In this document: positions 1 through 64,000 of the stretch, one piece after another
Position numbering within the stretch: the stretch's first letter is position 1
Layout of the letters: every line of letters begins with the position of its first letter
DNA from: Escherichia coli
GTDB lineage: Bacteria; Pseudomonadota; Gammaproteobacteria; Enterobacterales; Enterobacteriaceae
Reading direction: 5' to 3' (one strand)
DNA length: 64,000 nucleotides
Assembly (NCBI RefSeq): GCF_044647545.1
Contig: NZ_CP172818.1
Made by a program: the position numbers and the translations under genes
Notes under the pieces: generated by a model
The model's input: only the letters and a program-made list of their open reading frames with translations
The model's database searches: none
Told to the model about the DNA's origin: nothing

Positions 1-1463
1 GCCTGATGGAAGCCAACCCGAACGCCGGGATCATTCAGTCGTCGCCGAAAGCGTCCGGTATGGATACGCTGTATGCGCGCTGTCAGCAGTTCGCGACCCG
101 CGTGTATGGGCCACTGTTTACAGCCGGTTTGCACTTCTGGCAACTTGGCGAGTCGCACTACTGGGGACATAACGCGATTATCCGCGTGAAACCGTTTATC
201 GAGCACTGCGCACTGGCTCCGCTGCCGGGCGAAGGTTCCTTTGCCGGTTCAATCCTGTCACATGACTTCGTGGAAGCGGCGTTGATGCGCCGTGCAGGTT
301 GGGGAGTCTGGATTGCTTACGATCTCCCGGGTTCTTATGAAGAATTACCGCCTAACTTGCTTGATGAGCTAAAACGTGACCGCCGCTGGTGCCACGGTAA
401 CCTGATGAACTTCCGTCTGTTCCTGGTCAAGGGTATGCACCCGGTTCACCGTGCGGTGTTCCTGACGGGCGTGATGTCTTATCTCTCCGCTCCGTTGTGG
501 TTTATGTTCCTCGCGCTCTCTACTGCATTGCAGGTAGTGCATGCGTTGACCGAACCGCAATACTTCCTGCAACCACGGCAGTTGTTCCCGGTGTGGCCGC
601 AGTGGCGTCCTGAGCTGGCGATTGCACTTTTTGCTTCGACCATGGTGCTGTTGTTCCTGCCAAAGCTATTGAGCATTTTGCTTATTTGGTGCAAAGGAAC
701 GAAAGAATATGGCGGCTTCTGGCGCGTTACATTATCGTTGCTGCTGGAAGTGCTGTTTTCCGTGCTGCTGGCTCCGGTACGCATGCTGTTCCATACGGTT
801 TTCGTCGTCAGCGCGTTCCTTGGCTGGGAAGTGGTGTGGAATTCACCGCAGCGTGATGATGACTCCACTTCCTGGGGTGAAGCGTTCAAACGCCACGGCT
901 CACAGCTGCTGTTAGGGTTAGTGTGGGCTGTTGGGATGGCGTGGCTGGATCTGCGTTTCCTGTTCTGGCTGGCTCCGATTGTCTTCTCGTTGATCCTGTC
1001 ACCGTTTGTTTCGGTGATTTCCAGCCGTGCCACCGTTGGTCTGCGCACCAAACGCTGGAAACTGTTCCTGATCCCGGAAGAGTATTCACCGCCGCAGGTG
1101 CTGGTTGATACCGATCGGTTCCTTGAGATGAACCGTCAACGCTCCCTTGATGATGGTTTTATGCACGCAGTGTTTAACCCGTCATTCAACGCTCTGGCAA
1201 CCGCAATGGCGACCGCGCGTCACCGCGCCAGTAAGGTGCTGGAAATCGCCCGTGACCGCCACGTTGAACAGGCGCTGAACGAGACGCCAGAGAAGCTGAA
1301 TCGCGATCGTCGCCTGGTGCTGCTAAGCGATCCGGTGACGATGGCCCGTCTGCATTTCCGCGTCTGGAATTCCCCTGAGAGATATTCTTCATGGGTGAGT
1401 TATTACGAAGGGATAAAGCTCAATCCACTGGCATTGCGTAAACCGGATGCGGCTTCGCAATAA
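1..1463 (+). CDS. opgH: Glucans biosynthesis glucosyltransferase H (OpgH/MdoH), C-terminal part; 5' end lies outside window
   Basis: ORF 6..1463 is open to the window edge with no start; hydrophobic multi-TM C-terminal translation recognised as OpgH; followed by REP elements and a terminator. Confidence 0.93.
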
Positions 1464-1473
1464 AAACGTAGTT

Positions 1474-1571
1474 GCCTGATGCGCTACGCTTATCAGGCCT
1501 ACATCGCTCCTGCAATGTATTGATTTTGCAAGATTTTGTGGGTCGGATAAGGCGTTCACGCCACATCTGGC
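1474..1571. repeat. REP (repetitive extragenic palindromic) elements downstream of opgH
   Basis: Imperfect palindromes of the gcctgatgcg...cttatcaggc and ggataaggcgttcacgcc type, typical REP/BIME units. Confidence 0.7.
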
Positions 1572-1593
1572 AAAAACAACGAGCCAATAAAAA

Positions 1594-1619
1594 TACCGGC
1601 GTTATGCCGGTATTTTTTT
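1594..1619 (+). terminator. Rho-independent terminator after opgH
   Basis: Perfect 7-bp stem taccggc/gccggta with 5-nt loop followed by T7 run. Confidence 0.75.
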
Positions 1620-1635
1620 ACGGAAGAGGTATCAA

Positions 1636-1863
1636 ATGCGTTTAATTGTGGTGAGCATCATGGTGACCTTGCTGAGTGGCTGTGGCAGCATTATTAGTCG
1701 CACTATACCGGGGCAGGGGCATGGCAACCAATATTATCCCGGTGTGCAATGGGATGTGCGTGACTCCGCCTGGCGTTATGTCACGATCCTTGATCTGCCA
1801 TTCTCCCTGGTTTTTGATACTTTACTGCTGCCGATCGACATTCATCATGGCCCGTATGAGTAA
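1636..1863 (+). CDS. yceK: Lipoprotein YceK
   Basis: 75-aa ORF, ATG at 1636 after AGAGG RBS; lipobox LLSGC at N-terminus. Confidence 0.9.
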   Translation: MRLIVVSIMVTLLSGCGSIISRTIPGQGHGNQYYPGVQWDVRDSAWRYVTILDLPFSLVFDTLLLPIDIHHGPYE

Positions 1864-2238
1864 TTAACGTTCATCCCACTCATCAGCTGCTGCGCGTCCT
1901 TCCTCAGTATCCAGCGGTGGCTCAAGCTGAAATTCCCCCTCATCCCATTCATGTAATGTATTCTCTTCCTGCCACTCCTGGCGGATCTCTATCTCATCAT
2001 AGTCGCCATCAAAGACACTTTGCGCGGCTTCACCGCTAAGCATAGGTAAACATTCACCTTCTTCCCCTTCGTCGGCAAAAAACTCAACTTGCCACATGAT
2101 GTCGCCGTCCTGCAAAACGTATTTTTGGGCATTGAACTGTTGCACATTCGCATCTTCGGCGTCGATGCCGGGGTTGTCTGCAAGAAATTCTTCGCGTGCA
2201 GCGTCAATGGCTTCTTCAAGCGTTGCGTACATGGTCAT
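1864..2238 (-). CDS. msyB: Acidic protein MsyB
   Basis: Highly acidic 124-aa product; track ORF begins at GTG 2241, ATG at 2238 sits 8 nt after GGGAGAA RBS; convergent with yceK. Confidence 0.9.
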   Translation of the reverse strand: MTMYATLEEAIDAAREEFLADNPGIDAEDANVQQFNAQKYVLQDGDIMWQVEFFADEGEEGECLPMLSGEAAQSVFDGDYDEIEIRQEWQEENTLHEWDEGEFQLEPPLDTEEGRAAADEWDER

Positions 2239-2320
2239 CACGATTCTCCCTTTGAGTTGATGAGGTTTCAGGGAAAAGGATAGCTGATTCTCCGCTTTTG
2301 CAAGTATGAAAGGCGAAAAA

Positions 2321-3547
2321 TCAGTTCGATACCTGGGGTATTCGACGACGACGTAGACTGTTCCATGAATAGACTGCGTTGAATAACACGACGCCAGCGG
2401 TGACGAGAAATACCGCTCTGAAACCGTAGTTCGCTGAAATCGCTGCTCCCATCAATGGTCCGGTAACGTTGCCAATATCACGGAACGATTGGTTATAGCT
2501 GAAGATACGCCCGGCGATCTGGTTGCTCGAGTTATAAACTAACAGTGTCTGTACGGCGGGGAGTAGTGCACCATCGGCGGCACCGAGCAAAAAACGTAAA
2601 ATCCCAAGTTGTAATGGCGTCTGAACGTAAGACATTGGGATCAATAGCAGTACAGAAAAGATCAGCGCCGTAATCAGGATCTTTTCGGGTCCGATTCGAT
2701 CGCCAAGTTTGCCGAGTCGTGGTGCACTCAGCAGAGCCGCCACGCCTGGCACCGAGGCGATCATGCCACTGATAAAGGCAACGTTACTGACGTTACCCGC
2801 CAGTTCGCGGACATACAGCGTCAGAATGGGGGCAATTGAGCCCGTCGCCACCTGGATGATTAACGTAGTGACAAACAGGCTGAGTACCAGTTTCGGGTTT
2901 TTAAGTGATGTCACCACTTCCCGCATGTGCAGCATCTCTTTTTTGCTGACCGGCTGGAATTTTTCTCTGATGCAAAACAGGGTGACGAAAAAGCAGAGTA
3001 TGAGCACACTGGCGGTAATAAAGAATACCGGACGTAAGCCGTAGCTATCGGCGAGCAAACCGCCAGCCATTGGGCCGAGCAACGCGCCGCTAACGCCGCC
3101 TGTGGAGAGCGTACCCAGCGCCCAGCCGCTTTTATTACGCGGTACTTGTGTGGCGATAAGAGCATTAGCGTTGGGAACAAATCCGCCAAGTAACCCAAGA
3201 AGCGCCCGCAGGATCAAAAACTGCCAGATATTTTGTGCCAGCCCCATCAACACCATCACGATGCCCATGCCGAGGGCAGAGCGTAATAGCATGAGTTTTC
3301 GGCCTTTACGGTCGGCGAGTCCACCCCAAAACGGTGAGGCGATGGCCGAAAATAAAAATGTAATGCTGAAGACAATACCGGACCACATATTCAGGGCGGA
3401 GTGGCCGGTAACGCCAAGCTGCTCAACGTAGAGGGGTAAGAAGGGCATTACCAGGCTGAAGGCGGCACCGGTAAGAAAACAGCCTAGCCAGGCGACGATC
3501 AGGTTTCGTTTCCAGTTTATAGGGGTGTCATTTTCACAGGGTGACAT
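2321..3547 (-). CDS. mdtG: MFS multidrug efflux transporter MdtG (YceE)
   Basis: 408-aa ORF, 12-TM MFS pattern, sequence recognised as MdtG. Confidence 0.95.
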
Positions 3548-3718
3548 AGCAATCCGCTGTTGGTGCGCCAGGCGCGGTGAACATAAGAAGAAAAGATAAG
3601 CACACTAATTATGCGCCCGACTTCCAGGGGGCGCAATCCAGAGAGCTTTTATCGCTAAATCAGGGGGATTTTCTGTGGTAATGCCGGATGCCATTCTGAA
3701 GCATCCAGCATGGAAGAT

Positions 3719-4639
3719 TTAATAGCGTGAAGGAACGCCTTCCGGGCGTGTTTTAAAGCGACGGTGTAACCACATATACTGCTCTGGTGCCATCATGATG
3801 CATTTTTCGACCACTTTGTTCATCCACGCGGCGGTAGTTTCGGCATCATCCAGCGGCGGAGAACACTCTGGCGGCAGTATAATCAACTGATACCCTTTGC
3901 CATCTGGCTTACGGCGTGGAACGAAGGGCACCAGACATGCGCCGGACATCCGTGACAGCATCCAGGTTCCGGTCGTGGTCGCAGCCTGCTCAACGGCAAA
4001 CAACGGGACGAAAACGCTTGAGCGCGGGCCGTAATCATGATCCGGTGCGTACCAGACCACTTCGCCTTTTTTCAGGGCTTTAATCATGCCTTTTAAATCT
4101 TTGCGGTCGAGCATCGATTTATTTGAGCGCAAACGGCCCCAGGTTTGTAGCCAGTCAATCAGTGGATTATCGTTCGGGCGGTAAACGCCAATCCCCGGTT
4201 CCTGCATACCAAACTGCCGCGCACCCAGCTCCAGTGTCAGAAAATGGATGCCAACTAACAGGATGCCGCGTTTTTGCGCCTGCACGTCACGAATGTGTTC
4301 CATGCCGATCACTTCCGTCCAGCGGGCGATTCGGCGGTCCGGCCAGAACCACGCCATGCCGGTTTCCATCAGGCCCATGCCAACGGATTCGAAATTCTTC
4401 ACCACCATTTTACGGCGTTCTTGTTCGCTCATTTCCGGGAAGCACAGTTCCAGGTTGCGATGCACAATTTTTGCGCGTCGTTTCATAAAACGTAACGCCA
4501 GTTTTCCTAATCCACAACCGAGGCGGTAGATAACCGGGTAGGGCAATTGCACGACCAACCAAAGTACGCCAATACCCAACCAGGTTAACCAATAACGCGG
4601 ATGAAGCAGTGCGGTGGAGAACTTGGGTAGATTCGTCAT
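3719..4639 (-). CDS. lpxL: Lipid A biosynthesis lauroyl acyltransferase LpxL (HtrB)
   Basis: Track ORF 3719..4702 is N-terminally extended; known N-terminus MTNLPKF corresponds to ATG at 4639 (cat at 4637-4639 on plus strand); 306 aa. Confidence 0.93.
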
Positions 4640-4863
4640 ATCAATCCTGTTTTTCAACCTATACGGGCAATTGTATGTATTGTCGCATTTTTTCGTCCGC
4701 AACCAAAATTTGTGACTGAAGACTGGGCGAAATTGCCGCGCTTGTAAATAACAAATAATTTTTAATGCTAAAATGTAGCGTAAAATGTGTGGATGTTAAT
4801 TATCGATAATTGCTATATCATGCCGCGGATTTTTACTTTCCCATCTCGCAGGAACCGTACACC

Positions 4864-5916
4864 ATGCCAGTGTTACACAACCGCATTTCCAACGACGCGT
4901 TAAAAGCCAAAATGTTGGCTGAGAGCGAACCGCGAACCACCATTTCGTTTTATAAGTATTTCCACATCGCCGATCCTAAGGCGACCCGTGACGCTTTATA
5001 TCAGCTGTTTACCGCGCTGAATGTTTTTGGGCGAGTGTATCTGGCGCATGAGGGCATTAACGCGCAAATCAGCGTACCTGAGAGCAATGTTGAAACATTT
5101 CGCGCGCAGCTTTATGCCTTCGACCCGGCTTTAGAGGGCTTACGCCTGAATATCGCGTTGGATGATGACGGGAAATCCTTCTGGGTACTGCGCATGAAGG
5201 TCCGCGATCGTATCGTTGCCGACGGTATTGACGATCCTCACTTTGATGCCAGCAATGTGGGTGAGTATCTGCAAGCGGCGGAAGTGAACGCCATGCTTGA
5301 CGATCCCGATGCATTGTTTATCGACATGCGTAACCACTATGAGTATGAAGTGGGGCACTTTGAAAACGCGCTGGAAATTCCGGCAGATACCTTCCGTGAG
5401 CAGCTGCCAAAAGCAGTCGAGATGATGCAGGCACATAAAGATAAAAAAATCGTTATGTACTGCACCGGCGGCATTCGTTGTGAAAAGGCCAGTGCCTGGA
5501 TGAAACATAACGGATTCAATAAAGTCTGGCATATCGAGGGCGGAATTATTGAATACGCCCGCAAGGCGCGCGAGCAGGGTTTACCGGTACGTTTTATTGG
5601 CAAAAATTTTGTTTTTGACGAGCGGATGGGCGAACGTATATCTGATGAGATTATCGCGCATTGCCACCAGTGCGGTGCGCCGTGCGACAGCCATACCAAC
5701 TGTAAAAATGATGGCTGCCACCTGCTTTTTATTCAGTGTCCAGTATGTGCGGAAAAATACAAAGGTTGTTGTAGTGAGATTTGCTGCGAAGAAAGCGCGT
5801 TACCGCCTGAAGAACAGCGACGCCGTCGGGCAGGACGTGAAAATGGCAATAAGATCTTTAATAAGTCTCGTGGACGTCTGAATACAACACTGGGCATTCC
5901 TGATCCAACAGAATAA
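4864..5916 (+). CDS. trhO: tRNA uridine(34) hydroxylase TrhO (YceA), rhodanese-domain protein
   Basis: Track ORF 4810..5916 trimmed to ATG 4864 (MPVLHNRIS); rhodanese active-site CTGGIRCE motif and C-terminal Cys cluster; divergent from lpxL. Confidence 0.92.
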
Positions 5917-5957
5917 ATATCATTGCCGGATGCGTGCCATCCGGCAACATTTCACTC

Positions 5958-6533
5958 TTACTTCTGCTGTACGCCTTCCACTGAAATAATCAGATCCACT
6001 TCCTGAGAAGCTGGACCTAAATCTGTTTTGATATTGAAGTCCTTGAGCTTAATTTTGCCTTCGGCCTCGAAGCCTGCACGTTTACCACCCCACGGGTCGT
6101 CGCCTTGACCAATTAATTTCGCTTCCAGCGTGACGGGTTTGGTTACGCCATTCAGCGTCAGATCGCCGGTAATATCCAATTCGTCACCGTCTTTCTTCAC
6201 GCTGGTGGAGGTGAATGTTGCCTGTGGATATTTTGCAGTATTGAGGAAATCTGCACTGCGAAGATGTTTATCGCGTTCGGCGTGATTAGTATCGACGCTG
6301 GTGGTGTTAATTGTCACATTCACTTTATCGGCAGCTGGATTTTTTTCATCAAAGGTAAAAGTACCGTCGAAATCTTTAAAGGTGCCATATAACCAGCTAT
6401 AGCCAAGATGCTGGATGCGGAAGTTAACAAAGGCGTGCTGACCTTCTTTGTCAATTTTGTAATCGGCGGCAACCGCTGAACCGGCAGAGAACATCAAGGA
6501 AGCGAAGGTTAAACCAAGCAGGCTTTTTTTCAT
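5958..6533 (-). CDS. yceI: Periplasmic polyisoprenoid-binding protein YceI
   Basis: 191-aa ORF with signal peptide (AVA-ADY); recognised as YceI. Confidence 0.94.
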
Positions 6534-6536
6534 TTT

Positions 6537-7103
6537 TTATACTCCATAGTCAGATGACGACTTTCCCAGCATGCGCTTCAGAGTGTCGTCTTTATCGATG
6601 AAATGATGCTTCAGGGCCATAAATCCGTGCATAACGGACAGTACTACGACGCTCCACGCGAGCCAAAAATGCAGGGCACCGGCAAAGTCAGCCTGTGCGC
6701 CAGCGTCGGCGAGGGTCGCGGGGACGTCAAACCAGCCAAAAACGCTGATCGGTTTACCATCGGCAGTTGAGATCAGATAGCCGCTGATGCCGATGGCGAA
6801 CAGCAATAGGTACAATGCGAGATGTCCAGCTTTTGCTGCAAGACGAGTTATGGGCGAATAACTCGGCAGCGGACCCGGCGGTGGAGATATGACACGCCAC
6901 AGAACGCGAATAACCAGTCCCATCATTAACAAAATACCGATGCTTTTATGCAGTTCGGGTGCTTTGTGATACCAGCCATCGTAATAACTGAGCGTGACCA
7001 TCCACAGACCTAAAGCAAACATGCCGTAGACAATAATTGCGCTTAGCCAATGGAAGGCCGCAGATATAACACCATAGCGTTCAGGGGTATTTGTGAATGA
7101 CAT
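6537..7103 (-). CDS. yceJ: Cytochrome b561 homolog YceJ
   Basis: Track ORF over-extended; ATG at 7103 gives 188 aa starting MSFTNTPERYG; 4 bp downstream of yceI (operon). Confidence 0.9.
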   Translation of the reverse strand: MSFTNTPERYGVISAAFHWLSAIIVYGMFALGLWMVTLSYYDGWYHKAPELHKSIGILLMMGLVIRVLWRVISPPPGPLPSYSPITRLAAKAGHLALYLLLFAIGISGYLISTADGKPISVFGWFDVPATLADAGAQADFAGALHFWLAWSVVVLSVMHGFMALKHHFIDKDDTLKRMLGKSSSDYGV

Positions 7104-7363
7104 AAGTGCATCCAAAACGACTTTGCGAGAGAAAGAAAATGGCGTGTCGGAGAATGAATTGCAACACAAAAATAACAAATTGAATGATATTTATTTTTAT
7201 TTCAATAATTTTGAATTAATAATGAAAGAATCTTCATAAGTTTAGTGGGTTCAGCTTCAGAGATGTCTGGTGAGTGCTGTTGAAGCAGGAATAATCTCAT
7301 TCAATTTTTCACGCTAAATGAAAGGGAGATTAAATATTTGTCAGTTTATGTCAGTGCGGAAAA

Positions 7364-7504
7364 CTAAAAATAAAACACATAGATCAGATCCATAATTGCC
7401 AACAATCCCCAGAGAAAAAGATAAAGCATCAGATGCTTGCGAATATTATTGATGAGATAGTGCAACAGCCGACGCATTAAATACTCCTGTAAAAACGGCC
7501 TCAT
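7364..7504 (-). CDS. yceO: Small membrane protein YceO (46 aa)
   Basis: Not in ORF track (below 60 aa); manual translation of minus strand gives [46 protein letters not shown] then TAG at 7364-7366. Confidence 0.7.
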
Positions 7505-7524
7505 TCTGGAGGCCGTAATGATGA

Positions 7525-8643
7525 TTATTGGAAGCGGGAAAGCCTGAATGGCGTCAAATCAAAATCGCTTTTTTTGTCTTGCGCAAAATCGGCAGCTATT
7601 TCCCCTAAAACTGACGCAAATTTAAAACCGTGCCCACTCAGGCCGGTAATGAGCAGTGTATTATCGTGGCCGGGTAGGGTATCGATAATAAAATCTTCGT
7701 CAGGCGAATTATCATAGGTGCAGGCAGCGCCGTACAGGCAGCAACCGATACCCGGCAATACATTGCGCAAGAACGGGAAGGCTTCCGAACCATCGCTGAC
7801 CACTTCCGCAAACGGAACACGTTCATCCGCTGAATGGATAACCTGGCCTCCGTTATGTTTGCCAATCTTCAACGCGTCGTTTTCTGCCGGAAAACCATAA
7901 TATTGATCGCCATTGGGCAGTTCACCGGTAAACGCCGGGAATTTATTCTTCACGCTATAGCGACCATCGGCCTGATACCAGGCAAATACTTTGCGTACGG
8001 GCTGGACAGGCAGCTCCGGGAGTAGGTCTTTTACCCATGTTCCCGCGCAGACAATCGCTTTTTTCGCCCGATACTCACCGTCAGCCGTTTCAATAGTTAC
8101 GCCATCATCGTCATGACGAATTGCGGTGACCGGGCAGTTGAACAGCTGCGCACAGCCCGCTTCCTTCGCCAGTTGGATCCAGGTTTTAATCGCCAGTTCG
8201 CTGCGCAAAAAACCAGAATCAGTTTCAAATAAACCGATGTAGTTGTCCGGGACGCGTATTTCTGGCCAGCGGGCCATAATCCCTTGCGCGTCGAGCTTTT
8301 CAACGTTGAGTTGCCACTGTTCGGCGCTGTGGGCGACGTTGGCGAGAAATGCGGAGTCAGCCGGACCGAGGTTAATGACACCAGAGCGTACAAAAATGGG
8401 ATCATCTTCGTTGTGGCGGGAAAGTTCATCCCACAGCATTTGCGCGCGGAGGACCAGCGGGACATACTTTTCACCTTCACCATAAGCATGGCGAATTAAT
8501 CGCGTATCGCCGTGGTGGCTGCCGTGTTGATGTGGTGGCATATGGGCGTCGGTCATAAGCACGTTTAAACCGGCGCGGGTTGCATAATACCCGGCGGCAG
8601 CGCCTATGGAACCGCTGCCAATAATGATGAGATCGTATTTCAT
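7525..8643 (-). CDS. solA: N-methyl-L-tryptophan oxidase SolA
   Basis: 372-aa ORF, N-terminal FAD-binding [10 protein letters not shown] motif; recognised as SolA. Confidence 0.95.
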
Positions 8644-8757
8644 TTTTTTCTCTCTGCTCTCATGGTTTAAGCAGAGTAATTAACTGAATGCAGATATACA
8701 ACCCAGAAATGGTAAAGGCACCGGTGAGGTGCCTTTTGGGTGGATGGTCATGTCATG

Positions 8758-9012
8758 TTAATGACGCCGATACTCGTTTACCTGGAAATCACCGGATTCA
8801 ATTTTGGCGATTCCTGCTTCTAATATCGAAATAAATTGTCTGGCAACATCAGTGGTTAACCAGAGCGTCTGACCAACTTCAGTCCCTTCCTGCTCGGACT
8901 TATTTGGGGTCTGGTAGTGCAAACGCAACATCAGCGCATCATAGCTATCAACGGTGCTGATGTCCCACCCTACGAGCGGATGAGTCTGAATGACTTCATT
9001 ATTTTTTTCCAT
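8758..9012 (-). CDS. bssS: Biofilm regulator BssS (YceP)
   Basis: Two adjacent ATGs; second (9012) is 5 nt after AGGGGG RBS giving 84 aa MEKNNEVIQ... Confidence 0.9.
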   Translation of the reverse strand: MEKNNEVIQTHPLVGWDISTVDSYDALMLRLHYQTPNKSEQEGTEVGQTLWLTTDVARQFISILEAGIAKIESGDFQVNEYRRH

Positions 9013-9253
9013 CATGGCCCCCTAATTCGTGTTACTAGACAACGTTATTCGAGGTTCAATGCGTTTTTATCTGAAGCAACTTCAGTATACCAATAAGTAA
9101 GGGTATTCACCGAATTTTTAAAGGGGGGAACAGATAAATTTCTGCTTTTAAGATTTATATGAACAATAAAACAGCATGTCATTCATATTTTTTTAGCATA
9201 TTGTGCAATTATTTTGAGGAAGTGTAGAAATTTTGTACTCACAATTCGCAAGT

Positions 9254-9280
9254 AAAATAAAAAAGCCGGGGCGACCCGGC
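9254..9280 (-). terminator. Rho-independent terminator downstream of dinI
   Basis: Hairpin gccggg-gcga-cccggc followed on minus strand by T-run (plus-strand A-run 9256-9264). Confidence 0.65.
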
Positions 9281-9301
9281 AAAAACAAAAATCACTGCAT
9301 A

Positions 9302-9547
9302 TTATTCGCTGACAAACCAGTCATCGGCGCTTTCCCACGTTTCCTGGAGAATTTCGCTAATGCGCTGTTTATCTTCTTTTGTCGCGCCAATAACCGATAA
9401 ATTATTTGCTGCGGCATAACGTACCGATACGTGGCCTTCATTATCAGGAAACGCATACTGAATACGGCGGGAAAGTTCGCCAGCCAGGGCGTCAATAGCC
9501 CCAGCTGGCAATGGAGAAGTTTTCGCTATGGTGACTTCAATTCGCAT
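9302..9547 (-). CDS. dinI: DNA damage-inducible protein I (DinI)
   Basis: Track ORF 9302..9679 over-extended; ATG at 9547 (MRIEVTIAK...) 6 nt after GGGGG RBS; 81 aa. Confidence 0.93.
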   Translation of the reverse strand: MRIEVTIAKTSPLPAGAIDALAGELSRRIQYAFPDNEGHVSVRYAAANNLSVIGATKEDKQRISEILQETWESADDWFVSE

Positions 9548-9568
9548 AATAGCCCCCTGTTGAATATA

Positions 9569-9584
9569 CTGGTTATTTATACAG
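9569..9584 (-). promoter_or_regulatory. LexA operator (SOS box) of dinI
   Basis: Minus strand reads CTGTATAAATAACCAG (CTG-N10-CAG) about 22 nt upstream of dinI start. Confidence 0.85.
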
Positions 9585-9620
9585 GTAAAATAACCTAATG
9601 ACAACAGGAAGCTACGATTT

Positions 9621-10667
9621 TTATTGTTTAACGGACCAGCGTACCGTTTCCCCAGCGAGGAATGGCACCAGGGTGTCATCAGTCAGTGCGATGCTTTCAG
9701 CAACCTGTTGCTCTTCACGTACCAGTTCGATGAATGTGTCGTTGACCGGCAAGCCATAGAACTGCGGGCCGTTTACAGAACAGAATGCTTCAAAGTGCTG
9801 CAAAGCATTCATCTCTTCAAAGACGGTAGCGTAACTGCCCAGCGCGGTTGGGGCGTTGAAGCAGCCCGCGCAGCCGCAGCTGCTCTCTTTGCGATGACGT
9901 GCATGTGGCGCAGAATCCGTTCCGAGGAATACACGATTAAAACCGCTGGCGACCAGTTCACGCAATGCCTGTTGGTGGATATTGCGTTTGAGGATGGGTA
10001 GACAATACAGGTGCGGACGCACGCCACCAACCAGCATATGGTTGCGGTTAAACATCAGATGCTGCGGAGTGATGGTGGCAGCCAGCCGTTCATTTCCGTC
10101 ACGGACATAGTCGGCAGCATCTTTGGTGGTGATGTGCTCAAAAACGACTTTCAGCGCAGTCAGACGCTGGCGTAGCGGTTCCATCACGCTTTCTATAAAG
10201 CGCGCTTCACGATCAAAAATGTCGATATCTGCATGTGTCACTTCACCATGCACCAGTAGCGGCATACCGATTTTTTCCATGCGCTCTAATACCGGCATGA
10301 TTGCGTCAACTGACGTCACGCCGTGACTGGAGTTAGTGGTTGCGTTTGCCGGGTAAAGTTTTGCAGCGGTGAACACGCCTTCGTTAAATCCGCGCTCCAG
10401 CTCATTCGGATCCAGCGAATCTGTTAAATAACAGGTCATCAATGGGGTGAAATCGTGCCCGGCAGGTACGGCGTCAAGAATACGCTGGCGATACGCCACG
10501 GCAGCCTCAACGGTGGTCACGGGCGGAGCCAGATTGGGCATTACGATAGCCCGTCCATAAATTTCGCTGGTATACGGCACGACAGTTTTTAACATGTCGC
10601 CATCGCGGAGGTGAAGGTGCCAGTCGTCTGGGCGGCGGATCTTTAATACCTGGGATGGTGCAGTCAT
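9621..10667 (-). CDS. pyrC: Dihydroorotase PyrC
   Basis: 348-aa ORF, HxH metal-binding start (DWHLHLRDG); recognised as PyrC. Confidence 0.96.
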
Positions 10668-10772
10668 TAATCTCTATGCTCCGGCTGAAGGGATGTTTTT
10701 GCCGGACACAAAGGATAAGCGGAAACGTTTTCCTTTGCACGAAAAATAAAGGGCGCGAATGCGCCCTCGTGA

Positions 10773-11333
10773 TTAATCCGTAAACGGAATGACAATTTCG
10801 CCTGGCTTCACTTCAATGCCTTTCGCCAGTTTCTTCGCCATTGCTTCGCCCTGGCTGCCATCTTCGCGCAGGACGTAAGCAGGTTGCTGGTTAAAGTAAT
10901 TGCGTAATGCCTGGTTCAAATAGGGGAGCAACGTTTGCATCACCGTTTGCATTTTTTCCGGTTGTACCGTCGCATCGACCACTTCCATCTCTTTCAGGAA
11001 GATCGCACCTTTTTCTTTATCAAACACGGGCAGCGCTTTCAGCTTCAGTTTCATGGTCGCTTTCTGGCTACCGAACAGGGAGTTCATGTCCAGATTGGCG
11101 TCTCCGGTTAGGGTAACCTTATTCGGCTCTTCGCGACCAATTTGGCTGGTCAGGTTTGTCAGAACAATATGGGCGTCAGCCACGCCGGGTAAACCGATAT
11201 CTTTTGAGAAATTATTATGTTTCGCAAGCGACTGGTTAATTTCTTGTTCGGTGATGGTGTATTGGGTGAGTTGATTACAGCCAACGAGCAGGCCACTGAC
11301 GATCAATGCAGCGGCAAATAAAAACTTGTTCAT
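10773..11333 (-). CDS. yceB: Lipoprotein YceB (DUF1439)
   Basis: Track ORF 10773..11534 over-extended; ATG at 11333 gives 186 aa MNKFLFAAALIVSGLLVGC with lipobox. Confidence 0.9.
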   Translation of the reverse strand: MNKFLFAAALIVSGLLVGCNQLTQYTITEQEINQSLAKHNNFSKDIGLPGVADAHIVLTNLTSQIGREEPNKVTLTGDANLDMNSLFGSQKATMKLKLKALPVFDKEKGAIFLKEMEVVDATVQPEKMQTVMQTLLPYLNQALRNYFNQQPAYVLREDGSQGEAMAKKLAKGIEVKPGEIVIPFTD

Positions 11334-11466
11334 GGTAGTCCTCGACATGAAATCTGCGTCAATATCCTGACACAACGCAGCATGTGTCACCAGCGATAAA
11401 CGCGCCAGCAGAAAAAACTGAAAACGGCGGCAACCCGCGAATACAGGCTGCCGCGGCGGGTCAGGA

Positions 11467-12114
11467 TTAAATCGCCATTGATGATAACAAATTGATTTGT
11501 GTCTGTTTCGCCATATTATCGCGGTAATCAGCAACGCGGCTTGGCCAGTTAATTCCGGCTACCAGCGTCAGATTACGCAGGAGCGGAAATAGCTGAATAT
11601 CATCTTCCGAAAGTTCGCCATTCACGGCGTTCGGTTTGACGATCAGTTTGTCCAGCGCACGTAAATCATCGCTGATATTCTTAATCAGACCGTCAGAGTG
11701 GGCCAGCAGGTCGGCAAAATTACCCGCGCTGGCCTCTTTCTTGTCGACGAAATATTTGCGCGCGGCAGGAGTAGAAAACTCATCAAATGCCGATTTGGCA
11801 AAACGCGGCAACAGCAGTTTGTTGGCGTAGCCATTGACCTTGCGCAGCCATTCTTCAATGGCAGGGGAACGTTTGCCGGTCAGTAACGGTTTGCCGTCGA
11901 GTTTATCGACATAGTGAACGATGTCCATGCTTTCTGGCATATAGCGGCTGTCATCTTTTTGCAGAATGGGAACCTGTTTTTGACCGACCATCCGGGTGGG
12001 TGTTTCTGCGTCGTCGTTGAGTAGAACATGTAATTCGACGGGGATATTTTTCAGGCCGAAAATCATGCGGGCTTTGAGGCAGTAAGGGCAGTGATCGTAA
12101 ATGAATAGCTTCAC
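11467..12114 (-). CDS. grxB: Glutaredoxin 2 (GrxB)
   Basis: 215-aa ORF with CPYC active site at residues 9-12. Confidence 0.95.
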   Translation of the reverse strand: MKLFIYDHCPYCLKARMIFGLKNIPVELHVLLNDDAETPTRMVGQKQVPILQKDDSRYMPESMDIVHYVDKLDGKPLLTGKRSPAIEEWLRKVNGYANKLLLPRFAKSAFDEFSTPAARKYFVDKKEASAGNFADLLAHSDGLIKNISDDLRALDKLIVKPNAVNGELSEDDIQLFPLLRNLTLVAGINWPSRVADYRDNMAKQTQINLLSSMAI

Positions 12115-12177
12115 GTGACTCCTCCATTTGGCTGTCAGTTCACTTTCAGTATGGAGGAGTCAGGGGGGAGTATCAAA

Positions 12178-13386
12178 TCAGGCGTCGCGTTCAAGCAAAC
12201 GACGCGCGGTGCGTTTCTGGCTAAACTGCCAACCCACCGCAAGGAAAGTGAAGATGCCAATAATGCCCAGCATCATCCACGGAAGCTCTGGCTGGTGCGC
12301 CGATTTGCCCAGGTCAAACAGCCAGCCGCCACCGATATAACCAATAGCGCCGCCAATCGCCAGACCCAGACGGCTAAACCCCATATAGCTGCCGCGAGCT
12401 CTTGCGTCTGCCAGCGAAGCACTTAAGGTTTCACGCGCAGGCTCGGCAATGATCGACCCGATATAAAACAGACAAATCAGGGTGAAAAGTTGTTGCAGGC
12501 CACTGACCATGCCCACCGGCATCATGCTTAATGACATTATCAACAGCCCAGCCATCAACCGGTGTTCCAGACGAAAATGCTTTTCACTCCAGCGGGCGAT
12601 AGGGTAGAGCAACGTTAACGACAGACACGCTTCAATGGCATACATCCATTTAACGGCAGAGGGCGCGCCCGCCACGTCGTTGACCATAATTGGCAGCATC
12701 AGCATCACTTGTACAGCCAGCATGTAGTAACCCGCCAGCGTCAGGACATAGGTGACAAAACGCTTGTCGCGCATCACGCGGGTCATGCCTTCGCGAACGG
12801 GCGTGCGTACGGTGGAGAGTTTCCATGCCGGTAACAACCACGCATTGAACGCTGCACACAGCACAAACAAAACTGCCCCTGTGGCGCAGACCAGGCGAAA
12901 GTCGTATTGCAACAGCCAGCTCCCCAACAATGCGCCAATGACCGCACCGGCACTGTCCTGCATCATCAACAGCGAGAAAAAACGACCACGCTGCTGTGGA
13001 CGGATTAATTTCACCACCAGCGCCGAACGCGGAGGATCAAACAACGTGCCGCCGAGTCCCGAAAGCAGGCATGAAAACCACAGTAGCCACGGTTCGTGGG
13101 CGATACCCATTGTGGCGAATCCGGCGGCACGCATCAGCATACCGGTGACAATCATCGGTTTGGCGCCAAAGCGGTCAGCAATTGCGCCGCCGAAAATACC
13201 CAGACCTTGCTGAATAAACTGGCGTAGGCCGAGGGCAATACCGACCATGACGGCGGCCCAGCCCATTTGATCAACGAAGCGGATAGAGATCAGCGGGAAG
13301 ACAACAAAGAACCCCAGCACGACCAGCATATTATCGATGAGCAGGAAATATTTACCCAGGTTCCTCGCCTGCGACACGCGGGACAT
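12178..13386 (-). CDS. mdtH: MFS multidrug transporter MdtH (YceL)
   Basis: Track ORF trimmed by 10 codons to ATG 13386 ([14 protein letters not shown]); 402 aa, 12-TM MFS. Confidence 0.93.
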
Positions 13387-13621
13387 TTCCCCTCCCGGGA
13401 AATAAAAGATGAGCACTTTCTATTCTGCATTGCCGCTAAGACTTTTCCCATCACTTCGGGGACAATATTTTTTTATCAAAACGTCGCTTTGATAGAGAGT
13501 TTTTATCAAATATGTGAATAATGCAGAAAATGGCATTCTGGACTTTTCACAGGGTCTGGTTGCGCAGGTATAGTAATACTTACAGCGTATTAAAGACGTT
13601 ACGGGAAGGAGTAGGTATAGA

Positions 13622-14864
<1,243 letters not shown>

Positions 14865-14865
14865 A

Positions 14866-15789
14866 GTGAAAAAATTACGTATCGGCGTAGTGGGGTTAGG
14901 CGGCATCGCGCAAAAAGCGTGGTTACCGGTGCTGGCGGCAGCGTCTGACTGGACGTTACAAGGTGCGTGGTCGCCTACGCGCGCCAAAGCCCTGCCAATT
15001 TGTGACAGCTGGCGCATTCCTTATGCTGATTCGTTATCCAGCCTTGCCGCCAGTTGCGATGCGGTTTTTGTGCATTCCAGCACCGCCAGCCACTTTGACG
15101 TGGTCAGTACGTTACTCAATGCGGGGGTACATGTCTGTGTCGATAAACCGCTGGCAGAAAATCTGCGCGATGCTGAACGGCTGGTGGAACTGGCGGCGCG
15201 GAAAAAATTGACGTTGATGGTCGGTTTTAACCGTCGTTTCGCACCACTCTACGGTGAGTTAAAAACGCAACTCGCCACCGCAGCCTCGCTAAGAATGGAT
15301 AAACATCGTAGCAATAGCGTCGGGCCACACGATCTTTATTTCACGTTGCTGGATGATTATCTGCATGTGGTGGATACCGCGCTGTGGTTGTCGGGCGGTA
15401 AAGCCTCTCTGGATGGCGGTACGCTACTGACTAATGACGCTGGCGAAATGCTGTTTGCCGAGCACCATTTTTCGGCCGGTCCTTTGCAGATCACCACCTG
15501 TATGCATCGCCGTGCCGGAAGTCAGCGTGAAACCGTGCAGGCCGTGACTGACGGTGCGCTCATCGACATTACGGATATGCGCGAATGGCGTGAGGAGCGC
15601 GGGCAGGGCGTAGTGCATAAACCGATTCCTGGTTGGCAGAGTACGCTTGAGCAACGTGGATTTGTCGGCTGTGCGCGGCACTTCATTGAATGCGTGCAAA
15701 ATCAGACAGTTCCGCAAACCGCCGGCGAACAGGCAGTGCTGGCGCAACGTATCGTTGACAAGATCTGGCGCGATGCGATGAGTGAATAA
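14866..15789 (+). CDS. yceM: Gfo/Idh/MocA-family oxidoreductase YceM (MviM)
   Basis: Track ORF 14833.. over-extended into yceH; GTG at 14866, 5 nt after GGAGA, gives 307 aa VKKLRIGVVGLGGIAQ (Rossmann motif). Confidence 0.88.
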   Translation: MKKLRIGVVGLGGIAQKAWLPVLAAASDWTLQGAWSPTRAKALPICDSWRIPYADSLSSLAASCDAVFVHSSTASHFDVVSTLLNAGVHVCVDKPLAENLRDAERLVELAARKKLTLMVGFNRRFAPLYGELKTQLATAASLRMDKHRSNSVGPHDLYFTLLDDYLHVVDTALWLSGGKASLDGGTLLTNDAGEMLFAEHHFSAGPLQITTCMHRRAGSQRETVQAVTDGALIDITDMREWREERGQGVVHKPIPGWQSTLEQRGFVGCARHFIECVQNQTVPQTAGEQAVLAQRIVDKIWRDAMSE

Positions 15790-15811
15790 ACCCTGTAACA
15801 TCTGGCGGTAG

Positions 15812-17434
<1,623 letters not shown>

Positions 17435-17473
17435 CAATGCATTCCGGCCTGCAGTGCAGGCCGGAGATAATCT

Positions 17474-17890
17474 TCAGATCGAAATCTTTTTACTGCCGCG
17501 ATGGGTTGTTGAGGTCTGACCGTTCGCTCCATATAGCGTCGGTTCCTGATGCGGTTTCAACATTTCCAGCGCCTGTTGATTGCGCTCAATCTGTCCTTCC
17601 AGTAACCAGCCGTTATGTTGATTCATTTGGCGTAGTTGCTGCGTTTTCACAGTAATTTCCTGCCAGCGTTGACTAATATCAACGCTATTTGCTGAATTGG
17701 GTTCTTTCCTGCGTAACTGTTCGAGGTAATCCAGCGTCGCCAGCAGTGAGCTTTTTTGTTCTGTAATCCATTGCAACTGGCTGCCGTTGATCTGCCCCAT
17801 AGAGAGATGTTGCTGTTCTTGATCCATTACCGTTTTGAGATCGTTAAGCACAGCGGACATCTGGTCGAGGATCTCTGCAAGACGCGTCAT
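17474..17890 (-). CDS. flgN: Flagellar export chaperone FlgN
   Basis: 138-aa ORF, 4 nt downstream of flgM; recognised as FlgN. Confidence 0.95.
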   Translation of the reverse strand: MTRLAEILDQMSAVLNDLKTVMDQEQQHLSMGQINGSQLQWITEQKSSLLATLDYLEQLRRKEPNSANSVDISQRWQEITVKTQQLRQMNQHNGWLLEGQIERNQQALEMLKPHQEPTLYGANGQTSTTHRGSKKISI

Positions 17891-17894
17891 ACGA

Positions 17895-18188
17895 TCAGTT
17901 ACTCTGCAAGTCTTGCTGCGCTTCGTTGATCAGCGCATCGGCAATTTTGCCGGTGTCCATTTTTAGTTCACCGTTACGAATCGCCAGTTTTAACGCTTCG
18001 ACACGTTCAAGATTGATATCACTGCTGCCGGGTTGCATCAGTTTTGCTTGCGCGTCGCTTAACGTCACACTAGTGCTGGTGGAGGCGGTTGTTTTTGCCG
18101 CCCGGGTGTTCGTTACCGGCGCGTCAGTGGTTTCGCGCGGTTGAACGGTGCTTACGGGCTTCAGAGGCGAAGTGCGATCAATACTCAT
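17895..18188 (-). CDS. flgM: Anti-sigma-28 factor FlgM
   Basis: 97-aa ORF recognised as FlgM. Confidence 0.95.
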
Positions 18189-18231
18189 GGTTTATTCCTC
18201 ATTGAGGGCGCTTTTATCATGTGTTGCTTAT

Positions 18232-18258
18232 TTATCGGCAAGGGATGGGTAATCTTTA
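18232..18258 (-). promoter_or_regulatory. Sigma-28 (FliA) class 3 promoter for flgMN, inside the flgA coding region
   Basis: Minus strand reads TAAAGATT-N11-GCCGATAA, close to the sigma-28 consensus TAAAGTTT-N11-GCCGATAA, about 45 nt upstream of flgM. Confidence 0.8.
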
Positions 18259-18263
18259 ACAGC

Positions 18264-18923
18264 TTACAGGTTTATAAGAATATTCCCATCTGCATCAACA
18301 ACGCCGCTGACCACCTGTCCCGATACCATGCGCACCCGCGCATTCTGTGCGACGGCAGCATTGTTCAGCGCCTGACCTTCTGCGTTGGCGCTAAACCCAT
18401 CACCGCTGGCGATCACGTTGACGCGTTGTCCCGCTTTTACCCGCCATGCCTGGCGAAACTGGGTTAACTGGATAGGTTGATCGGGTGATAGATCGCGCAG
18501 GCTAACGGCATCAACAAGTTGATTGATATCCAGTACCGTACGCGGTGGCAAGGTGTCCAGCCGTCCGCGTTTCAGTTTGACATTGCCAGCTTCCAGCTTT
18601 CCTCCCCGCACAATGGGCATTGCGGCAACCACATAATTTCCTGTGGCCTGCACATTAACCTGTAAATATCGTTTGTCGTTACCGCAGCGTGCCAACACAT
18701 TCACATTGCCCCACAGGCGGGAATTATTGCTCATCGAAAGCAATGGCTGCTCGCACGGCGGCAGTAGACTGGGCGCTGTACGAATAGAAACACGAACCTC
18801 ATCACTTACCCCCGCGAGCTGGGCGCTAAAAAAGGTGTGCAATTGCGATGTGAGATTGCTCGCCGTACTTAACGGACTGAACAGTATCGCGATGATCGTC
18901 ACGCTACGTTTTATTGTCAGCAT
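18264..18923 (-). CDS. flgA: Flagellar P-ring assembly chaperone FlgA
   Basis: 219-aa ORF with signal peptide; recognised as FlgA. Confidence 0.95.
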   Translation of the reverse strand: MLTIKRSVTIIAILFSPLSTASNLTSQLHTFFSAQLAGVSDEVRVSIRTAPSLLPPCEQPLLSMSNNSRLWGNVNVLARCGNDKRYLQVNVQATGNYVVAAMPIVRGGKLEAGNVKLKRGRLDTLPPRTVLDINQLVDAVSLRDLSPDQPIQLTQFRQAWRVKAGQRVNVIASGDGFSANAEGQALNNAAVAQNARVRMVSGQVVSGVVDADGNILINL

Positions 18924-19077
18924 TTTCGCCCCCAGCCATTTCTACAACGTGAATTGTACCTGTCCGCAATGACCATCAACGGCATAAATAGCGACCCATT
19001 TTGCGTTTATTCCGCCGATAACGCGCGCGTAAAGGCATTTAAGCTGATGGCAGAATTTTGATACCTGCGGAGGAGAT
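18924..19077. promoter_or_regulatory. Divergent flgA / flgB class 2 flagellar promoter region (FlhDC-dependent)
   Basis: 154-bp divergent intergenic region between flgA and flgB; assignment from established flagellar regulon architecture, FlhDC boxes not individually resolved. Confidence 0.6.
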
Positions 19078-19494
19078 ATGCTCGATAAGCTCGACGCCGC
19101 CTTACGTTTTCAACAAGAGGCGCTCAATCTGCGCGCCCAGCGTCAGGAAGTGCTGGCAGCAAACATCGCCAATGCCGATACCCCTGGTTATCAGGCTCGC
19201 GATATCGATTTTGCCAGTGAACTTAAAAAAGTCATGCAACGTGGACGGGATGCAACCAGTGTGGTTGCTCTGACGATGACCTCAACGCAACACATTCCGG
19301 CGCAGGCGCTGACGCCTCCTACCGCAGAACTGCAATACCGTATTCCGGACCAGCCTTCGCTTGACGGTAATACCGTCGATATGGATCGCGAACGCACCCA
19401 GTTTGCCGATAACAGCCTGCAATACCAGATGAGCCTTAGCGCGTTGAGCGGGCAAATCAAAGGCATGATGAACGTTTTACAGAGCGGAAATTAA
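19078..19494 (+). CDS. flgB: Flagellar basal-body rod protein FlgB
   Basis: 138 aa; ATG 19078 after GGAGGAG RBS. Confidence 0.96.
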
Positions 19495-19497
19495 CGG

Positions 19498-19902
19498 ATG
19501 GCACTGCTGAATATTTTTGATATCGCCGGTTCGGCGTTAACTGCCCAGTCCCAGCGCCTGAACGTGGCGGCCAGTAATCTGGCGAATGCTGATAGCTTGA
19601 CCGGTCCCGATGGACAGCCATATCGGGCAAAACAGGTGGTATTTCAGGTTAACGCTGCGCCAGGTGCTGCGACAGGCGGCGTAAAGGTGGCCGATGTTAT
19701 AGAAAGTCAGGCCCCGGACAAACTGGTTTATGAACCGGGTAATCCGCTGGCGGATGCAAAGGGCTACGTGAAAATGCCAAACGTTGATGTCGTCGGAGAG
19801 ATGGTTAACACCATGTCGGCGTCACGCAGCTATCAGGCCAATGTTGAAGTGCTCAACACGGTGAAAAGCATGATGCTGAAAACCCTTACGCTCGGTCAAT
19901 AA
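19498..19902 (+). CDS. flgC: Flagellar basal-body rod protein FlgC
   Basis: 134 aa, 3 nt after flgB. Confidence 0.96.
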
Positions 19903-19913
19903 AGGAGAAAGCT

Positions 19914-20609
19914 ATGTCCATTGCGGTAACCACCACCGATCCGACAAATACCGGCGTAAGCACCACCAGTAGTAGTTCGCTCACGGGCAGCAACGCCGCA
20001 GATTTACAAAGCAGTTTTCTGACTTTGTTGGTGGCGCAGCTGAAAAACCAGGACCCGACCAATCCAATGGAAAACAACGAGCTGACGTCGCAATTGGCTC
20101 AAATCAGCACGGTAAGCGGGATTGAAAAACTCAATACCATGCTCGGATCTATTTCCGGACAGATTGATAACAGCCAGTCGTTACAGGCCAGTAACCTGAT
20201 CGGTCACGGCGTGATGATCCCCGGTACCACAGTTCTTGCGGGAACCGGCAGTGATGAAGGGGCTGTGACCACGACCACGCCGTTTGGTGTTGAGCTGCAA
20301 CAGGCGGCAGACAAAGTGACGGCCACCATCACCGATAAAAACGGTGCAGTTGTCCGTACCATTGATATCGGTGAACTGACTGCCGGAGTCCACAGTTTCA
20401 CCTGGGACGGTACGTTGACTGACGGCAGCACTGCGCCGAACGGTTCTTACAATGTAGCGATTAGCGCCAGTAGCGGTGGTACACAACTGGTTGCCCAGCC
20501 GCTGCAGTTTGCTCTGGTGCAGGGTGTGATCCGCGGCAACAACGGTAATACGCTGGATCTCGGCACTTACGGCACCACCACCCTCGACGAAGTACGGCAG
20601 ATAATTTAA
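19914..20609 (+). CDS. flgD: Flagellar hook capping/assembly protein FlgD
   Basis: 231 aa, Ser/Thr-rich N-terminus. Confidence 0.95.
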   Translation: MSIAVTTTDPTNTGVSTTSSSSLTGSNAADLQSSFLTLLVAQLKNQDPTNPMENNELTSQLAQISTVSGIEKLNTMLGSISGQIDNSQSLQASNLIGHGVMIPGTTVLAGTGSDEGAVTTTTPFGVELQQAADKVTATITDKNGAVVRTIDIGELTAGVHSFTWDGTLTDGSTAPNGSYNVAISASSGGTQLVAQPLQFALVQGVIRGNNGNTLDLGTYGTTTLDEVRQII

Positions 20610-20633
20610 GCCTTCACATTTCAGGAGTCAGTC

Positions 20634-21839
20634 ATGGCCTTTTCTCAAGCGGTTAGCGGATTAAACGCTGCCGCCACCAACCTCGATGTTATTGGCAACA
20701 ATATCGCCAACTCCGCCACCTACGGCTTTAAATCAGGCACGGCCTCTTTTGCCGATATGTTTGCCGGTTCGAAAGTGGGACTGGGGGTAAAAGTTGCCGG
20801 TATCACTCAGGACTTTACCGATGGCACGACCACCAACACCGGGCGAGGTCTGGACGTTGCTATCAGCCAGAACGGTTTTTTCCGTCTGGTAGACAGCAAC
20901 GGTTCGGTGTTCTACAGCCGTAACGGACAATTTAAGCTGGATGAAAACCGTAACCTGGTGAATATGCAAGGTTTACAGCTGACGGGTTACCCGGCAACCG
21001 GTACGCCGCCGACTATTCAGCAAGGGGCGAATCCGACCAATATTTCGATTCCGAATACCCTGATGGCAGCGAAAACTACTACCACGGCGTCGATGCAGAT
21101 CAACCTGAATTCCAGTGATCCGCTTCCCTCTGTTAAAGCATTCGATGCCAGCAATGCGGATAGCTATAACAAAAAAGGTTCGGTGACTGTTTTCGATAGT
21201 CAGGGTAATGCTCATGATATGAGCGTTTATTTTGTGAAGACCGGGGATAACAACTGGGATGTTTACACCCTGGATAGCAGTGATCCAACAGGCACAGCTA
21301 ACCCTGCAACGACGCTGGTGTTTAATGCCAATGGCGTTCTGACCTCAGGTCCAACAAAGGATATTACCACCGGCGCAATTAACGGCGCAGATCCCGCCAC
21401 GTTTAGCCTGAGCTTCCTCAATTCTATGCAGCAAAATACCGGCGCTAACAACATCGTGGCAACCACCCAGAATGGCTACAAACCGGGTGATCTGGTGAGT
21501 TATCAAATCAATGATGACGGTACGGTTGTCGGCAACTATTCCAACGAACAAACCCAACTGCTGGGGCAGATTGTACTGGCGAACTTTGCCAACAACGAAG
21601 GTCTGGCATCTGAAGGTGACAACGTCTGGTCTGCGACGCAATCTTCTGGCGTGGCGCTGTTGGGGACTGCCGGGACGGGCAACTTTGGTACGCTGACCAA
21701 CGGTGCGCTGGAAGCGTCCAACGTCGATCTCAGTAAAGAACTGGTCAATATGATCGTTGCCCAGCGTAACTATCAGTCTAACGCCCAGACCATCAAAACC
21801 CAGGACCAGATCCTCAACACGCTGGTTAACTTACGCTAA
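20634..21839 (+). CDS. flgE: Flagellar hook protein FlgE
   Basis: 401 aa; conserved axial-protein N-terminal (SGLNAA..IANS.T.G) and C-terminal (AQRNYQSNAQTIKTQDQIL) motifs. Confidence 0.95.
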   Translation: MAFSQAVSGLNAAATNLDVIGNNIANSATYGFKSGTASFADMFAGSKVGLGVKVAGITQDFTDGTTTNTGRGLDVAISQNGFFRLVDSNGSVFYSRNGQFKLDENRNLVNMQGLQLTGYPATGTPPTIQQGANPTNISIPNTLMAAKTTTTASMQINLNSSDPLPSVKAFDASNADSYNKKGSVTVFDSQGNAHDMSVYFVKTGDNNWDVYTLDSSDPTGTANPATTLVFNANGVLTSGPTKDITTGAINGADPATFSLSFLNSMQQNTGANNIVATTQNGYKPGDLVSYQINDDGTVVGNYSNEQTQLLGQIVLANFANNEGLASEGDNVWSATQSSGVALLGTAGTGNFGTLTNGALEASNVDLSKELVNMIVAQRNYQSNAQTIKTQDQILNTLVNLR

Positions 21840-21858
21840 TCGCTGACGGGATAGCTCA

Positions 21859-22614
21859 ATGGATCACGCAATTTATACCGCGATGGGAGCAGCCAGCCAG
21901 ACGCTGAATCAACAGGCGGTAACCGCCAGTAATCTGGCCAATGCCTCTACGCCCGGTTTTCGCGCGCAGTTAAACGCCTTGCGCGCAGTGCCGGTGGAAG
22001 GGCTTTCACTGCCCACGCGCACGCTGGTAACGGCGTCAACGCCGGGTGCAGACATGACGCCCGGCAAGATGGATTACACCTCGCGCCCGCTGGACGTTGC
22101 GTTGCAGCAGGATGGCTGGCTGGCCGTGCAGACCGATGACGGTAGCGAAGGGTATACGCGTAATGGCAGCATTCAGGTTGATCCCACCGGGCAACTGACA
22201 ATTCAGGGGCATCCGGTGATAGGCGAGGCGGGGCCAATTGCTGTGCCGGAAGGGGCGGAAATCACTATTGCTGCCGATGGAACAATCTCGGCGCTGAATC
22301 CGGGCGATCCGGCAAATACGGTTGCGCCAGTGGGGCGTCTGAAACTGGTGAAAGCCACGGGCAGCGAAGTGCAGCGCGGTGACGACGGCATTTTTCGTTT
22401 AAGCGCGGAAAGCCAGGCCACGCGTGGGCCGGTACTGCAGGCAGATCCAACCTTGCGTGTGATGTCGGGAGTTCTGGAAGGCAGTAACGTCAATGCCGTT
22501 GCGGCAATGAGCGACATGATTGCCAGCGCGCGGCGTTTTGAAATGCAGATGAAGGTGATCAGCAGCGTCGATGATAACGCAGGCCGTGCCAACCAACTGC
22601 TGTCAATGAGTTAA
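21859..22614 (+). CDS. flgF: Flagellar proximal rod protein FlgF
   Basis: 251 aa. Confidence 0.95.
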   Translation: MDHAIYTAMGAASQTLNQQAVTASNLANASTPGFRAQLNALRAVPVEGLSLPTRTLVTASTPGADMTPGKMDYTSRPLDVALQQDGWLAVQTDDGSEGYTRNGSIQVDPTGQLTIQGHPVIGEAGPIAVPEGAEITIAADGTISALNPGDPANTVAPVGRLKLVKATGSEVQRGDDGIFRLSAESQATRGPVLQADPTLRVMSGVLEGSNVNAVAAMSDMIASARRFEMQMKVISSVDDNAGRANQLLSMS

Positions 22615-22732
22615 TTAAACGATTGATGACATTGCAATAAAAGCGCGCGGACTATTCTCTCGCCCATTTTGGGAGAGGTTAGGGTGAGGGGAAATTCGCA
22701 CCGTCGCGTGCTTCTGCTCTGCTTGTCACTAA

Positions 22733-23533
<801 letters not shown>

Positions 23534-23585
23534 GGCATAACCGGTGGCAGATTCACCGGTTTACTGATTTTTGAAGATGATAGCC

Positions 23586-24284
23586 ATGCAAAAAAATGCT
23601 GCGCATACTTATGCCATTTCCAGCTTGTTGGTGCTTTCACTAACCGGCTGCGCCTGGATACCCTCCACGCCGCTGGTACAGGGGGCGACCAGTGCACAAC
23701 CGGTTCCCGGTCCGACGCCCGTCGCCAACGGTTCTATTTTCCAGTCTGCTCAGCCGATTAACTATGGCTATCAACCGCTGTTTGAAGATCGTCGACCACG
23801 CAATATTGGCGATACGCTGACCATCGTGTTGCAGGAGAACGTCAGCGCCAGCAAAAGCTCCTCTGCGAATGCCAGCCGTGACGGTAAATCTAATTTTGGC
23901 TTTGATACTGTGCCGCGCTATTTGCAGGGGCTGTTTGGTAACGCTCGTGCCGATGTCGAAGCCTCCGGTGGTAACACGTTCAACGGAAAAGGCGGGGCCA
24001 ATGCCAGCAATACCTTTAGCGGCACGTTGACGGTGACGGTTGACCAGGTACTGGTCAACGGCAACCTGCATGTGGTGGGTGAAAAACAGATCGCCATTAA
24101 TCAGGGTACCGAATTTATTCGCTTCTCTGGTGTAGTTAATCCACGCACTATCAGCGGCAGCAATACCGTACCGTCTACTCAGGTGGCGGATGCGCGCATT
24201 GAATACGTAGGCAATGGCTACATTAACGAAGCGCAAAATATGGGCTGGTTGCAACGTTTCTTCCTTAATCTGTCGCCAATGTAA
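23586..24284 (+). CDS. flgH: Flagellar L-ring lipoprotein FlgH
   Basis: Track ORF 23571.. trimmed to ATG 23586 ([22 protein letters not shown], lipobox); 232 aa. Confidence 0.93.
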
Positions 24285-24295
24285 GTGAGGCTGTG

Positions 24296-25393
24296 GTGAT
24301 TAAATTTCTCTCTGCATTAATTCTTCTACTGGTTACGACGGCGGTTCAGGCTGAGCGTATTCGCGATCTCACCAGTGTTCAGGGGGTAAGGCAAAACTCA
24401 CTGATTGGCTATGGCCTGGTGGTGGGGCTTGATGGTACAGGTGACCAGACAACTCAGACGCCGTTTACCACACAAACGCTTAATAACATGCTCTCACAGC
24501 TGGGAATTACCGTTCCGACGGGCACCAATATGCAGCTAAAAAACGTCGCTGCGGTAATGGTGACGGCGTCACTTCCACCGTTTGGACGCCAGGGGCAAAC
24601 CATTGACGTGGTGGTTTCTTCCATGGGAAATGCCAAAAGTCTGCGTGGCGGTACGTTATTGATGACACCGCTTAAGGGCGTTGACAGTCAGGTGTATGCG
24701 CTGGCACAGGGCAATATTCTGGTTGGCGGCGCAGGGGCCTCCGCTGGCGGTAGCAGTGTTCAGGTGAACCAACTGAACGGTGGACGGATCACCAATGGTG
24801 CGGTTATTGAACGTGAATTGCCCAGCCAGTTTGGCGTCGGGAATGCCCTTAATTTGCAACTTAACGACGAAGATTTCAGTATGGCGCAGCAAATCGCTGA
24901 CACCATCAACCGCGTGCGTGGATATGGCAGCGCCACCGCGTTAGATGCGCGGACTATTCAGGTGCGCGTACCGAGTGGCAACAGTTCCCAGGTCCGTTTC
25001 CTTGCCGATATCCAGAATATGCAGGTTAATGTTACCCCGCAGGACGCTAAAGTAGTGATTAACTCGCGCACTGGTTCGGTGGTGATGAATCGCGAAGTGA
25101 CCCTCGACAGCTGCGCGGTAGCGCAGGGGAATCTCTCAGTAACAGTTAATCGTCAGGCCAATGTCAGCCAGCCAGATACACCGTTTGGTGGCGGGCAGAC
25201 CGTGGTAACGCCACAAACGCAGATCGATTTACGCCAGAGCGGCGGTTCGCTGCAAAGCGTACGTTCCAGCGCCAGCCTCAATAACGTGGTGCGTGCGCTC
25301 AATGCGCTGGGCGCTACGCCGATGGATCTGATGTCCATACTGCAATCAATGCAAAGTGCGGGATGTCTGCGGGCAAAACTGGAAATCATCTGA
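24296..25393 (+). CDS. flgI: Flagellar P-ring protein FlgI
   Basis: GTG start at 24296 ([19 protein letters not shown] signal peptide); 365 aa; stop overlaps flgJ start (ATGA). Confidence 0.92.
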
Positions 25394-26334
25394 TGATCAG
25401 CGACAGCAAACTACTGGCAAGTGCGGCCTGGGATGCACAATCGCTCAACGAACTTAAGGCGAAAGCGGGCGAAGATCCGGCGGCAAATATCCGTCCGGTG
25501 GCCCGCCAGGTGGAAGGGATGTTCGTGCAGATGATGTTGAAAAGCATGCGCGACGCTTTACCAAAAGATGGCCTGTTCAGCAGCGAGCACACTCGCCTGT
25601 ATACCAGTATGTATGACCAGCAGATTGCCCAACAGATGACGGCGGGCAAAGGTCTGGGGCTGGCAGAGATGATGGTTAAACAGATGACGCCAGAACAACC
25701 ATTGCCAGAGGAGTCCACGCCAGCAGCACCGATGAAATTCCCGCTCGAAACCGTGGTGCGTTATCAAAATCAGACGCTTTCGCAGCTGGTGCAAAAGGCC
25801 GTACCACGTAACTACGATGATTCGCTGCCGGGTGACAGTAAAGCATTCCTCGCGCAACTCTCGTTGCCCGCCCAACTGGCAAGCCAGCAAAGCGGTGTGC
25901 CACATCATTTGATCCTCGCTCAGGCGGCGCTGGAATCTGGCTGGGGACAACGGCAAATCCGCCGTGAAAACGGCGAGCCGAGCTATAACCTGTTTGGCGT
26001 CAAAGCCTCTGGCAACTGGAAAGGGCCAGTCACTGAAATCACCACGACTGAATATGAAAATGGCGAAGCGAAGAAAGTAAAAGCGAAGTTTCGGGTCTAC
26101 AGCTCGTATCTGGAAGCATTGTCGGATTACGTTGGGCTGTTAACGCGTAACCCGCGCTACGCCGCCGTGACGACCGCCGCGAGTGCGGAGCAGGGGGCGC
26201 AGGCCCTACAGGACGCGGGCTATGCCACCGATCCTCACTATGCCCGCAAACTCACCAGCATGATTCAGCAGATGAAATCGATAAGCGACAAGGTGAGCAA
26301 AACCTACAGCATGAACATTGATAATCTGTTCTGA
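25393..26334 (+). CDS. flgJ: Flagellar rod assembly protein / peptidoglycan hydrolase FlgJ
   Basis: Track ORF 25363.. trimmed to ATG 25393 ([14 protein letters not shown]); 313 aa; C-terminal glucosaminidase domain. Confidence 0.94.
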   Translation: MISDSKLLASAAWDAQSLNELKAKAGEDPAANIRPVARQVEGMFVQMMLKSMRDALPKDGLFSSEHTRLYTSMYDQQIAQQMTAGKGLGLAEMMVKQMTPEQPLPEESTPAAPMKFPLETVVRYQNQTLSQLVQKAVPRNYDDSLPGDSKAFLAQLSLPAQLASQQSGVPHHLILAQAALESGWGQRQIRRENGEPSYNLFGVKASGNWKGPVTEITTTEYENGEAKKVKAKFRVYSSYLEALSDYVGLLTRNPRYAAVTTAASAEQGAQALQDAGYATDPHYARKLTSMIQQMKSISDKVSKTYSMNIDNLF

Positions 26335-26339
26335 ATAAC

Positions 26340-26366
26340 TCAAGTCCGGCGGGTCGCTGCCGATAA
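26340..26366 (+). promoter_or_regulatory. Sigma-28 class 3 promoter for flgKL
   Basis: TCAAGTCC-N11-GCCGATAA immediately after flgJ stop, about 34 nt upstream of flgK. Confidence 0.8.
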
Positions 26367-26399
26367 TACTCTGTAATTGAAGGCTTATAAGGAACCTCC

Positions 26400-39383: not shown

Positions 39384-40118
39384 ATGAATTTTGAAGGAAA
39401 AATCGCACTGGTAACCGGTGCAAGCCGCGGAATTGGCCGTGCAATTGCTGAAACGCTCGCAGCCCGTGGCGCGAAAGTTATTGGCACTGCGACCAGTGAA
39501 AATGGCGCTCAGGCGATCAGTGATTATTTAGGTGCCAACGGCAAAGGTATGATGTTGAATGTGACCGACCCGGCATCTATCGAATCTGTTCTGGAAAAAA
39601 TTCGCGCAGAATTTGGTGAAGTGGATATCCTGGTCAATAATGCCGGTATCACTCGTGATAACCTGTTAATGCGAATGAAAGATGAAGAGTGGAACGATAT
39701 TATCGAAACTAACCTTTCATCTGTTTTCCGTCTGTCAAAAGCGGTAATGCGCGCTATGATGAAAAAGCGTCATGGTCGTATTATCACTATCGGTTCTGTG
39801 GTTGGTACCATGGGAAATGGCGGTCAGGCCAACTACGCTGCGGCGAAAGCGGGCTTGATCGGCTTCAGTAAATCACTGGCGCGCGAAGTTGCGTCACGCG
39901 GTATTACTGTAAACGTTGTTGCTCCGGGCTTTATTGAAACGGACATGACACGTGCGCTGAGCGATGACCAGCGTGCGGGTATCCTGGCGCAGGTTCCTGC
40001 GGGTCGCCTCGGCGGCGCACAGGAAATCGCCAACGCGGTTGCATTCCTGGCATCCGACGAAGCAGCTTACATCACGGGTGAAACTTTGCATGTGAACGGC
40101 GGGATGTACATGGTCTGA
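39384..40118 (+). CDS. fabG: 3-oxoacyl-ACP reductase FabG
   Basis: 244 aa SDR; TGASRGIG cofactor motif. Confidence 0.97.
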   Translation: MNFEGKIALVTGASRGIGRAIAETLAARGAKVIGTATSENGAQAISDYLGANGKGMMLNVTDPASIESVLEKIRAEFGEVDILVNNAGITRDNLLMRMKDEEWNDIIETNLSSVFRLSKAVMRAMMKKRHGRIITIGSVVGTMGNGGQANYAAAKAGLIGFSKSLAREVASRGITVNVVAPGFIETDMTRALSDDQRAGILAQVPAGRLGGAQEIANAVAFLASDEAAYITGETLHVNGGMYMV

Positions 40119-40328
40119 CCGCGATTTGCACAAAATGCTCATGTTGCGCGCAGTCTGCGTGGTTATGAGTAATAATTAGTGCAAAATGATTTGCGTTATT
40201 GGGGGGTAAGGCCTCAAAATAACGTAAAATCGTGGTAAGACCTGCCGGGATTTAGTTGCAAATTTTTCAACATTTTATACACTACGAAAACCATCGCGAA
40301 AGCGAGTTTTGATAGGAAATTTAAGAGT

Positions 40329-40565
40329 ATGAGCACTATCGAAGAACGCGTTAAGAAAATTATCGGCGAACAGCTGGGCGTTAAGCAGGAAGAAGTTACC
40401 AACAATGCTTCTTTCGTTGAAGACCTGGGCGCGGATTCTCTTGACACCGTTGAGCTGGTAATGGCTCTGGAAGAAGAGTTTGATACTGAGATTCCGGACG
40501 AAGAAGCTGAGAAAATCACCACCGTTCAGGCTGCCATTGATTACATCAACGGCCACCAGGCGTAA
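40329..40565 (+). CDS. acpP: Acyl carrier protein AcpP
   Basis: 78 aa; phosphopantetheine attachment motif DLGADSLD. Confidence 0.98.
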
Positions 40566-40622
40566 GTGAACATCTCCAGGCGGTCGTTCGACCGCCTGAG
40601 TTTTATCTTTTTGTCCCACTAG

Positions 40623-41894
<1,272 letters not shown>

Positions 41895-41918
41895 GTTGTC
41901 ATTTCCCACCCTTATAAA

Positions 41919-41943
41919 AGGTCCGCTTGCGGGCCTTTTTTCT
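41919..41943 (+). terminator. Rho-independent terminator after fabF
   Basis: Hairpin ggtccgc-ttgc-gggcc followed by T6. Confidence 0.7.
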
Positions 41944-42013
41944 TAGCTTTTATTCCGACTTGTTCCGTAGTGAACATGCTGCCACACTAACAATTCTCTG
42001 ATAAGGAGCCGGT

Positions 42014-42823
42014 ATGTTCTTAATTAACGGTCATAAGCAGGAATCGCTGGCAGTAAGCGATCGGGCAACGCAGTTTGGTGATGGTTGTTTTACCACCGCC
42101 AGAGTTATCGACGGTAAAGTCAGTTTGTTATCGGCGCATATCCAGCGACTACAGGATGCTTGTCAGCGGTTGATGATTTCCTGTGACTTCTGGCCTCAGC
42201 TTGAACTAGAGATGAAAACGCTGGCAGCAGAACAGCAAAATGGTGTGCTGAAAGTGGTGATCAGTCGCGGTAGTGGCGGGCGAGGATACAGCACATTGAA
42301 CAGCGGACCGGCAACGCGGATTCTCTCCGTTACGGTTTATCCCGCACATTACGACCGTTTGCGTAACGAGGGGATGACGTTGGCGCTAAGCCCGGTGCGG
42401 CTGGGGCGCAATCCTCATCTTGCAGGTATTAAACATCTTAATCGGCTTGAGCAAGTATTGATCCGCTCTCATCTTGAGCAGACAAACGCTGATGAGGCGC
42501 TGGTCCTTGACAGCGAAGGGTGGGTTACGGAATGCTGTGCGGCTAATTTGTTCTGGCGGAAGGGCAACGTAGTTTATACGCCGCGACTGGATCAGGCAGG
42601 TGTTAACGGCATTATGCGACAATTCTGTATCCGTTTACTGGCACAATCCTCTTATCAGCTTGTCGAAGTGCAAGCCTCGCTGGAGGAGGCGTTGCAGGCA
42701 GATGAGATGGTTATTTGTAATGCGTTAATGCCAGTGATGCCCGTACGTGCCTGTGGCGATGTCTCCTTTTCGTCAGCAACGTTATATGAATATTTAGCCC
42801 CACTTTGTGAGCGCCCGAATTAG
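42014..42823 (+). CDS. pabC: Aminodeoxychorismate lyase PabC
   Basis: 269 aa. Confidence 0.95.
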
Positions 42824-42825
42824 TC

Positions 42826-43848
42826 ATGAAAAAAGTGTTATTGATTATCTTGTTATTGCTGGTGGTACTGGGTATCGCCGCTGGTGTGGGCGTCTGGAAG
42901 GTTCGCCATCTTGCCGACAGCAAATTGCTTATCAAAGAAGAGACGATATTTACCCTGAAGCCAGGGACCGGACGTCTGGCGCTAGGTGAACAGCTTTATG
43001 CCGATAAGATCATCAATCGCCCACGGGTTTTTCAATGGCTGCTGCGTATCGAACCGGATCTTTCTCACTTTAAAGCCGGGACTTACCGCTTTACACCGCA
43101 GATGACCGTGCGCGAGATGCTGAAATTGCTGGAAAGCGGTAAAGAAGCACAGTTCCCTCTGCGACTGGTAGAAGGGATGCGTCTGAGCGATTACCTCAAG
43201 CAATTGCGTGAGGCCCCGTATATCAAGCATACGCTGAGCGACGATAAGTACGCCACCGTAGCGCAGGCACTTGAACTGGAAAACCCAGAGTGGATTGAAG
43301 GTTGGTTCTGGCCAGACACCTGGATGTATACCGCCAATACCACCGATGTCGCGTTACTCAAGCGAGCGCACAAGAAAATGGTGAAAGCGGTCGATAGCGC
43401 CTGGGAAGGGCGTGCGGACGGTCTGCCCTATAAAGATAAAAACCAGCTGGTGACGATGGCATCAATTATCGAAAAAGAAACCGCCGTTGCCAGTGAACGC
43501 GATCAGGTTGCCTCGGTATTTATCAACCGGTTACGCATTGGTATGCGCCTGCAGACCGACCCGACCGTGATTTACGGGATGGGAGAGCGTTATAATGGCA
43601 AACTTTCTCGTGCAGACCTGGAAACGCCGACAGCGTATAACACCTATACCATTACCGGTTTGCCGCCAGGTGCAATAGCTACGCCGGGGGCGGATTCGCT
43701 GAAGGCTGCTGCGCATCCGGCAAAAACGCCGTATCTCTATTTTGTGGCCGATGGTAAAGGTGGTCACACGTTTAATACCAATCTTGCCAGTCATAACAAG
43801 TCTGTGCAGGATTATCTGAAAGTGCTTAAGGAAAAAAATGCGCAGTAA
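42826..43848 (+). CDS. mltG: Endolytic murein transglycosylase MltG (YceG)
   Basis: 340 aa, single N-terminal TM helix; start 3 nt after pabC stop. Confidence 0.95.
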
Positions 43849-44479
43849 GTATATCGTCATTGAGGGGCTGGAAGGCGCAGGCAAAACTACCGCGCGTAAC
43901 GTGGTGGTTGAGACGCTCGAGCAACTGGGTATCCGCGACATGGTTTTCACTCGGGAACCTGGCGGTACGCAACTTGCCGAAAAGTTAAGAAGCCTGGTGC
44001 TGGATATCAAATCGGTAGGCGATGAAGTCATTACCGATAAAGCCGAAGTTCTGATGTTTTATGCCGCGCGCGTTCAACTGGTAGAAACGGTCATCAAACC
44101 AGCGCTGGCTAACGGCACTTGGGTGATTGGCGATCGCCACGATCTCTCCACTCAGGCGTATCAGGGCGGCGGACGTGGTATTGACCAACATATGCTGGCA
44201 ACATTGCGTGATGCTGTTCTCGGGGATTTTCGCCCCGACTTAACGCTCTATCTCGATGTTACCCCGGAAGTTGGCTTAAAACGTGCGCGTGCTCGCGGCG
44301 AGCTGGATCGTATTGAGCAAGAGTCTTTCGATTTCTTTAATCGCACCCGCGCCCGCTATCTGGAACTGGCAGCACAAGATAAAAGCATTCATACCATTGA
44401 TGCCACCCAGCCGCTGGAGTCCGTGATGGATGCAATCCGCACTACCGTGACCAATTGGGTGAAGGAGTTGGACGCATGA
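43838..44479 (+). CDS. tmk: Thymidylate kinase Tmk
   Basis: 213 aa; P-loop GLEGAGKTT; overlaps mltG 3' end by 11 nt. Confidence 0.96.
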
Positions 44480-45480
44480 GATGGTATCCATGGTTACGAC
44501 CTGATTTCGAAAAACTGGTAGCCAGCTATCAGGCCGGAAGAGGTCACCATGCGCTACTCATTCAGGCGTTACCGGGTATGGGCGAGGATGCTTTAATCTA
44601 CGCCCTGAGCCGTTATTTACTCTGCCAACAACCGCAGGGCCACAAAAGTTGCGGTCACTGTCGTGGATGTCAGTTGATGCAGGCTGGTACGCATCCCGAT
44701 TATTACACCCTGGCTCCCGAGAAAGGGAAAAATGCGCTGGGCATTGATGCGGTACGTGAAGTCACCGAAAAGTTAAATGAGCACGCACGTTTAGGTGGTG
44801 CGAAAGTTGTCTGGGTAACCGATGCTGCCTTACTGACCGACGCCGCGGCTAACGCATTGCTGAAAACGCTTGAAGAGCCACCAGCAGAAACCTGGTTTTT
44901 CCTGGCTACCCGCGAGCCTGAACGTTTACTGGCAACATTACGTAGTCGTTGTCGGTTACATTACCTTGCGCCGCCGCCGGAACAGTACGCCGTGACCTGG
45001 CTTTCACGCGAAGTGACAATGTCACAGGATGCATTACTTGCCGCATTGCGCTTAAGCGCCGGTTCGCCTGGCGCGGCACTGGCGTTGTTTCAGGGAGATA
45101 ACTGGCAGGCTCGTGAAACATTGTGTCAGGCGTTGGCATATAGCGTGCCATCGGGCGACTGGTATTCGCTGCTAGCGGCCCTTAATCATGAACAAGCTCC
45201 GGCGCGTTTACACTGGCTGGCAACGTTGCTGATGGATGCGCTAAAACGCCATCATGGCGCTGCGCAGGTGACCAATGTTGATGTGCCGGGCCTGGTCGTC
45301 GAACTGGCAAACCATCTATCTCCCTCGCGCCTGCAGGCTATACTGGGGGATGTTTGCCACATTCGTGAACAGTTAATGTCTGTCACAGGTATTAACCGCG
45401 AGCTTCTCATCACCGATCTTTTACTGCGTATTGAGCATTACCTGCAACCGGGCGTTGTGCTACCGGTTCCTCATCTTTAA
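44476..45480 (+). CDS. holB: DNA polymerase III delta-prime subunit HolB
   Basis: Track ORF trimmed to ATG 44476 ([14 protein letters not shown]); 334 aa; ATGA overlap with tmk stop. Confidence 0.95.
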
Positions 45481-45490
45481 GAGAGACATC

Positions 45491-46288
45491 ATGTTTTTAG
45501 TCGACTCACACTGCCATCTCGATGGTCTGGATTATGAATCTTTGCATAAGGACGTGGATGACGTTCTGGCGAAAGCCGCCGCACGCGATGTGAAATTTTG
45601 TCTGGCAGTCGCCACAACATTACCTGGTTATTTACACATGCGGGATCTGGTAGGCGAACGCGACAACGTCGTATTTTCTTGTGGCGTGCATCCACTCAAC
45701 CAGAATGATCCCTACGATGTAGAAGATTTACGTCGTCTGGCGGCAGAAGAGGGCGTTGTAGCGCTGGGTGAAACCGGGCTGGATTATTATTACACGCCTG
45801 AAACTAAAGTACGTCAGCAAGAGTCCTTCATCCATCATATCCAGATTGGTCGTGAACTGAACAAGCCGGTTATCGTCCACACCCGTGACGCCCGCGCCGA
45901 TACGCTGGCAATTCTGCGCGAAGAAAAAGTGACGGATTGCGGTGGCGTACTACACTGTTTTACAGAGGACAGAGAAACGGCGGGTAAATTACTGGATCTC
46001 GGATTTTACATCTCCTTTTCCGGCATTGTGACCTTCCGTAATGCGGAGCAACTGCGCGATGCTGCGCGTTATGTCCCCCTGGATCGGTTACTGGTGGAAA
46101 CTGACTCACCTTACCTTGCGCCGGTACCGCATCGAGGAAAAGAGAATCAACCTGCGATGGTTCGTGACGTTGCAGAATACATGGCTGTGTTGAAAGGTGT
46201 TGCCGTTGAAGAACTGGCGCAGGTAACCACCGATAACTTCGCCCGTCTGTTTCACATCGACGCTTCCCGCCTTCAATCCATCCGTTGA
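45491..46288 (+). CDS. ycfH: TatD-family metal-dependent deoxyribonuclease YcfH
   Basis: Track ORF trimmed to ATG 45491 ([11 protein letters not shown]); 265 aa. Confidence 0.94.
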
Positions 46289-46462
46289 ATGAGTTTTTTT
46301 AAAGCTCGTAATTAATGGCTAAAACGAGTAAAGTTCACCGCCGAAAATTGGGCGGTGAATAACCACGTTTGAAATATTGTGACATATGTTTTGTCAAAAT
46401 GTGCAACTTCTCCAATGATCTGAAGTTGAAACGTGATAGCCGTCAAACAAATCGGCACTGAA

Positions 46463-46488
46463 TTATTTTACTCTGTGTAATAAATAAA
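46463..46488 (+). promoter_or_regulatory. Mlc operator in the ptsG promoter
   Basis: Palindromic TTATTTTACTCTGTGTAATAAATAAA about 95 nt upstream of ptsG start; matches the Mlc box as I recall it. Confidence 0.7.
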
Positions 46489-46582
46489 GGGCGCTTAGAT
46501 GCCCTGTACACGGCGAGGCTCTCCCCCCTTGCCACGCGTGAGAACGTAAAAAAAGCACCCATACTCAGGAGCACTCTCAATT

Positions 46583-48016
46583 ATGTTTAAGAATGCATTT
46601 GCTAACCTGCAAAAGGTCGGTAAATCGCTGATGCTGCCGGTATCCGTACTGCCTATCGCAGGTATTCTGCTGGGCGTCGGTTCCGCGAATTTCAGCTGGC
46701 TGCCCGCCGTTGTATCGCATGTTATGGCAGAAGCAGGCGGTTCCGTCTTTGCAAACATGCCACTGATTTTTGCGATCGGTGTCGCCCTCGGCTTTACCAA
46801 TAACGATGGCGTATCCGCGCTGGCCGCAGTTGTTGCCTATGGCATCATGGTTAAAACCATGGCCGTGGTTGCGCCACTGGTACTGCATTTACCTGCTGAA
46901 GAAATCGCCTCTAAACACCTGGCGGATACTGGCGTACTCGGAGGGATTATCTCCGGTGCGATTGCAGCGTATATGTTTAACCGTTTCTACCGTATTAAGC
47001 TGCCTGAGTATCTTGGCTTCTTTGCCGGTAAACGCTTTGTGCCGATCATTTCTGGCCTGGCTGCCATCTTTACTGGCGTTGTGCTGTCCTTCATTTGGCC
47101 GCCGATTGGTTCTGCAATCCAGACCTTCTCTCAGTGGGCTGCTTACCAGAACCCGGTAGTTGCGTTTGGCATTTACGGTTTCATCGAACGTTGCCTGGTA
47201 CCGTTTGGTCTGCACCACATCTGGAACGTACCTTTCCAGATGCAAATTGGTGAATACACTAACGCAGCAGGTCAGGTTTTCCACGGCGACATTCCGCGTT
47301 ATATGGCGGGTGACCCGACTGCGGGTAAACTGTCTGGTGGCTTCCTGTTCAAAATGTACGGTCTGCCAGCTGCCGCAATTGCTATCTGGCACTCTGCTAA
47401 ACCAGAAAACCGCGCGAAAGTGGGCGGTATTATGATCTCCGCGGCGCTGACCTCGTTCCTGACCGGTATCACCGAGCCGATCGAGTTCTCCTTCATGTTC
47501 GTTGCGCCGATCCTGTACATCATCCACGCGATTCTGGCAGGCCTGGCATTCCCAATCTGTATTCTTTTGGGGATGCGTGACGGTACGTCGTTCTCGCACG
47601 GTCTGATCGACTTCATCGTTCTGTCTGGTAACAGCAGCAAACTGTGGCTGTTCCCGATCGTCGGTATCGGTTATGCGATTGTTTACTACACCATCTTCCG
47701 CGTGCTGATTAAAGCACTGGATCTGAAAACGCCGGGTCGTGAAGATGCGACTGAAGATGCAAAAGCGACAGGTACCAGCGAAATGGCACCGGCTCTGGTT
47801 GCTGCATTTGGTGGTAAAGAAAACATTACTAACCTCGACGCATGTATTACCCGTCTGCGCGTCAGCGTTGCTGATGTGTCTAAAGTGGATCAGGCTGGCC
47901 TGAAGAAACTGGGCGCAGCGGGCGTAGTGGTTGCTGGTTCTGGTGTTCAGGCGATTTTCGGTACTAAATCCGATAACCTGAAAACCGAGATGGATGAGTA
48001 CATCCGTAACCACTAA
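46583..48016 (+). CDS. ptsG: PTS glucose-specific EIICB component PtsG
   Basis: 477 aa; EIIB phosphorylation motif [10 protein letters not shown] near C-terminus. Confidence 0.97.
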
Positions 48017-48038
48017 TCCGTAAGACGTTGGGGAGACT

Positions 48039-48064
48039 AAGGCAGCCAGATGGCTGCCTTTTTT
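48039..48064 (+). terminator. Rho-independent terminator after ptsG (convergent with fhuE)
   Basis: Hairpin aaggcagcca-ga-tggctgcctt followed by T6. Confidence 0.8.
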
Positions 48065-48075
48065 ACAGGTGTTAT

Positions 48076-50265
48076 TCAGAATTGATACGTGCCGGTAATG
48101 CTGAAATTACGCGGTGCGCCGTAGACGATAGAACCTTCCACGTTGGTATCGTAGGTTTTGTCGAACAGGTTATTGACGTTCCCCTGTAACGAGAAGTTTT
48201 TCGTCACCTGGTAGCGGGTGAAGAGATCCACCAGCGCGTAGCTACCTTGCTCGGCGCGGAAGGTGCCATACGGTGTCACGGTGTCGGTATACACGCGATT
48301 TTGCCAGTTAACACCACCGCCGACCGTCAACTCTGGCATGACAGGCAACCGATAGCTGGTGAACATTTTAACCGTGGAGCGTGGCAGATTAGGATTAACG
48401 GCGTTTCCTTCGTTATCTTCTGCAATATAGCGTGTTGCGCCAAACGTCAGCTGCCAGTTGTCGGTAATTGCGCCGTTGAGTTCAAATTCCACACCTTTAC
48501 TGACTGTCCCATCCACCGCTTTATAGGCGGTTTCGCCGTTGCTGCCGGGGATAGGTGTACCGGTGGACTGAGCTACATTATCCTGCTCAATACGGAAGAT
48601 GGCTAACGTGGTGGTCAGACGGCTATTCATCCAGTCCGATTTCAGACCCAGCTCGTAGTTGTTACCGGTGATTGGAGCCAGATATTTGCCTGAACTGTCA
48701 CGATCATTTTGCGGCTGGAAAATAGAGGTATAGCTGGCGTAGGTCGACCAGTTGTCATTGATGTCAAACACCAGACCAGCATAAGGCGTGGTGTGGTTTT
48801 TCTCCATGCTGTAAGTCAGCGTATCAACCCGCCAGTTGGTATAACGAGCGCCGAGGATCAGATGCAGCGGATCGGCAAGGGTGACACGAGTGGCAGCATA
48901 TAACGATTTCATATGTGTGGTATCGTCCTGCGCCAGGCTCTGTGGTGACCAGTCGGTTTGTGGGAAATTGCCATTAAAGTTGTAGAAACTGCCAATTTCA
49001 TCCGGGAAGATGTTGGCCCATGAACTGATGTAACGATTGTTTTGTTTGCTGTAACTGCCACCAAACATTAGATTGTGCTGACGACCAAACAATTCATAAC
49101 TACCGTCAGCAAACAAATCCAGCGCATCAACTTTACGTTTGCCGCTGTTCCAACCGGTGCCGCCGACATAATCAAAACCAGGTCCATAATTACTGTATGG
49201 CCCAACCAGCATACCATCCGCTTTGTTTACATAGGCATCGACATACATCATTTTACTGTCAAATTCGACTTCGGAGTGGGTGGCATTCAGTGTCGCTTGC
49301 CAGGTATCAGCAAACCGCTGCTTGAGGGTCATAAAGACCTTGTTGATCTCTTTATCGTTATACGCCCAGTCAGGTGCGGTACTGCGTGCGCGATCGTAAC
49401 TGTTGCTGCTGCCATCAGTATTCCAGCGCGGTAAACCGCCCCAGGTTGGGCTATTAACATCAATGCGCTGATATTCGTAACCGGCTGAAAGCATCGTAAG
49501 ATCGCCTAAATCAGCATCGACAATGCCGGAGAAGAAGGTCTTTTCACTGTTGTAGCGGTCCAGCCATGAGTCGTTATTCTGGTAGCCGCCGACAATTCGT
49601 GCGCGGATTTTACCATCTTCGGTGAGTGGGCTTTGTAAATCCGCCACATACCGTTCTTTGTTCCAGCTACCGTATTCCGCCGAGACATCGCCTTTAAATT
49701 CACGACTGGTCGCGTGTTTTCGAACCATATTAATTGCCGCAGATGGATTACCCGTCCCGGTCATGAGGCCTGTCGCGCCACGCACTACTTCTACGCGTTC
49801 AAACAGTGCCATATCAGAAAGTGCGTCGCCCAGATTCCAGCGCGATTCAAAATAGGTGGGGATACCATCAACCATATAGTTATCGATCTGGAATCCGCGG
49901 GAATAATAAAGAGCACGATCGGAATCCGCCTGACTTTTGCTGATCCCCAGCGTGTTTTCCATCACTTCGCCCAGCGTTTGTAACTGCTGATCTTCCATCC
50001 GCTGCTGGCTAACAATAGTGACCGACTGAGGAATATCACGTTGAGTCATCTGCATTTTTGTACCCGCAGAGGTAGACGTTACGTTGTAATCATTTTCGCC
50101 ATCATCTGGGGCTGTGGCTGAACCCTCAACAATCACCGTTTCTTCAGTGACTGGTGCAGCAAAAGCGGCGGAAGGTAATAGTGCCAGTGCTATGCAACCG
50201 GCAAGGAGTGACGGTTTGATGATAGCTTGATGTTGATTATCCCTGTTAAATTGTGTCGAAAGCAT
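48076..50265 (-). CDS. fhuE: TonB-dependent ferric coprogen/rhodotorulic acid receptor FhuE
   Basis: 729 aa; signal peptide, TonB box, terminal aromatic (..TYQF). Confidence 0.96.
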   Translation of the reverse strand: MLSTQFNRDNQHQAIIKPSLLAGCIALALLPSAAFAAPVTEETVIVEGSATAPDDGENDYNVTSTSAGTKMQMTQRDIPQSVTIVSQQRMEDQQLQTLGEVMENTLGISKSQADSDRALYYSRGFQIDNYMVDGIPTYFESRWNLGDALSDMALFERVEVVRGATGLMTGTGNPSAAINMVRKHATSREFKGDVSAEYGSWNKERYVADLQSPLTEDGKIRARIVGGYQNNDSWLDRYNSEKTFFSGIVDADLGDLTMLSAGYEYQRIDVNSPTWGGLPRWNTDGSSNSYDRARSTAPDWAYNDKEINKVFMTLKQRFADTWQATLNATHSEVEFDSKMMYVDAYVNKADGMLVGPYSNYGPGFDYVGGTGWNSGKRKVDALDLFADGSYELFGRQHNLMFGGSYSKQNNRYISSWANIFPDEIGSFYNFNGNFPQTDWSPQSLAQDDTTHMKSLYAATRVTLADPLHLILGARYTNWRVDTLTYSMEKNHTTPYAGLVFDINDNWSTYASYTSIFQPQNDRDSSGKYLAPITGNNYELGLKSDWMNSRLTTTLAIFRIEQDNVAQSTGTPIPGSNGETAYKAVDGTVSKGVEFELNGAITDNWQLTFGATRYIAEDNEGNAVNPNLPRSTVKMFTSYRLPVMPELTVGGGVNWQNRVYTDTVTPYGTFRAEQGSYALVDLFTRYQVTKNFSLQGNVNNLFDKTYDTNVEGSIVYGAPRNFSITGTYQF

Positions 50266-50339
50266 TTGAAATCTCTTGGTTTATGTTGGCGTCAGGCTCA
50301 TGCCGGAGCAGGGTGATGAGCGGTTATATTTAGTGTGCG

Positions 50340-50390
50340 AATAATTTTGTATGTAAATGCAAATGAGAAATATACGCATTCATATTTAGT
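50340..50390 (-). promoter_or_regulatory. Putative Fur-regulated promoter region of fhuE
   Basis: AT-rich stretch upstream of fhuE with several ATGNAA-type hexamers; no clean 19-bp Fur box consensus; inferred from the known iron regulation of fhuE. Confidence 0.3.
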
Positions 50391-50598
50391 GTGTAAACCA
50401 AACAGAGAATGTCTTTTCAGCGCATTCGCAGGCAGAAATGGGAATAATGGCGATATATACGGCAGCAAAACGATTTTTTGCTTAAGAAATCGTGAGTTAA
50501 GGTTGAAAGAGCAGGTTTAACTCGACCATACTCTATACTCGCAGTGTGGCGCGGCGTAGCATGGCGCAACGCATGGCTATTTGAAAAAGGAAAATGTC

Positions 50599-50958
50599 GT
50601 GGCAGAAGAAACTATATTCAGCAAAATTATTCGTCGTGAGATCCCCTCCGATATCGTCTACCAGGATGATCTGGTAACGGCGTTTCGCGATATTTCGCCG
50701 CAAGCGCCAACGCATATTCTGATCATTCCGAATATCCTCATTCCGACTGTGAACGACGTGTCTGCTGAGCATGAGCAGGCGCTGGGACGCATGATCACCG
50801 TAGCGGCAAAAATTGCTGAGCAAGAAGGTATTGCCGAAGATGGCTATCGTCTGATCATGAACACCAACCGCCACGGCGGACAAGAGGTTTACCACATCCA
50901 TATGCACTTGTTGGGTGGCCGTCCGCTGGGACCAATGCTGGCGCATAAAGGTCTGTAA
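50599..50958 (+). CDS. hinT: HIT-family purine nucleoside phosphoramidase HinT
   Basis: GTG start 50599 after AAGGAAAA; 119 aa; HIT motif HIHMHLLGG. Confidence 0.92.
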
Positions 50959-50960
50959 CG

Positions 50961-51338
50961 ATGAGAAAAGGATGCTTTGGGCTGGTGTCTCTGGCGTTGT
51001 TAGTGCTGGTGGGCTGTCGTACACATCCGGAAATTCCGGTGAATGATGAGCAATCGCTGGTGATGGAGTCATCTTTATTGGCTGCGGGCATCAGTGCAGA
51101 AAAGCCCGTCCTTTCGACGTCTGATATTCAACCTTCAGCATCCTCAACGCTTTATAACGAAAGGCAAGAACCCGTTACCGTTCATTATCGTTTTTACTGG
51201 TATGACGCCAGAGGGCTGGAGATGCATCCTCTGGAAAGGCCACGCAGCGTTACCATTCCCGCACATTCGGCGGTCACGCTGTACGGCAGCGCCAATTTTC
51301 TGGGGGCGCACAAAGTCAGACTTTATCTATATTTGTAA
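50961..51338 (+). CDS. ycfL: Lipoprotein YcfL
   Basis: 125 aa; lipobox LVGC. Confidence 0.92.
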   Translation: MRKGCFGLVSLALLVLVGCRTHPEIPVNDEQSLVMESSLLAAGISAEKPVLSTSDIQPSASSTLYNERQEPVTVHYRFYWYDARGLEMHPLERPRSVTIPAHSAVTLYGSANFLGAHKVRLYLYL

Positions 51339-51351
51339 GGGGTGAATCTTG

Positions 51352-51973
51352 ATGACAAAAATGAGTCGCTACGCCTTGATTACCGCGCTGGCGATGTTTC
51401 TCGCCGGGTGTGTGGGGCAACGTGAACCTGCGCCGGTAGAAGAAGTGAAACCAGCGCCGGAACAACCAGCCGAGCCGCAACAGCCTGTCCCCACAGTGCC
51501 ATCGGTGCCGACGATACCGCAGCAGCCAGGCCCAATTGAGCACGAAGATCAAACTGCACCGCCTGCGCCGCATATTCGCCATTATGACTGGAATGGCGCA
51601 ATGCAGCCGATGGTCAGTAAGATGCTTGGGGCTGATGGCGTGACTGCGGGTAGCGTCCTGCTGGTTGATAGCGTTAACAACCGTACTAACGGTTCGCTGA
51701 ATGCCGCAGAAGCGACCGAAACGCTGCGAAATGCGCTGGCTAATAACGGTAAATTTACCCTGGTTTCCGCCCAGCAGCTGTCGATGGCGAAGCAACAGTT
51801 AGGTTTGTCGCCGCAGGACAGTTTAGGTACCCGTAGTAAAGCCATAGGCATTGCCCGCAATGTCGGCGCTCATTACGTGCTGTACTCCAGCGCCTCTGGC
51901 AACGTTAACGCTCCGACCCTACAAATGCAGCTGATGCTGGTGCAGACGGGCGAAATTATCTGGTCAGGTAAAG

Positions 51974-51993
<20 letters not shown>
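51352..51993 (+). CDS. lpoB: PBP1b activator lipoprotein LpoB (YcfM)
   Basis: ATG 51352 ([20 protein letters not shown]); 213 aa; Pro-rich linker. Confidence 0.93.
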
Positions 51994-53834
<1,841 letters not shown>

Positions 53835-53856
53835 CCCTGGCTTATGTGAGGAAGCG

Positions 53857-54399
53857 ATGATTATCTATTTGCACGGTTTTGACTCTAACAGTCCGGGTAA
53901 CCACGAGAAAGTCTTACAATTGCAGTTTATTGACCCGGATGTACGGCTAATAAGCTACAGTACGCGGCATCCGAAACATGATATGCAGCATCTGCTCAAA
54001 GAAGTGGACAAAATGTTGCAACTGAACGTCGACGAGCGTCCGCTGATTTGCGGCGTTGGTCTGGGCGGATACTGGGCGGAACGGATTGGTTTTCTTTGCG
54101 ATATCCGCCAGGTGATCTTCAACCCTAATTTGTTCCCTTATGAGAACATGGAAGGCAAGATTGATCGCCCGGAAGAGTATGCCGATATTGCCACTAAGTG
54201 TGTGACCAACTTCCGCGAAAAGAATCGCGATCGTTGCCTGGTGATTTTGTCGCGTAATGATGAAGCGCTTAACAGCCAGCGGACATCTGAAGAGTTGCAT
54301 CATTATTACGAGATTGTCTGGGACGAAGAGCAGACGCACAAATTCAAGAATATCTCCCCGCATTTACAGCGCATTAAAGCGTTCAAAACCCTCGGGTAA
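53857..54399 (+). CDS. ycfP: UPF0227 esterase-like protein YcfP
   Basis: Track ORF trimmed to ATG 53857 ([13 protein letters not shown]); 180 aa. Confidence 0.92.
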
Positions 54400-54401
54400 A
54401 T

Positions 54402-54530
54402 GCCCTCGTCGCATCAGGTAACCTTGCCGGTACCTGATGCGCTCCGGATTCTGTGGGTCGGAAAAGGCGTTCACGCCGCATCCGACAGTCGAGCATCAAT
54501 GCCTGATGCGCTTCTTATCAGGACTACCAA
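54402..54530. repeat. REP/BIME cluster downstream of ycfP
   Basis: Several gcatcaggt / cctgatgcg and ggcgttcacgccgcatcc palindromic units. Confidence 0.7.
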
Positions 54531-54798
54531 ACGCCCTCCATACACACCTCACTCTATATCATTCTCACAAATCAGCTCAAATAATAAACAACAAACTCTG
54601 TTTTTTGATCTCACCCGGTAAAGTCGCCTATCTTTTCAGCAACAAAACTTGATTAACATCAATTTTGGTATGACCAATGCACCATTCATGTTATTCTCAT
54701 TAGCGAAGAACATTTTCATTGCTGTAACCTGTTGTTAATTAAGAGCTATGCCAATAACCATTAATTAACAATTGGTTAATAAATTTAAGGGGGTCACG

Positions 54799-56103
54799 TT
54801 GACTACGCCATTGAAAAAAATTGTGATTGTCGGCGGCGGTGCTGGTGGGCTGGAAATGGCAACACAGCTGGGGCATAAGCTGGGACGCAAGAAAAAAGCC
54901 AAAATTACGCTGGTCGATCGTAACCACAGCCACCTGTGGAAACCGCTGCTGCACGAAGTGGCGACTGGCTCGCTTGATGAAGGCGTCGATGCGTTGAGCT
55001 ATCTGGCCCATGCGCGTAATCATGGTTTCCAGTTCCAGCTGGGTTCCGTCATTGATATTGATCGTGAAGCGAAAACAATCACTATTGCAGAACTGCGCGA
55101 CGAAAAAGGTGAATTGCTGGTTCCGGAACGTAAAATCGCCTATGACACCCTGGTAATGGCGCTGGGTAGCACCTCTAACGATTTCAATACGCCAGGTGTC
55201 AAAGAGAACTGCATTTTCCTCGATAATCCGCACCAGGCGCGTCGCTTCCACCAGGAGATGCTGAATCTGTTTCTGAAATACTCCGCCAACCTGGGCGCGA
55301 ATGGCAAAGTGAACATTGCGATTGTCGGCGGCGGCGCGACGGGTGTAGAACTCTCCGCTGAATTGCACAACGCGGTCAAGCAACTGCACAGCTACGGCTA
55401 TAAAGGTCTGACCAACGAAGCCCTGAACGTAACGCTGGTAGAAGCGGGCGAACGTATTTTGCCTGCATTGCCGCCACGTATCTCTGCTGCGGCCCATAGT
55501 GAGTTAACGAAACTTGGCGTTCGCGTGCTGACGCAAACCATGGTCACCAGTGCTGATGAAGGCGGCCTGCATACTAAAGATGGCGAATATATTGAGGCTG
55601 ATCTGATGGTGTGGGCAGCCGGGATCAAAGCGCCAGACTTCCTGAAAGATATCGGTGGTCTTGAAACCAACCGTATCAACCAGCTGGTGGTGGAACCGAC
55701 GCTGCAAACCACCCGCGATCCAGACATTTACGCTATTGGCGATTGCGCGTCATGCCCGCGTCCGGAAGGGGGCTTTGTTCCGCCGCGCGCTCAGGCTGCA
55801 CACCAGATGGCAACTTGCGCAATGAACAACATTCTGGCGCAGATGAACGGTAAGCCGCTGAAAAGTTATCAGTATAAAGATCACGGTTCTCTGGTATCGC
55901 TGTCGAACTTCTCCACCGTCGGTAGCCTGATGGGTAACCTGACGCGCGGCTCAATGATGATTGAAGGACGAATTGCGCGCTTTGTATACATCTCGTTGTA
56001 CCGAATGCACCAGATTGCGCTGCATGGTTACTTTAAAACCGGATTAATGATGCTGGTGGGGAGTATTAACCGCGTTATCCGCCCACGTTTGAAGTTGCAT
56101 TAA
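54799..56103 (+). CDS. ndh: NADH dehydrogenase II (NDH-2)
   Basis: Track ORF 54772.. over-extended; TTG at 54799 ([17 protein letters not shown]) 5 nt after AGGGGG RBS; 434 aa. Confidence 0.94.
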
Positions 56104-56115
56104 TCGGCTTGTACT

Positions 56116-56202
56116 GGCGGATGGGGCATAAACGCCTCATCCGCCCTGGACAAATGGTACGAGCGGTAGGCCTGATAAGACGCGTTAAGCGTCGCATCAG
56201 GC
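56116..56202. repeat. REP elements downstream of ndh
   Basis: ggcggatgg..ccatccgcc and gcctgataagacgcg...cgcatcaggc palindromes. Confidence 0.7.
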
Positions 56203-56329
56203 ATTCCTTCAGACTCCTCCGAATCCTTAAGTATTTCCAGCCATTCTCGCGCTTTTCATCTTCTGTCTGATAGCTGCTTTTCTCCTTCGCTTGCATGATT
56301 GGCATAACAGCAAAGAAGGAGGTGTTCCC

Positions 56330-56869
56330 GTGAATAAATCAATGTTGGCGGGTATCGGGATTGGTGTCGCAGCTGCGCTGGGCGTAGCGGCAGTGGCCAG
56401 TCTGAACGTGTTTGAACGTGGCCCGCAATACGCTCAGGTTGTTTCTGCAACCCCAATCAAGGAAACGGTTAAAACACCGCGTCAGGAGTGTCGCAACGTC
56501 ACAGTGACCCATCGTCGACCGGTGCAGGATGAAAATCGCATTACCGGGTCGGTGCTCGGCGCTGTTGCTGGTGGCGTGATAGGGCATCAGTTTGGTGGTG
56601 GTCGCGGTAAAGATGTCGCTACTGTTGTGGGGGCGCTGGGTGGTGGATATGCCGGTAACCAGATCCAGGGCTCTCTCCAGGAAAGTGATACTTACACGAC
56701 TACGCAACAGCGTTGTAAAACGGTGTATGACAAGTCAGAAAAAATGCTCGGTTATGATGTGACCTATAAGATTGGCGATCAGCAGGGCAAAATCCGAATG
56801 GACCGCGATCCGGGTACGCAGATCCCGCTAGATAGCAACGGGCAGCTGATTTTGAATAACAAAGCATAA
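56330..56869 (+). CDS. ycfJ: Glycine-zipper membrane protein YcfJ
   Basis: GTG 56330, 7 nt after AAGGAGG; 179 aa with Gly-rich segment. Confidence 0.9.
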   Translation: MNKSMLAGIGIGVAAALGVAAVASLNVFERGPQYAQVVSATPIKETVKTPRQECRNVTVTHRRPVQDENRITGSVLGAVAGGVIGHQFGGGRGKDVATVVGALGGGYAGNQIQGSLQESDTYTTTQQRCKTVYDKSEKMLGYDVTYKIGDQQGKIRMDRDPGTQIPLDSNGQLILNNKA

Positions 56870-56889
56870 CAAGGTTGTACTCTGCAATT

Positions 56890-56925
56890 TAGCCCCTCAT
56901 TCGCTCAAGCTGAGGGGCTTTTTTT
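56890..56925 (+). terminator. Rho-independent terminator after ycfJ
   Basis: Hairpin agcccctca..tgaggggct followed by T7. Confidence 0.8.
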
Positions 56926-56930
56926 GCGAC

Positions 56931-57563
56931 CTATTTCAGCAGTTCCGGCCATAAACGCAAAGTCGTTCGGGCAATCTGCATCAGTTTTTCCTGCGATGCA
57001 CCTTCGCGTGCGCTGATCGACATCCCCTGAATAATACAATTAAGGAATTCTGCCAGATGCGTCACGTCACAGTGGGTCGGGATTTCCCCGCGCGCTTGTC
57101 GTTGACATAAAAACTGCTGCAAAGTGCGCTCTTGCATCGCATGGCGTGATTTCAGCGTATTGGCGATATCTCCTGAATCCGGGGAGAGGGTGGTGCAGTT
57201 GTTGATCATGAAGCAGCCAGCCGGAGTGTCTTTGCTGGTAAAGCAGTTGGCGATGGCAGCAAAATAGTCAGCCAGCGCAGACTCCACGCTTTTCTCTTCA
57301 CAAAACAGCTGTGCTTCATGCTTAGCGGCAAAACGATCGATATAGCGGTCGAGTACGGCGCGGAATAACCCCTCTTTGTTGGTAAATTCCGCGTATAGCG
57401 TGGGCGCTTTAGCTCCGGTCGCTTCAACGAGGTCCGCAAGAGAAGTCGCTTCATAACCGTGCTGCCAGAACAATTTCATGGCCTTATCAAGCGCGGCATC
57501 CCTGTCGAACACTTTTGGGCGGCCACGGCTTTTTTTTATACATTGTGTTGAGTCAGTTGCCAT
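56931..57563 (-). CDS. comR: TetR-family repressor ComR (YcfQ)
   Basis: 210 aa; N-terminal HTH. Confidence 0.94.
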   Translation of the reverse strand: MATDSTQCIKKSRGRPKVFDRDAALDKAMKLFWQHGYEATSLADLVEATGAKAPTLYAEFTNKEGLFRAVLDRYIDRFAAKHEAQLFCEEKSVESALADYFAAIANCFTSKDTPAGCFMINNCTTLSPDSGDIANTLKSRHAMQERTLQQFLCQRQARGEIPTHCDVTHLAEFLNCIIQGMSISAREGASQEKLMQIARTTLRLWPELLK

Positions 57564-57803
57564 GATGCCGTTGTACCTGGTGACTGTGAATTAAAGGTTA
57601 TTATAAAAATAATCACCTCCGTTCACCAGTCCAGAAACCATAAAAATAATCGCTTTCTATTTAACTGAAATTTAAAGATTTTTAAATTAATTAATGATTG
57701 TTATAAAAAATATCTTGTATGTGATCCAGATCACATCTATCATTTAGTTATCGATCGTTAAGTAATTGCTTGCGACGTCATTCATCTGCATAAGGCCACT
57801 ATT

Positions 57804-58061
57804 ATGAAAAACGTAAAAACCCTCATCGCTGCGGCGATTTTAAGCTCAATGTCATTTGCCAGCTTTGCGGCTGTCGAAGTTCAGTCAACGCCAGAAGGCC
57901 AACAAAAAGTCGGTACTATCAGTGCTAATGCGGGGACAAATCTGGGATCGCTGGAAGAGCAGCTGGCGCAAAAAGCGGATGAGATGGGCGCAAAATCTTT
58001 CCGTATTACTTCTGTAACCGGTCCGAATACCCTCCATGGAACAGCAGTAATTTATAAATAA
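57804..58061 (+). CDS. bhsA: Multiple stress resistance outer-membrane protein BhsA (YcfR/ComC)
   Basis: 85 aa with signal peptide; divergent from comR. Confidence 0.94.
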   Translation: MKNVKTLIAAAILSSMSFASFAAVEVQSTPEGQQKVGTISANAGTNLGSLEEQLAQKADEMGAKSFRITSVTGPNTLHGTAVIYK

Positions 58062-58100
58062 GCATTAACCCTCATTAATGCCTGCTACTGCTGATTTTTT

Positions 58101-58134
58101 CCCCGCGACATGCCGTGTCGCGGGGATTTTTTTT
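58101..58134 (+). terminator. Rho-independent terminator after bhsA
   Basis: Hairpin ccccgcgaca-tgccg-tgtcgcgggg followed by T8. Confidence 0.85.
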
Positions 58135-58143
58135 ATCCAGGAT

Positions 58144-59106
58144 TTACAAAGTTTGTGGGCTCACTTGATGACGGCGGACATCCACCGGCATCCCGGAACG
58201 GACATCCATCACATGTTGCATCACTTCAGCGTCAGTTTGTGCTGCATCTTTAAATGATTGCATTGCGCTATTCAGCGTAATTGGCAGCAGCTGCGGATCG
58301 TCATCAATCTTCTCTGACAGCGGTTGATGTACTTCAACCAGACGCGCACCGTTTGGTTCGGCAGAGACTTTTATCGGAATGTTGATGATATTCACTTTGG
58401 TGCCTGGGGTGACCTGGCTAAAGAGTGTTTTGATATCGTCATCCCGCAGACGAATACAGCCAGAACTTACCCGCATGCCAATGCCGAAATCGGCGTTCGT
58501 ACCGTGGAGCAAATAAACGCCGCCATAGGCCGCCAGGCGAATCGCATGATGGCCCATTGGATTATCCGGTCCAGCCGGCACTACCGCAGGCAACTCAATT
58601 CCCTGTGCTTTATAACGGGCGCGAATGTTTGCCGTTGGCGTCCAGATTGGGTTTGCACGTTTGTCTGAAACGGTGGTCACCATCGTTGGCGTCAGCGTGT
58701 CACCACCTAACTGACCAATGCCGATGGGATACACGGTTACCGAATTTTTACCCGGCGGGTAGTAATAGAGACGCAGCTCCGCAATGTTGATCACAATACC
58801 TTCGCGCGGCGCGTCTGGAAGTAGGGTTTGCAACGGGATCGTTAACACGCTACCCGCGCGCGGTACGTAAGGATCAACGCCGGGGTTGGCCTGTAACAGA
58901 GCGAGAAAGCCGACGTTATATTTTTTGGCGATCGCTTCCAGAGAGCCACTGTCATTTTCCACCACATGAAATTTGTTTTCACCAACCAGACGACTGCCCG
59001 CTGGCGGCAGCGGCCAGGTGTTGGCTTTTGCCGGTAGCGCCAGCGCCACGGCAGCGGCGAACGTAAAAAACGTTAGCCAGCGAGAAAAACGCGTTTTGAT
59101 CATCAC
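58144..59106 (-). CDS. ldtC: L,D-transpeptidase LdtC (YcfS)
   Basis: Track ORF 58144..59319 strongly over-extended; start is GTG 59106 (320 aa) or ATG 59103 (MIKTRFSRWLTFFTFAAAVALALPAKA); signal peptide, LysM and YkuD domain with catalytic Cys (SSGCIRL). Confidence 0.9.
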   Translation of the reverse strand: MMIKTRFSRWLTFFTFAAAVALALPAKANTWPLPPAGSRLVGENKFHVVENDSGSLEAIAKKYNVGFLALLQANPGVDPYVPRAGSVLTIPLQTLLPDAPREGIVINIAELRLYYYPPGKNSVTVYPIGIGQLGGDTLTPTMVTTVSDKRANPIWTPTANIRARYKAQGIELPAVVPAGPDNPMGHHAIRLAAYGGVYLLHGTNADFGIGMRVSSGCIRLRDDDIKTLFSQVTPGTKVNIINIPIKVSAEPNGARLVEVHQPLSEKIDDDPQLLPITLNSAMQSFKDAAQTDAEVMQHVMDVRSGMPVDVRRHQVSPQTL

Positions 59107-59248
59107 CAAAGTCCATAATAAATATAAGGTTATTGTAATAAAAAGATAAGTCTGAATTATGGAGGGTGACAGTGTCGGATAGTGCAGGGAAGTGCAAAGA
59201 ATTTGTAAATGTTGCAGATGGGGGCGCAGAAACGCCCCCGATTTACCA

Positions 59249-62200
59249 TTAAGCGATCGCGTTCTCTTCCAGTTCACGCATAAACTGGCGTACCCATTCG
59301 ATACGCGTTTTCCGCTCACTCAAATCCTGAATAAATTTCAGGCGCGTCGGACCATCAAGACGGTAATGCTGCGGCTGTTTTTGCAGCAAACCAATCAACC
59401 AGGCCGGATTAACGTGATTCTTCTCGGCAAATTCGATCACGCCGCCTTTCTCATTACCTTCCAGCTTCCTGATCCCCAGTTTCTGCGCTTGCTGGCGCAG
59501 ACGGGCAATATCCAGCAGGGTACGCGCCGGATCCGGCAGCAGGCCGAAGCGATCGATAAGCTCGACTTTGATCTCTTCCAGTTCGTTTTCCGTTTTGGCG
59601 CTGGCAATACGTTTGTAGAACGACAGACGCGTGTTCACGTCAGGGATGAAATCATCTGGCAATAGCGACGGCATCCGCAGCTCGACTTCTGTTTGCTGGC
59701 TGGTGAGATCTTCCAGCGACGGCTCGCGTCCGGCTTTCAGTGCATCGACGGCGTTTTCCAGCAACTCCATATACAGCGAGAAACCGATGGTTTCCATTGA
59801 GCCGCTTTGTTCTTCGCCAAGCAGTTCACCCGCGCCGCGAATCTCCAGATCGTGCGTTGCCAGCGCAAAACCTGCCCCGAGATCTTCCAGCGAGGCAATC
59901 GCTTCAAGACGTTTTTGTGCATCGGTAGTCATCGCTTTTGGATGCGGTGTCAGCAACCATGCATATGCCTGATGATGCGAACGTCCGACGCGACCGCGCA
60001 ACTGGTGCAACTGTGCCAGACCGAAGTGATCCGCGCGTTCAATGATAATGGTGTTGGCGGTAGGAATGTCGATCCCGGTTTCGATAATGGTGGTACAAAC
60101 CAGCACGTTGAAACGTTGATGATGGAAATCATTCATCACCCGTTCCAGTTCGCGCTCACGCATCTGCCCGTGACCGATGGCAATCCGCGCTTCAGGTACC
60201 AGTTCTGCCAGCCGTTCGGCGGCTTTCTGGATGTTTTCCACATCATTGTAAAGATAATAAACCTGCCCCCCGCGCAAAATTTCACGCAGGATCGCCTCCC
60301 TGACCACCAGGCTGTCATACTCACGGACAAAGGTTTTAACTGCCAGACGACGGGCGGGCGGCGTGGCGATAATCGACAGGTCACGCATTCCGCTCATTGC
60401 CATATTCAGCGTACGTGGGATCGGCGTTGCGGTAAGTGTCAGAATATCCACGTTCGCCCGCATCGCTTTAATGCGCTCTTTATGACGCACCCCGAAGCGG
60501 TGTTCTTCATCGACAATCAGCAGACCTAAATCTTTAAACTTGACGTCATTTTGCAGCAGTTTGTGCGTACCGATCAGAATATCGATTTTCCCTTCCGCCA
60601 CTTCCGCAAGGATTTGCGTCTGCTCTTTGGCGCTGCGGAAACGGGAGATCATTTCGATACGTACCGGCCAGTTGGCGAAACGGTCGCGGAAGTTGTCGTA
60701 ATGCTGCTGCGCGAGAAGGGTGGTAGGCACCAGCACCGCCACCTGTTTGTGGTTATCTACCGCCAGGAAAGCGGCGCGCATCGCCACTTCTGTTTTACCA
60801 AAGCCAACATCGCCGCACACCAGACGATCCATTGCCAGCGGCTGACACATGTCGCTAAGCACCGCATTAATGGCCTGCGCCTGATCCGGCGTGGTTTCAA
60901 ACGGGAAGCTGTCGCAGAACAACTGATACTGCTCACGATCGTGTTTAAACGCGTAGCCCTCTTTGGCGGCGCGTTGCGCGTAGATATCCAGCAATTCTGC
61001 CGCCACATCACGCACTTTTTCCGCCGCTTTCTGCCGCGCGCGTGACCACGCATCGCCGCCAAGTTTATGCAGCGGGGCGTTTTCTTCCGCGCCACCTGCG
61101 TAACGGCTAATCAGATGCAGTGACGACACAGGAACATACAGTTTGGCGTCGTTGGCATAGGTGAGCATCAGGTACTCGCCAGTAATGCCGCCCGCTTCCA
61201 GCGTGGTCATTCCTGCATAACGACCGACACCGTGCTCCAGATGGACCACCGGCTGACCAATATGCAGCTCCGCGAGGTTACGGATCAGTGTATCGGGGTT
61301 GATGGCGCGGCGAGAATCCTGACGACGGCGGGCAACGCGTTCACCGAGCAGATCGCTTTCGCAGATCAGCGCCAGATTACGTACCGTATCGACAAAACCA
61401 TGTTCGGCAGCGCCAATCATCAGATAACGCCCACGGTCGCTGGCTTCATCAAGACGCATAATGCGTTGAGGAGCAATTTTAATTCGCGCGAGCAGTTCAC
61501 CCAGTGCTTCACGGCGACCTTCACTTTCTACCGAGAACACCACCGGACCGTCGAAAGACTCGAGGAACTTACGCAGCGCATCCAGCGGCGCTTTTTGTTG
61601 TGCCTGAACGGCCAGGTCTGGCAGCTTCTGAAAACCTAAATTGGCATTCGCTGCTTTTGTCGGTAAATGTTCAGTTTTTAGCTGCACCCGCGGCCAGTTT
61701 TTCAGCTCTGAGAAGAGATCGTCCACGCGCAGCCAGAGCGATTGTGGCGGTAATAGCGGGCGCATCGGATCGACGCCGCGATTTTCAAAACGCGCCAGCG
61801 TGTCAGTCTGGAAACGTTCGGCACTGTTTTCCAGATCGCCAGTATTCACCAACAGCGTATTGGCAGGGAAATAACTGAACAGTGGCGGCAGCGGTTCGCT
61901 GAAGAATAGCGGCTGCCAGTACTCGATCCCGGCAGGTAATGTGCCTTTACTCACTTGCTGATAAATATGTTCCGGATCGCGCTTCACTTCGAAGGTATCA
62001 CGCCACTGGCTGCGGAACAGTTCAATTGCCGCTTTATCGGTCGGAAATTCGTGCGCGGGCAGCAGATTGATCTCTTCTACTTCCTCCAGCGTGCGCTGGC
62101 TATCGACGTCAAACACTCGCAGGCTGTCGATTTCATCATCAAAGAAATCAAGACGATAAGGCAGCTCACTCCCCATCGGGAAGAGATCCAGCAACGCGCC

Positions 62201-62695
62201 GCGCGTGGCGTATTCGCCGTGCTCCATCACCTGGTCAACATGGCGATAACCGGCGCTGTCCAGTTGGGTTCGTAATGCATCTCGTGACAGGCGCTGACCT
62301 TTTTTCATCACCAGCGCATGACCGTGGAGAAAACTGTGCGGGCAAACGCGCTGCATAAGCGTATTCACCGGAACAATCAGTACGCCACGCTGCATCGTCG
62401 GTAGCTGGTAAAGGGTGGAAAGGCGCGAGGAGATAATGTCCTGATGAGGCGAAAAACTGTCATAGGGAAGGGTTTCCCAGTCCGCCAGATTCATCACCAT
62501 CTGATCGGTAAACTGGCTGATTTCATCATGCAAACGCAGAGCATTTTGCATATCTGGCGCAATAAGCACCACCGGTCCGGTGTGACGTTCGGCAATTTCC
62601 GCTACCAGCGTCGCACAGGCAGCGCCGGTTAACTCGCCCAGCAGACGCTGCTCACCCGCTTTGACGGGCAGCGTATAACGATATTGTTCAGGCAT
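59249..62695 (-). CDS. mfd: Transcription-repair coupling factor Mfd
   Basis: Track ORF begins at TTG 62758; ATG 62695 (MPEQYRYTLPVKAGEQ) gives 1148 aa; DEEH helicase motifs. Confidence 0.96.
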   Translation of the reverse strand: MPEQYRYTLPVKAGEQRLLGELTGAACATLVAEIAERHTGPVVLIAPDMQNALRLHDEISQFTDQMVMNLADWETLPYDSFSPHQDIISSRLSTLYQLPTMQRGVLIVPVNTLMQRVCPHSFLHGHALVMKKGQRLSRDALRTQLDSAGYRHVDQVMEHGEYATRGALLDLFPMGSELPYRLDFFDDEIDSLRVFDVDSQRTLEEVEEINLLPAHEFPTDKAAIELFRSQWRDTFEVKRDPEHIYQQVSKGTLPAGIEYWQPLFFSEPLPPLFSYFPANTLLVNTGDLENSAERFQTDTLARFENRGVDPMRPLLPPQSLWLRVDDLFSELKNWPRVQLKTEHLPTKAANANLGFQKLPDLAVQAQQKAPLDALRKFLESFDGPVVFSVESEGRREALGELLARIKIAPQRIMRLDEASDRGRYLMIGAAEHGFVDTVRNLALICESDLLGERVARRRQDSRRAINPDTLIRNLAELHIGQPVVHLEHGVGRYAGMTTLEAGGITGEYLMLTYANDAKLYVPVSSLHLISRYAGGAEENAPLHKLGGDAWSRARQKAAEKVRDVAAELLDIYAQRAAKEGYAFKHDREQYQLFCDSFPFETTPDQAQAINAVLSDMCQPLAMDRLVCGDVGFGKTEVAMRAAFLAVDNHKQVAVLVPTTLLAQQHYDNFRDRFANWPVRIEMISRFRSAKEQTQILAEVAEGKIDILIGTHKLLQNDVKFKDLGLLIVDEEHRFGVRHKERIKAMRANVDILTLTATPIPRTLNMAMSGMRDLSIIATPPARRLAVKTFVREYDSLVVREAILREILRGGQVYYLYNDVENIQKAAERLAELVPEARIAIGHGQMRERELERVMNDFHHQRFNVLVCTTIIETGIDIPTANTIIIERADHFGLAQLHQLRGRVGRSHHQAYAWLLTPHPKAMTTDAQKRLEAIASLEDLGAGFALATHDLEIRGAGELLGEEQSGSMETIGFSLYMELLENAVDALKAGREPSLEDLTSQQTEVELRMPSLLPDDFIPDVNTRLSFYKRIASAKTENELEEIKVELIDRFGLLPDPARTLLDIARLRQQAQKLGIRKLEGNEKGGVIEFAEKNHVNPAWLIGLLQKQPQHYRLDGPTRLKFIQDLSERKTRIEWVRQFMRELEENAIA

Positions 62696-62822
62696 AACGG
62701 TTGTCAGATTCTCGTTAGGATACGCCTCAACATATGGGGGCATATCTCTGATAAGCAATGCTGTTCATTATCCGTAATCGACATGGTTTAGCAAATTGAA
62801 TCGCCCCGGCTGGGGCGATGGC

Positions 62823-63896
62823 TTAGCGGGAGTAACTGACGGCCGCGGGCAGAGAAGGCGGGGAGAACAACAGATCGCTGAATGCGCGCTGTGAAAGTTT
62901 TCTTACCAGCAAGCCCGCAACAGTACAGATGAACAAACTAACAAAGGGGTAAACCAGCAGGAGTGTCAGTTCGACTTGCGGCGACAAGCGTGCTGCGTTC
63001 ATTTGCGCAAGCAGAGTTAAGCTGAATATTTCAACCAGAATGCGATGGGTGGTGTAGATAGCAATGGTGTTGGAACCAATCACATTCAGCAGGCTGGTGG
63101 AGCGCATACCGAAACGTTGCTCGTATTGATAAAACAGCTTTATGATCACCACAATCGATACCAGCGACAACAGCAGCGAGATAGTACACAACCAGGCACC
63201 GACCGCCAGAACGGTCAGCAAAGAAGCCATCAGCAGATGGCGGCGCAACGGCACCTCTTTAACACAGGTCATTAATGTTGCGCCAAACCATGCGCCAAGG
63301 CTGTAATAAGGCAAATTGCGGATCACACTGTTCATTCCCCACCACGGCGTGGGAACGAAATTAACCGCCACACTCATCAGTACAAACAAGGCGAATAGTG
63401 GCAGCGCCAGACGGCTAAAAATTTTACATACCACGAAATAGACAATTAACGCATACAGATACCACAAACTGGTGCTGGCGGTGATCATCCCGTGCAGGAA
63501 CTCACCGGTGGAATCGGCATACGCGGCATTGGAGGCATTGCTTAAATCGCGCTCAGGTGCCAGCCACTGGTTCAACGCACTTAACGCCAGCCACTGCACC
63601 ACGCCCCAAAGCGCCAGCACCCAGAAGATGTTCCAGATGCGTTTATCGAGACAATTTCCCCACGGTACGCTGTCGATATAGCGGCGAATCAAATAGCCGG
63701 AAATAAAGAAAAAAACCGGCATACGAAAGGGGGCAAGGTAAAGATTGAAATAGATCCAGCATTTGCTCAGGACTTCCGATAACGGATGCTGAAAAGTGGT
63801 GAGATGCGGATAAAAGGTAATGACCGAGTGATAAATCACCACCAGACAAATACATAACCCTTTGATCTGGTTAATCCATAGCTCTTTTTGTTTCAT
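62823..63896 (-). CDS. ycfT: Inner-membrane acyltransferase-family protein YcfT
   Basis: 357-aa polytopic membrane ORF; recognised as YcfT. Confidence 0.93.
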   Translation of the reverse strand: MKQKELWINQIKGLCICLVVIYHSVITFYPHLTTFQHPLSEVLSKCWIYFNLYLAPFRMPVFFFISGYLIRRYIDSVPWGNCLDKRIWNIFWVLALWGVVQWLALSALNQWLAPERDLSNASNAAYADSTGEFLHGMITASTSLWYLYALIVYFVVCKIFSRLALPLFALFVLMSVAVNFVPTPWWGMNSVIRNLPYYSLGAWFGATLMTCVKEVPLRRHLLMASLLTVLAVGAWLCTISLLLSLVSIVVIIKLFYQYEQRFGMRSTSLLNVIGSNTIAIYTTHRILVEIFSLTLLAQMNAARLSPQVELTLLLVYPFVSLFICTVAGLLVRKLSQRAFSDLLFSPPSLPAAVSYSR

Positions 63897-64000
63897 CAGG
63901 ACAACACGCTCTTTTTATTTAACATGCTGTTGATCCTGAGGGGCCAGTCGCGTGGTGTAATGCGTATCTGTCTGTATTTGGTTATTTTTCAGATAAAGAT

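Follow-up and report, generated by a model that had tools for sequence, protein, structure and literature searches.

Two genes follow each other in tandem on the minus strand in the 64-kb stretch of Escherichia coli DNA analysed here (hereafter the window), a layout that the first-pass annotation of this DNA had already described, with the strand left unstated, and that the list of open reading frames bears out. The upstream gene, pyrC (9621-10667), encodes a dihydroorotase of 348 amino acids and ends in a TAA stop codon at 9623-9621; the downstream gene, dinI (9302-9547), encodes 81 amino acids plus stop and begins with an ATG at 9547-9545. Between them lies a spacer of exactly the 73 bp that had been claimed (9548-9620), which holds the entire dinI promoter, operator and ribosome-binding site. 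The assignment of pyrC draws on Pfam PF01979 (Amidohydro_1, E 5e-21) and on the RefSeq annotation of a genome with 100% identity, while the dinI product scores 102.1 bits against Pfam PF06183 (E 2e-29; gathering cut-off 24.2), which places it in the DinI family, and matches PDB chain 1ghh_A over all 81 residues (E 1e-49). RefSeq likewise names the genes flanking the spacer pyrC and dinI. In E. coli FDAARGOS_497, which is 100% identical to a 501-bp query spanning 9200-9700, the gene order is grxB-yceB-pyrC-dinI-bssS-solA, and the pyrC-dinI spacer of MG1655 also measures 73 bp. The 501-bp query was found at a coverage of at least 80% in 5,413 of 5,426 complete E. coli genomes, and a shorter query across the junction (91 bp, 9540-9630) in 5,420 of them.

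Several further features of the region deserve mention. Five matches to the pyrC-dinI junction in the E. coli genome collection lie on records labelled as plasmids. One complete genome, of sequence type ST2747 (locus L083 4047-4048), carries a clean 516-bp deletion corresponding to window positions 9068-9583; its start coincides with the upstream boundary of the LexA 16-mer described below, and it takes the box, dinI and the dinI terminator, leaves pyrC about 92 bp from bssS, and has a junction without microhomology. The spacer contains no in-frame stop, and a 125-amino-acid open reading frame (9302-9679, minus strand) extends dinI upstream into pyrC; the 'DinI' entries of 102-125 amino acids in protein databases (P0002-P0005, P0009, P0014) are probably over-extended gene calls. 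Rfam matches at gathering score comprise the PyrC leader just upstream of pyrC (10668-10717, minus strand), the RNase E 5' UTR element (33106-33442, minus strand), SraB sRNA (35303-35471, plus strand) and ES036 sRNA (1495-1537, minus strand).

The spacer carries a LexA (SOS) box on the minus strand. Its 16-mer core, CTGTATAAATAACCAG (9569-9584), occurs once in the window; the full 20-mer, ACCTGTATAAATAACCAGTA (9567-9586), is assigned from a matrix scan, from the published dinI box and from orthologous boxes. The core lies 36 nt from the pyrC stop codon and 21 nt from the dinI ATG, in each case one nucleotide less than the roughly 37 and 22 nt given by the first-pass annotation, which had called it a canonical SOS box and had proposed two ways of checking this. 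The first, a LexA matrix scan, we carried out with a symmetrised weight matrix built from 17 other E. coli boxes (PMC3009722 Table 4) with dinI left out. On this leave-one-out matrix the dinI box reaches 21.2 bits, within the 13.8-28.5 bits spanned by the 17 published boxes, and its heterology index is 4.95, compared with a published value of 4.8 for the E. coli dinI box (PMC11228462 Table 1). The outcome named beforehand as refuting the motif, a score below threshold, did not occur. The second, comparison with the published dinI operator, yields identity: the 25-mer around the box is letter for letter the dinI entry, TTACCTGTATAAATAACCAGTATAT, of PMC3009722 Table 4. The site combines a palindromic CTG-N10-CAG core with a score in the range of bound boxes and with overlap of the promoter. 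Observation and interpretation were both correct, and the arrangement, as had also been stated, is already known. Relative to E. coli K-12 (PMC3009722 Table 4; PMC11228462 Table 1), the 25 nt, the gene, the pyrC neighbour and the 73-bp spacer are all the same, so that this non-K-12 strain shows no difference in the operator.

How specific is this match? The bare pattern CTG-N10-CAG occurs 27 times in the window against 13.3 expected, and is thus non-specific when taken alone, an excess that probably reflects the fact that CTG and CAG are common codons. Among these 27 matches, CTGTATAAATAACCAG is the only one that combines an A/T-rich centre with a high matrix score. The runner-up LexA site in the 64 kb scores 11.05 bits, 10 bits below the dinI box, and when the window was shuffled 300 times with dinucleotides preserved, the top score had a mean of 11.6 bits (sd 2.2) and a single shuffle reached 21 bits. 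The notion that the motif at dinI is a chance match without any role, to which the 27 pattern matches might lend some colour, is already refuted by matrix score, shuffles and the conservation of the box position in 80 species, quite apart from published LexA dependence, and we regard it as having practically no chance of being right. In Salmonella, a second LexA box (heterology index 17.6) has been described at a distance of 42 nt from the dinI ATG; the equivalent 20-mer in E. coli (9609-9590) scores -16.9 bits and was rejected as a second box.

Reading 5' to 3' along the minus strand, the pyrC stop codon is followed by TTGTCA, a 17-nt spacer, TATAAA, AGGGGG and the dinI ATG. From sequence reading and conservation we infer that TTGTCA (9599-9604) is the -35 hexamer and that TATAAA (9576-9581), which lies within the LexA 16-mer, is the -10 hexamer; together they match 10 of 12 positions of the sigma-70 consensus. 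The promoter was assigned by eye from sequence and is supported by conservation; an automated promoter scan, which demands a T at position 6 of the -10 hexamer, did not list it. The overlap of the box with the -10 hexamer, and the identity of the flanking genes by Pfam, PDB and RefSeq, agree with the earlier placement of the dinI promoter and operator inside the spacer. The Shine-Dalgarno sequence AGGGGG (9553-9558) stands 5 nt before the ATG, within a CAGGGGG that is nearly invariant in the alignment. A terminator scan reported no terminator-like site within the 73-bp spacer, and the first terminator downstream of the pyrC stop is that of dinI itself, an intrinsic terminator (9254-9280, minus strand) recovered both by the scan and by RNA folding, whose stem GCCGGGTCGCCCCGGC (9280-9265) is followed by a T-run.

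The published transcription start does not fit the hexamer pair. A genome-wide survey placed the dinI start at NC_000913.2 position 1120748, with a 38-nt leader, on the basis of 13 reads from uninduced cells (PMC3415461, supplementary file 2); mapped to the window, this is position 9585 on the minus strand. From the conserved -35/-10 pair we would expect a start at about 9568-9570, which corresponds to NC_000913.3 1121508-1121510 and lies some 16 nt further downstream. Both candidate starts fall inside the 20-mer LexA box, 9585 at its upstream edge. The 9585 start could represent a minor promoter or the processed 5' end of read-through RNA, and the promoter geometry under induction given here is provisional.

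With a probability of roughly 95%, we consider the site to be the SOS operator of E. coli dinI, where one LexA box over the -10 and start region represses the promoter. The single box (9586-9567) overlaps the -10 hexamer and the start region of the putative TTGTCA-17 nt-TATAAA promoter and, since it covers the -10 hexamer, bound LexA should exclude RNA polymerase; a LexA dimer on the box would thereby keep polymerase off the dinI promoter by steric exclusion, as the overlap suggests. Upon DNA damage, RecA-stimulated self-cleavage of LexA would free the promoter and allow strong dinI transcription. LexA dependence and induction are documented in the literature: in E. coli, AZT induces dinI 49-fold and the dependence on LexA cleavage is 39-fold (PMC11228462 Table 1); Salmonella dinI, with its box 19 nt from the ATG, is induced 22.8-fold (PMC8072944); and in K. 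pneumoniae the dinI box and the mapped start site overlap, and mitomycin C lowers the occupancy by LexA seen in ChIP (PMC10907235). The identical 16-mer CTGTATAAATAACCAG also forms the SOS box of the qnrD plasmid pDIJ09-518a, where, in front of a different gene and on a different replicon, it gives LexA/RecA-dependent induction (PMC8789287). Nothing that we found contradicts LexA control of dinI.

Conservation was assessed at 80 loci, one genome per species, from about 25 enterobacterial genera (81 loci including this window). A separate protein homologue search gave only relatives with at least 74% identity and added none from Klebsiella, Serratia or Yersinia. In every one of the 80 other species pyrC sits directly upstream of dinI on the same strand and a LexA box of 19.4-29.3 bits is present; the spacer measures 65-81 bp in 76 of them. 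Box and ATG are 19 nt apart in 66 of the 81 loci, the -10 hexamer reads TATAAA in 74, and TTGNNN lies exactly 17 nt upstream of it in 75. The E. coli box, at 21 bits, ranks near the low end of these 81.

Single-box SOS promoters are known in which the LexA box overlaps the -10 hexamer or the start site. Like dinI, other promoters of this class have one 20-bp palindromic box of low heterology index near the ATG, an arrangement that has been linked to strong LexA-dependent control (PMC8072944). What sets dinI apart from them is its tight position: all of its control elements follow closely upon a gene read in the same direction, from which no terminator separates them.

Having assigned the operator, we turn to an inverted repeat that brackets it. 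The 5' arm, GTAGCTTCCTGTTG (9602-9615, minus strand), singled out by RNA folding, duplex energy and conservation, starts 5 nt past the pyrC stop codon (9620-9616 intervening) and ends in the -35 hexamer. The 3' arm, CAACAGGGGGCTAT (9549-9562, minus strand), singled out by RNA folding, duplex energy and pairing probability, takes in the dinI Shine-Dalgarno sequence and stops one nucleotide short of the ATG. The predicted minimum-energy fold of the minus-strand RNA from 9660 to 9540 (-36.9 kcal/mol, z = -3.9) contains a 14-bp stem in which GUAGCUUCCUGUUG (9615-9602) pairs with CAACAGGGGGCUAU (9562-9549), with promoter and operator enclosed in their entirety. The arm duplex in the window is predicted at -21.1 kcal/mol, against -6.9 with a shuffled arm; over 75 distinct spacers its mean is -17.9 kcal/mol, whereas shuffling the 5' arm brings the mean to -7.5 and the antisense strand gives -16.4. 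In an analysis of 77 distinct spacers, with two lacking a recognisable G-run, the ribosome-binding G-run was predicted to pair with sequence upstream of the dinI start at a median probability of 0.999, compared with a ribosome-binding site predicted to be about 46% unpaired in the short dinI transcript. Crucially, the 5' arm lies upstream of both candidate dinI starts, so that only RNA reading through from pyrC would hold both arms.

The neighbourhood of the repeat varies in several lineages. A perfect 8-bp inverted repeat, GGTTATTT/AAATAACC (9571-9578 and 9588-9595, minus strand), has one arm inside the LexA box, within its right half, and the second directly before the box; it makes up the inner stem of the predicted fold and is specific to Escherichia, not being conserved elsewhere. 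Six Citrobacter loci (L005, L007, L008, L011, L012, L015) have 65-bp spacers from which 10 bp including TTGTCA have been lost; where the -35 hexamer would stand they read TAGCCA, and all that is left of the bracket is an outer stem of 6 bp, GUAGCC/GGCUAC. Two Buttiauxella loci (L062, L080) have an insert of about 126 nt in the dinI leader, between LexA box and ribosome-binding site, which presumably resembles an ERIC/IRU repeat, and two Trabulsiella loci (L033, L034) have a leader insert of about 43 nt. Both arms of the bracket are kept on either side of the inserts in the two genera.

What might such a repeat do? One scenario is that an RNA-level insulator is layered on the SOS operator. Imagine that pyrC has no terminator of its own, so that polymerase reads on into dinI. 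In the resulting RNA, 9615-9602 would pair with 9562-9549 and bury the dinI ribosome-binding site, whereas transcripts from the SOS promoter would lack the upstream arm and would be the sole source of DinI; untranslated dinI RNA could then end via Rho or at the dinI terminator. The pyrC-dinI spacer would, in this scenario, be a two-in-one device, with DinI synthesis confined to LexA-controlled transcripts whose start lies in the loop of the hairpin. We put this forward tentatively, judging it possible and somewhat more likely to be wrong than right.

A number of observations, most of them computed from sequence, speak for insulation. Apart from the terminator-free spacer in the window, only 4 of the 81 chromosomal loci have any terminator-like site in the 300 nt that precede the dinI ATG. 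The stability of the 14-bp stem, the excess of arm pairing over shuffled arms and the near-complete pairing predicted for the G-run all point the same way. Overall, 79.6% of cells are paired, and in the core, GCCCCCTGT/ACAGGGGGC, 84%, compared with 28-57% in slid controls, and the core is kept in most of the approximately 25 genera. Changes from C to U in the core preserve G-U pairs, and there are some double changes, GUAGC/GCUAU becoming GUGGC/GCCAU or AAUGC/GCAUU. Finally, the C-run of the 5' arm occupies a place ahead of the -35 hexamer at which one would expect an A/T-rich element.

Other observations weigh against insulation. The arms overlap the -35 hexamer and the ribosome-binding site, both of which are constrained for other reasons, and some Citrobacter and Escherichia arms contain 1-2 internal mismatches. 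RNAalifold returned no consensus stem from an alignment of 75 sequences, and no Rfam family was found at the repeat. Cells changed on both sides number 33, against 20.1 in shuffles (1 of 500), but covarying pairs are few: only three fall in the bracketing helix, all of them outer pairs in which about 45% of cells are unpaired (4 of 20 covary among all pairs). Swapping flanks has a small effect (-5.0 versus -4.1 kcal/mol), and support from covariation is modest throughout, be the test column-based, covariance-model-based or by flank swap. True compensation in the core is not visible because the ribosome-binding G-run never varies. Experimental evidence for RNA running from pyrC into dinI, or ending within the spacer, was also looked for and did not turn up. 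No pyrC-dinI transcript is given in the SMRT-Cappable-seq supplements, the only 3' end listed in the supplements of Adams 2021 lies inside pyrC (1122569), and a text search of the literature for 'pyrC-dinI' or 'dinI-pyrC' returned no paper.

A simpler explanation might be that the bracketing hairpin is the intrinsic terminator of pyrC, with the dinI promoter in its loop: the stem is G+C-rich, conserved and situated just past the pyrC stop, and pyrC is otherwise without a terminator. If this were so, we would expect a U-tract after the stem, but what follows is TATGCG or ATGCG, and the E. coli loop is about 39 nt long. Neither the terminator scan nor its re-implementation on the 81 loci called the hairpin, and we rejected it as an intrinsic terminator; a terminator role strikes us as improbable.

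The insulator scenario can be set against the dinI genes of viruses and prophages, of which we compiled 59 distinct promoters with a LexA box. Their DinI proteins are at most 56% identical to the one encoded here. In the dinI-antirepressor modules of prophages (Gifsy-1, -2 and -3; PMC3121763) and in viral copies the LexA box mostly lies about 19 nt from the ATG and, as on the chromosome, there is a TTGNNN -35 hexamer, theirs being 17 nt upstream of the box. Unlike in chromosomal loci, the -10 hexamer falls on the first half of the box (TACTGT). Their flanks pair weakly (mean -10.7 kcal/mol, mean z -0.7), with no strong bracket, yet a canonical terminator stands 100-170 nt upstream in 46 of the 59, in contrast to the near-absence of terminator-like sites at the chromosomal loci. 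For the Gifsy prophages, a terminator upstream of dinI has been noted by Lemire et al. (PMC3121763). This contrast is consistent with the bracket doing a terminator's work on the chromosome, but is no proof of it. In many prophage dinI promoters (L084-L169) the -35 hexamer is additionally preceded, at a distance of about 12-20 nt, by the motif GCAAAAAGTGC or AACAATTTGTGC, and CATTTC occurs just after that hexamer in promoters of the same set.

Anti-Shine-Dalgarno hairpins gate the translation of downstream cistrons in polycistronic mRNAs. The predicted fold at dinI resembles them in that a pyrimidine run pairs with a downstream ribosome-binding site, and differs from them in the location of its 5' arm, which falls beyond the end of pyrC and ahead of an internal promoter. 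Because of this placement, the predicted hairpin would discriminate between two classes of transcript rather than couple translation.

As regards the operator, our results bring no novelty: dinI ranks among the classical SOS genes, and the operator between it and pyrC has been known for a long time and appears routinely in lists. The value of the case is that of a positive control, in which a reading of the sequence alone recovers a real operator with near-exact coordinates. The bracketing repeat, on the other hand, is a modest lead, suggested by predicted folds and their conservation. If true, insulation would show what makes tight repression of a RecA regulator possible only 73 bp downstream of a constitutive biosynthetic gene, without an intervening terminator. 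A further consequence would be that a promoter can lie in the loop of an RNA hairpin that tells read-through transcripts from promoter-specific ones, and that the dinI copies of prophages meet the same problem with an ordinary upstream terminator.

Follow-up and report, generated by a model that had tools for sequence, protein, structure and literature searches.

The window, a stretch of 64,000 nucleotides (nt) from an Escherichia coli chromosome (NZ_CP172818.1, assembly GCF_044647545.1), is a chromosomal segment carrying the flg flagellar gene cluster. To establish the gene map, we combined the list of open reading frames (ORFs) with the PGAP annotation of a strain that is 100% identical to the window over positions 17400-19100. 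This stretch of about 1.7 kb around flgM has 100% identical counterparts in several complete E. coli chromosomes and was found in 5,425 of 5,426 complete E. coli genomes. The features discussed below are listed by window position.

end at 17434, plus strand: murJ, annotated upstream of flgN
17474..17890, minus strand: flgN (138 aa), export chaperone of FlgK and FlgL, cotranscribed with flgM (ORF list, PGAP, Pfam FlgN)
17895..18188, minus strand: flgM (97 aa), anti-sigma-28 factor, ATG at 18188 (ORF list, PGAP, Pfam FlgM)
18189..18263, minus strand: flgA-flgM intergenic spacer of 75 nt, containing the promoter and a 36-nt 5' UTR (ORF coordinates, PGAP)
18224, minus strand: inferred class 3 start of flgM (A), 36 nt before the ATG (Romilly 2020; same distance to the -10 element as in the Salmonella orthologue)
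18232..18258, minus strand: flgMN class 3 (sigma-28/FliA) promoter, PflgM (sequence, pattern search, weight matrix, conservation; published ChIP-seq and SELEX)
18264..18923, minus strand: flgA (219 aa), first gene of the class 2 flgAMN transcript, stop codon TAA at 18266..18264 (ORF list, PGAP, Pfam ChapFlgA/SAF)
19078-26334, plus strand: flgB to flgJ (ORF list, PGAP)
25393..26334, plus strand: flgJ, last gene of the class 2 flgB-J transcript, with read-through into flgKL, stop codon TGA at 26332-26334 (PGAP, Pfam)
between 26334 and the flgK ATG at 26400, plus strand: flgJ-flgK spacer of 65 nt, containing the flgKL promoter
26340..26366, plus strand: flgKL class 3 (sigma-28/FliA) promoter, PflgK, in the flgJ-flgK spacer (sequence, pattern search, weight matrix, conservation; published ChIP-seq and SELEX)
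26375, plus strand: predicted class 3 start of flgK (A), leaving about 25 nt of 5' UTR (from alignment with the Salmonella start)
26400-28043, plus strand: flgK, hook-filament junction protein (ORF list, PGAP, Pfam FlgK)
28055-29008, plus strand: flgL, hook-filament junction protein (ORF list, PGAP)
29008..29085, plus strand: flgL 3' UTR, equivalent of the FlgO small RNA (K-12 annotates the ncRNA flgO directly after flgL)
29050-29078, plus strand: intrinsic terminator ending the flgKL transcripts, a stem followed by a T-run (terminator scan)
29908-33081, minus strand: rne

Downstream of flgA, the minus strand reads ctg TAA gctgt TAAAGATT acccatccctt GCCGATAA ataagcaacacatgataaaagcgccctcaatgaggaataaacc ATG, where TAA is the flgA stop codon. 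The -35 element TAAAGATT occupies 18258..18251 and the -10 element GCCGATAA occupies 18239..18232, separated by a spacer of 11 nt (18250..18240). A pattern search against the consensus TAAAGTTT-N11-GCCGATAA revealed one mismatch in 16 positions, with an exact -10 element and the 11-nt spacing. These results confirmed the coordinates of the original prediction, made from the sequence alone, which had placed a near-consensus sigma-28 promoter at 18258..18232 of the minus strand, about 45 nt upstream of flgM; on the sense strand, we measured 44 nt from the last base of the -10 element to the flgM ATG. The same prediction had described this promoter as embedded inside the flgA coding sequence, which is wrong. 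The flgA stop codon lies at 18266..18264 and the -35 element begins 5 nt later; therefore, the whole 27-nt motif lies within the 75-nt intergenic spacer.

PflgM of E. coli K-12 MG1655 is found at the same locus and shares the 28-mer of the window except for one spacer base, the window having A for G at 18246. The spacer allele of the window is in the minority, 72 of 5,425 complete-genome records matching the 75-nt spacer at 99% identity or more. The flgA-flgM spacer itself was found in 5,425 of 5,426 complete E. coli genomes, and both promoter spacers in at least 5,424 of 5,426.

The second motif had been placed at 26340..26366, immediately after the flgJ stop codon, and indeed it starts 5 nt past the TGA at 26332-26334. 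Its -35 element TCAAGTCC (26340-26347) and its -10 element GCCGATAA (26359-26366) are separated by 11 nt, and the -10 element ends 33-34 nt before the flgK ATG at 26400 on the sense strand. The pattern search with the same consensus returned 3 mismatches in 16 positions, again with an exact -10 element and an 11-nt spacer. In every genus examined, the PflgK -35 element (TCAAGTCC here) departs more from consensus than its PflgM counterpart. The 28-mer of PflgK in MG1655 is identical to that of the window, with no difference of substance between the two.

The sigma-28 weight-matrix scan that had been suggested as a check was carried out with a 28-column matrix built from 23 FliA ChIP-seq sites with a FAT score above 4 (Fitzgerald et al. 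2014, PMC4183435), from which flgMN and flgKL were omitted. The flgM site reached 27.5-28.0 bits and ranked first of 127,946 positions, about 10 bits above the next site, while the flgK site reached 16.1-16.4 bits and ranked fourth in the window; the training sites span 9-29 bits. Chance maxima over 200 random windows averaged 14.6 bits and peaked at 19.4 bits. For the flgM site, the tail probability is 9.6e-12 per position and none of these 200 windows reached its score, so the flgM motif is far beyond chance by score alone. Conversely, the flgK motif is borderline by score alone, with 0.14-0.23 such sites expected per window, and its identification needs position, conservation and published binding data; a site of its strength is expected about 2e-4 times in the 100-nt zone upstream of a given gene. 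Because 16 bits falls within the chance maxima, we rejected the score alone as a test of the flgK site.

Two further sites in the window outscored the flgK site. The first (18.2 bits, 52741-52768, plus strand) lies in the last 60 nt of the thiK coding sequence, 41 nt before nagZ, and the second (17.9 bits, 42602-42629, minus strand) is antisense within pabC. MG1655 has an identical thiK site, which is nevertheless missing from the 52 FliA ChIP-seq peaks reported for that strain (PMC4183435). Neither site has ChIP-seq support, and both were rejected as new FliA promoters. A motif score is therefore no proof of function: the stronger thiK site has no reported binding, whereas the weaker flgK site is strongly bound, indicating that sigma-28 motif scores are unreliable when used alone.

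A third exact GCCGATAA was found at 19014-19021 on the plus strand, 57 nt upstream of the flgB ATG; it has a poor -35 element and scores below 11.5 bits. This sequence is probably the -10 element of flgBP2, a MarA-activated, sigma-28-dependent promoter that shares its -35 region with the divergent flgAP2 (NAR 2026, PMC12781870). Like PflgM and PflgK, flgAP2 and flgBP2 have GCCGATAA-like -10 elements and provide a further FliA route into the same operons. They differ by their weak -35 elements, by their occlusion by FlhDC, by the MarA requirement of flgBP2 and by scores below 11.5 bits, and they were not detected in ChIP-seq.

Conservation was assessed by scanning for FlgM in one genome per species, which yielded 80 loci from about 20 genera of Enterobacteriaceae; the comparison set of 79 consists of the 78 loci that retain flgA plus the window. 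A site of 19.9-28.2 bits lies upstream of flgM in all 79 loci. TAAAG and TGCCGAT are invariant and the spacer varies, giving 52 distinct 28-mers over the 79 loci, with a mean information of 1.79 bits for the -35 element, 0.88 for the spacer and 1.81 for the -10 element. In every one of the 79 loci the FlgA alignment extends to residue 219 with the stop codon directly after, and the gap between this stop codon and the motif is never negative (most often 6 nt, in 43 loci, or 5 nt, in 23; otherwise 26 nt, in 10 loci, or 114 nt, in 3). The distance from the site to the flgM ATG is 57-66 nt in nearly all loci outside Escherichia. Even with the 114-nt gap that follows flgA in Atlantibacter, the site remains 59 nt from the flgM ATG.

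For flgK, 20-kb contigs around FlgM from seven further genera were compared, making 8 genera overall. All 8 genera share CTCAAGT and TGCCGATA unchanged, with a variable spacer between them. The flgJ-flgK spacer of Buttiauxella has grown to 272 nt, and the site is still 40 nt from the flgK ATG. Since both sites keep their distance to the downstream gene in enlarged spacers, these alignments show that both motifs behave as elements selected together with that gene, and that both promoters travel with it across genera. The enlarged spacers of Buttiauxella gaviniae (flgJ-flgK, locus L088, 1651-1922) and Atlantibacter (flgA-flgM, loci L073-L075 and L085) are inserts of about 110-200 nt, each confined to a single genus. 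Atlantibacter also carries six lipid-related genes as a block between flgN and murJ.

The flgM 5' UTR of Escherichia (36 nt; window 18189-18224) is without about 16-17 nt that are found in most other genera, in which it measures about 50-59 nt. A consensus fold over 24 genera contains an invariant 4-bp CCUC/GAGG hairpin (CCUC-NAU-GAGG) over the flgM Shine-Dalgarno sequence, with no covariation among these 24 genera, and the E. coli UTR folds no better than shuffled sequences (z = -0.22). A structured or regulatory flgM 5' UTR was dropped on this basis, a 4-bp hairpin without covariation and a fold equal to shuffles being all that the candidate offered.

Published data place FliA on both sites. 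FliA ChIP-seq in motile MG1655 gave a flgMN peak with a FAT score of 48 on TAAAGATTACCCGTCCCTTGCCGATAAA, one spacer base away from the window sequence, and a flgKL peak with a FAT score of 47 on TCAAGTCCGGCGGGTCGCTGCCGATAAT, the same sequence as in the window; the flgKL site, like that of flgMN, was entered as intergenic (PMC4183435). Furthermore, SELEX with the RpoF holoenzyme returned a peak of 15.0 in the flgM/flgA spacer and of 27.2 in the flgJ/flgK spacer (Shimada et al. 2017, PMC5493296).

Transcription starts were mapped in Salmonella SL1344 by dRNA-seq (PMC3293720). The flgM start at 1213533 coincides with the primer-extension start of Gillen and Hughes 1991; it is annotated as sigma-28 and has a 52-nt UTR, a -10 element at -15..-8 and the flgA stop codon at 1213573 (PMC3293720). 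PflgM of SL1344 is placed 5 nt after the flgA stop codon, as in the window, and was also reported to lie at the same distance from flgM. The flgK start at 1221586, equally annotated as sigma-28, coincides with that of Kutsukake and Ide 1995, with a 24-nt UTR and a -10 element at -16..-9 (PMC3293720). These starts thus lie 8 nt (flgM) and 9 nt (flgK) downstream of the -10 element (PMC3293720). PflgK of the window is the orthologue of this Salmonella flgK promoter, for which primer extension and dRNA-seq both gave the start.

In E. coli, nucleotides +1 to +105 of flgM cover 23 codons (Romilly et al. 2020, PMC7549644), hence a 36-nt UTR and a start at window position 18224. With this start, GCCGATAA falls at -15..-8 and the distance from the motif centre is 20.5 nt, within the 18-22 nt given by the FliA promoter rule (bioRxiv 10.1101/188474). 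The predicted flgK start at 26375 lies 21.5 nt from the motif centre, also within 18-22 nt.

Comparison with mapped starts, which had been proposed as a check, with class 3 starts lying elsewhere as the refuting outcome, met a complication. The Salmonella sigma-28 starts agree with both motifs, but the E. coli lists of Kim 2012 (Table S1) and Cho 2014, from TSS-seq in MG1655, give a flgM 5' end at NC_000913.2 1129417 instead and leave the sigma-28 start unlisted. This coordinate corresponds to window position 18254, the G of TAAAG, giving a UTR of 66 nt and lying 30 nt upstream of the sigma-28 start. The 5' end at 18254 cannot come from the sigma-28 promoter, and Cho 2014 assigned it to sigma-70.

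An additional, weak sigma-70-type flgM promoter starting at 18254, with its -10 element around the flgA stop codon and its upstream half inside flgA, could account for this 5' end. Consistent with such a promoter, TAAGCT, of which the flgA stop codon is part, occupies -12..-7 counted from 18254 (in the region of window 18261-18268, minus strand). Moreover, the flgA stop codon is part of a perfect TATAAT (CTA TAA T) in 58 of the 79 related loci, and the last FlgA residue is encoded by the rare leucine codon CTA in 52 of them, compared with 7% among flgA leucine codons overall. We nevertheless consider this promoter unlikely. Both start-site tables come from one laboratory, share data and are supported here by only 14-21 reads, and the 5' end at 18254 could be a processing product of the flgAMN transcript. 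The E. coli hexamer TAAGCT is degenerate, inspection of the sequence revealed no good -35 hexamer, and a simple scan for the sigma-70 consensus around the flgA stop codon gave no match on the sense strand. In Salmonella, dRNA-seq gives the sigma-28 flgM start only, despite a perfect TATAAT (PMC3293720). The 79 loci are related by phylogeny, so their codon skew is not independent, and CTA and CTG alternate among close relatives. If real, this third promoter would explain both the 5' end at 18254 and the preference for CTA at the last FlgA residue, and could provide basal anti-sigma factor independently of FlhDC and FliA. It would add to the class 3 promoter and does not challenge it.

The control of flgM and flgKL from class 2 and class 3 promoters, another element of the original prediction, is established in E. 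coli by FliA ChIP-seq and by RT-PCR across flgJ-flgK (PMC4183435), and in Salmonella by the mapped starts (PMC3293720). In MG1655, overlapping flgAMN and flgMN operons are supported, and RNA-seq together with RT-PCR across flgJ-flgK shows that the flgB operon transcript extends through flgKL as well (PMC4183435). Overexpression of fliA in an flhD deletion strain restores the expression of flgM and flgK (PMC4183435). Deletion of fliA in MG1655 lowered flgM RNA from 451 to 318 and flgK RNA from 318 to 138, a modest drop that is not significant (PMC4183435); most transcripts under those conditions came from the class 2 promoters. In vitro, flgAP1 and flgBP1 are activated by FlhD4C2 (PMC12781870). 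A simple terminator scan of the sense strand found no terminator-like site either within 17400-19100 or in the flgJ-flgK interval, so that read-through into both class 3 operons is possible; on the plus strand it returned a single terminator, the one that follows flgL at 29050-29078.

Both sites have every sequence-level feature of a FliA promoter. Motif presence, placement relative to the ORFs, score, cross-genus conservation and terminator absence were computed here, and FliA occupancy, start sites, read-through and FliA dependence are taken from the literature. Taken together, we are highly confident that 18232..18258 and 26340..26366 are the canonical class 3 promoters PflgM and PflgK, read by the sigma-28 (FliA) RNA polymerase. 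Their mapping goes back to the 1990s and has since been confirmed again on a genome-wide scale; they are known, ordinary promoters, and there is nothing new about either.

Both sites fit into the standard flagellar hierarchy. Early in assembly, FlhDC and sigma-70 fire the class 2 promoters that diverge from the flgA-flgB region and, as no terminator stands in the way, this transcription passes from flgA into flgMN and from flgJ into flgKL. The FlgM produced by this early read-through holds FliA inactive until completion of the hook-basal body, when export of FlgM frees FliA. The FliA holoenzyme then binds TAAAGATT/GCCGATAA between flgA and flgM and TCAAGTCC/GCCGATAA between flgJ and flgK, and is expected to initiate some 8-9 nt past each -10 element, near 18224 and 26375 in this strain. 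The resulting short flgMN and flgKL(-FlgO) transcripts are independent of FlhDC. The flgMN transcript exerts negative feedback on FliA via FlgM, besides encoding the chaperone FlgN, and the class 3 transcripts supply junction proteins and chaperone for completion and repair of the filament.

The proposal that PflgM is embedded in flgA, with the same bases serving as codons and promoter (a 'duon'), is refuted for the core elements by the ORF coordinates. The -35 element is only 5 nt past the flgA stop codon, and DNA upstream of -38, a possible contact zone for the alpha subunit, is all that overlaps flgA, over its last ~8 codons. The same regulon offers a precedent in PmotA, a documented intragenic sigma-28 promoter within flhC that may be behind the original idea. 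PmotA and PflgM share the sigma factor and the regulon, and each is a class 3 promoter placed where an upstream class 1 or class 2 gene ends. However, the core elements of PmotA overlap FlhC codons (Ala177-Asp178) and constrain the protein, whereas the ORF coordinates place the core of PflgM (18258..18232) wholly after the flgA stop codon (18266..18264), without overlap between the -35 or -10 element and the codons of the upstream gene; PflgM therefore falls outside the intragenic 'duon' class. The constant FlgA C-terminus and stop position in 79/79 loci, where the motif never overlaps the coding sequence, argue against embedding as well. RefSeq has no annotated feature under the 75-nt spacer in the 12 E. 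coli records listed. Fitzgerald et al. 2014 also counted the site as intergenic, giving flgMN without the parentheses reserved for intragenic sites and motA as '(flhC)motAB-cheAW' (PMC4183435). Lying between genes, PflgM does not subject FlgA to a double constraint, coding and regulatory, of the kind that PmotA exerts within flhC.

It is also very improbable that one or both motifs are chance look-alikes and that flgMN and flgKL are expressed by class 2 read-through only: the 16 bits of the flgK site, the thiK and pabC sites, of equal or better score and with no reported FliA binding, and the small effect of the fliA deletion on flgM and flgK RNA (PMC4183435) would fit such a reading, but it is contradicted by the tail probability of the flgM site, by key bases that are invariant across genera while spacers vary and sites follow the downstream gene into expanded spacers, by ChIP-seq (PMC4183435) and SELEX (PMC5493296) peaks on both sites, by correctly spaced Salmonella starts (PMC3293720) and by the restoration of flgM and flgK expression upon fliA overexpression without flhD (PMC4183435).

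Besides PflgM and PflgK, several other segments of the window were noted. The flgF-flgG spacer (22615-22750) is a 136-nt gap, unusually long within the flgB operon, and its sequence is unrelated to the 171-nt spacer of K-12, which resembles REP-type palindromic repeats. By this comparison, the segment is a variable inserted repeat. A modest RpoF SELEX peak was reported in the flgF-flgG spacer of K-12 (Shimada 2017, PMC5493296).

Between flgL/FlgO and rne, positions 29222-29795 form about 570 nt of low-complexity, homopolymer-rich sequence that includes long A, T, C and G tracts. This segment aligns as a 'smeared' version of a GNAT-toxin/DUF1778-antitoxin cassette that is present at this position in close relatives and absent from K-12, and no intact ORF is left in it. 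Its middle is matched by none of the 5,426 complete E. coli genomes, the best coverage being 35% and limited to the flanks. It looks like a low-quality assembly patch or another sequence artefact, and not like biology.

The flgL 3' UTR is nearly identical in the window and in K-12, and FlgO has been described as sigma-28 dependent. FlgO (29008-29085) has no Rfam match, though annotated in K-12. Rfam matches at gathering score were obtained for the rne 5' UTR element (33106-33442, minus strand), the SraB sRNA (35303-35471, plus strand), the PyrC leader (10668-10717, minus strand) and the ES036 sRNA (1495-1537, minus strand), all four of which are expected for this region of the E. coli chromosome.

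Follow-up and report, generated by a model that had tools for sequence, protein, structure and literature searches.

The DNA analysed here is a stretch of 64,000 nucleotides of the Escherichia coli chromosome (contig NZ_CP172818.1), referred to below as the window, in which several neighboring genes overlap or are separated by a single base. RefSeq coding sequences (CDSs) were mapped onto the window, each was checked as an intact open reading frame (ORF) and the junctions were read directly from the sequence. Between the window and strain FDAARGOS_497 the flgL-rne spacer differs, so that the coordinate offset is not constant. The genes and their junctions are:

14217-14864, + strand: yceH, mapped from RefSeq, TAA stop
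14865, + strand: yceH/yceM spacer base, between the TAA stop and the GTG start
14866-15789, + strand: yceM, mapped from RefSeq, GTG start
24296-25393, + strand: flgI, mapped from RefSeq, intact ORF
25393, + strand: flgI/flgJ 1-nt overlap (TGATG)
25393-26334, + strand: flgJ, N-terminus reads MISDSKLL
42826-43848, + strand: mltG (yceG) CDS, mapped from RefSeq, intact ORF, last 11 nt inside tmk
43828-43832, + strand: SD-like AAGGA for tmk, within the C-terminal codons of mltG (LKEK), dG -6.1
43838-43848, + strand: mltG/tmk 11-nt overlap (ATGCGCAGTAA)
43838-44479, + strand: tmk CDS, 213 aa, length and N-terminus identical to PDB 4TMK
44462-44467, + strand: SD AAGGAG for holB, within tmk, dG -8.3, spacer 7
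44476-44479, + strand: tmk/holB 4-nt overlap (ATGA)
44476-45480, + strand: holB CDS, 334 aa, PDB 1A5T match over residues 1-334
51352-51993, + strand: lpoB CDS, mapped from RefSeq, intact ORF, last 20 nt inside thiK
51966-51969, + strand: weak SD-like AGGT for thiK, within lpoB codons (WSGKG), dG -4.9
51974-51993, + strand: lpoB/thiK 20-nt overlap
51974-52798, + strand: thiK CDS, mapped from RefSeq, GTG start, 274 aa

An earlier note on this DNA had listed these five junctions under the interval 43838-52000, which contains only three of them; flgI/flgJ and yceH/yceM lie outside. Four are as described there, i.e., the overlaps of 11 nt (mltG/tmk), 4 nt (tmk/holB, ATGA) and 20 nt (lpoB/thiK) and the single base between yceH and yceM, while flgI/flgJ, given as a 4-nt ATGA overlap, actually shares one nucleotide (...ATC TGATG ATC...). 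In each of the five pairs both genes run in one direction, share a transcript and belong to a known or apparent operon. A spacing of about -4 to +3 is found at tmk/holB (-4), flgI/flgJ (-1) and yceH/yceM (+1), while mltG/tmk (-11) and lpoB/thiK (-20) fall outside this range.

Tight junctions are not enriched in the window: the 48 same-strand adjacent pairs include four that overlap and eight (17%) with spacings from -8 to +6, as compared to 707 of 2987 (24%) unidirectional pairs within the same limits genome-wide in E. coli (Huber et al. 2023, PMC10666635). Equally tight junctions absent from the earlier list are pabC/mltG and hinT/ycfL (both +2) and yceJ/yceI (+3), to which flgB/flgC (+3) and flgM/flgN (+4) can be added. 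A scan of the window for promoters and terminators returned sites no more numerous than in shuffled sequences.

Revised start codons, which could have removed the overlaps, are not borne out because the annotated starts are well supported. For tmk and holB, other starts are ruled out by the N-termini in PDB 4TMK and 1A5T, and the alternatives lack an SD; in the case of tmk there is none upstream and the next one, at +63, is without an SD. No solved structure of ThiK was found; here, a revised start is ruled out by the interchange of GTG, ATG and TTG at the homologous codon, depending on genus, and by alternatives without an SD. The P-loop of Tmk (GLEGAGKT) begins at residue 10 and the Rossmann glycine motif of YceM (GVVGLGG) at residue 7, which leaves no space for later starts; yceM is in addition preceded by the SD GGGAGA (dG -7.3).

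Conservation of the junctions in Enterobacterales

A survey of 80 Enterobacterales loci covered mltG/tmk, tmk/holB, lpoB/thiK and the flanking junctions. The mltG/tmk spacing is -11 in 73 of 75 loci, with a TAA stop in 74 of 75, and codon 3 of tmk is AGT in 71 of 76. At tmk/holB, 45 loci have a spacing of -4 and 28 a spacing of -1 (together 73 of 76), while two have +7 and one has 259. The lpoB/thiK overlap is 14-35 nt long in 53 of 55 loci, its length drifting with a moving lpoB stop. The flanking junctions drift, from -176 to +142 (pabC/mltG), +5 to +84 (holB/ycfH) and -13 to +76 (thiK/nagZ). An SD-like motif precedes tmk in 93% and holB in 78% of 76 loci, and thiK in 53% of 55, as compared to 16%, 11% and 6%, respectively, of the control windows (about 6-17% of which carry such a motif). 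Judged from these loci, the three junctions within the interval 43838-52000 are old in Enterobacterales. Conservation of an overlap can, however, also reflect dual-coding entrapment rather than selection on expression control.

A hairpin at the 5' end of thiK

Immediately downstream of the lpoB stop codon, the thiK reading frame harbors two additional features:

52003-52024, + strand: RNA hairpin, 8-bp stem and 6-nt loop, 9 nt past the lpoB stop, thiK codons 10-17
52025-52029, + strand: TTTTT tract, directly 3' of the hairpin

The hairpin has a folding energy of -12.2 kcal/mol (z -2.5), and in 31 of 54 loci from the species surveyed it ranks within the top 5% of background; past the tmk and mltG stops, taken as controls, hairpins do not rise above background. 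Two clades carry different hairpins, located at different thiK codons. In clade A, 96.6% of cells are paired, three of seven pairs have changed on both sides and the covariation score was reached by none of 500 shuffles, while the closing pair of the clade B counterpart is CG in 16, UA in 12 and AU in one case. Four-fold-degenerate third positions in the hairpin arms show a conservation of 1.0, 1.0, 1.0 and 0.92, as compared to a background median of 0.52, and a T-rich tail (at least five T of eight) follows the stem in 27 of 34 clade B and 8 of 17 clade A loci, while 7% of background 8-mers are this rich in T. Compensatory changes together with conservation beyond the needs of the protein argue for a conserved structured RNA. 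An Rfam search of 50300-54600 returned nothing at the hairpin; the sole match in this region was a sub-threshold naRNA4/REP-like element after ycfP.

A region of Rho termination has been mapped within thiK (Rho score 3.2, p 1e-7), where coverage falls from 182 to 51 in untreated cells as compared to 96 to 85 with bicyclomycin (PMC7815308); with a Rho-score window of +/-800 nt, the site within the gene is located only coarsely. The hairpin itself resembles an intrinsic terminator in its G+C-rich stem of 7-9 bp, its short loop, which in clade B is frequently GNRA-like, and its T-rich tail (TTTTT in the window), but it differs in being located inside a coding sequence and in that many species have an interrupted T-tract. 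The stem and U-tract of a terminator are present, but a 3' end is not: Term-seq of E. coli K-12 under three conditions, in which the lpoB-thiK operon is weakly expressed, gave no 3' end at the hairpin (MG1655 11632xx-11634xx) or under lpoB (Adams et al. 2021).

Two other known classes of hairpin invite comparison. Protective 3' hairpins, which delimit stable parts of operon mRNAs or the mature 3' ends of Rho-terminated transcripts (Dar & Sorek 2018, PLoS Genet, NAR), are similar in that a stable hairpin here follows just after the higher-expressed lpoB, with a Rho region farther downstream, in thiK. The thiK hairpin differs from them in having no mapped 3' end and in that the hinT operon, although in the analysed set of Dar & Sorek 2018 (S2), is missing from the 47 operons listed with differential decay (S3). 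Neither the Dar & Sorek 2018 tables nor those of Adams 2021 support a role of the hairpin in E. coli K-12 as a 3' stabiliser or an efficient terminator. The second class, ribosome termination structures (RTS), is described in the sections of Chemla et al. 2020 (PMC7518266) considered here as stable structures directly downstream of stop codons, which insulate against re-initiation. By this description, the hairpin of the Escherichia/Enterobacter clade is alike, since it starts 6-9 nt past the lpoB stop, approximately where the front of a ribosome terminating there would be, while that of the other clade differs, being located 34 nt downstream. The competing start at lpoB/thiK sits upstream of the stop, a case outside those sections.

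Translational coupling and competing explanations

The earlier note had read the compact junctions as typical of operons with coupled translation. The literature agrees that such junctions are operon-typical and that -4, -1 and +1 represent efficient geometry (PMC6728339, PMC10666635, PMC12548453), with an optimum from -4 to +3 (PMC12548453), and of five E. coli ATGA pairs put to the test, four showed coupling, bioBF being the uncoupled one (PMC6728339). The part of the reading that does not hold is the grouping of the -11 and -20 overlaps with ATGA, because coupling falls with overlap length, steeply and to absence at -25 in the summary of Tian & Salis given in PMC12548453. Protein levels, in copies per cell, are 71 (MltG), 133 (Tmk), 36 (HolB) and 125 (YcfH), and 339 (LpoB) and 50 (NagZ), with ThiK lacking quantification (PMC6544118). 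With Tmk exceeding MltG in abundance, coupling to mltG cannot account for all of the Tmk, and mltG ribosomes would supply at most part of tmk translation; the argument is soft, since the copy numbers are steady-state values and that of MltG, a membrane protein, is based on two peptides. For translation efficiency, values of 0.92 (tmk) and 1.31 (ycfH) are given, for these two genes only (Burkhardt 2017). The exact tmk/holB ATGA can be altered with cells remaining viable, and in Pseudomonas tmk/holB has been handled as a predicted coupling architecture (PMC10653934).

The account that we favor, with moderate confidence, is that these are ordinary operon junctions which operate in three different modes, with lpoB/thiK as a step-down point. 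At tmk/holB, flgI/flgJ and yceH/yceM, the stop/start geometry would allow efficient re-initiation by the terminating ribosome, each downstream start is served by a separate SD located in the upstream gene, and partial, SD-assisted coupling is the most likely mode. From spacing and SD motifs, coupling at these three junctions is plausible; at tmk/holB, retention of -4 or -1 together with the conserved SD fits it. At mltG/tmk, the geometry is fixed and the final mltG codons carry a strong, conserved and apparently open SD (the tmk RBS is predicted to be open), such that tmk would probably be translated mainly by SD-directed initiation. At lpoB/thiK, the conserved overlap would arise from a GTG start and an SD that are both weak, and start, hairpin and Rho termination may together lower the expression of thiK-nagZ-ycfP relative to lpoB, i.e., act as a step-down point and not as a coupling device. 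Efficient coupling at this junction is unlikely; the weak GTG start, the conserved hairpin and the Rho region point to attenuation instead.

The products of the pairs considered here are not subunits of one complex (the clamp loader, for instance, does not include Tmk) and are found at unequal levels, which distinguishes them from the known systems with short -4/-1 overlaps. In other respects tmk/holB, flgI/flgJ and yceH/yceM are like these systems (Huber et al. 2019, 2023; Brown & Wade 2025), with which they share canonical spacing, SDs internal to the upstream gene and location in operons, while mltG/tmk (-11) and lpoB/thiK (-20) differ in being beyond the efficient range.

A more specific proposal for lpoB/thiK, which we regard as tentative, is that the operon contains a conserved internal control point of which the junction makes up half, the hairpin being a translation-sensitive attenuator or insulator that is backed by Rho in E. 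coli. The hairpin with its T-rich tail, kept within the first 30 thiK codons and rebuilt at another codon in each clade, would form unless a ribosome is translating thiK, and the weak GTG start would thereby gate transcription, or survival of the mRNA, into thiK-nagZ-ycfP.

Alternatively, the overlaps may be neutral by-products of genome compaction and of stop and start drift, where the downstream genes rely on independent SDs and dual-coding entrapment preserves the geometry. The conserved SDs before tmk, holB and thiK, the viability of cells with an altered tmk/holB ATGA, the bioBF precedent, the unequal protein outputs, the ordinary frequency of tight junctions in the window and the drift of the lpoB/thiK overlap between -14 and -35 as the lpoB stop shifts are all consistent with this explanation. 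We nevertheless consider it rather doubtful, since tmk/holB toggles between the coupling-competent -4 and -1 despite a diverging Tmk C-terminus, which entrapment alone hardly explains, since the AGT at tmk codon 3 keeps the mltG TAA though other Ser codons would be possible, and since adjacent non-overlapping junctions drift freely.

The proposal of the earlier note, that at all five junctions downstream translation depends largely on ribosomes terminating upstream, is improbable. It accords with the co-directional arrangement in known or apparent operons, with the conservation of the interval junctions and with the coupling of most tested ATGA pairs, but one of the five tested pairs is uncoupled, and the -11 and especially the -20 overlap are poor candidates. 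Moreover, Tmk is present at about twice the level of MltG and LpoB is far above the unquantified ThiK, a conserved SD precedes each of the downstream genes apart from mltG, and Rho, which requires ribosome-free RNA, terminates inside thiK. Least probable of all is coupling by RNA unfolding, where the holB RBS would be held in a structure opened only by ribosomes translating tmk: the predicted opening energy (17.7 kcal/mol, at the 95th percentile among 64 window genes) and the local MFE (-16.3 kcal/mol) favor it, but it was rejected because the folds are no stabler than dinucleotide shuffles (z -0.9, -1.4), vary with window size and share zero RNAalifold consensus pairs among 36 Enterobacterales sequences.

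Significance of the junctions

Short gene overlaps and coupled translation are textbook knowledge, and the overlaps described here are found in every E. coli annotation. What is gained is a correction, i.e., that flgI/flgJ is TGATG and not ATGA, and a caution that overlap length matters, such that overlaps of -11 or -20 are not to be interpreted as if they were ATGA junctions. Throughout Enterobacterales the mltG/tmk/holB arrangement keeps a fixed geometry, a point of relevance to genome recoding and to CRISPRi polarity at two essential genes. The lpoB/thiK junction has the look of a conserved brake on thiK, a point of down-regulation. The conserved hairpin near the start of thiK offers a modest new lead and may explain the unequal expression of the peptidoglycan-related lpoB and nagZ from the same operon.

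Gene map and geometry of the junctions

The gene map was obtained by transferring the RefSeq annotation of E. coli strain FDAARGOS_497 to the window by exact end matches, and all 64 mapped CDS are intact open reading frames. The junctions are defined by the following features.

Coding sequences and gene boundaries at the five junctions (window positions)
42826-43848, mltG (also named yceG) CDS, mapped annotation and direct reading
43838-44479, tmk CDS, mapped annotation and direct reading
44476-45480, holB CDS, mapped annotation and direct reading
51352-51993, lpoB CDS, mapped annotation and direct reading
51974-52798, thiK CDS with GTG start, mapped annotation and direct reading
14864, end of yceH (TAA stop); 14866, GTG start of yceM
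25393, end of flgI and start of flgJ

An earlier note had placed five tight junctions, interpreted as translationally coupled, at 43838-52000, an interval that matches several complete E. coli chromosomes at 100% identity and occurs in 5425 of 5426 genomes. Three of the five (mltG/tmk, tmk/holB and lpoB/thiK) are located there, while flgI/flgJ and yceH/yceM lie outside. Direct reading bore out the 11-nt overlap of mltG and tmk (ATGCGCAGTAA), the ATGA overlap of tmk and holB, the 20-nt overlap of lpoB and thiK and the one-base gap between yceH and yceM; flgI/flgJ, also described as ATGA, instead reads ...ATC TGATG ATC..., i.e., the two genes share a single nucleotide in a TGATG arrangement.

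Revised start codons could remove such overlaps, as the note recognized; the starts were checked and the overlaps stand. Both Tmk (4TMK, 213 aa) and the delta-prime subunit HolB (1A5T, 334 aa) were expressed and solved with the annotated N-terminus and length. No in-frame start is found upstream of tmk, which encodes a P-loop from residue 10, and the one alternative upstream of holB is a TTG without a Shine-Dalgarno-like (SD) site. A search for a solved relative of ThiK found none; the only alternative thiK starts are a TTG 39 nt downstream, without an SD site, and a GTG 141 nt downstream. Among genera the homologous thiK start codon varies between GTG, ATG and TTG, an interchange that is the hallmark of a real start. 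Later starts are excluded for YceM by the Rossmann motif and for FlgJ by the N-terminus.

Four of the 48 same-strand neighbour pairs in the window overlap, and 8 (17%) are spaced within -8 to +6 (negative values denote overlap). In E. coli as a whole this range holds 707 of 2987 unidirectional pairs (24%), with -4 the most frequent tight spacing, followed by -1 and -8 (Huber et al. 2023, PMC10666635); in most prokaryotic groups, overlaps affect about 15% of co-directional pairs (PMC6728339). The tight junctions are therefore genuine, yet no more than genome background. They are members of a well-described class, short co-directional overlaps, and the phenomenon is already known. Equally tight junctions absent from the earlier note are yceJ/yceI (+3, 6533-6537), flgM/flgN (+4, 17890-17895), flgB/flgC (+3, 19494-19498), pabC/mltG (+2, 42823-42826) and hinT/ycfL (+2, 50958-50961).

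The flgL-rne spacer differs between the window and FDAARGOS_497, so that their coordinate offset varies along the sequence. Here, an abnormal, homopolymer-rich tract of about 580 bp (29215-29795; C8, T>20, A15, G16; G+C down to 0.18) takes the place of the central part of a GNAT-toxin/DUF1778-antitoxin pair, which FDAARGOS_497 has intact. Its flanks align perfectly and substitutions become denser towards the centre, and a 1,051-nt query spanning it (28900-29950) was covered to at least 80% by no complete E. coli genome; the tract resembles an artefact of sequencing, assembly or data more than genuine biology. The tract cuts off a GNAT-family acetyltransferase toxin gene, the 3' end of which remains at 29088-29215 on the minus strand; in FDAARGOS_497 (locus L001, 5153-5937) this gene forms half of a type II toxin-antitoxin pair with a 4-nt gene overlap. 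In the ycfP-ndh spacer, 54456-54524 scores 45.5 and 40.7 bits against Rfam naRNA4 (RF02564) on the two strands, below the gathering score of 59.5; this is probably a palindromic element of the REP type.

Possible translational coupling at the individual junctions

Efficient coupling is found at spacings from -4 to +3, and efficiency is lost more steeply with longer overlap than with a wider gap, reaching zero at -25 (Brown & Wade 2025, PMC12548453). Three junctions (-4, -1 and +1) are spaced as expected for termination-reinitiation, and two, mltG/tmk and lpoB/thiK, are not. The earlier reading is partly supported: it is reasonable for tmk/holB, flgI/flgJ and yceH/yceM, where coupling is putative, goes too far for mltG/tmk and is probably wrong in the case of lpoB/thiK.

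Of five native ATGA pairs tested in E. coli, all different from the present ones, four were coupled and bioBF was not (PMC6728339). At tmk/holB, recoding of holB codon 2 from AGA to CGU, which abolishes the tmk stop, failed, and insertion of a 3-nt stop ahead of the holB ATG worked (Napolitano et al., 10.1101/069385); the exact ATGA is therefore dispensable if stop and start remain adjacent. In P. putida the tmk/holB overlap was handled as a predicted coupling architecture and rebuilt as TGATG (PMC10653934). Conserved at this junction are a GGAG motif, the stop/start contact and the HolB N-terminus. Prediction gives a strongly paired holB ribosome-binding site, with an opening energy of 17.7 kcal/mol (95th percentile of 64 genes). 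A model in which holB depends on RNA unfolding is unsupported, as the folds of the region do not stand out from shuffles (z -0.9 and -1.4) and zero consensus pairs are obtained across 36 species.

Label-free proteomics of BW25113 gave 71 copies per cell of MltG (a membrane protein, quantified from two peptides), 133 of Tmk, 36 of HolB, 125 of YcfH, 339 of LpoB and 50 of NagZ, with ThiK not quantified (Zhao et al. 2019, PMC6544118). The protein outputs of these operons are far from 1:1. Because re-initiation cannot give more Tmk than MltG, tmk must, on the two-peptide MltG figure, be initiated largely on its own account, which fits its predicted open, A-rich ribosome-binding site (20th percentile of opening energy).

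Conservation of the junctions in Enterobacterales

A single scan of species-representative genomes, anchored at ptsG with 10-kb flanks, gave 80 loci from Escherichia to Yersinia, Erwinia, Dickeya and Edwardsiella; orthologues were identified by tblastn, the start being the codon closest to the aligned N-terminus. Of 75 loci, 73 have an mltG/tmk spacing of -11 (-14 and -8 in the remaining two), with an ATG start of tmk in every locus and a TAA stop of mltG in 74 of 75; despite the alternative Ser codons, 71 of 76 loci use AGT as tmk codon 3, preserving the position of that stop. At tmk/holB the spacing is -4 (n=45), -1 (28), +7 (2) or 259 (1), and in 53 of 55 loci the lpoB/thiK overlap measures 14-35 nt (-20 in 28, -23 in 13, -17 in 10). 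In contrast, neighbouring spacings drift: pabC/mltG from -176 to +142, holB/ycfH from +5 to +84, thiK/nagZ from -13 to +76 and nagZ/ycfP from +2 to +305. The three junctions of the interval are therefore ancient and have been kept in position.

An SD-like motif (dG at most -4.4 kcal/mol at -18 to -4) precedes tmk in 93%, holB in 78% and thiK in 53% of loci, compared to 6-17% for control windows within the upstream genes. For mltG it is found in just 8%, i.e., none is recognisable in 92% of 74 Enterobacterales loci, and mltG may be the gene of the operon most reliant on upstream translation or SD-independent initiation. The pabC/mltG spacing is -4 in 15 loci. In two Dickeya loci (L063 and L064) tmk and holB are +7 nt apart (TGAatcgctgATG), the sole lineage of the survey in which they are separated rather than overlapping, a natural variant useful for asking whether the overlap matters.

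A hairpin inside thiK and a proposed expression step-down after lpoB

A terminator scan identified one further feature, at the start of thiK.

Hairpin after the lpoB stop (window positions)
52003-52024, hairpin followed by TTTTT, thiK codons 10-17, 9 nt past the lpoB stop

The window hairpin, with a stem of 8 bp, reaches -12.2 kcal/mol (z -2.5), compared to -15 kcal/mol and z -3.9 in reference-like E. coli. Codon 17 of thiK (52021-52023) is Cys (TGC) in this strain and Arg (CGC) in reference E. coli; the change, in the 3' arm, substitutes a G-U wobble for a G-C pair and retains pairing.

Two groups of Enterobacterales carry different hairpins. In clade A (17 sequences from Escherichia, Enterobacter, Raoultella and Kosakonia) the stem is retained in 96.6% of cells, with both-sided changes in three of seven pairs (e.g., U-A in nine, C-G in seven) that arise via synonymous Arg/Ser and Asp/Leu codon changes; the covariation score was reached by 0 of 500 shuffles, and slid controls were paired in just 13-52% of cells. 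Clade B (34 sequences, including Citrobacter, Cedecea, Serratia, Yersinia, Erwinia, Pantoea, Rahnella and Dickeya) carries CCGGCGGY-N4-RCCGCCGG, located 34 nt past the lpoB stop in 30 of 34 sequences, with 91.9% of cells paired and a covarying closing pair (C-G in 16, U-A in 12, A-U in one). At least five T are found within the first 8 nt of its tail in 27 of 34 sequences, compared to 7% of background 8-mers; the version in Pantoea, Erwinia or Serratia is CCGGCGG...CCGCCGG-TTCTTTTTTT.

Past the lpoB stop, the median stability of the best hairpin among 50 window starts is -17.4 kcal/mol; in 31 of 54 loci this hairpin belongs to the top 5% of background blocks, and in 16 it is the most stable of the entire lpoB-to-nagZ stretch; control hairpins past the tmk and mltG stops have median ranks of 0.45 and 0.51. 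Third positions of the four four-fold-degenerate codons in the hairpin arms have major-allele frequencies of 1.0, 1.0, 1.0 and 0.92, against a median of 0.52 (6% reaching 0.9) for such conserved codons in lpoB, thiK and nagZ; the hairpin is therefore under nucleotide-level selection. The hairpin matches no family in an Rfam search.

Rho requires RNA free of ribosomes. A Rho termination region is located inside thiK (Rho score 3.2, p 1e-7), where coverage falls from 182 to 51 in untreated cells and from 96 to 85 with bicyclomycin (Adams et al. 2021, PMC7815308); its MG1655 position, given as 1163767 in Supplementary file 2 of that study, was converted here to about 500 nt into thiK, near window 52480. 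From this we infer poor translation of thiK, contrary to what efficient coupling to well-expressed lpoB would give, and the termination implies lpoB-nagZ polarity. E. coli K-12 Term-seq lists no 3' end close to the hairpin, and the lpoB/thiK operon is not among the differentially decaying operons of Dar & Sorek. The hairpin may serve as a partial terminator that responds to translation, the clade-B form being the most terminator-like; as an insulator positioned behind the lpoB stop; or as a 3' protective hairpin on transcripts ended by Rho. The conserved lpoB/thiK hairpin is a modest new lead.

Follow-up and report, generated by a model that had tools for sequence, protein, structure and literature searches.

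How far can the regulation described for ptsG in Escherichia coli K-12 be carried over to another strain of the species, given the DNA of its control region? We addressed this question for a 64,000-nucleotide stretch of E. coli DNA (assembly GCF_044647545.1, contig NZ_CP172818.1; hereafter the window), in which a sequence-only reading had assigned an Mlc operator, a CRP-like half-site and an SgrS target at the ribosome-binding site to the interval 46289-46600. All three assignments hold, with four corrections, and the interval is almost certainly a native E. coli ptsG control region that works as published for K-12. Our findings on this control region are all already known for E. coli ptsG. 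They serve as a sanity check only, and Mlc, CRP and SgrS should control the glucose PTS of this strain as they do in K-12.

The window carries ptsG behind a control region that differs from K-12 at one position

A 477-aa open reading frame on the forward strand of the window is the ptsG coding sequence (EIICB-Glc; Table 1), and its product is 100% identical to the PtsG protein of E. coli and E. albertii loci. The open reading frame upstream of ptsG is ycfH, which ends at 46288. Of 5,426 complete E. coli genomes, 5,424 have a single match to the interval 46289-46600, each with ptsG annotated beneath its 3' end, and many complete genomes carry 100% identical copies. Against K-12 MG1655 (NC_000913.3, reached from window coordinates by an offset of +1,111,286) the interval is identical at 311 of 312 positions, the sole mismatch being position 46453. 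Every named ptsG control element (operators, CRP site, transcription start and leader) is unchanged. Elsewhere in the window, a low-complexity homopolymer block at 29230-29795 looks corrupted.

Table 1. Features of the ptsG locus in window coordinates; mean identity compares the window sequence with the Enterobacterales loci aligned by MAFFT
Feature	Position	Strand	Basis	Mean identity
Distal Mlc operator TTTTTTTAAAGCTCGTAATTAAT	46294-46316, centre 46305 (-175 from P1 start)		rule, PWM, conservation	0.75 (79 sequences)
Putative P2 -35, TCGTAA	46306-46311	+	17 bp upstream of TAAAGT	
Region between distal operator and CRP site	46317-46426			0.44
Conserved GAGTAAAGT; putative P2 -10, TAAAGT, at 46329-46334	46326-46334	+	conserved in most orthologous loci	
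GC-rich inverted repeat CACCGCC-N8-GGCGGTG	46336-46357	+	arms conserved, loop variable	
CRP-cAMP site core CGTGA-tagccg-TCAAA = CGTGAtagccgTCAAA	46432-46447 (22-bp site 46429-46450), centre 46439.5			0.88 (22-mer)
CRP-Mlc spacer				0.35
SNP relative to K-12 (C here, T in K-12)	46453		spacer between CRP site and Mlc operator, -27 of P1	
Proximal Mlc operator TTATTTTACTCTGTGTAATAAAT	46463-46485, centre 46474 (-6 from P1 start)		rule, PWM, conservation	0.91
Putative P1 -10 hexamer, TACTCT	46469-46474	+	position 6-8 nt upstream of mapped starts	
P1 transcription starts	46480 (-103), 46481 (-102), 46482 (101-nt UTR); secondary 46488 (95-nt UTR)	+	PMC2760140, PMC3415461	
5'-proximal stem-loop AGGGCG-cuuaga-UGCCCU, P1 mRNA +9 to +26	46488-46505	+	MFE fold, covariation	
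Second leader stem-loop GGCGAGG-cucucccc-CCUUGCC, support weaker	46512-46533	+	MFE fold	
SgrS pairing site on ptsG mRNA (+76 to +95), 5-8-4 pattern	46555-46574	+	duplexfold, literature	0.86
SgrS core AUACUCAG	46561-46568		pairs with SgrS nt 174-181	0.93
ptsG coding sequence	46583-48016	+	ORF, annotation in E. coli genomes, protein identity	

Two candidate Mlc operators lie upstream of ptsG

The published rule for Mlc operators describes a 23-bp quasi-palindrome in which only TT at -6,-5 and AA at +5,+6 are invariant; its arms (±7 to 11) are AT-rich, and A/T at ±11 sets Mlc sites apart from high-affinity NagC sites (PMC4288165, PMC1874608). Applied to 46289-46600, this rule returns exactly two sites, 46463-46485 and 46294-46316. 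Both have TT-N9-AA and a T at each of the ±11 positions, and their arms are A/T at 10 of 10 positions. A pattern made from the ptsG site itself was circular, and we replaced it with a symmetrised PWM built from one site each of the ptsH, mlc, manX and malT promoters and from no ptsG site, the training sites being chosen by the rule itself and not from footprints. In the K-12 ptsH, manX, malT and mlc promoter regions the rule yields strong candidates in each case, in adjacent registers for ptsH and manX and with one further candidate for manX; the "six native sites" of PMC4288165 are in line with these rule-picked candidates. With this PWM the proximal ptsG site scores 16.0 bits and ranks fifth in the 64 kb (0.3 expected from dinucleotide shuffles of the window), and the distal site scores 19.5 bits and ranks first (0.025 expected from dinucleotide shuffles). 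Other high scorers are low-complexity DNA at 29454-29476 (18.4 bits) and one site at 12044.

The sequence-only reading had reported a palindromic Mlc box of 26 nt, TTATTTTACTCTGTGTAATAAATAAA, at 46463-46488. That string is found exactly there, 95 nt upstream of the ptsG ATG, and contains the 23-bp operator, but its last 3 nt lie beyond the operator and the extent of the box is shortened accordingly. A motif scan for Mlc, which the same reading had proposed as a check, gives a positive outcome both with the independent PWM and in conservation. The operator occupies -17 to +6 of P1 and spans the putative -10 and the transcription starts at 46480-46482. Judged by its sequence, the assignment of 46463-46485 as an Mlc operator is supported. 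The identical K-12 ptsG operator is the standard Mlc target in ptsG-lacZ repression assays (PMC4288165). In MG1655 grown on glucose, one ChIP-qPCR study detected no significant enrichment of Mlc or Fis at the ptsG promoter (PMC8846999). Sequestration of Mlc on glucose would account for the missing Mlc signal, but this is still a negative result in vivo.

The distal operator lies in the same span of 46289-46600 in which the proximal site had been correctly reported, and was missed in that account. It lies directly after the ycfH stop codon, 169 bp upstream of the proximal operator (centre to centre). A minor promoter, P2, reportedly starts ~141 bp upstream of P1 (Plumbridge 1998). The distal operator probably overlaps the -35 region of this upstream promoter, and the conserved GAGTAAAGT fits a P2 -10, the hexamers given in Table 1 being putative. 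Just beyond these hexamers is a GC-rich inverted repeat with some double-sided variants among the aligned loci (one pair is CG instead of GC in 12 sequences; GTGCACCGCC...GGCGGTGCAC). This putative element may belong either to the 5' end of P2 transcripts or to the region just downstream of ycfH. Promoters with two Mlc sites have been described with a 98-nt spacing (PMC1874608), which disagrees with the 169 bp at ptsG. A search by the rule within 46289-46600 for a further operator at this distance from the proximal site returned none.

P1 is a weak promoter with a probable CRP site at the class II position

The known ptsG p1 start is at -103 from the ATG by primer extension (Plumbridge 1998, tabulated in PMC2760140) and a high-throughput start is at -102 (PMC2760140), whilst in a genome-wide set 62 reads support a 5' UTR of 101 nt and 45 reads one of 95 nt (PMC3415461 supplementary TSS table). 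These starts were converted to window coordinates with the ATG at 46583. The numbering used in the SgrS literature, where A82-G89 is AUACUCAG (PMC3089445), likewise places +1 at 46480. The putative -10 hexamer TACTCT agrees with TATAAT at 3 of 6 positions (T1, A2 and T6), and a generic sigma-70 consensus scan missed P1, the hexamers of which are too weak. A -10 of this weakness fits a CRP-dependent promoter. The only match of the sigma-70 scan, TTGTCA-17-AATGAT at 46391-46419, is at chance level (1 vs 0.7) and is not conserved. Two minus-strand "terminator-like" matches are not terminators; they are the leader hairpin and the run of A ahead of the Shine-Dalgarno sequence, read on the opposite strand.

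The sequence-only reading had noted a CRP-like half-site at about 46420-46450. Its location was right, with 46432-46447 falling inside this range, but the site is a complete core with two half-sites and not a half-site. The core matches TGTGA-N6-TCACA at 8 of 10 positions, 4 of 5 in each half. A consensus scan of the 64-kb window with up to 2 mismatches gave 15 matches where 26.6 were expected, which is not above chance, and the site is not callable from the consensus alone because 8/10 matches are not enriched over shuffles. The assignment is supported by conservation, fixed spacing, class II distance and the literature. The centre of the site at 46439.5 is at -40.5, -41.5 and -42.5 from the starts at 46480, 46481 and 46482, respectively, which is a class II position. 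In published work, ptsG is a Genomic SELEX target of CRP and its promoter is less active in a crp mutant (PMC3105977). Mutations in the ptsG promoter also arise repeatedly when strains lacking crp are evolved (PMC8846999, PMC11588850).

The ptsG leader is the best SgrS match in the window

Pairing with the leader was computed using K-12 sgrS (227 nt, 77367-77593), restricted to nt 168-187 of the RNA; duplexfold runs with full-length SgrS or with long targets returned unrealistic long-range duplexes and were set aside. SgrS nt 168-187 and 46555-46574 form a duplex of -27.1 kcal/mol (duplexfold) that ranks 1 of 25,576 sliding 60-nt windows over both strands of the 64 kb (mean -12.5, sd 2.9), and none of 2000 dinucleotide shuffles of the target matches this energy. 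The runner-up, on the minus strand at 61039-61060 (-24.9 kcal/mol), lies inside a 1169-aa open reading frame, is G:U-rich and was dismissed as a chance match. Within the duplex lies the Shine-Dalgarno sequence AGGAG (46567-46571), which precedes the ATG at 46583 by 12 nt. The computed duplex coincides with the footprint A82-G89 and the G176/G178 genetics in the literature (PMC3089445), and a 5-8-4 SgrS-ptsG pattern has been published with an energy of -24.2 by another program (PMC2760817).

The base-pairing prediction that the sequence-only reading had called for therefore finds complementarity, at the best energy in the window and in the 5-8-4 pattern. That reading had located the SgrS target at about 46565-46590. 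Pairing at the ribosome-binding site stands, but the duplex lies ~10 nt further upstream and overlaps this range only partially. Its remark that sgrS itself is absent from the window is borne out, there being neither an Rfam SgrS match nor an SgrS seed match with up to 3 mismatches in the window. The strain's mlc and crp genes likewise lie elsewhere in its genome. In K-12, sgrS maps ~1.08 Mb away.

The layout of the control region is conserved across Enterobacterales

Taking one genome per species, we collected 80 ptsG loci, from which one Aeromonas locus and one truncated locus were removed to leave 78. These include Citrobacter, Enterobacter, Serratia, Yersinia, Erwinia, Pectobacterium and Dickeya, and with the window give 79 sequences. 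Identity to the window sequence was taken from a MAFFT alignment of -300 to +18 (Table 1). The left half of the proximal Mlc operator, TTATTTTAC, is fixed among the variants listed, and the right half of the distal operator, CTCGTAATTAAT, is nearly fixed over the 79 Enterobacterales sequences. Independently of the alignment, two Mlc PWM matches of at least 12 bits occur within 450 nt in 67 of 79 sequences, at a spacing of 166-169 bp in 64. In 69 of 79, a CRP core with up to 2 mismatches precedes the centre of the proximal Mlc operator by 34.5 or 33.5 bp, and ACTCAGGAG is present in 73 of 79, at -20 in 60. This conserved layout (an Mlc pair ~168 bp apart, CRP 34.5 bp upstream, the SgrS core at -20) is a template for annotating the region across Enterobacterales and not a discovery.

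A common polymorphism and a covarying leader stem-loop

The C at 46453 converts the K-12 hexamer TTGGCA (46452-46457) to TCGGCA. The exact 60-mer around this position is carried by 1,452 of 5,423 E. coli genomes (27%), and the remaining 3,971, K-12 among them, differ by at least one base. Identity in the column of 46453 is ~0.1 across Enterobacterales, within the least conserved stretch. Position 46453 is a common natural E. coli polymorphism outside the mapped sites. The K-12 TTGGCA and the TGTAAT at 46476-46481, 18 bp apart, would fit the secondary start at 46488; that the allele at 46453 shifts start-site choice is speculation.

The P1 leader as a whole does not fold with unusual stability (z = -1.4). 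The structure tested outscores 500 of 500 column shuffles on covariation, as well as all slid controls. In the first helix 88% of cells are paired and double-sided changes occur at 6/6 pairs; the second helix has pairing in 58-70% of cells and double-sided changes at 7/7 pairs (76 distinct sequences in both cases). We found no description of the 5' hairpin at 46488-46505 in the literature searched.

Discussion

Our analysis supports a control region built as in K-12. Protein binding, sequestration and regulation in vivo are taken from the literature on the identical K-12 sequence, and the mechanism would run as follows. P1 would need cAMP-CRP bound at its class II site (46432-46447) for transcription from 46480-46482, because its putative -10, TACTCT, is weak and a good -35 is lacking. 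When glucose is absent, the ROK-family repressor Mlc would occupy 46463-46485, covering the -10 and +1 and blocking RNA polymerase, and would act likewise from the distal operator (46294-46316) at the minor promoter P2. During glucose transport, dephosphorylated PtsG would sequester Mlc at the membrane, freeing both promoters. Under sugar-phosphate stress, Hfq-dependent SgrS, expressed from its locus outside the window, would pair through nt 168-187 with 46555-46574 over the Shine-Dalgarno sequence, leading to a block of translation and RNase E-dependent decay. SoxS is a further published regulator of ptsG. So are Fis and ArcA (PMC8846999), and Mlc sequestration and CRP antagonism have been reviewed (PMC4393010).

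Could the boxes that we read as Mlc operators instead be generic AT-rich promoter or UP-element sequence, or Fis/H-NS-type tracts, with a chance likeness to the degenerate Mlc/NagC consensus? The Mlc logo has just four invariant positions (PMC4288165), low-complexity AT-rich DNA at 29454-29476 reaches 18.4 bits with the same PWM, and Mlc is undetected at ptsG on glucose by ChIP-qPCR (PMC8846999). Set against this, both the exact 23-bp register and the non-AT positions in the centre are kept across genera, the pair of sites has a conserved spacing of 166-169 bp, and the K-12 operator that serves repression assays as the standard Mlc target has the identical sequence (PMC4288165). We consider a chance likeness extremely improbable. 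A similar doubt applies at the ribosome-binding site, since the SgrS duplex takes in part of the Shine-Dalgarno sequence, and conservation of 46555-46574 might then reflect ribosome binding only, the SgrS match being a by-product of an anti-SD-like stretch. That the Salmonella RNA AdiZ uses the same 6-nt seed at the same site suggests that any SD-complementary RNA would pair there (PMC12746102). We give this explanation next to no credence, as conservation reaches 10-15 nt upstream of the Shine-Dalgarno sequence (AAGCAC ... ATACTC), where there is no ribosome sequence requirement, no other site in the 64 kb matches SgrS as well as 46555-46574, and compensatory mutations and footprints have been published for the identical K-12 SgrS target (PMC3089445).

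The CRP site raises the remaining alternative. Its consensus match is weak, a secondary K-12 start (95-nt UTR) lies where TTGGCA-N18-TGTAAT predicts (PMC3415461), and the SNP at 46453 is inside the TTGGCA hexamer; the CRP-like site might be non-working in this strain, with P1 driven mainly by -35-like and -10-like hexamers (TTGGCA-N18-TGTAAT in K-12) and the T-to-C change at 46453 altering its strength. This is very unlikely. The CRP core is far better conserved than the TTGGCA region (0.88 vs 0.35), the major starts are at class II distance from the CRP site, ptsG expression collapses without crp (PMC3105977, PMC8846999, PMC11588850), and the window's exact 60-mer around the SNP is carried by 27% of E. 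coli genomes.

Within a control region of the K-12 type there could still be a real layer of undescribed ptsG control, in the 5' stem-loop, the ~168-bp operator spacing or the 46453 polymorphism, although we consider this unlikely. If it were so, the stem-loop at 46488-46505 could set mRNA stability or 5'-end accessibility, the ~168 bp (~16 helical turns) between the Mlc operators would lend itself to Mlc oligomers binding cooperatively or looping the DNA, and the 46453 polymorphism would make or break a -35-like hexamer matched to the secondary start.

Comparison with known systems

The closest known system is the P1/P2 region of E. coli K-12 ptsG (Plumbridge 1998, Kimata 1997/1998), which has the same layout and whose transcription start positions carry over directly; the one difference is the C for T at 46453, in a non-conserved spacer at -27. 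The 23-bp TT-N9-AA quasi-palindrome with AT-rich arms is shared with the ptsHI P0, manXYZ, malT and mlc promoters and with NagC operators. Compared with those four promoters, the presence of two rule-matching operators ~168 bp apart is here peculiar to ptsG.

The predicted SgrS interaction is the same 5-8-4 duplex as in the known SgrS-ptsG system (Vanderpool & Gottesman 2004; Kawamoto 2006; Rice & Vanderpool 2011; Horler & Vanderpool 2009), with the same core of A82-G89 and SgrS C174-U181 over the Shine-Dalgarno sequence and no differences in the target. AdiZ of Salmonella and Citrobacter targets the same SD-proximal site of the ptsG leader (C-19; PMC12746102). By the account of that study's authors, conservation of the AdiZ seed does not extend to Escherichia (PMC12746102), and AdiZ is thus not expected to act on the leader described here.

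Spacing of the Mlc-type operators upstream of ptsG

The two Mlc-type operators of the ptsG control region are held at a nearly fixed distance from each other: of the 67 Enterobacterales sequences with two hits, 64 place them 166-169 bp apart. This spacing corresponds to ~16 helical turns, and its constancy suggests that the two operators are placed on the same face of the DNA, and possibly that they take part in cooperative binding or looping. In the Citrobacter werkmanii and Citrobacter youngae loci (L007 and L008) both sites lie ~123 bp farther from the ptsG start codon, at -232 and -400 as opposed to -109 and -277, which implies an insertion within the leader. The core of the SgrS pairing target is unmoved in these loci, remaining at -20.

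Features located in the window
Feature	Position	Strand	Remarks
ES036 sRNA	1495-1537	-	Rfam
PyrC leader	10668-10717	-	Rfam
Mlc-type PWM match	12044-12066		ATATTTTTCAGGCCGAAAATCAT; 17.1 bits, rank 3 in window
Low-complexity block	29230-29795		~570 bp; between flgL and rne
rne 5' UTR element	33106-33442	-	Rfam
SraB sRNA	35303-35471	+	Rfam
Distal Mlc-type operator	46294-46316
GC-rich inverted repeat	46336-46357		CACCGCC-N8-GGCGGTG; directly 3' of conserved GAGTAAAGT
Proximal Mlc-type operator	46463-46485
5'-proximal stem-loop	46488-46505		conserved; ptsG P1 leader
Two weaker helices	46512-46533; 46537-46546		ptsG leader, 3' of first stem-loop
CRP palindrome	57720-57735		TGTGATCCAGATCACA, perfect; divergent intergenic region

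RNA structure and sequence variation around the ptsG promoters

The leader transcribed from the main ptsG promoter, P1, contains a conserved 5'-proximal stem-loop. Across 76 distinct Enterobacterales sequences its helix is paired in 88% of cells, and each of the six base pairs shows compensatory changes; no description of this structure was found in the literature searched. Farther upstream, the GC-rich inverted repeat has conserved arms and a variable loop, and some double-sided variants are present. It may form a 5' hairpin on transcripts from the minor promoter P2, or a structure at the 3' end of ycfH.

The control region differs from that of K-12 only at position 46453 (C here, T in K-12), which changes TTGGCA to TCGGCA at 46452-46457. 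The K-12 arrangement TTGGCA-N18-TGTAAT (46452-46457 and 46476-46481) is compatible with a secondary ptsG transcription start that gives a 95-nt UTR. The exact 60-mer of the window spanning this position occurs in ~27% of complete E. coli genomes.

Features elsewhere in the window

The four RNA elements matched by Rfam at gathering level are all expected in this segment of the E. coli chromosome. The low-complexity block is composed of extreme low-complexity DNA with homopolymer runs that include A15, T24 and G17. Its position is collinear with that of a GNAT toxin/DUF1778 antitoxin gene pair in close relatives, FDAARGOS_497 among them, and identity is 76.6% across 1.3 kb; the block itself, however, is degraded to homopolymers and contains no intact ORF. 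It has the appearance of an artefact of sequence quality or assembly, not of a biological feature.

The further Mlc-type match conforms to the TT-N9-AA rule and lies inside the 5' end of a 215-aa minus-strand ORF, just upstream of a 103-aa plus-strand ORF; it is probably due to chance. The perfect CRP palindrome is flanked by ORFs of 210 aa (minus strand) and 85 aa (plus strand), which from their position we take to be ycfQ/comR and bhsA/ycfR, respectively. The ycfQ<>bhsA intergenic region is included in the list of CRP targets identified by Genomic SELEX (PMC3105977).

Follow-up and report, generated by a model that had tools for sequence, protein, structure and literature searches.

A comparative element map of the AT-rich divergent control region between comR and bhsA of Escherichia coli, with a candidate ComR operator at the predicted bhsA start

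The closest described system is the copper module of E. coli itself, in which comC (bhsA/ycfR) is under repression by ComR (YcfQ) until copper releases the repressor, as summarised in the relevant passage of a review citing Mermod 2012 (PMC10141476); the pairing of ComR with comC is repeated in a passage of a second publication (PMC4280137). The same review passage, again citing Mermod 2012, puts the site of ComR at '60 bp upstream' of comC and reports ComR to be without autoregulation (PMC10141476). Induction of the target gene has been described, with bhsA going up 11-14-fold in copper RNA-seq (2026 preprint) and ycfR of Salmonella being induced more than 200-fold by tetracyclines. Genomic SELEX lists both RpoD and RpoS holoenzyme peaks for the comR-bhsA spacer (RpoD: Shimada 2014), and the RpoD table flags this spacer as containing an H-NS binding site (Shimada 2014). 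Together with the CRP data discussed below, the occupancy by CRP in vivo and the binding of holoenzyme and H-NS to the spacer are thus shown in the cited data. ChIP-exo with myc-tagged YcfQ gave three weak sites only, assigned to cspA, metR and uxuA, and none in the comR-bhsA spacer (PMC8464067 supplement). [quoted passage not shown] The regulatory logic of comR-bhsA is published already, and what is new in this work is only a refined comparative map of its elements.

The window analysed here is a stretch of 64,000 nucleotides of E. coli DNA, in which an earlier note, made from the letters alone, had described 57564-57803 as an AT-rich spacer of 240 bp between comR and bhsA; ORF calling places these bounds exactly at the two ATGs. 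The gene identities and the divergent layout given in that note were upheld by the ORFs, by Pfam domains and by RefSeq annotation. The gene comR (ycfQ; MG1655 b1111; 56931-57563, minus strand) encodes a TetR-family repressor of 210 aa with the domains PF00440 TetR_N (1e-15, residues 25-70) and PF16925 TetR_C_13 and with many TetR-family relatives among PDB structures, while bhsA (ycfR/comC; MG1655 b1112; 57804-58061, plus strand) encodes a DUF1471 outer-membrane stress protein of 85 aa with a YdgH_BhsA-like domain (2.6e-20). Both names are those of the RefSeq annotation in MG1655 and in E. coli genomes with 100% identity over this region. The two AT-rich runs quoted earlier are likewise present, TAAAAATAATCACC at 57604-17 and AAATTTAAAG...ATAAAAAA at 57668-710. 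The GC content of the spacer is 30.8% as compared to 51.4% for the window, and equally AT-rich 240-bp windows make up 0.8% of all those in the 64 kb. The lowest-GC stretch of this size, at 29383-29622 (20% GC), lies directly downstream of flgL; the flgL-rne interval of strain FDAARGOS_497 holds a GNAT acetyltransferase/DUF1778 pair, and the window is not collinear with this strain there.

Conversion to MG1655 coordinates (window position = NC_000913.3 position - 1,111,269) showed a spacer of likewise 240 bp, which differs from that of the window at 4 of 240 positions, all of them outside the strongly conserved boxes described below. Of 5426 complete E. coli genomes, 5424 carry the 1.2 kb around the spacer, many of them with 100% identity, and the spacer itself was found in 5423, nearly always at an identity of at least 95%, and is missing from three. 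Five matches to the region are on plasmid-typed records, and a few E. coli genomes carry two copies. Downstream of the spacer, the 3' UTR of bhsA with its terminator (stem 58100-58126 followed by a T run) at 58034-58133 on the plus strand corresponds to the annotated sRNA BhsB (MG1655 1169303-1169402); no Rfam family was found for this segment, where only unrelated sub-threshold matches appeared. We are confident that 57564-57803 is the known shared divergent control region of the two genes, with ComR, CRP and H-NS as its inputs, and the proposal in the earlier note that ComR represses bhsA from within this spacer agrees with the published model as given in the passages cited above (PMC10141476, PMC4280137).

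Conservation was addressed by a scan in which each species was represented by one genome and which yielded 80 loci with ComR relatives of 68-96% identity. In 73 of the 80 loci bhsA is located divergently upstream of comR, with a spacer of 238-250 bp, and the alignment of these 73 Enterobacteriaceae spacers is the source of all conservation values given here in bits. Discrete conserved blocks of 1.7-2.0 bits stand beside poorly conserved stretches such as 57615-57641, with 0.54 bits. Read from the comR side, the blocks are GCCGTTGTACCT by the comR start, ATTATAAAAATAATC at 57600-14, CCAG at 57626-29 and AAAAATAA at 57642-49; then, in the middle part, 57691-57710, GTGA at 57721-24 and GATCACA at 57729-35 with a free centre between them, and TATCAT at 57738-43; and finally, towards bhsA, TATCGATCGTTAAGT at 57749-63, T..CGAC at 57770-76 and TTCATCTGC at 57781-89. 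Klebsiella loci, which were fetched separately, show the same layout of blocks and likewise have the two genes in divergent orientation. A bhsA locus without comR was sought as a control in K. pneumoniae, K. aerogenes and K. oxytoca, and none was found among them, comR being located beside bhsA in all three species. In one K. pneumoniae record (CP184409.1; locus L085, 1117-1668) the comR homologue is called with 183 aa as opposed to 211 aa and with a gap of 332 bp to bhsA, which could be due to a variant start codon or to a frameshift.

The converse situation, comR without bhsA, was found in four loci, those of Enterobacter sp. ENT03, Enterobacter sp. Bisph1, Pseudescherichia vulneris and Escherichia sp. 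ESNIH1, where bhsA is deleted up to ldtC so that comR now abuts ldtC. In these four loci the CRP site, the proximal bhsA promoter and the candidate operator O1 (all described below) have gone together with bhsA, and the TATAAT box of comR is kept. The left third of the spacer therefore goes with comR, and the right third with bhsA, a division that fits the reported lack of ComR autoregulation. The survival of ComR beyond its sole known target hints either at other targets or at a decaying gene. Duplication was also observed, as Kosakonia sacchari and K. arachidis each carry two comR-bhsA pairs per genome; their ComR copies share 68-76% identity with that of E. coli, and the O1 core and the CRP site are the same in both pairs.

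The predicted proximal promoter of bhsA, on the plus strand, is composed of a -35 hexamer TTGTAT at 57715-20, a 17-bp spacer and a -10 hexamer TATCAT at 57738-43, with a predicted start at about 57750. In a weighted scan this position was the top plus-strand sigma-70-like match in 69 of the 73 spacers, and the -10 hexamer has a mean of 1.67 bits. Most other genera carry TTGACG, 17 or 18 bp, and then TATCAT or TATGAT, the -35 having drifted to TTGTAT in Escherichia. The location of the proximal UP subsite is established promoter knowledge, and an A6 tract at 57705-57710, at -45 to -40 of the predicted start on the plus strand, may by its position be an UP-like element of this promoter; the block 57703-57709 over the tract has a mean of 1.74 bits. 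The proximal sigma-70 promoter, with its UP-like A6 tract, would thus drive bhsA from a start near 57750. The leader that follows on the plus strand comprises TTCATCTGC at 57781-89 (block 57782-57789, mean 1.64 bits) and a Shine-Dalgarno sequence AAGG at 57792-95. A structured RNA was considered as an explanation of the conserved leader and was rejected, as all three approaches were negative: a search of the spacer against Rfam gave no match even at E<=1, RNAalifold detected no conserved structure in the leader (-0.76 kcal/mol, zero compensatory pairs), and the leader fold was no better than that of shuffled sequences (MFE z-score +0.83). Inspection by eye of the distal region and the leader for marbox, IHF and sRNA-seed matches gave nothing convincing.

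The earlier note had also claimed palindromic candidate operators in the spacer, and an inverted-repeat search did find palindromes. A perfect inverted repeat of 8+8, the best in the spacer, is matched by 5% of dinucleotide shuffles and the best gapless 14+14 palindrome (11 matches) by 3%; the palindromes alone are marginally above chance for such an AT-rich composition, and it is conservation which bears the argument. The exception among them is TGTGA-N6-TCACA, with a single occurrence in the 64 kb where 0.06 would be expected. This perfect CRP consensus, TGTGATCCAGATCACA at 57720-57735, is located within the spacer of the bhsA promoter with its centre at 57727.5, about -22.5 relative to the predicted start, and its half-sites reach 1.97 and 1.94 bits as compared to 0.65 bits in the centre. 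CRP ChIP-seq in ETEC H10407 reported a high-confidence ycfQ/bhsA peak with TGTGATCTGGATCACA, which is the reverse complement of the site in the window, and CRP binding upstream of ycfR by EMSA has been reported in a second-hand statement. Because of the consensus match, the fixed half-sites with a free centre and the ChIP-seq peak, the most eye-catching palindrome of the spacer, ATGTGATCCAGATCACAT at 57719-57736, is a CRP site and not a TetR-type operator.

Activation by CRP is exerted from positions near -41.5 or -61.5, or farther upstream in helical phase. The site at about -22.5 is off these class I/II activating positions relative to the predicted start, and CRP bound to TGTGATCCAGATCACA would fill the spacer between the -35 and -10 hexamers and compete with RNA polymerase, leading to repression. 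In a network study built from EcoCyc/RegulonDB, bhsA belongs to an incoherent type-2 CRP feed-forward loop, the class in which CRP is the repressor. We regard it as probable, with a good deal of room for doubt, that CRP represses bhsA by occupying the promoter spacer.

The operator to which the earlier note could not commit itself was sought by comparison of the 73 spacers, and the candidate picked in this way, here named O1, is an imperfect palindrome of 28 bp at 57741-57768 with the halves CATTTAGTTATCGA and TCGTTAAGTAATTG (inverted repeat I1, 14 of 17 matches); its assignment to ComR stays an inference. The O1 core, TATCGATCGTTAAGT at 57749-63, has a mean of 1.88 bits; almost all of the 73 spacers share it unchanged, as do the paralogous loci of Kosakonia and those of Klebsiella, and it is kept even where the Kosakonia ComR is only 68% identical. 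O1 spans -9 to +19 of the predicted bhsA start and, counted back from the ATG, the positions 63 to 36 bp upstream. This location fits the '60 bp upstream' of the review passage (PMC10141476), a figure available second-hand. ComR bound to this palindrome, centred at 57754/55 on the core, would block open-complex formation or promoter escape. On the balance of this sequence evidence, we somewhat favour O1 being the ComR operator, from which the repressor would block initiation at the start near 57750. O1 is invariant and therefore co-variation cannot tie it to ComR. A search of the window for further O1-like sites returned six with two mismatches against 1.9 expected, which is not clearly above chance.

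Two other readings of the CRP palindrome have to be weighed against this arrangement. The perfect 18-bp palindrome ATGTGATCCAGATCACAT could itself be the ComR operator, in which case O1 would serve another factor or reflect another constraint; it is the best palindrome of the spacer (I11, 8+8 perfect), a position within the core promoter is a good one for a repressor, and at 68-85 bp upstream of the bhsA ATG it also loosely fits the second-hand '60 bp upstream' of the review passage (PMC10141476). We consider this improbable, as ATGTGATCCAGATCACAT is an exact CRP consensus, is occupied by CRP in vivo and shows conservation of the CRP type, with fixed half-sites around a 4-bp centre left free at 0.65 bits, whereas the flanks ATG..CAT that extend it to an 18-mer are a feature of E. 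coli which is not conserved in other genera. The site could on the other hand be that of a class II activator, since 57727.5 + 41.5 gives 57769 and a promoter starting near this position would have its -10 at TTAAGT (57758-63), inside O1; TTAAGT is almost fully conserved and most strong CRP sites activate. Yet TTAAGT agrees with TATAAT at only three of six positions, the promoter which encloses the CRP site (TTGACG-17/18-TATCAT) tops the scan in 69 of 73 species, and the database-derived feed-forward class has CRP repressing bhsA, so that activation from this site appears unlikely, if a little less so than ComR binding to it. We retain O1 as the candidate ComR operator and TGTGATCCAGATCACA as a site of probable repression by CRP.

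Two further elements resemble parts of O1. The sequence TTAATGATTGTTAT at 57691-57704, named O2, is a degenerate copy of the TTAACGATCGTTAT of some other genera and a candidate auxiliary ComR box; its block has a mean of 1.5 bits, ten loci carry there a perfect 12-mer palindrome, TAACGATCGTTA, from which the E. coli O2 differs by two mismatches, and CGATCGTTA is common to O2 and O1. A third element resembling a half-site, TTGCGAC at 57770-57776 (TAACGAC or TTACGAC in other genera), is inverted with respect to the TCGTTA of O1 and follows O1 by 9 bp, with T..CGAC being conserved. There are also three GATC (Dam) sites within 34 bp, at 57723 and 57729 in the CRP site and at 57753 at the dyad of O1, and it is on account of this placement that an interplay with Dam methylation is conceivable, in that occupancy by ComR and CRP could interact with methylation. 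A composite ComR operator made up of O1, the third half-site at 57770-76 and O2, with an interplay of ComR and CRP with Dam and a general thiol-reactive sensing by ComR, is a speculative and on the whole doubtful extension; under it, O2, which is a perfect TAACGATCGTTA palindrome in some other Enterobacteriaceae, would have decayed in Escherichia.

On the opposite side of the spacer, the predicted promoter of comR on the minus strand has its -10 TATAAT at 57605-57600 and its -35 TGGTGA at 57628-57623, separated by 17 bp, with a predicted start at about 57593. The ATTATAAAAATAATC block (57600-14), which reads TATAAT on the minus strand, has a mean of 1.69 bits, and this TATAAT is the top minus-strand sigma-70-like match in 55 of the 73 spacers. 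A start of comR near 57593 is the reading we lean towards from these matches. In the comR leader, on the minus strand beside the start codon, the conserved box GCCGTTGTACCT (57567-57578; 60-99% conserved per column across the 73 spacers) probably contains the ribosome-binding region of comR. Upstream of the -35, ATAAAAATAATC at 57640-57651 is an exact direct repeat of 57603-57614 (repeat D3), and its AAAAATAA core is conserved across the spacers; read on the minus strand it may be a T-rich UP-like tract of the comR promoter. The same ATAAAAATAATC holds the AATAAT that has been proposed from SELEX as the -10 of a distal bhsA promoter, TTCACC-17-AATAAT (Shimada 2014). Being 140 bp away, the promoter of comR would lie out of range of O1, in keeping with the reported absence of ComR autoregulation.

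The distal proposal raises the question of where bhsA transcription mainly starts. If it were to start from a distal promoter, either TTCACC-17-AATAAT (57622-57650) or TTAACT-16-TAAATT (57661-57688), O1 would act as a roadblock some 60-100 nt into a long leader. The former promoter was found by our scan as well as by Shimada 2014, and the latter, with its -10 ending at 57688, scores in E. coli the same as the proximal promoter, whose -35 TTGTAT is weak. Distal matches are the top plus-strand match in only 3 of the 73 species, however, and the hexamers of Shimada 2014 are best-match guesses inside a SELEX peak and not mapped starts, so that we judge a mainly distal origin of the transcript to be quite unlikely and keep to the proximal promoter with its start near 57750. 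The central AT-rich segment at 57652-57690 is moderately conserved (TATGAAA..TAA; mean 1.05 bits) and lies in the H-NS-flagged spacer. It might even be held that the AT-richness of the spacer is nothing but generic intergenic or H-NS-silenced composition without specific operator content, as the spacer is flagged for H-NS and its palindromes barely exceed the shuffle expectation. This is contradicted by the sharp blocks of 1.7-2.0 bits beside stretches of 0.5 bits across 73 species, by the conserved spacer length of 238-250 bp and by the documented CRP occupancy, and we give it hardly any credence. The AT-rich runs quoted in the earlier note are real as sequence but fall mostly on elements other than an operator, namely the -10 of comR, the UP-like tracts and the H-NS-flagged spacer at large.

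With regard to the repressor itself, the closest solved relative of ComR is CifR of Pseudomonas aeruginosa (PDB 6nsn; E 8e-33, residues 12-206). ComR has eight cysteines, of which Cys117 (PAGC) aligns with a cysteine of CifR (PRGC) in the ligand-domain motif P-x-G-C. This alignment, together with the biology of CifR, is the basis of a lead towards cysteine sensing by ComR; the two differ in organism and in target genes. Because of the CifR-aligned cysteine, the copper induction of bhsA and the tetracycline induction of Salmonella ycfR, ComR may respond to thiol-reactive or general envelope/translation stress and not to copper alone. If true, thiol sensing by ComR would account for the many stress responses of bhsA.

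With the map presented here the CRP site and the probable ComR operator can be distinguished from one another, and the AT-rich runs are attributed to the promoter of comR and to UP-like tracts. The map offers precise bases for mutation and is otherwise of little import, as publications and databases already document the locus, the repressor and the CRP site. Should the ideas of a composite operator or of thiol sensing hold, they would help to account for the place of bhsA among the enterobacterial genes with the strongest stress induction, which would still be an incremental advance.

In comparison to known systems, the nearest is the ComR/ComC copper module of E. coli (Mermod et al. 2012, Biometals 25:33), which is the same locus, so that the TetR-type repressor and its divergent DUF1471 target are shared as well; there is no difference in kind, and only the comparative element map is added here. 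The bhsA promoter resembles those promoters that are repressed by CRP within the core promoter, in that a consensus site overlaps the spacer between -35 and -10; the difference is that repression of bhsA rests on a predicted start and on a database network class. The likeness to the type I TetR pairs (TetR-tetA, AcrR-acrAB and QacR-qacA) lies in a divergent repressor gene and a palindromic operator in the target promoter, the operator of comR-bhsA being a candidate. The 28-bp IR1 of QacR, with its CGATCG-type centre, overlaps the qacA start site, as O1 does at the predicted start of bhsA. Also in common with this type, ComR has a TetR HTH and a C-terminal ligand domain, and comR and bhsA diverge from a short shared spacer. 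The comR-bhsA pair differs from the type I pairs in that its target is not an efflux pump but a small DUF1471 protein of the outer membrane, in that ComR is, according to the review passage, not autoregulated (PMC10141476), its promoter lying 140 bp from O1, and in that a CRP site is embedded in the promoter of the target gene.
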